A DNA stretch of 32,408 nucleotides from Candidatus Micrarchaeales archaeon (GTDB taxonomy: Archaea > Micrarchaeota > Micrarchaeia > Micrarchaeales > CABMGC01). The notes under the pieces are model-generated. The model was not told the origin of the DNA and did not search any database. It saw only the letters and a list, made by a program, of their open reading frames with translations. Below are positions 1 to 32,408 of this stretch, in pieces. Where the stretch lies: the NCBI GenBank assembly GCA_049520335.1, contig JBEKPX010000002.1:1-32408 (forward strand), written 5' to 3'. Made by a program: the position numbers and the translations under genes. Every line of letters starts with the position of its first letter. Position 1 is the stretch's first letter.

Positions 1-30
1 ATCAAAGCTTAAAAGCTATTGTAGCTATTA

Positions 31-1353
31 ATGGGTATCACTGGCATAATAATGGCAAAATACAACATTTACAGGGAACCAAAGCTGAGGCGGGAGGCAG
101 GATTGCTGCAGGTGGTCGCATATGGCGTTGGAAACATAATAGGTGCAGGCATCTACGTACTTGTTGGCGACGGTGCCGGCCTCGCAGGAGGCACGCTATG
201 GCTCGCGTTTCTTGCTGGTGCTGTTGTTGCACTTTTCACCGGACTCTCTTATGCCGAACTTTCCGCAATGTATCCCAAGGCGGCCTCGGAGTATGTTTAT
301 GTGCGCAAGGCCCGCGGCGGAAGATTTCTTTCGTTCCTCACTCAATGGCTCATGCTTGCGACAGAGATAGTCGCTGCTGTAACAGTATCGTTGGGCTTCG
401 CAGAATATTTCCAGAATCTGTTCACTGTGCCGATACCCCTGGTCGCCGCTTCTTTGTTGCTGTTTCTTACAATGGTTTCGATAAATGGAGTTAAGCATTC
501 GCTCCGACTTAACACTATTCTAAGCGCTGTGGCTGTGCTTGGACTTCTAATAGTCATCATAGCTGGAATTCCAAGGTTAGGCTCCGTTGACTATACTTAT
601 ACTCCAAATGGACTTACCGGCATCTTTGGAGCTGCTGTTCTTGTTTTCTTCGCTTTCGTAGGATTTGATAATATAGCAAACCTCTCCGAGGAAGTCAAGA
701 AGCCTGCCAAAACTCTGCCAAAGGGCTTCATCATATCGATTGCAGTAACGACCGCCCTTTACGCTATGGTAGGCATTTCGGCAGTGAGTCTCGTCCCTCC
801 TGAAAAGCTCGCAGCTTCAAATGCCCCACTCGCACTTGCAGCATCAATGACTTTTGGAGGAGTGGCATATGATGTGCTCACTGCAGCTGCACTTCTCACT
901 ACGCTGAACACCGTCCTCGTACTCCTAATAACCTCTTCGAGAATAATTTACGGGATGGCGAGGGCTGGCGAGTTGCCGAGAATTATGGGTCGGGTCCACA
1001 GTAACACTAATGCGCCCGCTGTAGCGTCGTTTGCAGTTTTGGCTGTTGCCTTGCTTTTCCTGCCAATAGGCAAGATAGATGTTGTAGCTGAGGTAACAAG
1101 CTTTGGAGCGCTTATCACATTCATGATGGTTAACATCGCTCTGCTCAATCTTAGAAGAGTAGAACCTATGATGCACCGACCCTTCAAGGCGCCCCTAAAC
1201 ATCGGTTGGATATCGGTAACTGCATTGCTTGGAGTCTTATCTTGCATCGTACTACTTACTCAATTCAGCCAAATTGGCATTGTATTTGGTATGGTGTTAC
1301 CAATCTCTGGAATATTGATATATGAATTTTCACACCATTTTAGGAGAAGATAG
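31..1353 (+). CDS. APC-superfamily amino acid/polyamine permease
   Basis: 440-aa ORF, hydrophobic throughout (about 12 TM). Motifs VVAYGVGNIIGAGIYVLVG near the N-terminus and FAFVGFDNIANLSEEVKKP are signatures I associate with APC permeases. The start could also be the ATG at 52 (MAKYNIY). Confidence 0.85.
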   Translation: MGITGIIMAKYNIYREPKLRREAGLLQVVAYGVGNIIGAGIYVLVGDGAGLAGGTLWLAFLAGAVVALFTGLSYAELSAMYPKAASEYVYVRKARGGRFLSFLTQWLMLATEIVAAVTVSLGFAEYFQNLFTVPIPLVAASLLLFLTMVSINGVKHSLRLNTILSAVAVLGLLIVIIAGIPRLGSVDYTYTPNGLTGIFGAAVLVFFAFVGFDNIANLSEEVKKPAKTLPKGFIISIAVTTALYAMVGISAVSLVPPEKLAASNAPLALAASMTFGGVAYDVLTAAALLTTLNTVLVLLITSSRIIYGMARAGELPRIMGRVHSNTNAPAVASFAVLAVALLFLPIGKIDVVAEVTSFGALITFMMVNIALLNLRRVEPMMHRPFKAPLNIGWISVTALLGVLSCIVLLTQFSQIGIVFGMVLPISGILIYEFSHHFRRR

Positions 1354-1435
1354 TACAAAATAAGTAATCTCTAGCAATACCTATAATCCTAGCTTAGGTG
1401 TGAAGACGAGATTTGAACTCTTCAAACCACGAGGA

Positions 1436-1500
1436 ATTCGCCTCTTAACGCGCCCTTCTCTTATTAGTCTGACTCCCGGCCTAGGTCTGGCTTGTTAGAG
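1436..1500 (+). repeat. Cassette-associated repeat, copy 1 (subfamily A)
   Basis: ATTCGCCTCTTAACGCGCCCTTCTCTTATTAGTCTGACTCCCGGCCTAGGTCTGGCTTGTTAGAG, 83 nt after the permease stop. Core CTGACTCCCGGCC at 1469-1481. About 40/46 identical to copy 2 by hand alignment. Confidence 0.8.
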
Positions 1501-1521
1501 TTCGGCTACACATCATGTTAA

Positions 1522-1537
1522 CTTTTATATTTTTATT
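1522..1537 (+). promoter_or_regulatory. TATA-box-like element upstream of 1552 ORF
   Basis: CTTTTATATTTTTATT centred about 25 nt upstream of the ATG at 1552. The spacing fits an archaeal TATA box driving a leaderless mRNA. Confidence 0.35.
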
Positions 1538-1551
1538 GAGCTACTACTGAT

Positions 1552-1983
1552 ATGGCGGCAGTGACATGGATGAAAATCTCCGTAGTAATCATAGTAATGG
1601 CGGCATTGCTGGGACTATCTGCATACTTTGTCATAGCAAATAGAAGTAATAGCAGTAACATAGTTACTCAAGGAAGCCAGACATTCGTAGGCACTATAAA
1701 TAGGTCAACTCTTTCACCCCAAAATCTGACGGGAATCGAAGCACTTTCAGACGAAGGCTGTGCAGTAGATTCTAGTGGGATGTCCAACTGTACTACTAAA
1801 TTAAATACGAAATATGGGATTATCTCATTTAATTATAGGCATAATGAGACTTTAAAGCCCTGCATTTCACTAGGGGACATAGTAAATATTCAAATAAAAG
1901 AAGGGGGAGTGGCGATATTGACTAGGACGTACCAGAATTTAAGCAATTTAAATTCAAATCAAAGTCTAAGTTGCAAGTCATAA
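1552..1983 (+). CDS. Hypothetical membrane-anchored/secreted protein, rich in N-glycosylation sequons
   Basis: 143-aa ORF with one N-terminal TM helix (ISVVIIVMAALLGLSAYFVI). It has many N-x-S/T sequons (NRS, NSS, NLT, NCT, NET, NLS, NQS). I recognise no family. Confidence 0.55.
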   Translation: MAAVTWMKISVVIIVMAALLGLSAYFVIANRSNSSNIVTQGSQTFVGTINRSTLSPQNLTGIEALSDEGCAVDSSGMSNCTTKLNTKYGIISFNYRHNETLKPCISLGDIVNIQIKEGGVAILTRTYQNLSNLNSNQSLSCKS

Positions 1984-2009
1984 GCATTCTTTCATCTACT
2001 CTCCTCTAA

Positions 2010-2060
2010 ATTCGCCTTTTAACCTGCCTTCTCTTATTAGGCTGACTCCCGGCCGAGACC
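2010..2060 (+). repeat. Cassette-associated repeat, copy 2 (subfamily A)
   Basis: ATTCGCCTTTTAACCTGCCTTCTCTTATTAGGCTGACTCCCGGCCGAGACC, 27 nt after the stop at 1983. Core CTGACTCCCGGCC at 2042-2054. Confidence 0.8.
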
Positions 2061-2173
2061 TTCATGAACAGATACTGAGGAAAACCATAGTAATAAAATA
2101 ATAATACTCTGCTCATCATCATGTATTTCACCAACACATATATACCAGAAAAACAGATCTACTTCTGATAAAA

Positions 2174-2572
2174 ATGAGTGAAGAGCAGACCAAAGAAGCA
2201 GATCACAAATTCGGGTCACTGCCGAGTGAAGAGAAAATCAAAGAAATGGACCGTAACTTCACGAAAATGCTAGACGATTCTAACAAAAGTCAATTAATAG
2301 ACATTTTGCGTGGTGCAAAAACAAAAATCAAAACAGGTGCCTTAGACATAGGTACTGGAGCAACTGCAACAGCTACAGGATGGGTGTTGAATGAGAATAT
2401 TCCCTTGTTAGTTGGAGGAAGTATTTTAGTAGTAACTGGCATTTTTGTGCTTGCTCGAGGTATTAAACACCAAAAAACAGCAAACAAACTTTCTTCAGAA
2501 ATTCAACAAAAATCTCCAGAGGAGATACATGATAGTATTCGAAAGCACTTCTGGAAAAAAATTAAGCATTAA
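2174..2572 (+). CDS. Hypothetical small membrane protein
   Basis: 132-aa ORF with charged N- and C-terminal parts flanking a hydrophobic segment (IPLLVGGSILVVTGIFVLARGI). I recognise no family. Confidence 0.5.
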   Translation: MSEEQTKEADHKFGSLPSEEKIKEMDRNFTKMLDDSNKSQLIDILRGAKTKIKTGALDIGTGATATATGWVLNENIPLLVGGSILVVTGIFVLARGIKHQKTANKLSSEIQQKSPEEIHDSIRKHFWKKIKH

Positions 2573-2624
2573 GCCCTATTACCCCACCTCGGCAGTTTAC
2601 CTCGACTCTCGGTTGAGGTCTTGG
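2561..2624 (+). repeat. Cassette-associated repeat, copy 3 (subfamily B)
   Basis: ATTAAGCATTAAGCCCTATTACCCCACCTCGGCAGTTTACCTCGACTCTCGGTTGAGGTCTTGG, overlapping the stop codon at 2570-2572. Core CTCGACTCTCGGTT at 2601-2614. Shares AAGCCCT...CTCGGCA..TTA with copy 4. Confidence 0.65.
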
Positions 2625-2694
2625 AAAAGAAGCTAATTAAGGACAAAAGAAAGTATCTTATAGATTTCAATCCCCCTACTAAGTAGGTTGTAGA

Positions 2695-3105
2695 ATGGTC
2701 GTAACCGTTTTGCCGAAAGGGAACAGAGAAGCGGCGGAAGCTGCACTAGCCAAGCATGACGAGGCAGAGGATAGTTGGAAAAATAGCAGTGAGAGGGAAA
2801 ACGCCATGAAAGAATATCCCGGAGAATACATTGCAGTGCGTGGAACGAAAGTAATAGAGCACTTCAAAGAGATGGATGATCTCTTCAAAGCGCTGAGAGA
2901 AAGAAAATCCCAAGGCAAGAACCTACTTATGATAGTCACTGACCATCTGGTTCCTAAAGCGAGGAGTCGTGCAGAGATTCTCAAGCATCTAGATATTTTA
3001 GATGAAATGCTAATTCACGATCCAGTGAGGTGTGAACTAAGAGAGCTTCAGAGGAGGGCAAACTCCATCACACCAGAGGAACTCCACAGACCATTCACTA
3101 TCTGA
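2695..3105 (+). CDS. Hypothetical protein, possibly DUF5678-like
   Basis: 136-aa ORF. The segment YPGEYIAVRGTKVIEHFKEMDDLFKALRE resembles the (Y/F)-x-G-x-(W/Y)-(V/I)-A-(V/I)-x-G-x-K-V-(V/I) core I remember from small archaeal DUF5678 proteins. This is a weak call. Confidence 0.5.
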   Translation: MVVTVLPKGNREAAEAALAKHDEAEDSWKNSSERENAMKEYPGEYIAVRGTKVIEHFKEMDDLFKALRERKSQGKNLLMIVTDHLVPKARSRAEILKHLDILDEMLIHDPVRCELRELQRRANSITPEELHRPFTI

Positions 3106-3138
3106 CGGCACTTTTTAGGCATATAATACAGCTAATAA

Positions 3139-3192
3139 TCTCTTAATAAGCCCTCGGCAAATTAGACTGACTTCCGGCCGATGACTTTAGGA
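3139..3192 (+). repeat. Cassette-associated repeat, copy 4 (subfamily B)
   Basis: TCTCTTAATAAGCCCTCGGCAAATTAGACTGACTTCCGGCCGATGACTTTAGGA, 34 nt after the stop at 3105. Core CTGACTTCCGGCC at 3167-3179. Confidence 0.75.
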
Positions 3193-3226
3193 TTCTTAAC
3201 CATAACGCCAATCTTTAAATAGCACG

Positions 3227-3236
3227 CTTATAAAAG
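3227..3236 (+). promoter_or_regulatory. TATA-box-like element upstream of 3256 ORF
   Basis: CTTATAAAAG centred about 24 nt upstream of the ATG at 3256. A second candidate, CTTTAAATAG, lies at 3213-3222. Confidence 0.3.
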
Positions 3237-3255
3237 AAATAGCATTTGGGGGAAT

Positions 3256-3924
3256 ATGCAACAAAAGCTACGTGAAACTGACGAATTAGTTCAGCAATTC
3301 AGAATGGTCGCAGATTCAAAACTCCAGCACCTGCGTAATCTTAATCGACCACTAAGAATAGGTATGGACATTGATGGCACGCTAGCACACTTTCATGATG
3401 TGTTCATCCAAGTCTATAATGGTATTCACGGCACAAACTTTACCAAAAAAGACATAACAAACTATGATTTTGGCAAGGTAAAGATGTCTCCAGGAGAATT
3501 TCCTGTTCTACACGAACACGTTTGGTCCACCGAATCAGAAGCCATACTGCCAGCAGCAGACCCCGTGTTGTTGAAGGAGGAAGTTAGTGAAAACAAAGTA
3601 GATATACTCACATATAGACCTATCGAACAGCAACCTGCAGTACAACACTGGCTTGAAAGAAATTATTCTGAGATAAAATTTGACATAGTGATTGTAAGAA
3701 AGACAGAGGATAAGTTGTATCTGGGCTATGATATACTGCATGATGATGCAAGCCCCCTCGCCGAGGAGATACTCAAATCAAACGAAACAGTCTCAACACA
3801 GCTTCTTCTTGTAAATCAACCATGGAACATGAAAACCAAGTACGAACAATTATCAGAAAAAATAACAAGAGTGCCAGACATCAACGCTGGAATAAGGATA
3901 GTGCTAAATCTAAAGCGAAACTGA
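3256..3924 (+). CDS. HAD-superfamily hydrolase, 5'(3')-deoxyribonucleotidase (NT5C)-like
   Basis: 222-aa ORF. HAD motif I is DIDGT, within RIGMDIDGTLAHFHDVF. A later DILHDDA resembles the distal Asp motif. Size and layout fit NT5C-type nucleotidases. Confidence 0.6.
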   Translation: MQQKLRETDELVQQFRMVADSKLQHLRNLNRPLRIGMDIDGTLAHFHDVFIQVYNGIHGTNFTKKDITNYDFGKVKMSPGEFPVLHEHVWSTESEAILPAADPVLLKEEVSENKVDILTYRPIEQQPAVQHWLERNYSEIKFDIVIVRKTEDKLYLGYDILHDDASPLAEEILKSNETVSTQLLLVNQPWNMKTKYEQLSEKITRVPDINAGIRIVLNLKRN

Positions 3925-3929
3925 CGGTT

Positions 3930-3975
3930 CTCTTTAACATCCTGGCAACCCCTACTGTCTTCCGGTCAAAACCTT
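3930..3975 (+). repeat. Cassette-associated repeat, copy 5 (divergent)
   Basis: CTCTTTAACATCCTGGCAACCCCTACTGTCTTCCGGTCAAAACCTT, 6 nt after the stop at 3924. Core CTGTCTTCCGGTC at 3955-3967. It lies at a convergent gene boundary with no downstream + strand gene. Confidence 0.55.
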
Positions 3976-3985
3976 CTGAATCTCA

Positions 3986-4948
3986 TTAAGTCAGTCCAAA
4001 ATAAGCAAGTCCTCCAAGCAGCAAAAGTGCACCGAACCCAAAAGAGGCAAAAGCTAGGCGTTTATCCATTTTTTCTATTCCCGCTTTGCTCTCGCTTCTT
4101 ACTGTAAGGATCTTAGTCGCCTTATCATATGACATTCTTTTCACTGGTTTGCCATTAAACATGCCATCAGTATCTGTTACTCTGCCCATAACAAAGTAAT
4201 CTGTATTCATTGGGAGTACCAATTCAGTTATCATCAACGCATTGCCTCCAGACAGCCCCCCTTTTCCAAGTCCAGTTGCCTGGAATTCAAGGCCAAGATC
4301 ATGTAATTCGTTCTCTGCCATGTCGTTTTGAAATATAGCCATGATTTCTTTACCTTCAGGCATACTAGTTCTAATCCCAACTCCATCTACATTCACTGGA
4401 AAATATGATTTGGCTTTCATGTTTAAATCCGCTTCATACAGCGGAACTGCTAGATATCCTGTTCCATCAGTCATTAGTGTTGGAATGCCTCTGCTTACCG
4501 AACCGCAGGCCTCCCAGTGGCTGCTCTTTCCAGCATTTATATATTGCAAAAGGGTTGTCACAAAGTATACGCATTTTTGTTTTGACATCAAGCTCTCAAG
4601 GGCGTCTCCCTTCTCAGGAATGAATTGTGCGCTTATTTCATTCAAGCCTTCCGATGCGCCGTCAATCTTCACTGTCGGGATATCATCAATCGTTTGCATT
4701 AACTGGAACTCAAGCCATCCTCCAACTATGAATGCGACACCGAAACCCCCTAAAACCCCAAAAAAGTACGGAGATATGTTCTTTATTATAGGAGGCTCCC
4801 CATGTTTGCCTGGAGAACCCAACATAGCTAAAATAAAAAGTGCGGCAATAAACAGTATAAATATGAGGTACACTCTTCCAAAAATGCTCTTGCCACGGCC
4901 GGTAATGGATTTTTCTTCAGGTATGTACGAACATCTTGTCTGCACCAA
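3986..4948 (-). CDS. GIDE-domain membrane protein (LemA-associated)
   Basis: 320-aa ORF with two N-terminal TM helices and one C-terminal TM helix. The central region (VKIDGASEG...KCVYFVTTLLQY...IPTLMTDGTGYLAVP) resembles the prokaryotic GIDE domain (PF12483-like). It lies directly downstream of lemA, a pairing I know from many prokaryotes. Confidence 0.6.
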   Translation of the reverse strand: MVQTRCSYIPEEKSITGRGKSIFGRVYLIFILFIAALFILAMLGSPGKHGEPPIIKNISPYFFGVLGGFGVAFIVGGWLEFQLMQTIDDIPTVKIDGASEGLNEISAQFIPEKGDALESLMSKQKCVYFVTTLLQYINAGKSSHWEACGSVSRGIPTLMTDGTGYLAVPLYEADLNMKAKSYFPVNVDGVGIRTSMPEGKEIMAIFQNDMAENELHDLGLEFQATGLGKGGLSGGNALMITELVLPMNTDYFVMGRVTDTDGMFNGKPVKRMSYDKATKILTVRSESKAGIEKMDKRLAFASFGFGALLLLGGLAYFGLT

Positions 4949-4993
4949 GACTGGTTTGTTTGGTTGTAGGAGTTCATCCGTGCAAACACGCCG

Positions 4994-5557
4994 CTAAACA
5001 TTCACTTTAACTGCTCCCCTTTCTCCTTCAGGGGCCTCAAAAAACGGCATAGGTTTGTATTTCAGCATCCCGGAGAAGAAGTCGTATGGGACTATTGCTA
5101 TTTTTATGTTATATTCATTAACGCTGTCATTGTAGAATTCTCTTCTGTCCGCTATCTCATTTTCTATTTCTATTAATTCCTGCTGAAGTGTTGTGAATGA
5201 CTGGTCCGCTTTCAGATCAGGATAGTTTTCAACATCTGCAAATAAAGTTTTAAGCGAAGCAGATATCTGATTTGATGCCTGCATCTTATTGCCTATGTCA
5301 TTGTCTCCCTCTACATCGGCCCAGGTGCTTCTCAGTGCAGTCACTTTCACTAAAAGTGTCTTTTCATATTTCATGTAGCCCCTAACAGTCTCAACAAGGT
5401 TTCCTATAAGGTCGTGCCTTTTTTTGAGAATAACGTCTATGTTAGACCACGCCTTGGTTACGTTGTTTCTTAGCCTGATCAGGTTGTTGTATATCAAGAC
5501 AAAAAGTCCAGCCAAAATGACTATGACTATGGCACCTGCGGTTAATAAGATGGACAT
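4994..5557 (-). CDS. lemA: LemA family protein
   Basis: 187-aa ORF with an N-terminal TM helix, then YNNLIRLRNNVTKAWSNIDVILKKRHDLIGNLVETV and later YPDLKADQSFTTLQQEL...RREFYN. These are classic LemA signatures. Confidence 0.9.
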   Translation of the reverse strand: MSILLTAGAIVIVILAGLFVLIYNNLIRLRNNVTKAWSNIDVILKKRHDLIGNLVETVRGYMKYEKTLLVKVTALRSTWADVEGDNDIGNKMQASNQISASLKTLFADVENYPDLKADQSFTTLQQELIEIENEIADRREFYNDSVNEYNIKIAIVPYDFFSGMLKYKPMPFFEAPEGERGAVKVNV

Positions 5558-5653
5558 GATACGAATAAACCTGATAAATTAAAAAACCTCACTTCGCTCC
5601 CAAAATACAGCACAAAGAACCAAAAATGGAATATGAAGAGAATGCTAAGTCTT

Positions 5654-6109
5654 CTAACTGATCAGCCTATTCACCAGAAGTTTTTCACCTATATTGAAGT
5701 TGCTGCTTGCATTAGTCTCAAGCACCATATCGCCATGGTAGCAGGTCACATTTGTGGAATAAGGGGCTCCAATAGCGATCTGAGTTATTGTTCCATTCTT
5801 TATCCAGTACTGTTTCAGTGAAATTATTGTGTCCTTCATCCAGAAGCAGAGGTTTGAACTATTCTGGAAGATAAAAAGCATACCTATGCAGTTCCCGTGC
5901 CCATAACAGTCGCCAATAGAAGTGACATTCATCAGCCCCTTCGTCTGCTGTTCGGGAGTCAAAGCAAGGTAAGCATAATACTCACTGCCGCCTATTGAGA
6001 TGTTCGCGATCAGGGAAGATCTGTACGTCACTATGCCATAAAGCACGTAGGAAAAAACTGCCACTGCTACCAATACCAATAGAACCAGAATTCTCTGTTT
6101 GAATGCCAT
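5654..6109 (-). CDS. DUF192 domain protein with N-terminal signal anchor
   Basis: 151-aa ORF. LALTPEQQTKGLM ... GMLFIF ... FWMKDT ... VLE follows the DUF192 (COG1430) pattern: A-x-T-x-x-(E/Q)-x-x-x-GLM, GMLF-x-F, FWMK-(N/D)-T. Confidence 0.7.
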   Translation of the reverse strand: MAFKQRILVLLVLVAVAVFSYVLYGIVTYRSSLIANISIGGSEYYAYLALTPEQQTKGLMNVTSIGDCYGHGNCIGMLFIFQNSSNLCFWMKDTIISLKQYWIKNGTITQIAIGAPYSTNVTCYHGDMVLETNASSNFNIGEKLLVNRLIS

Positions 6110-6197
6110 GCAAACAATAGTTGTTTAATATTTTAACAAATAAAGAAAAGCATATCGTATAAGCTCGGATTCCGAATCCCTCATCTAAGCTTGGCTA

Positions 6198-7784
6198 TCA
6201 ACCCGAAGCGATAACATTCGTAGTCGCTTCAGAACCTCTGTCTCCGACAACCAATATCCTATACTTCTCTCCGATAGCAGGCGTGATCCTGATATGCCCA
6301 TTTGCATATACTATCTCTCCGGAGAAGGTCAGCGTTGCGGAAGCTCCAGGTTGCAACAGGTATCCTGAGTTTGTTGAATTCTCGAAGCAGTTATCACAAA
6401 TCTCCGGCATCATTGGTCCTTCTATTCCAACTCCACCCGATACGCGCGGCAGCACAAGCGTCCCGTTCTTGGTTACTATGAAATTGAGCACTTGAAGCAT
6501 CTTTGCTCTGGCCCCTATGCTAACCAGAACGCCAAGCCTCTTCGAATCGGCTGCATTCATGGCAGGCATGTTCGTTCCTGCACTGCCGTTTTCAACAACC
6601 ATGACATGTATCCCATTTACCGTCTCAATTCCTCTTTCCGTCAAATTCACACCTTTTCCCTTGCCGGTCATATTACCCGCGACCATCATTCCAGGCGCTG
6701 GGTCACGAGAGTCGGCTAAGAAATCCGGCCTCTCTTGTATGTTTACTCCAAACGTAGTGTTGGTTCCGTCCCTTCCGGTTACTCTTATCGGTTCAGGTGT
6801 CACAAATACAGATGGGATGCCGTAAAGAATCACATGCCTCAAGTCCAGGCTTTTATTCAGGTTGTTCTTCACAGTTACAGAAAGATTCGTCACATTTCCG
6901 CTGAGAGTGAGGTTCGCCGAGGTTATGCTTATTTTCGGTGTCGTCTGGTTCAGTATCCTTTTCTCATCATTGTCCAAAGGAGCCCTCTCTCCAGGCTTCA
7001 ATCTCAGTCTAGAGTTTCCTATGAACACCGCCTTGACTGAAGGAACGAGCACGAAAACTGTCGAATTCTCAGTGAATATGGTTGCAACAACAGGGCTCAG
7101 ATCTATCATCACGCTAGAATTTCCATTCACTACTTGTCCTGTAACCTGTGCAGTGAGATGGCCGCTAGGCACAGTCACATTGTAAGTCGTTCCATTTATG
7201 GTTATGAAAGCGGAATTTATATCGAACCTTACCATATCTATCATTGCATTTGCCGGGACTTTGCCCGTACCTATGACCTGGCTCGTGTTTATCAGGTTCA
7301 TGAGGTCTATCATACCACTTCCAGTTCCCGATATCCATCCAGAAACGTTATTGTTCCCAGCGATATGTGCCTGCAGCGAAGAGTATGTTATGTTCAAAGC
7401 TTCTGTACCGTTTGGCACGCTTGGAGGATCGGTAAGCTGGAATGCGATTTGGTTTTCCGCATTGAGAACCGGAAGCTCCAAAATCACAAATGCAAGCAAT
7501 CCCAGAACTATGACCAAGGGAACTGCAATCTTAACGATGTTGCCCATTCCTTTTTGTTTCACCATTCTATCACCATTAAATTTTGGATTTAATTTATAAT
7601 ATTTCCACTTCTTGACATAAGGGTTGTCTACCCGTTCAATTGCTCCCATCTGTTCGAGTTCATCCATATGTTCGCTCACGGTCGAAGGTGCAAGCCCGAG
7701 CTTCTCACTTATCTCTCCAGGTGTTTTGGTATCTTCCCCAATAAGCTTCAATATTTTCTTCTTTGTCTGACCGCTCTTTGTCAT
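6198..7784 (-). CDS. Membrane-tethered ArsR-type winged-HTH protein with a large extracytoplasmic DUF4382-like domain
   Basis: 528-aa ORF. The N-terminus (KILKLIGEDTKTPGEISEKLGLAPSTVSEHMDELEQMGAIERV) is an ArsR/wHTH. One TM helix follows (IVKIAVPLVIVLGLLAFVILEL). Then a sequon-rich beta-type ectodomain begins FQLTDPPSVP...ITYSSLQAH...GWISG...IDLMNL...VPSGHL, like DUF4382. Confidence 0.7.
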   Translation of the reverse strand: MTKSGQTKKKILKLIGEDTKTPGEISEKLGLAPSTVSEHMDELEQMGAIERVDNPYVKKWKYYKLNPKFNGDRMVKQKGMGNIVKIAVPLVIVLGLLAFVILELPVLNAENQIAFQLTDPPSVPNGTEALNITYSSLQAHIAGNNNVSGWISGTGSGMIDLMNLINTSQVIGTGKVPANAMIDMVRFDINSAFITINGTTYNVTVPSGHLTAQVTGQVVNGNSSVMIDLSPVVATIFTENSTVFVLVPSVKAVFIGNSRLRLKPGERAPLDNDEKRILNQTTPKISITSANLTLSGNVTNLSVTVKNNLNKSLDLRHVILYGIPSVFVTPEPIRVTGRDGTNTTFGVNIQERPDFLADSRDPAPGMMVAGNMTGKGKGVNLTERGIETVNGIHVMVVENGSAGTNMPAMNAADSKRLGVLVSIGARAKMLQVLNFIVTKNGTLVLPRVSGGVGIEGPMMPEICDNCFENSTNSGYLLQPGASATLTFSGEIVYANGHIRITPAIGEKYRILVVGDRGSEATTNVIASG

Positions 7785-7861
7785 GCAATCAGTATTATAA
7801 GCAGCTTCTTAAATAAATATCCTTCGGTTTTTGTTCGGTTTTTATCTCTGAAAAAGTTCAT

Positions 7862-8389
7862 TCAGCTTAGGTCGAACCTTTTCAAGAAGTTCCGGAACTC
7901 CTTCTTTGAGATCCATTCGACCTCGAGATAGTCAATTATCTCCTTCCTGCTCATTCCCAGTCTTTTTGCCTCATCAACAGCCGCATCATACGCCTCTCTC
8001 TCAGTAGGCCTATTGATGTATGCATAGTTTTCATCGAAAAGCTCCTTTCCTTCTAGCATCTGTTTGATGTGGACTAATTCATGTATGATATCCAGGTATA
8101 GGTATCTCTTCTCAGCCGTCTTTAGGTAATCGATATTGCATACGAGGCATTTATTTTTCTCGTCGATCCACATGTATCCTCCCCATTTCGAAGAGTAGAG
8201 TGCGATCCTGAGTCTCGAAAGCACTTTCACCGTATCTTTCCCGAATATGCGTTTTATCGCTTTCACTCTTCCGAATCCCTTGAAGACCTGTGTAAATGGA
8301 TAGGTCAGAAGCTTCACATTCCTGTCTATCCTGACTTTCCCTATTTCCTGTTTTTGCTCTTCCCTTTGCCTGGTCGCCATGCATCTCAC
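7862..8389 (-). CDS. Hypothetical protein with HExxH motif (putative small Zn-metallopeptidase-like)
   Basis: 175-aa ORF with the single motif YLDIIHELVHIKQ (HELVH), followed by a conserved-looking E (PTEREAYDAA). I recognise no other family signature. The start may be at the internal Met (MATRQ). Confidence 0.45.
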   Translation of the reverse strand: MRCMATRQREEQKQEIGKVRIDRNVKLLTYPFTQVFKGFGRVKAIKRIFGKDTVKVLSRLRIALYSSKWGGYMWIDEKNKCLVCNIDYLKTAEKRYLYLDIIHELVHIKQMLEGKELFDENYAYINRPTEREAYDAAVDEAKRLGMSRKEIIDYLEVEWISKKEFRNFLKRFDLS

Positions 8390-8395
8390 GCTTTC

Positions 8396-8869
8396 TCAGA
8401 ACTCATATACTAGCTGCACTTGCACCGGCTCAAATCCATTCTTGGAGTAGAGCCTCATTGCATTCCTGTTCAATATCGATGTCTCCAGATAAATGAAACA
8501 AATCCCTTTCTTTTCGAACCATTTCTTTGCACTCTTAATGAGTCTGTCTGCGATCCCGAGCTTCCTATATTCCTTATCCACCATAAGAAGCGAGATGAAT
8601 CCTGCCTTCTTTATCTTATAGAGCGGCGGTTTCCTCGTCTCAACCTCCAGAAGCACATAGCCTACCATTCTCTTTCCGTCCAGCGCAACGAACGCTTTTT
8701 CATCCTTGTTCCTGACTGCACTGTGGAAGAAGTTCGTTATGACCCTTGTCTTAGCCTCCTCTACCTTCCAGATCTTGTGATGGAGCTCATACTCCTTGTA
8801 GAATTCCTTCGTCAGCTTCAGTAAGTCAGAGATATCATCCCTCCTTGTCAATGATCTGATGACTACCAT
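8396..8869 (-). CDS. GNAT-family N-acetyltransferase
   Basis: 157-aa ORF. The acetyl-CoA binding motif is (V/I)-x-x-x-(Y/F)-R-x-x-G-(I/V)-(A/G): LMVDKEYRKLGIADRLI. The C-terminal NRNAMRLYSKNGFE is typical of GNAT. Confidence 0.85.
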   Translation of the reverse strand: MVVIRSLTRRDDISDLLKLTKEFYKEYELHHKIWKVEEAKTRVITNFFHSAVRNKDEKAFVALDGKRMVGYVLLEVETRKPPLYKIKKAGFISLLMVDKEYRKLGIADRLIKSAKKWFEKKGICFIYLETSILNRNAMRLYSKNGFEPVQVQLVYEF

Positions 8870-9064
8870 GGCGATCTCTCTATACTCTTAGTTTTCCTGA
8901 CCTTAACTCTAATATAACTTATTGTCAAAAACGTATTTCCCGGGATACAAAAATGATTGATTCTCTGTCGTTGCAAGAAGGAGATTTCAAGCTTGGCGAA
9001 GTTCGCCAGGATGGCAATTGTCAGGAGGAGGAATAGAGGTAGGGACGGATGAGCCGCTCGTGCA

Positions 9065-9074
9065 TATTTAAATA
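9065..9074 (+). promoter_or_regulatory. TATA-box-like element upstream of 9098 ORF
   Basis: TATTTAAATA centred about 28 nt upstream of the ATG at 9098, which suggests a leaderless transcript. It lies in a 228-nt divergent intergenic region. Confidence 0.4.
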
Positions 9075-9097
9075 TTATCATTTCCAAAGCTAATCAT

Positions 9098-10345
9098 ATG
9101 GCAAGATCAAGGTCAGGCATTGAGAAGAATGAGAGACTCCTTGTGCTGGCTATCGAAGTTGACAACGACCTTTACAGAAAGACAAGGATAGGCGGGCCTC
9201 TTATAGGCAAGGTGCAGAATCTCAACGGCGCGACCCAGCTAGCGCTTGCGGATCCTGAAGACACTGACGCAAATACGATGTTCCAAGCGGTCAAGACGTA
9301 TGACGAGCTGAAAGAGAAGGGCTATTCCATAGACATAGCGACGATAACGGGTGCCGAGAGCGAAGGCTACATCGCAGACAGAGAGATAACTTCACAATTG
9401 GAGAACGTGTTGGATCAGACGAAGGCAGATTCCTGCATCTTCGTGACCGATGGGGCGAGCGACGAGCGAGTGCTTCCTCTCGTGGAGTCTAGGATAAAGA
9501 TAGGCAGCGTCAAGAGCGTGACAGTCAAGCAGAGCAAAGCACTAGAGAGTAACTATGTCGCTGTCCTAGAGAAGCTGAAGGAGCCGCACTATGCAAGGAT
9601 AGTCTTCGGGATACCTGCCATACTCTTCCTCCTATTCACTGTGAGCTATGCTGCCGGGTTGGGCTGGGAGCTTCCTTTAGGCATAGTCGGTCTTTATCTT
9701 CTTATCAAAGGCTTCGGGCTAGAGGACACGCTTCTCGAATCGTTCCGCGGCTTCGGATTCAGCATCGACAGGCTGAGTTTCGTCTTCTACCTGAGTGCGC
9801 TCATCTTCCTGATTGCCAGCATCTTCGTCGGTGTCAGCAACTATCTGGCCCAGCTTGGAATAACCTCCGACTACTCGCTTGCATTCGCATACGGAGTAGA
9901 GGGCTCTTTGCTCCTGCTGCCATTCACTTTCATACTCTTCCTCCTAGGCAGGATGTTCGATACGAGATCGAACAGATACGTGTTCAGGAGCTTCAAATAT
10001 GGCGTCTATGTGGGCTCATCGATAATACTCTGGGTGATGGGTTACTCTTTCCTTGCATGGCTACTTGGACAGGTGTATTTCAGCCAGTTCTTCTTATTCA
10101 CCGTGGCAGCAATAGTAATAGGCATCGCCATCTCCACAGTCACATCTTTCCTCAGAATTCGTGTACTGAGGACTAAGAGGCTAAAGAACAAGTTAGTCGT
10201 GAACGAGCTAGGCACCCTAATAGGCAAGGTTGCAGGAATAGACATAAGGAAGGGCGGGTTGATCATAAACACTAATTTTGGGAACCCAGTCAGGTATAGC
10301 GTCGACAGAGTCGTCGAGATATCTGATAAGATAGTCGTTAAGTAA
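9098..10345 (+). CDS. DUF373-family archaeal membrane protein
   Basis: 415-aa ORF. The N-terminal soluble domain has VLAIEVDNDL ... LALADPEDTDANTMF ... IATITG ... VTDGASDERVLPLVESRIKI ... VTVKQS. This matches my memory of DUF373/COG2237. About six TM helices and a short C-terminal soluble tail follow. Confidence 0.7.
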   Translation: MARSRSGIEKNERLLVLAIEVDNDLYRKTRIGGPLIGKVQNLNGATQLALADPEDTDANTMFQAVKTYDELKEKGYSIDIATITGAESEGYIADREITSQLENVLDQTKADSCIFVTDGASDERVLPLVESRIKIGSVKSVTVKQSKALESNYVAVLEKLKEPHYARIVFGIPAILFLLFTVSYAAGLGWELPLGIVGLYLLIKGFGLEDTLLESFRGFGFSIDRLSFVFYLSALIFLIASIFVGVSNYLAQLGITSDYSLAFAYGVEGSLLLLPFTFILFLLGRMFDTRSNRYVFRSFKYGVYVGSSIILWVMGYSFLAWLLGQVYFSQFFLFTVAAIVIGIAISTVTSFLRIRVLRTKRLKNKLVVNELGTLIGKVAGIDIRKGGLIINTNFGNPVRYSVDRVVEISDKIVVK

Positions 10346-10428
10346 GAGTCCATTAGGTATGCAGGCAGAAGTTAATCAGATTTCGCATGTTATCTCTAGG
10401 GTTAATGTAACCTAGAAAGCAAAAGATG

Positions 10429-11340
10429 CTAATGCGATGTGTAGCTGCTGATCCATGAACTTGTGTAGACGACATTGGTTGGTACGCCGTTGTTGCCGTT
10501 TCCAGAGTAGTCGTTGGCATCGCCATTGAGCGGCCACCATGCAACAAGATTCTGCAGCTTGAGCGGCACACCGCCTATGCCTTCGATGTAAAGCGCCTGA
10601 ATTTCATTTGCTGAAAGGGAAGTGTTATAGATCTGGACGTTTGAGATGAGACCGTTGAAATAATACGGCACTGCGACGGAATCTTGAAGTCCTATTAAGA
10701 AATTTATAGGAGAAGTAGTATACACCCCACCGGCATTTGTGCTTCCTTGATTAACCCCATTAACGTAAATAACTAAATTGCCAGCAGCATATTCTCCAGC
10801 TATATGATACCATTGTCCATTATTTATTGTAGTAGATGATGACGCAAAGACAAATACAGCGTTATTGTATATTTCCATAGAAGCTTTGTTTGAAACATGA
10901 TTTATTATCAGTCCCCCCGCACAATAATAATTACAACTAGTTCCTGTATTTTGTCCTACAATAGGACCTAATGTGGATGAGGTGGTTTCTATCCATGCAG
11001 AAAAAGTCATGCCATTTGAAAGTATGGTTGTGCGCGGGATATTACTTGGAAGAGTTACGTAGCCGCTCTGCCCGTTGAACTGCGTAACATATTGCGGCAG
11101 CCCACCGCTGCAGGCGCCAGTCAAGGATATCAGCGATACTGTCCAGGGTCCGTAAGGTCTGTAGACGCTGCACGCCCCCGGTTGTATCCTAGGTGCGAAG
11201 TTGTTTGGACTGAATACTCCAAAGGCATAGAGTGCTACAAATGCTACAACAACGATCAGTATGACCCAGGAGTAGGTTACAAGGTACTCCATCGCTGACT
11301 GCGCTCTTCTATGCCTTTGTGTGGCTCGCATTGCAAACAC
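10429..11340 (-). CDS. Type IV pilin-like (class III signal peptide) protein with LamG/concanavalin-like lectin domain
   Basis: 303-aa ORF. The N-terminus is RRAQSAMEYLVTYSWVILIVVVAFVALYAF (Q+1, E+5, hydrophobic helix). The Laminin_G_3-like body has FNGQSGYVTLP ... TFSAWI ... WYHIAGEY ... LVIYVNGV ... FNGLISNVQIYNTSLSANEIQALY. The C-terminus (WWPLNGDANDYSGNGNNG) looks like the opening of a second LamG repeat. Confidence 0.75.
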   Translation of the reverse strand: MFAMRATQRHRRAQSAMEYLVTYSWVILIVVVAFVALYAFGVFSPNNFAPRIQPGACSVYRPYGPWTVSLISLTGACSGGLPQYVTQFNGQSGYVTLPSNIPRTTILSNGMTFSAWIETTSSTLGPIVGQNTGTSCNYYCAGGLIINHVSNKASMEIYNNAVFVFASSSTTINNGQWYHIAGEYAAGNLVIYVNGVNQGSTNAGGVYTTSPINFLIGLQDSVAVPYYFNGLISNVQIYNTSLSANEIQALYIEGIGGVPLKLQNLVAWWPLNGDANDYSGNGNNGVPTNVVYTSSWISSYTSH

Positions 11341-11427
11341 TTATAATGAAAAAGATAGATATTATACCTTAACCCTGAACCAGCGCTTCCTGCATGCCCG
11401 CTCAGGCTGATATGTTTAAATATGTGT

Positions 11428-11439
11428 CTTTATAAAAAC
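11428..11439 (+). promoter_or_regulatory. TATA-box-like element upstream of the ribosomal-protein operon
   Basis: CTTTATAAAAAC centred about 25 nt upstream of the rnp1 ATG at 11458. A second box, GTTTAAATATG, lies at 11414-11424. Confidence 0.4.
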
Positions 11440-11457
11440 TAATCAGCAAATAAACTC

Positions 11458-11769
11458 ATGGACAACGCAGGTTACAGCAACTACAACAACAAGAACATAG
11501 TGCTAAACGAACTCATAGGGCTTAGAGTCAAAGTAGTAAGATGCCTTGACAAAAAGCAGAAGGGTTTAGAGGGAAGAGTAACTGATGAGACCAAGAACAC
11601 TCTCGTCTTAGAAACCAGGAATGGAATGAAGAGGGTCGCAAAATCCTCGTCGACTTTCCGATTCTATGCGGGGGGCAGGTCTTTCGTTGTCAAAGGCGTG
11701 GAGATAAACTTCAGGCCGCATGAGCGCATAGAGAAGGGAATGAAGTACTACAGGAAAAGAGAGTTGTGA
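11458..11769 (+). CDS. rnp1: RNase P protein component 1 (Rpp29/Pop4)
   Basis: 103-aa ORF. LIGLRVKVVRCLDKKQKGLEGRVTDETKNTLVLET is the Rpp29 Sm-like core. It holds the canonical archaeal position immediately upstream of rps17. Confidence 0.85.
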   Translation: MDNAGYSNYNNKNIVLNELIGLRVKVVRCLDKKQKGLEGRVTDETKNTLVLETRNGMKRVAKSSSTFRFYAGGRSFVVKGVEINFRPHERIEKGMKYYRKREL

Positions 11770-11772
11770 AGC

Positions 11773-12066
11773 ATGGAATGCAATGATCCAAGATGCCCTG
11801 TGCATGGCAAGATAAAGATAAGAGGCGCACGCCTCGCAGGCCTAGTGGTCAGCAGCAAGGCAAAGAAGACTGCCATAGTGAAGATAGACTACACTATGTA
11901 TGTGCACAAGTACGAGAGATACCTCAGGAAGCACTCCAGGATAGCTGTGCACAACCCGGAATGCATAAACGCAAAACGAGGAGACACGGTAAACATCGCA
12001 GAAACGAGGAGACTCAGCAAGACCAAGTCCTTCGTCATAACTGGTATAGCTAAAGCAAAGGTGTAA
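11773..12066 (+). CDS. rps17: 30S ribosomal protein uS17
   Basis: 97-aa ORF with the archaeal uS17 N-terminus (CNDPRCPVHG) and an OB-fold body (VVSSKAKKTAIVKIDY...HNPECINAKRGDTVNIAETRRLSKTKSF). It sits in operon order. Confidence 0.9.
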   Translation: MECNDPRCPVHGKIKIRGARLAGLVVSSKAKKTAIVKIDYTMYVHKYERYLRKHSRIAVHNPECINAKRGDTVNIAETRRLSKTKSFVITGIAKAKV

Positions 12067-12068
12067 AG

Positions 12069-12467
12069 ATGAGAGGTTTCTCGACAAAAATAACGAAAAC
12101 ACTTGTACCTATGTCAACTCTGACCTGCGCCGACAACAGCGGCGCCATACAATTTAGGATAATAAATAAGCTCGGCAAGGGTCACAGACATGCCAAGCTC
12201 GCTGCAGCTGGCATCTGCGATATAGTCATAGCCAGCGTGATAAAAGGAACGCCAGCTTATCTGAAGAAGCCTGTGCGCGTTGTGATAATAAGGCAGAAGG
12301 CACCGATAAGACGTTCTAATGGCATGCGCGTTAGGTTCGAGGACAATGCGGGGATAATGATAGGGGAGGACAATCTTCCGATAGGTACCGAGATCAAGGG
12401 CGTGATGGCCAGGGAAGTGATAGAGAGGTTTGTCAAGGTGGGCGGAATAGCTTCAAAAGTGATTTAG
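12069..12467 (+). CDS. rpl14: 50S ribosomal protein uL14
   Basis: 132-aa ORF. LTCADNSGA ... VIKG ... FEDNAGIMI pattern of uL14. In operon order. Confidence 0.92.
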   Translation: MRGFSTKITKTLVPMSTLTCADNSGAIQFRIINKLGKGHRHAKLAAAGICDIVIASVIKGTPAYLKKPVRVVIIRQKAPIRRSNGMRVRFEDNAGIMIGEDNLPIGTEIKGVMAREVIERFVKVGGIASKVI

Positions 12468-12842
12468 ATGATAGAAAGCAGCAAACCTAGGAAGCAGAGG
12501 CTTTTCAGATATAACGCCCCGATGCACGTGAGACAGGCGTTCATCCATGCGCACATCTCGAAGGAGCTGGCCGCAAAACTGAGCATAAGAAGGAGAAACA
12601 TAGGAATCAGGCGCGGAGATTCCATAAAGGTGATGAACGGAAAGAGCAGGGGGAAGAGCGGGAAAGTGCTGAGCGTGGATCTGAAGCGAGGCACCGTATT
12701 CATCGAAGGTATTTCAAGGAAAAATGCGAAGGGCAAGGAACTGCAGATACCTATAAGCGCTTCAAACGTTTACATAACCGACCTTAACCTGACTGACAAG
12801 AAAAGGGCGGATAAGATAGAGGGAATGAAGACAAAGAGGTGA
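12468..12842 (+). CDS. rpl24: 50S ribosomal protein uL24
   Basis: 124-aa ORF with a KOW motif (IRRGDSIKVMNGKSRGKSGKVLSVD). It starts directly after the rpl14 stop. Confidence 0.9.
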   Translation: MIESSKPRKQRLFRYNAPMHVRQAFIHAHISKELAAKLSIRRRNIGIRRGDSIKVMNGKSRGKSGKVLSVDLKRGTVFIEGISRKNAKGKELQIPISASNVYITDLNLTDKKRADKIEGMKTKR

Positions 12843-12846
12843 GAAC

Positions 12847-13530
12847 TTGGCTAGGCATGGTAATTCAAGGCACATGAACAGGCTTGCTTCAAGCAGATAC
12901 GCGCAGATAAGCAGAAAGGTATCAAAGTACGTTGCAAAACCTGATCCTGGGAGGCATGAGCTGGAGAGAAGCGTAGCGCTTATGATAATACTCAGAGACA
13001 AGCTTGGTCTTGCTGCAAACAAGGTGGAAGCTAAGAGGGCGATAAAGGCGGGCAGCGTGGAGGTGAACGGCAGAGCAGTTAGCAGTGAGAAGTACCCTGT
13101 TGGCTTTGGAGACATCATAAGGATAGTGGAGTCCAATGAGTTCTATAGAGTAGGATTGACGAAGAAGGCTGCAATAAAACTAGAGAAGATAGAGAGCAAA
13201 GATGACAAGAGGCTACTCAAGGTTGTTGACAAGTACATTGCGAAGAACAACAGATTAATGGTCAGACTCTACGACGGCTCAACGATGGCAGGATCAAATG
13301 AAATAAACACAAACGATTCAGTCCTGATCAGCGGGAAGAAGATAGAAAGCGTTCTGAAGTTCAAGGAGGGTGCAAAGTGCCTTGTGATGAAAGGCGCGCA
13401 CACCTCGGAGCAGGGAGTGATAAAGGAGATAAAGAAAGGGAGCGCGACGAGCATGGCAGAAGTAAAGATAGAGAGCGAGGGCGGCTCGTTCGAGACTCCG
13501 GTTGAGAGCATAATGATTGTCGGTGTTTGA
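12847..13530 (+). CDS. rps4e: 30S ribosomal protein eS4
   Basis: 227-aa ORF with a TTG start. The N-terminus ARHGNSRHMNRLASS and S4/KOW-type domains fit archaeal eS4. In operon order. Confidence 0.9.
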   Translation: MARHGNSRHMNRLASSRYAQISRKVSKYVAKPDPGRHELERSVALMIILRDKLGLAANKVEAKRAIKAGSVEVNGRAVSSEKYPVGFGDIIRIVESNEFYRVGLTKKAAIKLEKIESKDDKRLLKVVDKYIAKNNRLMVRLYDGSTMAGSNEINTNDSVLISGKKIESVLKFKEGAKCLVMKGAHTSEQGVIKEIKKGSATSMAEVKIESEGGSFETPVESIMIVGV

Positions 13531-14053
13531 TGTGTCGAACCCAATGCGTGATATTTATCTTGATAAGGTCGTGGTCAACATAGGGATAGGTCCAACCGAG
13601 GACAAACTCGAAAATGCGAAGACACTGCTAAAGAAACTCACAGGCCACGAGGCTGGATTCGCAAAAGCAAAGAAAAGATTTCCCGAATTCGGGATAAGAC
13701 AGGGACAAATTATAGGCACAATGGTGACACTTAGAGGGATAGAAGCACTGAACTTTTTCAAGAGCGCGCTAGATGCGAACGGAAACGTGCTTTTCACAAA
13801 TTCAATAGCGAACAATTCAGTGAACTTCGGAATAAAAGAGTACATTTACTTCTCAGGAGTGAAATATGATCCAAAGATAGGCATGCTCGGACTTAACGTA
13901 AATGCTTCATTCTCCAGGAAGGGCGCGAGGGTCGGATTAAGGAAGAGGAGAAGGAGCATAGTGAGCAAGGAACACAAGATGATAAAAGCGGATGAACTGA
14001 AGTCATATGTAGAGAGCAAATTCGGAATCAAGGTGACTGAGAAAGAAGGATGA
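13517..14053 (+). CDS. rpl5: 50S ribosomal protein uL5
   Basis: 178-aa ORF. NPMRDIYLDKVVVNIGIG and FGIKEYIYF are uL5 signatures. The start codon is uncertain (TTG at 13517, overlapping rps4e, or the ATG at 13544). Confidence 0.9.
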   Translation: MSVFDVSNPMRDIYLDKVVVNIGIGPTEDKLENAKTLLKKLTGHEAGFAKAKKRFPEFGIRQGQIIGTMVTLRGIEALNFFKSALDANGNVLFTNSIANNSVNFGIKEYIYFSGVKYDPKIGMLGLNVNASFSRKGARVGLRKRRRSIVSKEHKMIKADELKSYVESKFGIKVTEKEG

Positions 14054-14214
14054 TTCAAATGAAGGTGTCGCAAAACGAGAGATTCAAGGGCAAGGGAGTA
14101 AGAAAGTGTAAGATATGCGGCAACTCAAGGGCGCTGATAAGGTCATATAACCTCTACGTATGCAGAAGATGTTTCAGAGAGGTCGCAAAGGATCTCGGAT
14201 TTGAGAAGTTATAA
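14050..14214 (+). CDS. rps14: 30S ribosomal protein uS14 (zinc-ribbon type)
   Basis: Not in the supplied ORF track because it is under 60 aa. My translation is MIQMKVSQNERFKGKGVRKCKICGNSRALIRSYNLYVCRRCFREVAKDLGFEKL*. It has CxxC...CxxC and lies between rpl5 and rps8 as expected. The ATG at 14050 overlaps the rpl5 stop (ATGA). An alternative start is the ATG at 14059. Confidence 0.9.
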   Translation: MIQMKVSQNERFKGKGVRKCKICGNSRALIRSYNLYVCRRCFREVAKDLGFEKL

Positions 14215-14217
14215 GGT

Positions 14218-14607
14218 GTGCTGATGCCGGACATACTAGCAGAAAGCTTGAACAAGATAAAAACGTACGAGAACTTGGGCAGGGAAGAGTGCACAGTAGC
14301 CTCTACCGCGCTCGTGAGGAGCGTGTTCGCGACTCTGAAGAAGAATGGATACGTCGATGAGATAGAGGAAGTGAGCGAGGGAAAGTTCAAGAGACTGAGG
14401 ATAACACTCTCGAAGAAGATAAACAGCATAGGCGTCGTGAGGCCTAGGCATGCGTTAAAAATTGACGATTTCCAGAAGTACGAGAAGAGGTATATTCCCA
14501 GCAGGGATTTTGGCATACTCATAATTTCTACTCCAAAAGGCGTGATGAGCAACAGGGAAGCGAAGGAGAACAGGACAGGCGGAAGATTGCTCGCATACGT
14601 TTACTAG
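14218..14607 (+). CDS. rps8: 30S ribosomal protein uS8
   Basis: 129-aa ORF with LAESLNKIKTYENLG at the N-terminus and TGGRLLAYVY at the C-terminus. In operon order. The start is GTG at 14218 or ATG at 14224. Confidence 0.9.
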   Translation: MLMPDILAESLNKIKTYENLGREECTVASTALVRSVFATLKKNGYVDEIEEVSEGKFKRLRITLSKKINSIGVVRPRHALKIDDFQKYEKRYIPSRDFGILIISTPKGVMSNREAKENRTGGRLLAYVY

Positions 14608-15146
14608 TGGTGCTTATGCAAGAGATAAAGATTCCGAGCGGAGTGAAGTTTTCAATATCGCAGGACGGAAGGGAGGTGAGCATCAGCGGAAAGCTCGGGT
14701 CGACCAAGAAGATGGTAAACAGGACGCTTCTCAGCGTCAAGCTTGACGCAGACAAGATAGTGATAGAAGAGACTAAGAACAAGAAACTGGCAAAGAAGTC
14801 CGCTCTGGCGGCACAGGCGCTGGGTTCGGAGCTGAAGAGCGCTGCTGACGGTGTGGAGAAGGGTGTGGAGAAGAGGATGAAGATACTGTATGCGCACTTT
14901 CCGATGTCTATAGAGATAAAGGACAATACATTTTTCGCCAAGAATGTTTTTGGAGAGAAGAAGCCTAGAATAGCTAAGATAGTCGGTGCAACAAAAGTTG
15001 AGGTGAAGGGGCAGGATGTTCTGGTAAAGGGCGTGGACCCGTATGACGTAGGTCAGACTGCCGCTAACATAAACAAATTATCTTTCGTCAGGAAAAAGGA
15101 CACGAGAGTGTTCCAGGACGGAATATACTACGTCGAGGAAGAGTGA
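14607..15146 (+). CDS. rpl6: 50S ribosomal protein uL6
   Basis: 179-aa ORF. IKIPSGVKFS ... VSISGKLG fits the uL6 N-terminus. The more likely start is the ATG at 14616 (MQEIKIP). Confidence 0.9.
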   Translation: MVLMQEIKIPSGVKFSISQDGREVSISGKLGSTKKMVNRTLLSVKLDADKIVIEETKNKKLAKKSALAAQALGSELKSAADGVEKGVEKRMKILYAHFPMSIEIKDNTFFAKNVFGEKKPRIAKIVGATKVEVKGQDVLVKGVDPYDVGQTAANINKLSFVRKKDTRVFQDGIYYVEEE

Positions 15147-15150
15147 TATC

Positions 15151-15510
15151 ATGCTAAACAGGAAGAGCCATCCAAAGTTCAGAGTGCCTAACTACAGGGC
15201 GAAGAGCAGGAAGGGGGTAAAGGAAAGATGGAGGGCGCAGAGAGGAATAGACAACAAGAAAAGGGTAGCGAAGAGCGGATATGGCGCAAGCCCTTGTATA
15301 GGCTACAAGAACCCCCCTAATATCAGGTTCACAAGGAGCGACGGTACACGGGAGATTCTGGTGCACAACGAACGGGAGATGTTCAATATGCCGAAGGATG
15401 AGATGTATATAGCCATCTTCGCGCACGATCTTTCGGTGAAGAAGAGGGCACTGCTGCAGAAGATAGCCGATGCTAACAGGATAAAGGTGGCGAACAGGTT
15501 GAAAAAATGA
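15151..15510 (+). CDS. rpl32e: 50S ribosomal protein eL32
   Basis: 119-aa basic ORF. KFRVPNYRAKSRKGVKERWRAQRGIDNKKR fits eL32. It lies between rpl6 and rpl19e as in archaeal operons. Confidence 0.88.
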   Translation: MLNRKSHPKFRVPNYRAKSRKGVKERWRAQRGIDNKKRVAKSGYGASPCIGYKNPPNIRFTRSDGTREILVHNEREMFNMPKDEMYIAIFAHDLSVKKRALLQKIADANRIKVANRLKK

Positions 15511-15986
15511 GCATAAAATTCGCAAAGAGGGTCGCAAGCGAGGTTCTTGACAGGGGCGAAAACTCGCTCAGGATGAGGCCTGAATCAATTGAAGAGATAA
15601 AGAAGGCGATAACAAGGGATGATGTAAGAAAACTCATAAAAGAGGGAGCGATAATCGCGATAAAGCCGAAGCACGAATTGCACAAAAAGCACATGGAAGA
15701 GAAAAGAAAGAGGGGCGCAGGCAAGAGGAAGGGCAGCTCCAAGGCAAGGAAGGGAAGAACCTGGGAGAAGAAAGTAAGATCCCAGAGGCTGCTGCTCCAG
15801 AGGCTAAAGGCAACGGGCAAGATTGATAACCTCTTCTTCAAGAGATATTACTTGCTCATCAAGGGCAATGCTTTCCCTGACAAGAGGTCGCTGCTTCTGC
15901 ACCTCAGCGATGAGGGAATAAAGATTAGCGACGAGGAGATTAAGCAGATCAATGAGTACGCAAAGGCAAGATGGGTGAGCAAATGA
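15507..15986 (+). CDS. rpl19e: 50S ribosomal protein eL19
   Basis: 159-aa ORF with a Lys/Arg-rich middle (KRKRGAGKRKGSSKARKGRTWEKKVRSQR). Its ATGA overlaps the rpl32e stop. In operon order. Confidence 0.88.
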   Translation: MSIKFAKRVASEVLDRGENSLRMRPESIEEIKKAITRDDVRKLIKEGAIIAIKPKHELHKKHMEEKRKRGAGKRKGSSKARKGRTWEKKVRSQRLLLQRLKATGKIDNLFFKRYYLLIKGNAFPDKRSLLLHLSDEGIKISDEEIKQINEYAKARWVSK

Positions 15987-16555
15987 GAGGAAAGATGGTT
16001 AGGGAACTGAAGTTCAGGAGAAGGAGGGAAGGGCTCACCAACTACAAGAAGAGGCTAGCACTGGTAAAGAGCGGGCTCGAGAGAATAATCGTTAGGAAGA
16101 CGAACAAGAGGATAATGGGGCAGGTGGTAGAGTATAGCGAAAAAGGCGACAGGATAGTAGCCGCCGCAGACTCGAACGAGCTGAGCAAGAAGTACAACTG
16201 GCCCAGCAGAAGAAACAGGCCTACTGCCTATCTTACCGGTCTGCTATTGGCAAGAAAGGCAAAAGACAGGGGAGAGATGATACTGGACATAGGAATAACC
16301 GCACCCGTAAAAGGCTCGATACCGTTCGTGTTCGCGAAGGGCTGCATTGACGGAGGAATCAAACTCAGGGGAAAGTTCGAGGTTAGTGAGGACTCATACA
16401 CTCCAATGCGCATAGCGAAGTATGCTGAGAGCCTGAAGAAGGACCAGGCAGCGCTGAAGAGACAGTTCGGAGGCTACATCGAGAAGGGCGTGGAAGTAGA
16501 GTCCCTGCCGAAGCTATTTAATGAAGTCAAGGCAAAGATATTGCAAGGTAGTTGA
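15971..16555 (+). CDS. rpl18: 50S ribosomal protein uL18
   Basis: ORF with KFRRRREGLTNYKKRLALV, the uL18 N-terminal signature. The likely true start is the ATG at 15983, which forms an ATGA overlap with the rpl19e stop. Confidence 0.9.
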   Translation: MGEQMRGKMVRELKFRRRREGLTNYKKRLALVKSGLERIIVRKTNKRIMGQVVEYSEKGDRIVAAADSNELSKKYNWPSRRNRPTAYLTGLLLARKAKDRGEMILDIGITAPVKGSIPFVFAKGCIDGGIKLRGKFEVSEDSYTPMRIAKYAESLKKDQAALKRQFGGYIEKGVEVESLPKLFNEVKAKILQGS

Positions 16556-17228
16556 TCAAGTGTTCCAAAGATACAATAGATATCCAAGAAGGGAGGAGGA
16601 GAAGAAGGTATTCAACATAGCCTCATGGACTCCTAGGACCAAACTTGGGGTGATGGTGAAGGAAGGCAGGATAACGAGCATAGAGCAGATCTTCAAAATG
16701 GGCAAGACGATAAAAGAGGTGGAGATAGTCGATGCGCTGCTTCCTGGGCTTGAGAGCAAGACAGTAGAGACAGCAAGCGTCCAGAGGATGACGAAGGATG
16801 CAAGGAAGCAGAAATACAGGACGACAGTGATAATCGGGGACAAGAAGGGTCACGTCGGCATAGGCGTAGGCAAAGCAACCGAGGTGAAGCCGGCGATAGA
16901 TGAGGCTGTGAAGGATGCTAAGTTGCACATAATATGCATAGCCTTGGGCTGCGGCTCCTGGGAATGCAGCTGCGGGACCGCGCATTCGCTCCCGATAATG
17001 CTCAGGTCAAAGGTTGGGACTGCAGAGATCATACTTAAGCCGGCTCCAAGAGGGGTTGGCATAGTCGCTGGGAGCACAGCAAGGTCTGTGCTGGAGCTAG
17101 CGGGGATAAAAGACGTCTGGACATTCGCAAGAGGCAGGACGAGGGACATCTATAACATGAGCCTTGCCACTTACAGGGCACTGGAGAGCCTCTCGAAGAT
17201 AAAGAACTCCGAAAAGATAAAGGCCTGA
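16521..17228 (+). CDS. rps5: 30S ribosomal protein uS5
   Basis: ORF with GHVGIGVGKATEVKPAIDEAVKDAK and AGIKDVWTFARG, which are uS5 signatures. The first 12-13 codons overlap rpl18, so the GTG at 16560 is a plausible alternative start. Confidence 0.9.
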   Translation: MKSRQRYCKVVDQVFQRYNRYPRREEEKKVFNIASWTPRTKLGVMVKEGRITSIEQIFKMGKTIKEVEIVDALLPGLESKTVETASVQRMTKDARKQKYRTTVIIGDKKGHVGIGVGKATEVKPAIDEAVKDAKLHIICIALGCGSWECSCGTAHSLPIMLRSKVGTAEIILKPAPRGVGIVAGSTARSVLELAGIKDVWTFARGRTRDIYNMSLATYRALESLSKIKNSEKIKA

Positions 17229-17257
17229 TTCTGCTGCTGCTAAGGATTAGGCATTAG

Positions 17258-17267
17258 AAATATATAC
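17258..17267 (+). promoter_or_regulatory. TATA-box-like element upstream of 5S rRNA
   Basis: AAATATATAC centred about 27 nt upstream of the predicted 5S 5' end at 17290. Confidence 0.4.
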
Positions 17268-17289
17268 GTTTAGCTTACAAATATACTAT

Positions 17290-17406
17290 TGTCAAACGGC
17301 CATAGGAGCGGTGAAACACCCGATCCCATTCCGAACTCGGAAGTTAAGACTGCTCACGATGCGAAATACTGCCCCACAGGGTGGGAAAGCGCGTTGCTGT
17401 TTGGCA
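17290..17406 (+). rRNA. rrf: 5S ribosomal RNA
   Basis: TGTCAAACGGCCATAGGAGCGGTGAAACACCCGATCCCATTCCGAACTCGGAAGTTAAGACTGCTCACGATGCG...GCTGTTTGGCA. It contains the universal CCGAAC..GAAGTTAAG loop C/helix III motif. The 5' TGTCAAAC pairs with the 3' GTTTGGCA (helix I, one G-U pair). Length is about 117 nt. Confidence 0.9.
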
Positions 17407-17449
17407 TTTATAATACATCAGCGCCAACACTGCCCGAAAATCAGACGGC

Positions 17450-18478
17450 TTACTTTTTCCTTACGTACATCTCTTCAATCGCATTCATGAATATGGGAGT
17501 GTACTCGTTCTGCGGAAGTAGGTTCTTGTACTTCTCTATCGACTCTTTTGCCATGTTTCCGTACTTCTCCACCTGTTGTCTCGCATATCCAAGACTGTCA
17601 TATTTGTTTACCAGTTCCACGATGAAGTCGATCTCTTCCTTGGTCTTGTCCTGCCTTTTCTTCCTATAGATGTCATCCATCCTCTTCTTCTCATCAGTTG
17701 TCGCGTTCTTGTACGCATGAAGCACCATTGGCGTCAGTTTACCTTCGTACAGGTCGCCGAAATTCTTTTTTCCGAACACCTTCTCATCAGCTGTCATGTC
17801 AAGTATGTCGTCAACTATTTGGAATGCTATGCCTGTGTTAGTGCCTATTTCCTTCAGCGCATTCAGCACGCTATCGGGCTGGTTTGCAGCCATCGCTCCT
17901 ATCTGCAAAGGGCCAAAGATAGTGTAGTAGCAGGTTTTGCTGTCTACAATCCTGAGATAAAGTCTTTCATCAGCCTTTGAGAGGTCTTTTGTGTAGTGTA
18001 TAAACGTGTTCTCAACATGCTGGCCCTCAGCAGTATATTCAATCATGTCATAGAATTTCTCATACACTTTATTCCCCCTGGTGTTGCCAACCTGCAGGAT
18101 GTAATCCTTAAGCATTCGCCACATCGCCATGTTACCTATATTCGATGCATTCATTGCATGGACCCATCCATATATTCTCTGCGCAGCAGGCTTGCCCCTT
18201 CGGAGTTCGGAATCATCCTCAACATCATCCTGCATCAGTATCCAGTCTTCTGATATTTGCATCGCAGCCGCTGGCAAAGTAAGTTCTTCGATCTTAGCTC
18301 CAAAAAGTTGGCCGGTGATCATCAACAGTCCAGGTCTTCTATACTTGCCCTGTCTGTCTATGTAATCTCTCATTATTGCATGAGTGTGATAACCTCCATT
18401 CTCCTGGTAAGGAACATATTTCACTATAGTGGAATAGATTAAGTTCCTATTACTCTCAACATATTCGCCAAAGTTCAT
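17450..18478 (-). CDS. idsA: Polyprenyl (geranylgeranyl) diphosphate synthase
   Basis: 342-aa ORF. The first Asp-rich motif is LMQDDVEDDSELRRGKP and the second is FQIVDDILD. Both are trans-isoprenyl diphosphate synthase signatures. Confidence 0.88.
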   Translation of the reverse strand: MNFGEYVESNRNLIYSTIVKYVPYQENGGYHTHAIMRDYIDRQGKYRRPGLLMITGQLFGAKIEELTLPAAAMQISEDWILMQDDVEDDSELRRGKPAAQRIYGWVHAMNASNIGNMAMWRMLKDYILQVGNTRGNKVYEKFYDMIEYTAEGQHVENTFIHYTKDLSKADERLYLRIVDSKTCYYTIFGPLQIGAMAANQPDSVLNALKEIGTNTGIAFQIVDDILDMTADEKVFGKKNFGDLYEGKLTPMVLHAYKNATTDEKKRMDDIYRKKRQDKTKEEIDFIVELVNKYDSLGYARQQVEKYGNMAKESIEKYKNLLPQNEYTPIFMNAIEEMYVRKK

Positions 18479-18601
18479 AGAATCCCGATAACTATGCTTT
18501 TGTCCAATATTTAAATGATTTGATAGCTTCGTTGATTGCAGAATATAGGAATCAGTAAATCACAAGCCACGTTCACTTCAGAATCAGCGTGGAGTTCTCA
18601 T

Positions 18602-19075
18602 TCATATCTTTATCTCTCCGCTTTTGATCTTCGCTATCGCTTCCATTGCTGACATTCCCTCCACCGTTATGTTCATGCTCTTGCACGTTCCGAGAACCTG
18701 CTTCACCCTGTCAGCCAGCGATTTTCCGTAGATGGAAGCCTCCTTCATCTTTGCGACCTTCTTCGCTTGCTCAATAGTTATGTTGCCAGCTACATCGTCC
18801 TTAGTCTTGGCCCCCTTCTGTATTCCCAATTCCTTAAGTATCAGAGCGCTTGTCGGAGGCGAGCCTATCTCCACCCTGTAGTTCTTCGTCGCCGAATCTA
18901 CGATTATCTTCACAGGAACCTTTATGCCCTCGTAGGATTTCGTCTGCGCGTTTATGTCGCTTATTATCTTCGCTACGTTGACCCCTAAAGGTCCAAGCGC
19001 AGGCCCAAAAGGCGGACCGCTTGTCGCCTTACCCCCTTCTACCAGTCCATTTATCGTGACTTCTCCCATATTCAC
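18602..19075 (-). CDS. rpl11: 50S ribosomal protein uL11
   Basis: 157-aa ORF. GGKATSGPPFGPALGPLGVNV is the uL11 signature. Its start overlaps the spt5 stop. Confidence 0.92.
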   Translation of the reverse strand: MNMGEVTINGLVEGGKATSGPPFGPALGPLGVNVAKIISDINAQTKSYEGIKVPVKIIVDSATKNYRVEIGSPPTSALILKELGIQKGAKTKDDVAGNITIEQAKKVAKMKEASIYGKSLADRVKQVLGTCKSMNITVEGMSAMEAIAKIKSGEIKI

Positions 19076-19518
19076 ACCTTCTCTGCTTTCTGTATGACCC
19101 TTGCTATGCCTGCCTTTGTTGTTACAGGTATGGGCACAGCGACGTCCATGAGCTCAACCGTAATCTCCTCTTTTGTCGGCTCAACCTTTATTACTTTGGC
19201 TTTGTAGCCCTTGAACGGGCCACTCATGAACTCTATCGTGTCATTCACACCGATTTCCTGTGCTACTTTCTTGACTTCCAGCATCTTGTTAAGGTCTGTT
19301 TCATTGAGGGGTTTTGAAAGTATGCCCTTCACATGCGGCTCGTCAAGTATCAGCTCCCTCGCCGCATTCTCGTCCTGCGCTTCGAGGATCAGGTAGCCTC
19401 TCATCCCTTCTGATAGTATTATTGAATATACGGGTATTGTTGTTTTCTCTATTTTATTCTGCAGTATGTCAGCGGTTATCCTTTCCTGACTTGATGTAAC
19501 CCTCACTATGAAGTACAC
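19072..19518 (-). CDS. spt5: Transcription elongation factor Spt5 (NusG homologue)
   Basis: 148-aa ORF with an NGN-like N-terminal domain (FIVRVTSSQE...GYLILEA) and a KOW motif (GPFKGYKAKVIKV). It is immediately upstream of rpl11, as in archaea generally. Confidence 0.88.
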   Translation of the reverse strand: MYFIVRVTSSQERITADILQNKIEKTTIPVYSIILSEGMRGYLILEAQDENAARELILDEPHVKGILSKPLNETDLNKMLEVKKVAQEIGVNDTIEFMSGPFKGYKAKVIKVEPTKEEITVELMDVAVPIPVTTKAGIARVIQKAEKV

Positions 19519-19578
19519 TCATTCACCTCGTTCCCATCTCTTTTTATGCTTAAACAATGAAACACCAATGATGTCACC

Positions 19579-20577
19579 ATGCTCGGAGCCAGAGTCGAAA
19601 AACGCAAAGCTGAAGACCTAAAAAAATTCTTGAAGAAGAATGGAAAGCTGAACAGTAATTATGGAGTATTCGGAAGTAACTTATTTATATACTTTCCTCT
19701 GAACGGCGAATTAGAGGATAAAATAGAAAAGGCAGCAAGAAGACTAGGAGCGAAAATTGTCGACAAAAAGTTCAAGCGGCTGAAAGGAGGAATAAGAAAC
19801 CGCAAGACCATCAGAGATGCGGCGCACGGATATGACCTGTACGGCAACATAGCTGTGATAGATGCAGCTCCCCGCGCAGCGAAGAAGATGGCCAAGCTGC
19901 TGATGAAATCAAACAAAAACATAAAGACTGTCCTCAGGAAGGGAGGAGCGGTGAGCGGAAGGTACAGAACAAGGAAATTCATCTTCGTCTCTGGAGAGCG
20001 GAACTACATCGCCACATACAGGGAGAACGGCTGCCTATTCAGGTTCGACGTGCGCAAGGTATTCTTCTCTGCAAGACTCGCGTATGAGCGTAAACGCATA
20101 AGCGACCTTGTAAGGGACGGTGAACACGTGATGGTGCTGTTCGCGGGCGTCGGGCCGTATGCGATAGAGATAGCGAAGAGCCACAAGAAATCGAAAGTGA
20201 TTGCAATAGAGCTGAACGGTTCGGCATGCAAGAACATGCGTGATAACATAACGCTGAACAAGGTAAAGAACGTCGTCTGTGAGGAAGGCGACGTGAACAA
20301 GTTTGGCGATAAGTACAAGGGGTTTGCCGATAGAATAGTGATGCCGCTCCCAAAAGACTCCTCAAGCTTCCTTCCCATCGCCCTGAAGATGTCCAAGAAG
20401 GGATGTGTAATCCATTATTACCATTTCTGCCGTGCAGACAAGGTAGAAGACACTGCAGATTCGGTAAAACTATTCTTCAGGAAAAGAGGGGTTGGCGCCA
20501 CGCTGATCAACCAGAGAGTGGTGAGGCCGTACTCCTCCAAAGAAATAGAGATAGTCCTGGACATGCGCGTGCGTTGA
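19579..20577 (+). CDS. trm5: tRNA (guanine37-N1)-methyltransferase Trm5 / Met-10+ family
   Basis: 332-aa ORF. YDLYGNIAVI, FRFDVRKVFFSARLAYERKRI, the SAM motif VMVLFAGVGPYAIEIA, ELNGSA and RIVMPLP match Trm5/Taw22 (PF02475-like). Confidence 0.85.
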   Translation: MLGARVEKRKAEDLKKFLKKNGKLNSNYGVFGSNLFIYFPLNGELEDKIEKAARRLGAKIVDKKFKRLKGGIRNRKTIRDAAHGYDLYGNIAVIDAAPRAAKKMAKLLMKSNKNIKTVLRKGGAVSGRYRTRKFIFVSGERNYIATYRENGCLFRFDVRKVFFSARLAYERKRISDLVRDGEHVMVLFAGVGPYAIEIAKSHKKSKVIAIELNGSACKNMRDNITLNKVKNVVCEEGDVNKFGDKYKGFADRIVMPLPKDSSSFLPIALKMSKKGCVIHYYHFCRADKVEDTADSVKLFFRKRGVGATLINQRVVRPYSSKEIEIVLDMRVR

Positions 20578-20606
20578 AAAGACTATAAACTTATACATCA
20601 AAGGAG

Positions 20607-21542
20607 ATGAATATGAGATTGCAATCAGCAATAGAGTTTCTCACCACATACTCCTGGGCATTTTTGATATTATCCCTCATATTCGCCACAGTGTTCGTGC
20701 TCATACTATCGCCTTCCCAAGGGACTACAACATATGCTCCAGAATCCTGCTATCTGACGCCCTCTCTCCCATGCTATCAGGCAGCTATGCTCACCAATTC
20801 GATGGCAACAACCTTCATTGTCATCATACAAAATAACCTAGGTGTAGGTCTCTTCTTTCCAGTGAATTCACTCTCAGTCTCTCCTGGGTACTTACAGGCT
20901 ACTAGCTATGGAGGAAATTGCCTTCCGCAGAATGCAATTGTCGGTTCAACGATAATCTGCAATGCCACATTTACTGGTTTTGGGACATCCGCCGGTTCTC
21001 AGCTGAACCCGAAATTCACAATAAGCTATGAAATCTGCAATCCCATATGCACTCCGGTAGTCTACAACACCACAGGCAATGCTGTCACAGTCCTCTCCCC
21101 TTACAGATCTGTGATTTTTGGGATTACGCTTCTCACAAACCCAACCAACGGTCAGATAGCGATTGGAGGTGTACCCTACAGCAACGGGGCAAATTTACCA
21201 TTCATCTCTGGTGTGAGCTATCCAATATATGCAATCCCTCCAAACAGCGCATTCTCCTTCACTGGCTGGACGATCAGCAGCAACATTGTTCTATCGACAA
21301 GTTTGCTGTCGCAGAATACAATTGCGACAGCCAATGGCATCGGTTCAATTTCAGCTTCCTTCACGACCTCGACATCTTCAACATCATCATCATCAACATC
21401 AACGACATCCACATCTGTAACAACAACGATGGTCATATGCCCTAATGGAACTACCCGGTGCTCTTGGCAGTGCTGTCTGTGCCCTGATGGAATCACATGG
21501 ATGTGTGAGTCTTATTCCGGATCCTGTCCGTGCCCTATCTGA
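20607..21542 (+). CDS. Type IV pilin-like (class III signal peptide) surface protein with Ser/Thr tract and Cys-rich C-terminal tail
   Basis: 311-aa ORF preceded by AGGAG. The N-terminus is MRLQSAIEFLTTYSWAFLILSLIF. A 22-residue pure Ser/Thr/Val tract (TTSTSSTSSSSTSTTSTSVTTT) is encoded at about 21363-21428. The last 36 aa (21432-21539) hold 8 Cys. Confidence 0.75.
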   Translation: MNMRLQSAIEFLTTYSWAFLILSLIFATVFVLILSPSQGTTTYAPESCYLTPSLPCYQAAMLTNSMATTFIVIIQNNLGVGLFFPVNSLSVSPGYLQATSYGGNCLPQNAIVGSTIICNATFTGFGTSAGSQLNPKFTISYEICNPICTPVVYNTTGNAVTVLSPYRSVIFGITLLTNPTNGQIAIGGVPYSNGANLPFISGVSYPIYAIPPNSAFSFTGWTISSNIVLSTSLLSQNTIATANGIGSISASFTTSTSSTSSSSTSTTSTSVTTTMVICPNGTTRCSWQCCLCPDGITWMCESYSGSCPCPI

Positions 21543-21744
21543 TCATCTACTTCTTCAACAAACAACGATGTTGCATACCTAGAAACAAACTAAAGAAACT
21601 TTATCCATCCATAATTTCTGGACAATGCCGAGTTATCTCCGTTCTCCACAAACCTCTGATCTATTCTTCCTGATATTCTTCTTTTTCTAGAAGTGCAGTA
21701 AATCAAGAACCAAAACTCAGAAGTAATTTAAGTCTTTAATACGA

Positions 21745-23565
21745 ATGAAGGATATGAACTTTCGCTCAGTTCTACTCTCTATAGCAATCATAAGCCTCTG
21801 CTTAGCATATTTCCTTTTCACTAACCAGCAATATTTCTCAGTAATATCTATGGTCTCCATCTTTGTGCTTGCTCTACTTGCCGCATTTATTTTTCTGAAA
21901 GCAGACGAAATCTCTTCACGTCCCGACAAGAATACCTATCTGATTGTCTCAGTCGCAATCCTGATCATCATTACCCTGTACGAAGTCTTGTTTATGCACC
22001 CCACTGGAGCCGAAGAGTCATTCACGCTAAATGTTGTATTTCTCGTCTCGATAGCAACTTTAATATCATTAGGCGGAATATACCTTACTGCAGAAGTATT
22101 CAAGCGTCCAAGTAAAAAAGGAAACTTGCTTATCCTGATAGTTATCATATGCCTGTTACTAACATCATCCCTTTCATTCCTCTCCATGTACGGTTTCAAT
22201 CCAACTAACTGGAGTGGTGTCGATGAAGTGGCGTATAATTACTATGCAGCATATCTCTTCGACCACGGATCAAATCCATATGTCTCGAGCATGGAGCCCA
22301 TACTCAATCAACGTCACATATTTCCGACACTGCAGCTTGATGGAAATTATGAGTATGCGTATGAGTATCCTGCATTCTCCTTCCTCGTCTTCTTCTTCAT
22401 GCCGCTGCTCAACATAACCTCCTTCTATACGTTTATCGTGCTTGTGACAGTGTTCAGCGTGTTCATCTCCTACTTCCTATACTATAAATCGGGCTTCAAT
22501 GCGTCGCTTCTTCTGCCGCTTGGGGTCTGGCTATTCTTTTCCTTCATACTTGTTGGCACTACAACCCATTATCTTGCCATAGCGGTATTTGTCCTTCTCG
22601 CATACCTAGAGAGGAAGAACGCGCTCCTGAGCGGTGTACTTCTTGGACTTGCGGCATCGACAATACAGCTCGCATGGTTCTTCATTCCATTCTTCTATGT
22701 CCTAGAGCTGCGTGAGTTCGGAAAGAAGCCCTTCTATAATCAGGTAGTATCTTCAATCTTGATCTTTGTCCTAGTAAACGCCTACTTCGTCGCGCTTTCT
22801 CCGCATCAGACAATATCAAACATCTTCGGACTGCTGGGGCTCAACAAACTTCCTCCATACGGCACGAACTTCATGCAGTTCAGCTATGCCTTCTACCCCC
22901 TCTCATACTGGTACTCGACCTTCATGTCAATAACAGTTTTCATGACGCTTCTCATCCTGTTCTACTTCTATACAAAAACGCTGCTCCCCTTCATAGCAGT
23001 TGTGCCTGCAATGATATTCTTTCTATCATGGAGGAACATAAGCATCTATGACCTGCCTGCAATCCCGCTCATCTTCGCCGTATACTACTGCAGCAGCAAT
23101 TCGAAGGATCTTATAGAGAAGAAAAGCTACATAGTCTACGCATTCGCTGCCTTAGTGTTGATCGGAGTAGTAGTTGCAATATACTCGCATGCCGCATATG
23201 TGGAAAACCAAGGTATACGCATAAATAGCATAATTCCCATACTCTACATCTCAAATGCGACTGGGGGAAACATGTACCGCCTTGGAGGGTTTGTAGCAAA
23301 CGTCTCGAACAATGAGCCGGTGGCAGAGAATGTCTCATTCTATATGACGAGCAGAAGCCCTAACAATGAAGCATATACGCCAGGCTCGATGCTGCCCGTG
23401 CTTGCTCCTGGTTCATCGAGAAACTACACCATAAACTTCCAACTCGGCCTGGTAAACAACAGCACCAGGCTTTTCGTGATGGTTTTCACCAGGGACTACA
23501 TCACAAGCACGACGCTGAACATAACAATAAGGGCACCTCCAAAAGCCACACAGCCATTGAAATAA
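21745..23565 (+). CDS. Polytopic membrane protein, GT-C-type glycosyltransferase-like (DUF2029/GT87-like signature), paralogue 1
   Basis: 606-aa ORF with more than 12 TM helices. The first large loop has VDEVAYNYYAAYLFDHGSNPY ... YEYPAFSFLVFF. This is like the D-x-x-x-Y...G-x-x-P-Y...Y-P-(P/A) pattern of GT-C mannosyltransferase-like DUF2029 proteins. The C-terminal ~100-aa soluble domain is rich in sequons. Confidence 0.55.
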   Translation: MKDMNFRSVLLSIAIISLCLAYFLFTNQQYFSVISMVSIFVLALLAAFIFLKADEISSRPDKNTYLIVSVAILIIITLYEVLFMHPTGAEESFTLNVVFLVSIATLISLGGIYLTAEVFKRPSKKGNLLILIVIICLLLTSSLSFLSMYGFNPTNWSGVDEVAYNYYAAYLFDHGSNPYVSSMEPILNQRHIFPTLQLDGNYEYAYEYPAFSFLVFFFMPLLNITSFYTFIVLVTVFSVFISYFLYYKSGFNASLLLPLGVWLFFSFILVGTTTHYLAIAVFVLLAYLERKNALLSGVLLGLAASTIQLAWFFIPFFYVLELREFGKKPFYNQVVSSILIFVLVNAYFVALSPHQTISNIFGLLGLNKLPPYGTNFMQFSYAFYPLSYWYSTFMSITVFMTLLILFYFYTKTLLPFIAVVPAMIFFLSWRNISIYDLPAIPLIFAVYYCSSNSKDLIEKKSYIVYAFAALVLIGVVVAIYSHAAYVENQGIRINSIIPILYISNATGGNMYRLGGFVANVSNNEPVAENVSFYMTSRSPNNEAYTPGSMLPVLAPGSSRNYTINFQLGLVNNSTRLFVMVFTRDYITSTTLNITIRAPPKATQPLK

Positions 23566-23623
23566 ACCCAGCACAGAAAGTCCACATTGAAATGTTTATT
23601 ATTGTTTACGATGGTTTATCCTT

Positions 23624-25435
23624 ATGCAAAAAGAGATACTGCTGTTCTTCGCGATAATAGATCTCAGCTTCTCCTATTTCGCATTCACAGGCGCGCAGTA
23701 CTTCTCGCCATTTTATATGCTCCTCATCTTTCTGTTGCCTCTCCTTTCCGCAGCAATTTTCATATTCACGTCCACTGATTATTTTGATTCAAGCAAATAC
23801 AGGAGCTACATCACAGCGGCATTCATAGTAGCGTCTATTCTGCTGATATATCTTAATGCAGCATTCGACCATCCCACACCTTCCGTCTTCAACACGGTGC
23901 TTTACGTGATATGGCTCCTCTCAATCGCATCAGCGATAAGCATTGCGGGGTTCTATCTCATCGGAAGAGTAATGGGATATCTGGAAAAGAGGCCAAAGAA
24001 ATTCATATATGCAGTTGTTATTCTTCTGCTAGTATTAACAGCCAGCGTCGCATACCTTTCTCAATACGGATTTAAAAGTTATGACTGGAACTATGTCGAT
24101 GAACTTGCATATAACTATTATTCATCTTACCTCTTCCTCCACGGACTTAACCCTTATACTCAAAGCATGAAACCCGTATTGGAAAACAGGAGCACGATCC
24201 CAAGCCCTTTCATGCTCAACGGCACATACGATTACACCTATTACTACCCTGCATTGAGCTTCCTCGCATACATTCCGATAACGGCAATCGGAGTGACTGA
24301 TCTTCTTAGTTTCATAGTTGTGCTCACATTCCTTGCCATTGTCTCAGCATTCGAAGTATACTACAAATCCGGATTCAACAAACTGACGCTGATTCCGCTT
24401 GCCGCATGGCTAGGTTCAAGCTTCTTCCTCTCTTTCAGCACAAACGCATATCTTTCCGTCTCAACTCTGTTGTTGTTTGCATATTTTTACAGGAACAAGA
24501 TCGCTATTTCAGGTATTCTGATTGGACTTGCGGCAAGTGCCACCCAACTCTCATGGTTTGCATTGCCCTTCTTTTTCCTGCTCACCGCAAGGAAGCTTGG
24601 AAATAAGAAGATGGTCAAACAGATTTCCTTCTCATTTGCAGCATTCATTGCCATAAACGGCTATTTCATAGCGAACGCCCCAGGTGCGACGCTGAACAGC
24701 CTCTTCAGTCTCTTTTTCACAAACAGGCTGCAATTCGCAGGAATAGACATGGTCCAGTTCCTTCTGGCATTCTATCCTGTATCATACGGCTACTCTGCGC
24801 TAATATCCGCTATATCTCTGATTGCGATGATGTTTCTGTTCTACTTCTATGGGAAAAGTGCAAGGACGCTTCTTGCTGTGGCTCCTGCATTCATATTTTT
24901 TCTATCATGGCGAAATTTTGCAGTGTACGGCCTCGCCTACATTCCTCTCCTGATTGCGATATACTATACTGGCAACGAGAGCGAGAAGAAGGAAGCGGAC
25001 AAACTAAAAAGCAAGAAACCGATGCTCATCCTCCTTGGTTCAGTTGTGCTCATCGCGATTGTAGCAGCAGTTTACCTCCATGAAGGTTATGTGAAGAGCG
25101 ATTTGCTGAAAATAAACGGCATGATGCCCATAATATACGTGAACCAGAACAACCAATATTCTCTTGGCGGCGTGCTTGCGAATCTGACGAACAACGGGAA
25201 CGTCATCGAGAATGTCTCATTTTACCTGATAAGCAGAAGTCCTGATGGATGGGTCTCCGTCGCAGGTTCCACAATGCCTCCATTAAAACCCGGAACAGCA
25301 TCAGGCTACATAATCAATTACAATCAACCTATGATAAACAACGGCACAAGACTGTTTCTGTTTGTCTCAAGCAAAGATTACATAACTAACAGCGAGCTAA
25401 ACATAACAATAAGTCCGCCTCCAAAGATCACTTAG
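23624..25435 (+). CDS. Polytopic membrane protein, GT-C-type glycosyltransferase-like, paralogue 2
   Basis: 603-aa ORF, colinear with 21745-23565. Shared blocks are VDELAYNYYSSYLFLHGLNPY, YYYPALSFLAYI, YYKSGFN, LGLAAS.TQL.WF..PFF, FFLSWRN and the C-terminal ENVSFY..SRSP...TRLF..V...DYIT...LNITI.PPPK. Confidence 0.55.
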   Translation: MQKEILLFFAIIDLSFSYFAFTGAQYFSPFYMLLIFLLPLLSAAIFIFTSTDYFDSSKYRSYITAAFIVASILLIYLNAAFDHPTPSVFNTVLYVIWLLSIASAISIAGFYLIGRVMGYLEKRPKKFIYAVVILLLVLTASVAYLSQYGFKSYDWNYVDELAYNYYSSYLFLHGLNPYTQSMKPVLENRSTIPSPFMLNGTYDYTYYYPALSFLAYIPITAIGVTDLLSFIVVLTFLAIVSAFEVYYKSGFNKLTLIPLAAWLGSSFFLSFSTNAYLSVSTLLLFAYFYRNKIAISGILIGLAASATQLSWFALPFFFLLTARKLGNKKMVKQISFSFAAFIAINGYFIANAPGATLNSLFSLFFTNRLQFAGIDMVQFLLAFYPVSYGYSALISAISLIAMMFLFYFYGKSARTLLAVAPAFIFFLSWRNFAVYGLAYIPLLIAIYYTGNESEKKEADKLKSKKPMLILLGSVVLIAIVAAVYLHEGYVKSDLLKINGMMPIIYVNQNNQYSLGGVLANLTNNGNVIENVSFYLISRSPDGWVSVAGSTMPPLKPGTASGYIINYNQPMINNGTRLFLFVSSKDYITNSELNITISPPPKIT

Positions 25436-25462
25436 CAGCAACCTTCCCAGATAAAAAGTTCT

Positions 25463-25837
25463 CTATTTGTAGATTGACTTGTATGTATTGCCGCTGTCAT
25501 CGCTTATGACGATGCATTCGCCTTCGCATTCTATAAGACATGCCTGGCAGAGTATGCATGAAGGTCCATTAACAGCATCAGACAGCCCGCCGCTCGTCCC
25601 GTCATTCTCCTTAGCGAAATGCTTATGTCCGTCTTGGGCGCTTGACCATTTCGATACGATCTCGGGCAGTGTGGTGCCTTTCCACTTATGCTCATCAGGC
25701 GCATGATCAGAGTTAGCACCCTCGGAATCGGGACTGCCCTGGTCTCCTCTACCCTTCATCTCGAAAACAGCGACTGGGCAGACGTCCTTGCAGTGCTGGC
25801 ATCCCGTGCACTTCTCCTTCTCAACGTAAACATCCAT
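25463..25837 (-). CDS. 2x[4Fe-4S] ferredoxin-like protein with a long inter-motif insert
   Basis: 124-aa ORF. The first cluster motif is CTGCQHCKDVCP and the second is CILCQACLIEC. They are separated by about 70 residues rich in Asp/Glu/His/Ser/Gly. Confidence 0.75.
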   Translation of the reverse strand: MDVYVEKEKCTGCQHCKDVCPVAVFEMKGRGDQGSPDSEGANSDHAPDEHKWKGTTLPEIVSKWSSAQDGHKHFAKENDGTSGGLSDAVNGPSCILCQACLIECEGECIVISDDSGNTYKSIYK

Positions 25838-25891
25838 TCGATCAACTGATTATCCTCTGCATTAAAGTTTTTATTAATTTTGCTTTGCTTC

Positions 25892-27247
25892 TTATGCAAC
25901 GCTTACTTGCACGTCCCTTACAACTATGCTGGGCATGAAGTAATAACTGTTGTCAACGTCCCAGGAAGTCGTCTGCCTTGTGTCGTTCGCTGCGCACTCT
26001 ATGTTCTTAAGCATCCTGATCACATTGTCGCTTATCCTTATCCCCACCATCGAGCTAACGTCCCTCTGCTTTATCGCGAACTTAGGTTCGCCTTTCTCTA
26101 TATAAACGGTCAGGTCCCTCGGCATCGTTGAAAACTCGCCCGTTATGTAGTTCGCAAACCTGGTGTACCAGAGATTCGTGACAAGTATGCCCCTGTCGAC
26201 TCTTCCTATCAGTCTTTCAAGATCCTTCACCTTCTTCCTGTGCTCAAAGACTGGCGTATTCGGATCGGGATTTATGAGGCCGGCATTGCCTGTGCTTTTC
26301 GTCCTGTATTTCCTTGCTGTTGAGAAGTTGTGGAGGTAATTAGCCAGCACCCCCTCCTTTATCACAGGCGTTCTCTGAGTGGGATAGCCCTCATCATCGA
26401 AGCTCCTGGCAAGTACGGCGCCTTTCATGTTGCCGTCATCATACAGAGTCACACTCTTATTCGCTACTTCGCTTCCCAGTTTCTTCGCGAATACGCTGCC
26501 TGTCTCAATGTTTCCCATCGCTGCCATCGAATCTATCTCAGAGATGAGACCGCCTCCCGGAGATGGGAGGTATATGATATCATAAGTTCCCGCTCTGATC
26601 TTCCCAGTCCTGCTTATTTTACTTATCAGTCTTACGCTGTCCTTTGCAAAACTCTCTGGATTTGTGCCGCTTATCGATGTTGATGCGGTGATGTCTTGGA
26701 AGGATGTGATATCATTGAAGGCCCTCAAAGACATCCTTATGGTAGTGCTCTTCCACTTCTTATCAACGCTCTTGCTCGTGGCAAGTTCCTTGTCAGCATA
26801 CCTCATAAATATCATCCCTGCGACTTTCTTAGCCCCTTCTTCAGTCGCTGCATTTATGCAGGACTCCGCGATACCGGATGCAATCTCAAGCGTGGAGTTT
26901 TCTATTCTTCTGTCATATCCAATCAATTCTTTTTTGTACCTGAAAGGCCCTTGCGCTATGCCATAATAATCCTTCTTAGGCACAGTGAGCTTTATCAGAG
27001 AGACTGCGCGGTCTACCGCCGATTCAATGCTCTTTCTTTCAGGTTTCTGTATGTTGGTGAAGAAAATTCTCTTTTTGCGCGAGACGAATAGATCTCCATA
27101 ATGATTCATCTTCTCCACTATGGAGTCTATCTTAGAGTTGGTTATCTTCACAAAAATCCTTGTGCTGGTGGAGAAATTGGATACTGCCTCATCGAAGCCT
27201 TTCGAGATCGCCTTGTCAACAGTTTCAAGCGCAAGTCCCATGTTCAT
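25892..27247 (-). CDS. pmbA: PmbA/TldE-family protein (non-catalytic partner of TldD)
   Basis: TldD/PmbA-fold ORF lacking HExxxH. I place the start at the ATG at 27247-27245 (MNMGLALETVDKAI), which shares one base with the tldD stop (TGATG). The track's extension to 27322 would overlap the tldD coding sequence. Confidence 0.8.
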   Translation of the reverse strand: MNMGLALETVDKAISKGFDEAVSNFSTSTRIFVKITNSKIDSIVEKMNHYGDLFVSRKKRIFFTNIQKPERKSIESAVDRAVSLIKLTVPKKDYYGIAQGPFRYKKELIGYDRRIENSTLEIASGIAESCINAATEEGAKKVAGMIFMRYADKELATSKSVDKKWKSTTIRMSLRAFNDITSFQDITASTSISGTNPESFAKDSVRLISKISRTGKIRAGTYDIIYLPSPGGGLISEIDSMAAMGNIETGSVFAKKLGSEVANKSVTLYDDGNMKGAVLARSFDDEGYPTQRTPVIKEGVLANYLHNFSTARKYRTKSTGNAGLINPDPNTPVFEHRKKVKDLERLIGRVDRGILVTNLWYTRFANYITGEFSTMPRDLTVYIEKGEPKFAIKQRDVSSMVGIRISDNVIRMLKNIECAANDTRQTTSWDVDNSYYFMPSIVVRDVQVSVA

Positions 27248-28641
27248 CACTTGAACCTCAGCAGCGCCGATGCGCCGCCGTTCGTCACAGGGACCCCCTG
27301 CATCGGTTCGCCCTTCCCGCAAGTCGCAACATACAGCTCAAAATCATTCCCGATGAGTGCTACAGCATGCCAGAAATCAAGCGTTGCGGAATCGAGCTTG
27401 TAATTCTTCACAGGTTCCTCTAAGCTCCCTTTCCTTATAATGTATGCCTCGTTTCCAGCGTACCTCGCGAAACTCCTTGTGTCATCTATGTTCCATTCAG
27501 TACTGCTGAAACGTTTCAGGTAAATGCCGTTTCCCGCTTCAGATATCAGCTCATCAAGCGTGGCACTCCCAGGCTTTAGGTATGTGTTTGACATTCTTAT
27601 CAATGGCTCATTCGAATAGGAATCGCTTCTTGCTGAGCCGTTGCTGCGCAATCCTAAAAGATGTGCGAACTCCCTGTTGGTCAGCATCTCCTTCTGCACG
27701 CCTTTCTCAACTATTTCTCTTGGTCTGGCCCTCACACCCTCCTCATCATACAGGTAATAGCCGTTCGAGTTCCTTATGGTAGGGTCGTCGATTATGGTCA
27801 CCGCCTTGCTTCCTATCTCAAGGCCCATATTCTCACGTGTCATGTAGCTCGTTCCAGCCTGAGCAGCTTCCCTTCCAAAGACTCTGTCCGCCTCATTAGG
27901 GTGCCCTACGCTCTCGTGTGAAGCTATTCCACTTATCTCTGGGGATATAACTATATTCTTGATTGATTTTAACGCGGTGTTGCTCAGCGTCTTTCCCCTC
28001 TCAAGAACGCTGTGAAGTCTCTTGGAGGAGTCTACCAAATCTGATGACACTTCGCTCGCGTCGAAGTACTCGTAGCCGCCAGTATTTCCGAGCTGCGTCA
28101 TACTCTGTCTGCTTTCTCTTCCATTGCTTACCGTTATTGCAAAGAATGCGGAAGTGCTTGGAACGTCGCTGCTTATCCTAGTTCCATCCGAATTAACATA
28201 GTATGTTCTCGACCTTCCCAGTCCACCATAAAGGCTCCTGTATCTTATGTGCTTGGCTTTTCCGAGTTCTTTGTCTATCTTCATCAGGTCCTTTAGCATA
28301 TTCGCATCATCAACGCTCTGCTTCTCGTGCACCTTGTAGCTGGCCCTCTCCCTTTTCTCCCTTGAGAGTCGTGTAGTCAAGCCAGGGAAGATTCTGAATC
28401 TGTGAATAAGCCTCTTGATGCAACCCTTATCGAGCTTGTTCGTAGATGCAGTATAGAGCCTGCCCTTCATTATCAGCCTTATCCTTATTCCAGCCTCCTC
28501 CCCATGGGCGCTTGCGTTGACCCTGCCTTGCTCTATCGCAAAAGAATTGGCGTATGACCTCTCAAAGTAGGCCTCGGCATACTCAGCTCCCAGCGCCTCT
28601 GCTGTTCTGAGAGCATATTCCGCTTCATCAACGCCTTGCAT
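27247..28641 (-). CDS. tldD: TldD-family metalloprotease
   Basis: 464-aa ORF. It has the HExxxH motif in IASHESVGHPNEADR and the C-terminal CGKGEPMQGVPVTNGGASALL block typical of TldD. Confidence 0.85.
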   Translation of the reverse strand: MQGVDEAEYALRTAEALGAEYAEAYFERSYANSFAIEQGRVNASAHGEEAGIRIRLIMKGRLYTASTNKLDKGCIKRLIHRFRIFPGLTTRLSREKRERASYKVHEKQSVDDANMLKDLMKIDKELGKAKHIRYRSLYGGLGRSRTYYVNSDGTRISSDVPSTSAFFAITVSNGRESRQSMTQLGNTGGYEYFDASEVSSDLVDSSKRLHSVLERGKTLSNTALKSIKNIVISPEISGIASHESVGHPNEADRVFGREAAQAGTSYMTRENMGLEIGSKAVTIIDDPTIRNSNGYYLYDEEGVRARPREIVEKGVQKEMLTNREFAHLLGLRSNGSARSDSYSNEPLIRMSNTYLKPGSATLDELISEAGNGIYLKRFSSTEWNIDDTRSFARYAGNEAYIIRKGSLEEPVKNYKLDSATLDFWHAVALIGNDFELYVATCGKGEPMQGVPVTNGGASALLRFK

Positions 28642-28643
28642 AA

Positions 28644-28946
28644 TCAGCCGAATAAACTTGCAAGTCCGCTTGCCGCCTCCTCTTCACTCTTCTTCTCATC
28701 AGCCTTCTCTTCTTTCTTGACTTCCTTATCAGCCTGCTTTGCTGGTCCTGGTGCCGGAGCTGCCTGCATGGTCTGCGCGTTCTTTATCACTTCCTTTATG
28801 TTCACTCCCTTCAGCGCATTCACTACAGACTTTACCATAGCCTCGTCGGGCTCCTCGCCCGTAGACTTCACTACCTTCTTTATATTCTCTTCATTCACTT
28901 CCTTTCCGGCTGCGTCAAGCAAGAGAGCAGCGTATATGTATTCCAT
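28644..28946 (-). CDS. rpl12: 50S ribosomal stalk protein P1 (archaeal L12)
   Basis: 100-aa [13 protein letters not shown] at the N-terminus, an Ala/Pro/Lys/Glu hinge, and the conserved acidic C-terminal tail [13 protein letters not shown]. Confidence 0.92.
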
Positions 28947-28984
28947 TTTTTCACCTACTTTTCATAAGCATACCAAATCAAACA

Positions 28985-29824
28985 CTATGCATCAAGCTTC
29001 ACATCCTCCGCAATCCCGCTAGCCTGCACAGCTGCATTTGCCATAAGTATCTTCACTATCTCGGGCTCGGGGATCTTCGCCTCTATGCCTACCGACATCG
29101 CACTCCTGTGAGCGCGAGTTATGAACATCGCCACGTTATATTCTGTGACTATCCCGAGCTCCACGCTCATCGCGTAAGCTTCCGCGAAATCTTTCAGTAT
29201 CTCTGCCCTTATGTAATCCTCATTCACTCTGAGTGCAGCTTCAGTATAAGTTAAGCCGCTTGATATCGCCATGTTAAGCCTAGGCGCCACCTCGAAAGGC
29301 TTTATCTCAAGTATCTTCAGCGCATTGGCGACAGCTCCGCTTATCTTCTTGCCCTTCTCGACTAGCACCTTCTGCTTCGCTATCACTACCTTGCCTTTCT
29401 GTATCTGCACGTCTATTCCCGCGCTCTTCAGTTCGGTCACAGTCTGGCCTGGCGCTATGCTTGTGTCGCCAGGCTCTATCACTATGTCGCTCAGAGCCAC
29501 CTGCTTCGGTTTCGCCCCAAGCCTGAGCCTGTTTGCGTTTATTATCTTGTAGAGTTCGAAAGGCTCCTTGTTCGAGAGCACCAACGCGAAGTTCCTCTCA
29601 AGTATCTTCCCCATATTTCCAAGCTTAGCGCCTTCCAGCGCCCTAGCTGCGAGATTTTTCCTGGTTATTATCAGCTTTGAGTCTGGTTTGAGTTTATTCC
29701 TCACCTGCTGAAGAAGCCTGTCGGGAATTGCATCCAGCGGCATTACCGCCACCGTCTTGTAGCTGGCAATCTCCTTAATGAGACCTTTTACGTAGTTCAC
29801 TTTTTGCGGTTTAAACATGCGCAT
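28985..29824 (-). CDS. rpl10: 50S ribosomal protein uL10 (P0)
   Basis: 279-aa ORF located between rpl1 and rpl12. The N-terminal region (KVNYVKGLIKEIASYKTVAVMPLDAIPDRLLQQVRNKL) fits P0. Its start overlaps the rpl1 stop (TAATG). Confidence 0.85.
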   Translation of the reverse strand: MRMFKPQKVNYVKGLIKEIASYKTVAVMPLDAIPDRLLQQVRNKLKPDSKLIITRKNLAARALEGAKLGNMGKILERNFALVLSNKEPFELYKIINANRLRLGAKPKQVALSDIVIEPGDTSIAPGQTVTELKSAGIDVQIQKGKVVIAKQKVLVEKGKKISGAVANALKILEIKPFEVAPRLNMAISSGLTYTEAALRVNEDYIRAEILKDFAEAYAMSVELGIVTEYNVAMFITRAHRSAMSVGIEAKIPEPEIVKILMANAAVQASGIAEDVKLDA

Positions 29825-30459
29825 TAGATCAACCTCATTGGTTTGCTCATGGTGAGCTTGACATAAACTGATCTTACCCTGTTCGAGCCGACTGCCTTGT
29901 CTACCCCTGCCACAACCTCCTTTATGTTATCGTATATTTTTCTCGTCTCCATCTTCTCGCTCCCAACTACGCAGTGTATCGTAGGCAGGAACTTGCCCTT
30001 GTTTTTTATCGAGATCTTCTTGGTCATCTCTTCAGATATCTTATTGAGGTCCTGCGGGGACATTATAGGCTTAGGCATCTTGTTCTTTGGGCCGAGGAAC
30101 GTTCCCAGCTGCTTTGCGATGCTGGGCATGAGGTTTGGCTGCGAGATGAGGTTATACTGCAGTAATGAGCTGAGCCTTTCCTTGTCGCTGGTTATGCTAA
30201 CCAGAGAACTTCCATCTATGACTTCTATTCCGTTCTTATTCGCGCCATCGATGAAGTTTTTATCGGTCGCGAATATCGCTAGCTTCGCAACCTTGCCCTT
30301 GCCGTTAGGCAAGACCACATCAATGTTAAGCCTGTTTACCTGTTTTGAGAAGTCCACGCCCTTGAAGTTGATCGCGAGTTCCACGCTCTGCTCAAACTTC
30401 CTCTTGTTCCTATTCTCCTCGATGAACTTCTCAAACTCGCTGTACTTATCTTCCAACAC
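29824..30459 (-). CDS. rpl1: 50S ribosomal protein uL1
   Basis: ORF with FEQSVELAINFKGVDF...LPNGKGK...FATD...KMPKP, typical of uL1. I prefer the GTG start at 30459, which lies 6 nt after GCAGGAGGG. The track's ATG at 30507 adds 16 atypical residues (MHLFSRKHCSFAGGIT). Confidence 0.88.
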   Translation of the reverse strand: MLEDKYSEFEKFIEENRNKRKFEQSVELAINFKGVDFSKQVNRLNIDVVLPNGKGKVAKLAIFATDKNFIDGANKNGIEVIDGSSLVSITSDKERLSSLLQYNLISQPNLMPSIAKQLGTFLGPKNKMPKPIMSPQDLNKISEEMTKKISIKNKGKFLPTIHCVVGSEKMETRKIYDNIKEVVAGVDKAVGSNRVRSVYVKLTMSKPMRLI

Positions 30460-30629
30460 AGTAATCCCTCCTGCAAAACTGCAGTGCTTGCGGGAGAACA
30501 AGTGCAATTAGATTGTCCGAAAAAATATAAATACCTTTCCGAAGCAGAGGCTTTGCACATTAAGTCAATTTTGCACTTAAAAGATTATTTAATCTTATTT
30601 TGCGTAATAAAGAAAGGGGGAATGTCTTT

Positions 30630-31355
30630 ATGGTCATTCAGAAAGAATCTGACTTTGTTAAGTCTCTGAATGAACACTGCGAATTAAAGGAAGTTGGAGG
30701 CAAGGCTTTCTGCCTAATGGAGCTGAAAAGAGAAGGTTTTAATGTCGCAGACGGGGTGGTCATAACCACCCCTGCTCATGAACAATGGCTGAAAAACAAA
30801 GTAGTCCCTTCCTCTTTACGCGAAGAACTCAAATCTTTTACTTTTTCTTTCCCTTTGATTGTGCGAAGTTCTGCCACTGCAGAAGATTCCAAGAAGGCGA
30901 GCTTTGCGGGGAGGTTTACTTCATGCCCTAATGCAAATTCAGTCGAAGATGTTTTGGGGAATCTTGAAAAAATATACAAGGACGCGGGTGGCGAAAACGT
31001 CATTTCCTATTGCAAGCGGATGGACGTCGATTATCAAAAGGTGAGAATGGGGGTTCTAGTACAGGAACAACTGCAACCTTTGTACTCAGGCGTAGTCTTT
31101 ACAAGAAATCCGCTTAGCGGCAAGGATGAAGTTGCAACTGATTATACCAGCGGCGTTCCTTGGGAGTTGTGTGAACGAGGTGCAAACTCCAAGCACATAA
31201 TTTTGACCGATTCAGGTTTGTTTGCAGGGCTTTATCCGATTGTCCAAAAAATAGAAGCGATATTTGGAGAGCCACAAGACATTGAGTGGGCCTTAGACAG
31301 CAGTGGCAGATACTGGATTCTTCAGGCAAGACCCATAACTACCTTGCCACAATAA
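30630..31355 (+). CDS. Stand-alone PEP/pyruvate-binding (PPDK_N, ATP-grasp) domain protein
   Basis: ORF with GGKAFCLMELKREGFNV, IVRSSATAEDSKKASFAGRF, VLVQEQLQPLYSGVVFTRNPLSG and DIEWALDSSGRYWILQARPIT. These match the N-terminal nucleotide-binding domain of PEP synthase/PPDK. The ATG at 30630 follows GAAAGGGGG. The track's TTG at 30600 is the alternative start. Confidence 0.75.
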   Translation: MVIQKESDFVKSLNEHCELKEVGGKAFCLMELKREGFNVADGVVITTPAHEQWLKNKVVPSSLREELKSFTFSFPLIVRSSATAEDSKKASFAGRFTSCPNANSVEDVLGNLEKIYKDAGGENVISYCKRMDVDYQKVRMGVLVQEQLQPLYSGVVFTRNPLSGKDEVATDYTSGVPWELCERGANSKHIILTDSGLFAGLYPIVQKIEAIFGEPQDIEWALDSSGRYWILQARPITTLPQ

Positions 31356-31467
31356 GTATCTATTTTACTATACCTCCTGAATTAATGCACAAACCTCTTT
31401 CTATCCTATTATCAACGACCTGAGCTTAAAAACACCCAAAATTCTGACGAATAACGACGATTTTTAT

Positions 31468-31483
31468 GCAAAGATTTAAATAG
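31468..31483 (+). promoter_or_regulatory. BRE/TATA-like element upstream of tuf
   Basis: GCAAAGATTTAAATAG is a purine-rich stretch followed by TTTAAATA. It lies about 100 nt upstream of the tuf ATG, which implies a leader of about 70-75 nt. Confidence 0.4.
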
Positions 31484-31578
31484 GTATTCAGCTAATAAAC
31501 TAATGTTAAAAGGGGAGCGTCTTTCTTGAAAGTTAGCGCTCTACTTTTACCGAAAATTGATGTTTATTGGTAGATGAT

Positions 31579-32408
31579 ATGACAGAAAAGCCACACCTGA
31601 ACTTGATCTTTATAGGTCACGTAGACCACGGGAAGTCAACTACTGTAGGAAGGGTTATGTACGAGTGCGGAGCGGTCAGCGAGCAGGATCTCAACAAACT
31701 GAAGGAAGAAGCTGCAAAACTAGGAAAGGCAACCTTCGAGTTCGCCTTCGTAATGGATGAACTGAAGGAGGAAAGAGAAAGAGGAGTCACTATAGACATA
31801 GCCACGAAGACGTTCCAGACACCTAAGTATTACTTCACAGTCATAGATGCGCCTGGGCACAGGGACTTCGTAAAGAACATGATAACGGGAGCGAGCCAGG
31901 CAGACGCTGCTGTACTTGTCGTAGCTGCCCCCGAGGGAGTGCAGACTCAGACAAGAGAGCACGCCCAGCTAGCGAAGATTCTAGGAATAAATCAAATCAT
32001 AGTCGGGATAAACAAGATGGATGCGATAGAGTACGACAGCGTGAAGTTCGCAAACACAAAGACGCAGATATCCAATTTCCTGAAGTCAATAGGCTACGAC
32101 CTGAGCAAAATATTAATAATTCCATATTCCGCGCTTCAGGGGGACAACGTGAAGACGAAGTCGGACAAGATGTCATGGTACGCCGGTCCAACGCTGCTCG
32201 CAGCGCTTGACACGCTCACAGTACCTCAGAAGCCGACTGACAAACCACTCAGGCTTCCTATACAAGACGTCTACAGCGTATCCGGTTTCGGTACCGTACC
32301 TGTTGGAAGAGTAGAGACTGGCGTGATGAAGCCCGGTGACCAGATAATAATAATGCCTTCAGGAGTGAAGACTGAAGTGAAGAGCATAGAGATGCACCAC
32401 CAGCAGCT
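31579..32408 (+). CDS. tuf: Translation elongation factor aEF-1alpha (5' partial, runs off window)
   Basis: Not in the ORF track because no stop lies within the window. My translation starts [25 protein letters not shown]... It has G1 [10 protein letters not shown]3 DAPGHRDF and G4 NKMD, then domain II ([26 protein letters not shown]). Confidence 0.93.

Follow-up and report, generated by a model that had tools for sequence, protein, structure and literature searches.

A short repeat that may delimit exchangeable single-gene modules in a small archaeal gene island

Five plus-strand genes in the window (the whole 32-kb stretch of DNA analysed here, which is the entire contig) are each followed, in the spacer behind them, by one plus-strand copy of a ~54-nt element whose conserved part is a 20-nt core, CTGACTYCCGGYCGAGRNCT. 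The repeat family is confined to this island, and three homology breakpoints seen in related contigs lie at or adjoining its cores. We consider the chances about even that the element is a lineage-specific recombination junction delimiting single-gene modules in a small hypervariable island carried by an uncultured Nitrososphaerota-like archaeon. According to this reading, a module would comprise a gene's own promoter, the ORF and the element, and a crossover at the core would add, remove or replace modules, the outcome being different genes in different genomes flanking an otherwise conserved core. The array would extend from ~1489 to 3974, hold four or five modules and abut a conserved block containing LemA and a 320-aa gene, with the terminal copy 5 marking the edge of that block. 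We infer that the core may be the actual crossover site and that the modules may be mobile as units.

The five plus-strand ORFs listed in the initial annotation (31-1353, 1552-1983, 2174-2572, 2695-3105 and 3256-3924) were all confirmed, and its permease, DUF5678 and NT5C assignments agree with Pfam. The first gene (31-1353) encodes an amino-acid permease (AA_permease_2, E = 4e-50) and represents either the array's left flank or its first unit. Gene 2 (1552-1983), encoding a 143-aa protein with an N-terminal membrane anchor and numerous N-x-S/T sequons, and gene 3 (2174-2572), encoding a small membrane protein of 132 aa, matched no Pfam family. Gene 4 (2695-3105, 136 aa) is DUF5678-like (E = 5.9e-7), and gene 5 (3256-3924, 222 aa) encodes an NT5C-like HAD nucleotidase (E = 2.9e-8). 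Comparison of the five island proteins revealed no mutual relationship, as had been claimed, and genes 2-5 all belong to 90%-identity clusters of one to three members (three for gene 2, one each for genes 4 and 5). The low GC content ascribed to the island holds for genes 2, 3 and 5 (GC 0.37-0.40, GC3 0.31-0.38), but the contrast is modest, since the majority of the neighbouring genes have a GC of 0.40-0.50 and the permease gene has a GC of 0.48. Both the unrelated, small-cluster character of genes 2-5 and the low GC of genes 2, 3 and 5 support the junction reading. Also as previously noted, a TATA-like AT-rich box can be read from the sequence 24-35 nt 5' of every ATG. A search for viral relatives of genes 4 and 5 found none, and neither PHROG nor PADLOC yielded a mobile-element or defence signal for the island genes. 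The conserved right flank begins with the lineage-specific 320-aa gene (3986-4948, minus strand; homologues of 31-79% identity), followed by LemA, DUF192 and ArsR-DUF4382.

A sequence-only covariance model of the element (R1) gave five hits in the 32 kb, with E-values from 1e-9 to 1e-13 and the next best hit at 0.49, and the five cores quoted in the initial annotation are all in place. We judged the strength of the copies by leave-one-out nhmmer. Copies 1 (1435-1488, core 1469-1488; R1 43 bits), 2 (2009-2061, core 2042-2061; 41 bits) and 4 (3135-3187, core 3167-3186; 42.9 bits) are robust, with leave-one-out E-values of 4e-6 to 4e-7 (3.6e-6 for copy 1 and 7e-7 for copy 4). Copy 3 (2568-2621, core 2602-2621; 36.6 bits), which overlaps the stop codon of gene 3, is marginal (E = 0.043), and the degenerate copy 5 (3922-3974, core 3955-3974; 32.6 bits) is recovered by its 20-nt core alone at E = 6.2, yet as the sole non-training match. 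The claim that a related element stands behind each gene is thus upheld, firmly for copies 1, 2 and 4, marginally for copy 3 and at the level of the core for copy 5. The copies are co-oriented and spaced 559-788 nt apart with one ORF each, the first lying 82 nt past the permease stop. Copies 1 and 2 share 85% identity over 54 nt, copy 4 is 65% identical to both of them, and copies 3 and 5 reach 39-56% identity with the remaining copies. The pattern CTGACTYCCGGYC occurs four times in the window with at most one mismatch, against 0.06 expected. Whole-spacer homology among the units of the window was not significant; a 15-nt pre-ATG block is common to spacers 1 and 2 only, and arose by chance in 5 of 500 shuffles in one test and in 25 of 1000 in another.

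Beyond the island the element is missing. The R1 scan found no further copy in the window's other 28 kb, which contains core genes, and no element after ~30 other window genes; in ~60 kb of related loci, the covariance-model scan that had been proposed earlier returned nothing except one copy in contig L056 and one degenerate core in contig L053 (described below). A general 3' motif, which the initial annotation had raised as an alternative, would be expected elsewhere, and we rejected it together with an archaeal terminator: the element has no T run, and there are no copies after other genes in the core-gene region or in the relatives' loci outside the island. This restricted distribution, with one same-orientation copy per spacer, supports the junction reading. 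Exact-core scans of public genome, metagenome and viral collections gave chance matches only, all of them single, spanning just the pattern and failing the full model, and this counts against it. The lineage is evidently not in the scanned collections, because even the JGI contig L049, a strain-level relative, was not returned. The permease neighbourhoods of relatives at 68-73% identity, which are too distant to help, showed neither synteny nor the element, and different genes lie beside the permease there. Our search for an empty-site relative found none.

The three breakpoints at or near cores support the junction reading as follows: First, L056, one 993-nt metagenome contig (JGI 3300038415), matches window positions 1596-2061 at 90.8% identity, covering gene 2 and its element copy (R1 29.8 bits, E = 1.7e-9), and the homology ends between 2061 and 2062, at the 3' end of the core directly after GAGRCCT. 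Past this breakpoint, L056 has a different spacer and promoter, followed by an unrelated ORF that spans at least 147 aa. The element travels with the preceding gene, as had been proposed, and the wider proposal of a cassette-like exchange of gene-plus-site units is supported by this boundary polymorphism exactly at the element and by the second relative. The L056 junction could possibly be a chimeric join across the common core, or represent another locus, and the dependence of the key polymorphism on this single short contig counts against the junction reading. Second, contig L053 (JGI 3300035696), 80-81% identical at the nucleotide level, runs colinear with window positions 10659-3978 and carries unrelated genes beyond the 3' edge of copy 5; the blastn match stops at 3978, ~4 nt right of copy 5, and the five-gene block is missing. 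Third, a single degenerate core on the minus strand of L053 (9145-9115; R1 E = 0.03) is not behind any co-directional gene and has an unrelated, divergent gene on its left. Past this core comes a spacer that matches the post-core spacer of L056 at 75-80% identity (z = 15). The common spacer runs to the ATG, after which the ORFs are unrelated, and this arrangement is not predicted by a pure cassette model of promoter, ORF and element.

Between the window and L056, the core is kept, in contrast to the spacers and the remainder of the element, which diverge. The core region differs by one change in ~20 nt and the 5' half of the element by ~9 changes in 33, with gene 2 being 91% identical, and this selective conservation of the core supports the junction reading. 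So does the recurrent breakpoint 3' of the LemA/320-aa gene pair: the synteny of the pair is kept in L053 and L054, and probably in L057, and its 3' side is different in every relative seen. Against the same reading stand the strain-level contigs L001 and L049 (99.6-100% identical), which have the same array with no variation, and the weakness of copies 3 and 5 when taken alone.

The element does not resemble known recombination sites. No stable fold was found for any of the five copies (z-scores from -0.59 to +0.61), and the alignment consensus energy was -0.75 kcal/mol with three pairs and no covariation. None of the copies has an RYYYAAC...GTTRRRY (R''/R') pair, the only such pair in the window falling inside the permease gene. 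The element has no dyad symmetry; the best 11-nt inverted repeats matched at 6-7 of 11 positions, not above shuffles, and arms fixed around a CCGG centre matched at 0-6 of 11. Direct repeats flank every inserted segment, there are no inverted repeats, and all copies are on one strand within one 2.6-kb stretch. A Pfam scan of 29 ORFs found no recombinase, integrase or transposase on the contig, in agreement with the initial annotation, and none was found on L053; no integrase remnants were found in or beside the array. The contig search for tRNAs was negative, and Rfam 15 at its gathering threshold returned the 5S rRNA alone on the window, with no match better than E = 2.7 in the region 1300-4050. 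We thus rejected an attC site (no hairpin, no R''/R' pair), a dif-like site (no 11-6-11 symmetry above chance), a tRNA fragment or an att site in a tRNA (no tRNA, no tRNA-like Rfam match), another known structured RNA (no element match in Rfam 15) and a dispersed REP or MITE repeat (no palindrome or TIR, one strand, one stretch). A C/D-box sRNA was rejected, with an Rfam E-value of only 4 for copy 1 and no C box in the other copies, as were a coding remnant (every reading frame is broken by stops and indels) and an antisense promoter (its TATA-like box is not conserved).

The lack of a recombinase on the contig or L053, and of the inverted-repeat arms or hairpin of characterised recombination sites, counts against the junction reading and bears on the agent. 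The agent could be a site-specific recombinase from elsewhere in the genome or from a mobile element, or else homologous recombination may start from the repeat once DNA has been transferred. Because the site has no inverted-repeat arms of the kind found in classical tyrosine- or serine-recombinase sites, we lean slightly towards repeat-seeded homologous recombination or a non-canonical recombinase. At the module borders of mosaic phages and archaeal plasmids, and in Neisseria minimal mobile elements, short conserved intergenic sequences or flanks anchor the homologous swapping of unrelated genes, although these cases concern viral or plasmid genomes or conserved flanking genes and not a tandem chromosomal array with a repeat per gene.

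The strongest competing explanation, which we regard as serious though unlikely, takes the element for a cis-regulatory or RNA-level motif shared by co-regulated island genes and the breakpoints for coincidental or a by-product of homologous recombination at this conserved motif. It would act either for the preceding gene, in its 3' UTR or in 3'-end formation, or for the following gene, as an operator or activator site upstream of it. Its orientation matches that of the genes, its core is conserved while the flanks drift, and for four of the five copies the next ATG comes 70-120 nt downstream. Furthermore, the core and the promoter spacer occur together before different ORFs in L056 and L053, and copy 5, which sits between convergent genes and alone has no downstream gene, is the most degenerate, with one mismatch in its core. 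However, a 54-nt asymmetric element without dyad or structure is atypical of an operator or a terminator, and it contains no oligo-T tract, the T5 run directly after the stop of gene 4 being 5' of copy 4. The distances to the stops (-5 to +81 nt) and to the starts are not fixed. A 3'-UTR role is at odds with the L053 core, which has no co-directional gene before it, and an operator role with copy 5. By a rough estimate, a breakpoint in a 190-nt spacer would have a ~3% chance of lying no more than 3 nt from the end of the core, as the L056 breakpoint does.

A more far-reaching proposal, which we consider doubtful, is that Nitrososphaerota-like archaea have an undescribed gene-cassette system, in which self-expressed single-gene cassettes would enter and leave at the hairpin-less asymmetric ~20-nt core through a postulated dedicated recombinase; such a system would be integron-like in function and mechanistically unrelated to attC/IntI. 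Among known systems, the Acinetobacter pdif modules (PMC6449649) and IMEX elements, both Xer-dependent, resemble the locus in that each small accessory module holds one or a few genes, has short conserved boundary sites and no internal recombinase, and is shuffled between replicons. A dif-type site consists of two 11-bp imperfect inverted-repeat arms and a 6-bp spacer (PMC2958812), and those sites alternate in orientation, whereas the copies here are direct repeats without such symmetry.

It is improbable, in our view, that the copies are inert scars, that is, duplicated att sites left when larger mobile elements integrated one after another, site-specifically, at one target and then shrank to a single cargo gene each. 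Thaumarchaeal integrated elements (PMC6563490) and Prochlorococcus tycheposons (bioRxiv 10.1101/2020.12.28.424599) are documented cases of repeated integration at one att site and of partial att copies dispersed through islands. Both resemble the present locus in having att direct repeats among cargo genes, a hypervariable island beside conserved genes and degenerate older copies; here, the copies lose identity along the array, each insert lies between direct repeats, and n genes would have n+1 sites if the permease is the flank. In contrast to those elements, which are several kb long, have present or past integrase and replication genes and mostly target tRNAs, the units here are uniformly tiny (560-790 nt, one intact gene each), with no tRNA and no integrase fragment. 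That the core is conserved from the window to L056 points to ongoing constraint or homogenisation, and the content difference at the core looks live, both of which argue against inert scars.

Highly improbable is a local accident, in which copies 1, 2 and 4 would be small functionless duplications, copies 3 and 5 chance matches and L056 chimeric. The weak leave-one-out results for copies 3 and 5, the single short L056 contig and the lack of variation between the two near-identical strain contigs would fit. However, a same-orientation copy is present in every spacer of the run and nowhere else, the core of copy 5 has one mismatch where 0.06 such matches are expected per window, the element was found again in L056 and, degenerate, in L053, and the core is selectively conserved.

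The label of an integron cassette array or CALIN with attC sites, given to the locus initially, earns almost no credence and is already disproved as far as the defining features of attC go. Integrons and CALINs do occur in archaea (PMC9668308), and the CALIN definition given in the same paper, which asks for two or more co-oriented sites spaced less than 4 kb from each other with short ORFs between them, matches the spacing and orientation here but presupposes that the sites are attC. Like those arrays, the locus has tandem co-oriented unrelated single genes, mostly of no assigned function, each followed by a related site at which content differs between genomes, and it has no adjacent integrase, as in a CALIN. 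Unlike them, it has neither the attC hairpin nor the R''/L''/L'/R' architecture nor the GTTRRRY core, no IntI was found on the contig, each gene has its own promoter-like box, and the element is known from one narrow lineage.

Bacteria sample new genes to a large extent through site-bounded gene cassettes, one of their main routes for doing so, and to our knowledge the only described archaeal equivalent is the classical integron, in a few MAGs. If the junction reading is true, a second, structurally different junction element, organising single-gene modules, would reveal another way in which Nitrososphaerota, the phylum to which the ammonia-oxidising archaea belong, build a flexible gene pool, and its core would offer a concrete sequence tag with which metagenomes could be searched for such islands and their recombinase. 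Should homologous recombination instead account for the exchange, acting at a conserved regulatory motif, the locus would still be a clean, small example of repeats channelling gene turnover at a synteny breakpoint.

The five plus-strand ORFs named in the initial annotation are present as described there, namely the permease gene (31-1353) and genes 2 to 5 (1552-1983, 2174-2572, 2695-3105 and 3256-3924), and a sequence-only covariance model of the element that follows them found exactly five matches in the 32 kb, all on the plus strand (copies 1 to 5; 1435-1488, 2009-2061, 2568-2621, 3135-3187 and 3922-3974) with E-values of 1e-9 to 1e-13, the sixth-ranked match having an E-value of 0.49. Since the model was built from the same five proposed copies, this test is circular; therefore, we performed leave-one-out nhmmer runs, in which copies 1, 2 and 4 were recovered robustly (E 4e-6 to 4e-7), copy 3 marginally (E 0.04), and copy 5 through its core only (E 6), the omitted copy being the sole non-training match in every run. 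With at most one mismatch, the 13-nt core occurs 4 times against 0.06 expected. Copies 1 and 2 share 85% identity over 54 nt, copy 4 is 65% identical to each of these two, and copies 3 and 5 show 39-56% identity to the remaining copies. The invariant portion is a ~20-nt core, CTGACTYCCGGYCGAGRNCT, at the 3' end of the element, with two TTA-containing boxes upstream. The leave-one-out E-values, the core count and the identities together uphold the proposed repeat: three of its copies are strong, one is moderate and one weak.

The window, which spans a complete MAG contig, comes from an archaeon and encodes RNase P p29, S4e, L10P and Spt5 as well as a 5S rRNA (17292-17405, plus strand). The 5S gene lies directly 3' of the ribosomal-protein operon and stands separate from any 16S or 23S gene. 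The model yields no copy of the element in the other 28 kb, where this operon and about 30 genes lie. Elsewhere on the contig are two paralogues in tandem, 606 and 603 aa long and 42% identical (21745-23565 and 23624-25435, plus strand), predicted to be multi-pass membrane proteins and without a Pfam family, and PmbA/TldD-type metallopeptidase genes arranged as a tandem pair with overlapping ORFs (25892-28641, minus strand). By Pfam scan the products of the five-gene island are the permease, a DUF5678-like protein, an NT5C-like protein and two more without a family; the five have no kinship with one another, and the nearest relatives of the permease carry Nitrososphaerales or Nitrososphaerota labels. 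A TATA-like box precedes the ATG of each of the five genes by 24-35 nt. A 15-nt block, GAKCTACTWCTGATA, lies just upstream of the ATGs of gene 2 (1537-1551) and gene 3 (2154-2168) and, with a 17-nt block (1502-1518 and 2108-2124), runs colinear to copies 1 and 2, at no more than marginal significance (5/500 shuffles in one test and 25/1000 in another). The 5' part of gene 3 also contains an internal 37-nt direct repeat of 73% identity (2176-2212 and 2224-2260).

The gene order is unchanged in two Logan contigs (L001 and L058) and one JGI contig (L049), which match the window at 99.6-100% identity. For L049, at 99.6% identity, 8 of the 13 differences fall within a 100-nt patch inside the permease gene (994-1092), which looks like a short recombination tract. 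Different content after copy 2 was found in L056, a 993-nt contig (JGI 3300038415) with 90.8% identity to window positions 1596-2061. The matching stretch spans gene 2 (91% identity) and an element copy scoring 29.8 bits with the model built from the window copies alone, and similarity stops exactly after ...CCCGGCCGAGRCCT, at 2061|2062; past this breakpoint the spacer differs, and the place of gene 3 is taken by an unrelated ORF at least 147 aa long. Between the two sequences, the core region has 1 change in ~20 nt and the 5' half of the element ~9 in 33, so that the core appears to be constrained or homogenised.

The contig of a more distant relative, L053 (12.6 kb, JGI 3300035696), aligns colinearly to window 10659-3978 (80-81% identity) until its homology ends ~4 nt past the end of copy 5, with unrelated genes beyond. 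It contains one degenerate core (E 0.03, same model), which together with the L056 copy makes up all model matches in ~60 kb of relatives' loci. The spacer that follows this core is homologous (75-80% identity, z = 15) to the one after the L056 core, and an unrelated divergent gene lies left of the L053 core. Hence three homology breakpoints, on L056 and L053, lie at or adjoining cores, and genomes can differ in which left and right flanks a core joins. The promoter-like spacers (L056 477-552; L053 9082-8998, minus strand) are homologous up to the ATG and the ORFs behind them are unrelated, pointing to additional breakpoints near start codons, which would go beyond what a simple cassette model predicts. 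Relatives more distant still keep the pair of LemA and the 320-aa gene (3986-4948, minus strand), but the gene 3' of this pair differs in each of them. L053 also carries an extra LUD_dom gene (4824-5432, versus window ~6110-6197) between the ArsR-DUF4382 gene and DUF192; the window lacks this gene, which makes a second indel of one gene in this neighbourhood. Three public collections, which apparently do not include this lineage, gave chance matches only when scanned for the exact core.

These comparisons are most simply explained if the core serves as a recombination junction that delimits [promoter - ORF - element] modules, the array being a small cassette-like island inserted beside a conserved gene block; the crossover at the core could be either site-specific or homologous. 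This account keeps the functional idea of exchangeable gene-plus-site units suggested in the initial annotation, but not integron membership. Against exchange, two near-identical strain contigs are invariant and no recombinase is in view on the contig, none of the 29 ORFs scanned matching a recombinase or transposase family. The polymorphism after copy 2 comes from a single short metagenome contig, L056, and could be a chimeric join across a shared core.

A serious rival is that the core is a regulatory or RNA-level element and recombination a side effect. None of the five copies folds better than shuffled sequence (z-scores -0.6 to +0.6), and for the seven aligned sequences the consensus energy is -0.75 kcal/mol, without any covarying pair. 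The copies may also be inert att scars left by integrated elements that have since decayed (compare PMC6563490 and bioRxiv 10.1101/2020.12.28.424599); serial att arrays likewise have direct repeats, but differ in unit size and integrase. Without dyad symmetry, the element is an unlikely core site for a classical tyrosine or serine recombinase. Named identities were rejected as follows: attC, and with it the integron membership proposed earlier, by the absence at the copies of a better-than-shuffled fold and of RYYYAAC/GTTRRRY box pairs; a dif/Xer site, with no 11-6-11 inverted-repeat arms above chance; a terminator, with no oligo-T tract in the element (the T5 run after gene 4 lies upstream of copy 4); a known RNA, with no Rfam match for the element and no tRNA on the contig; and REP/MITE, on a tested defining feature.

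The layout is like that of integron cassette arrays and CALINs (PMC9668308), although the site architecture is not, and the Acinetobacter pdif modules (PMC6449649) are similar in being recombinase-free modules between short sites but differ in site symmetry and orientation.
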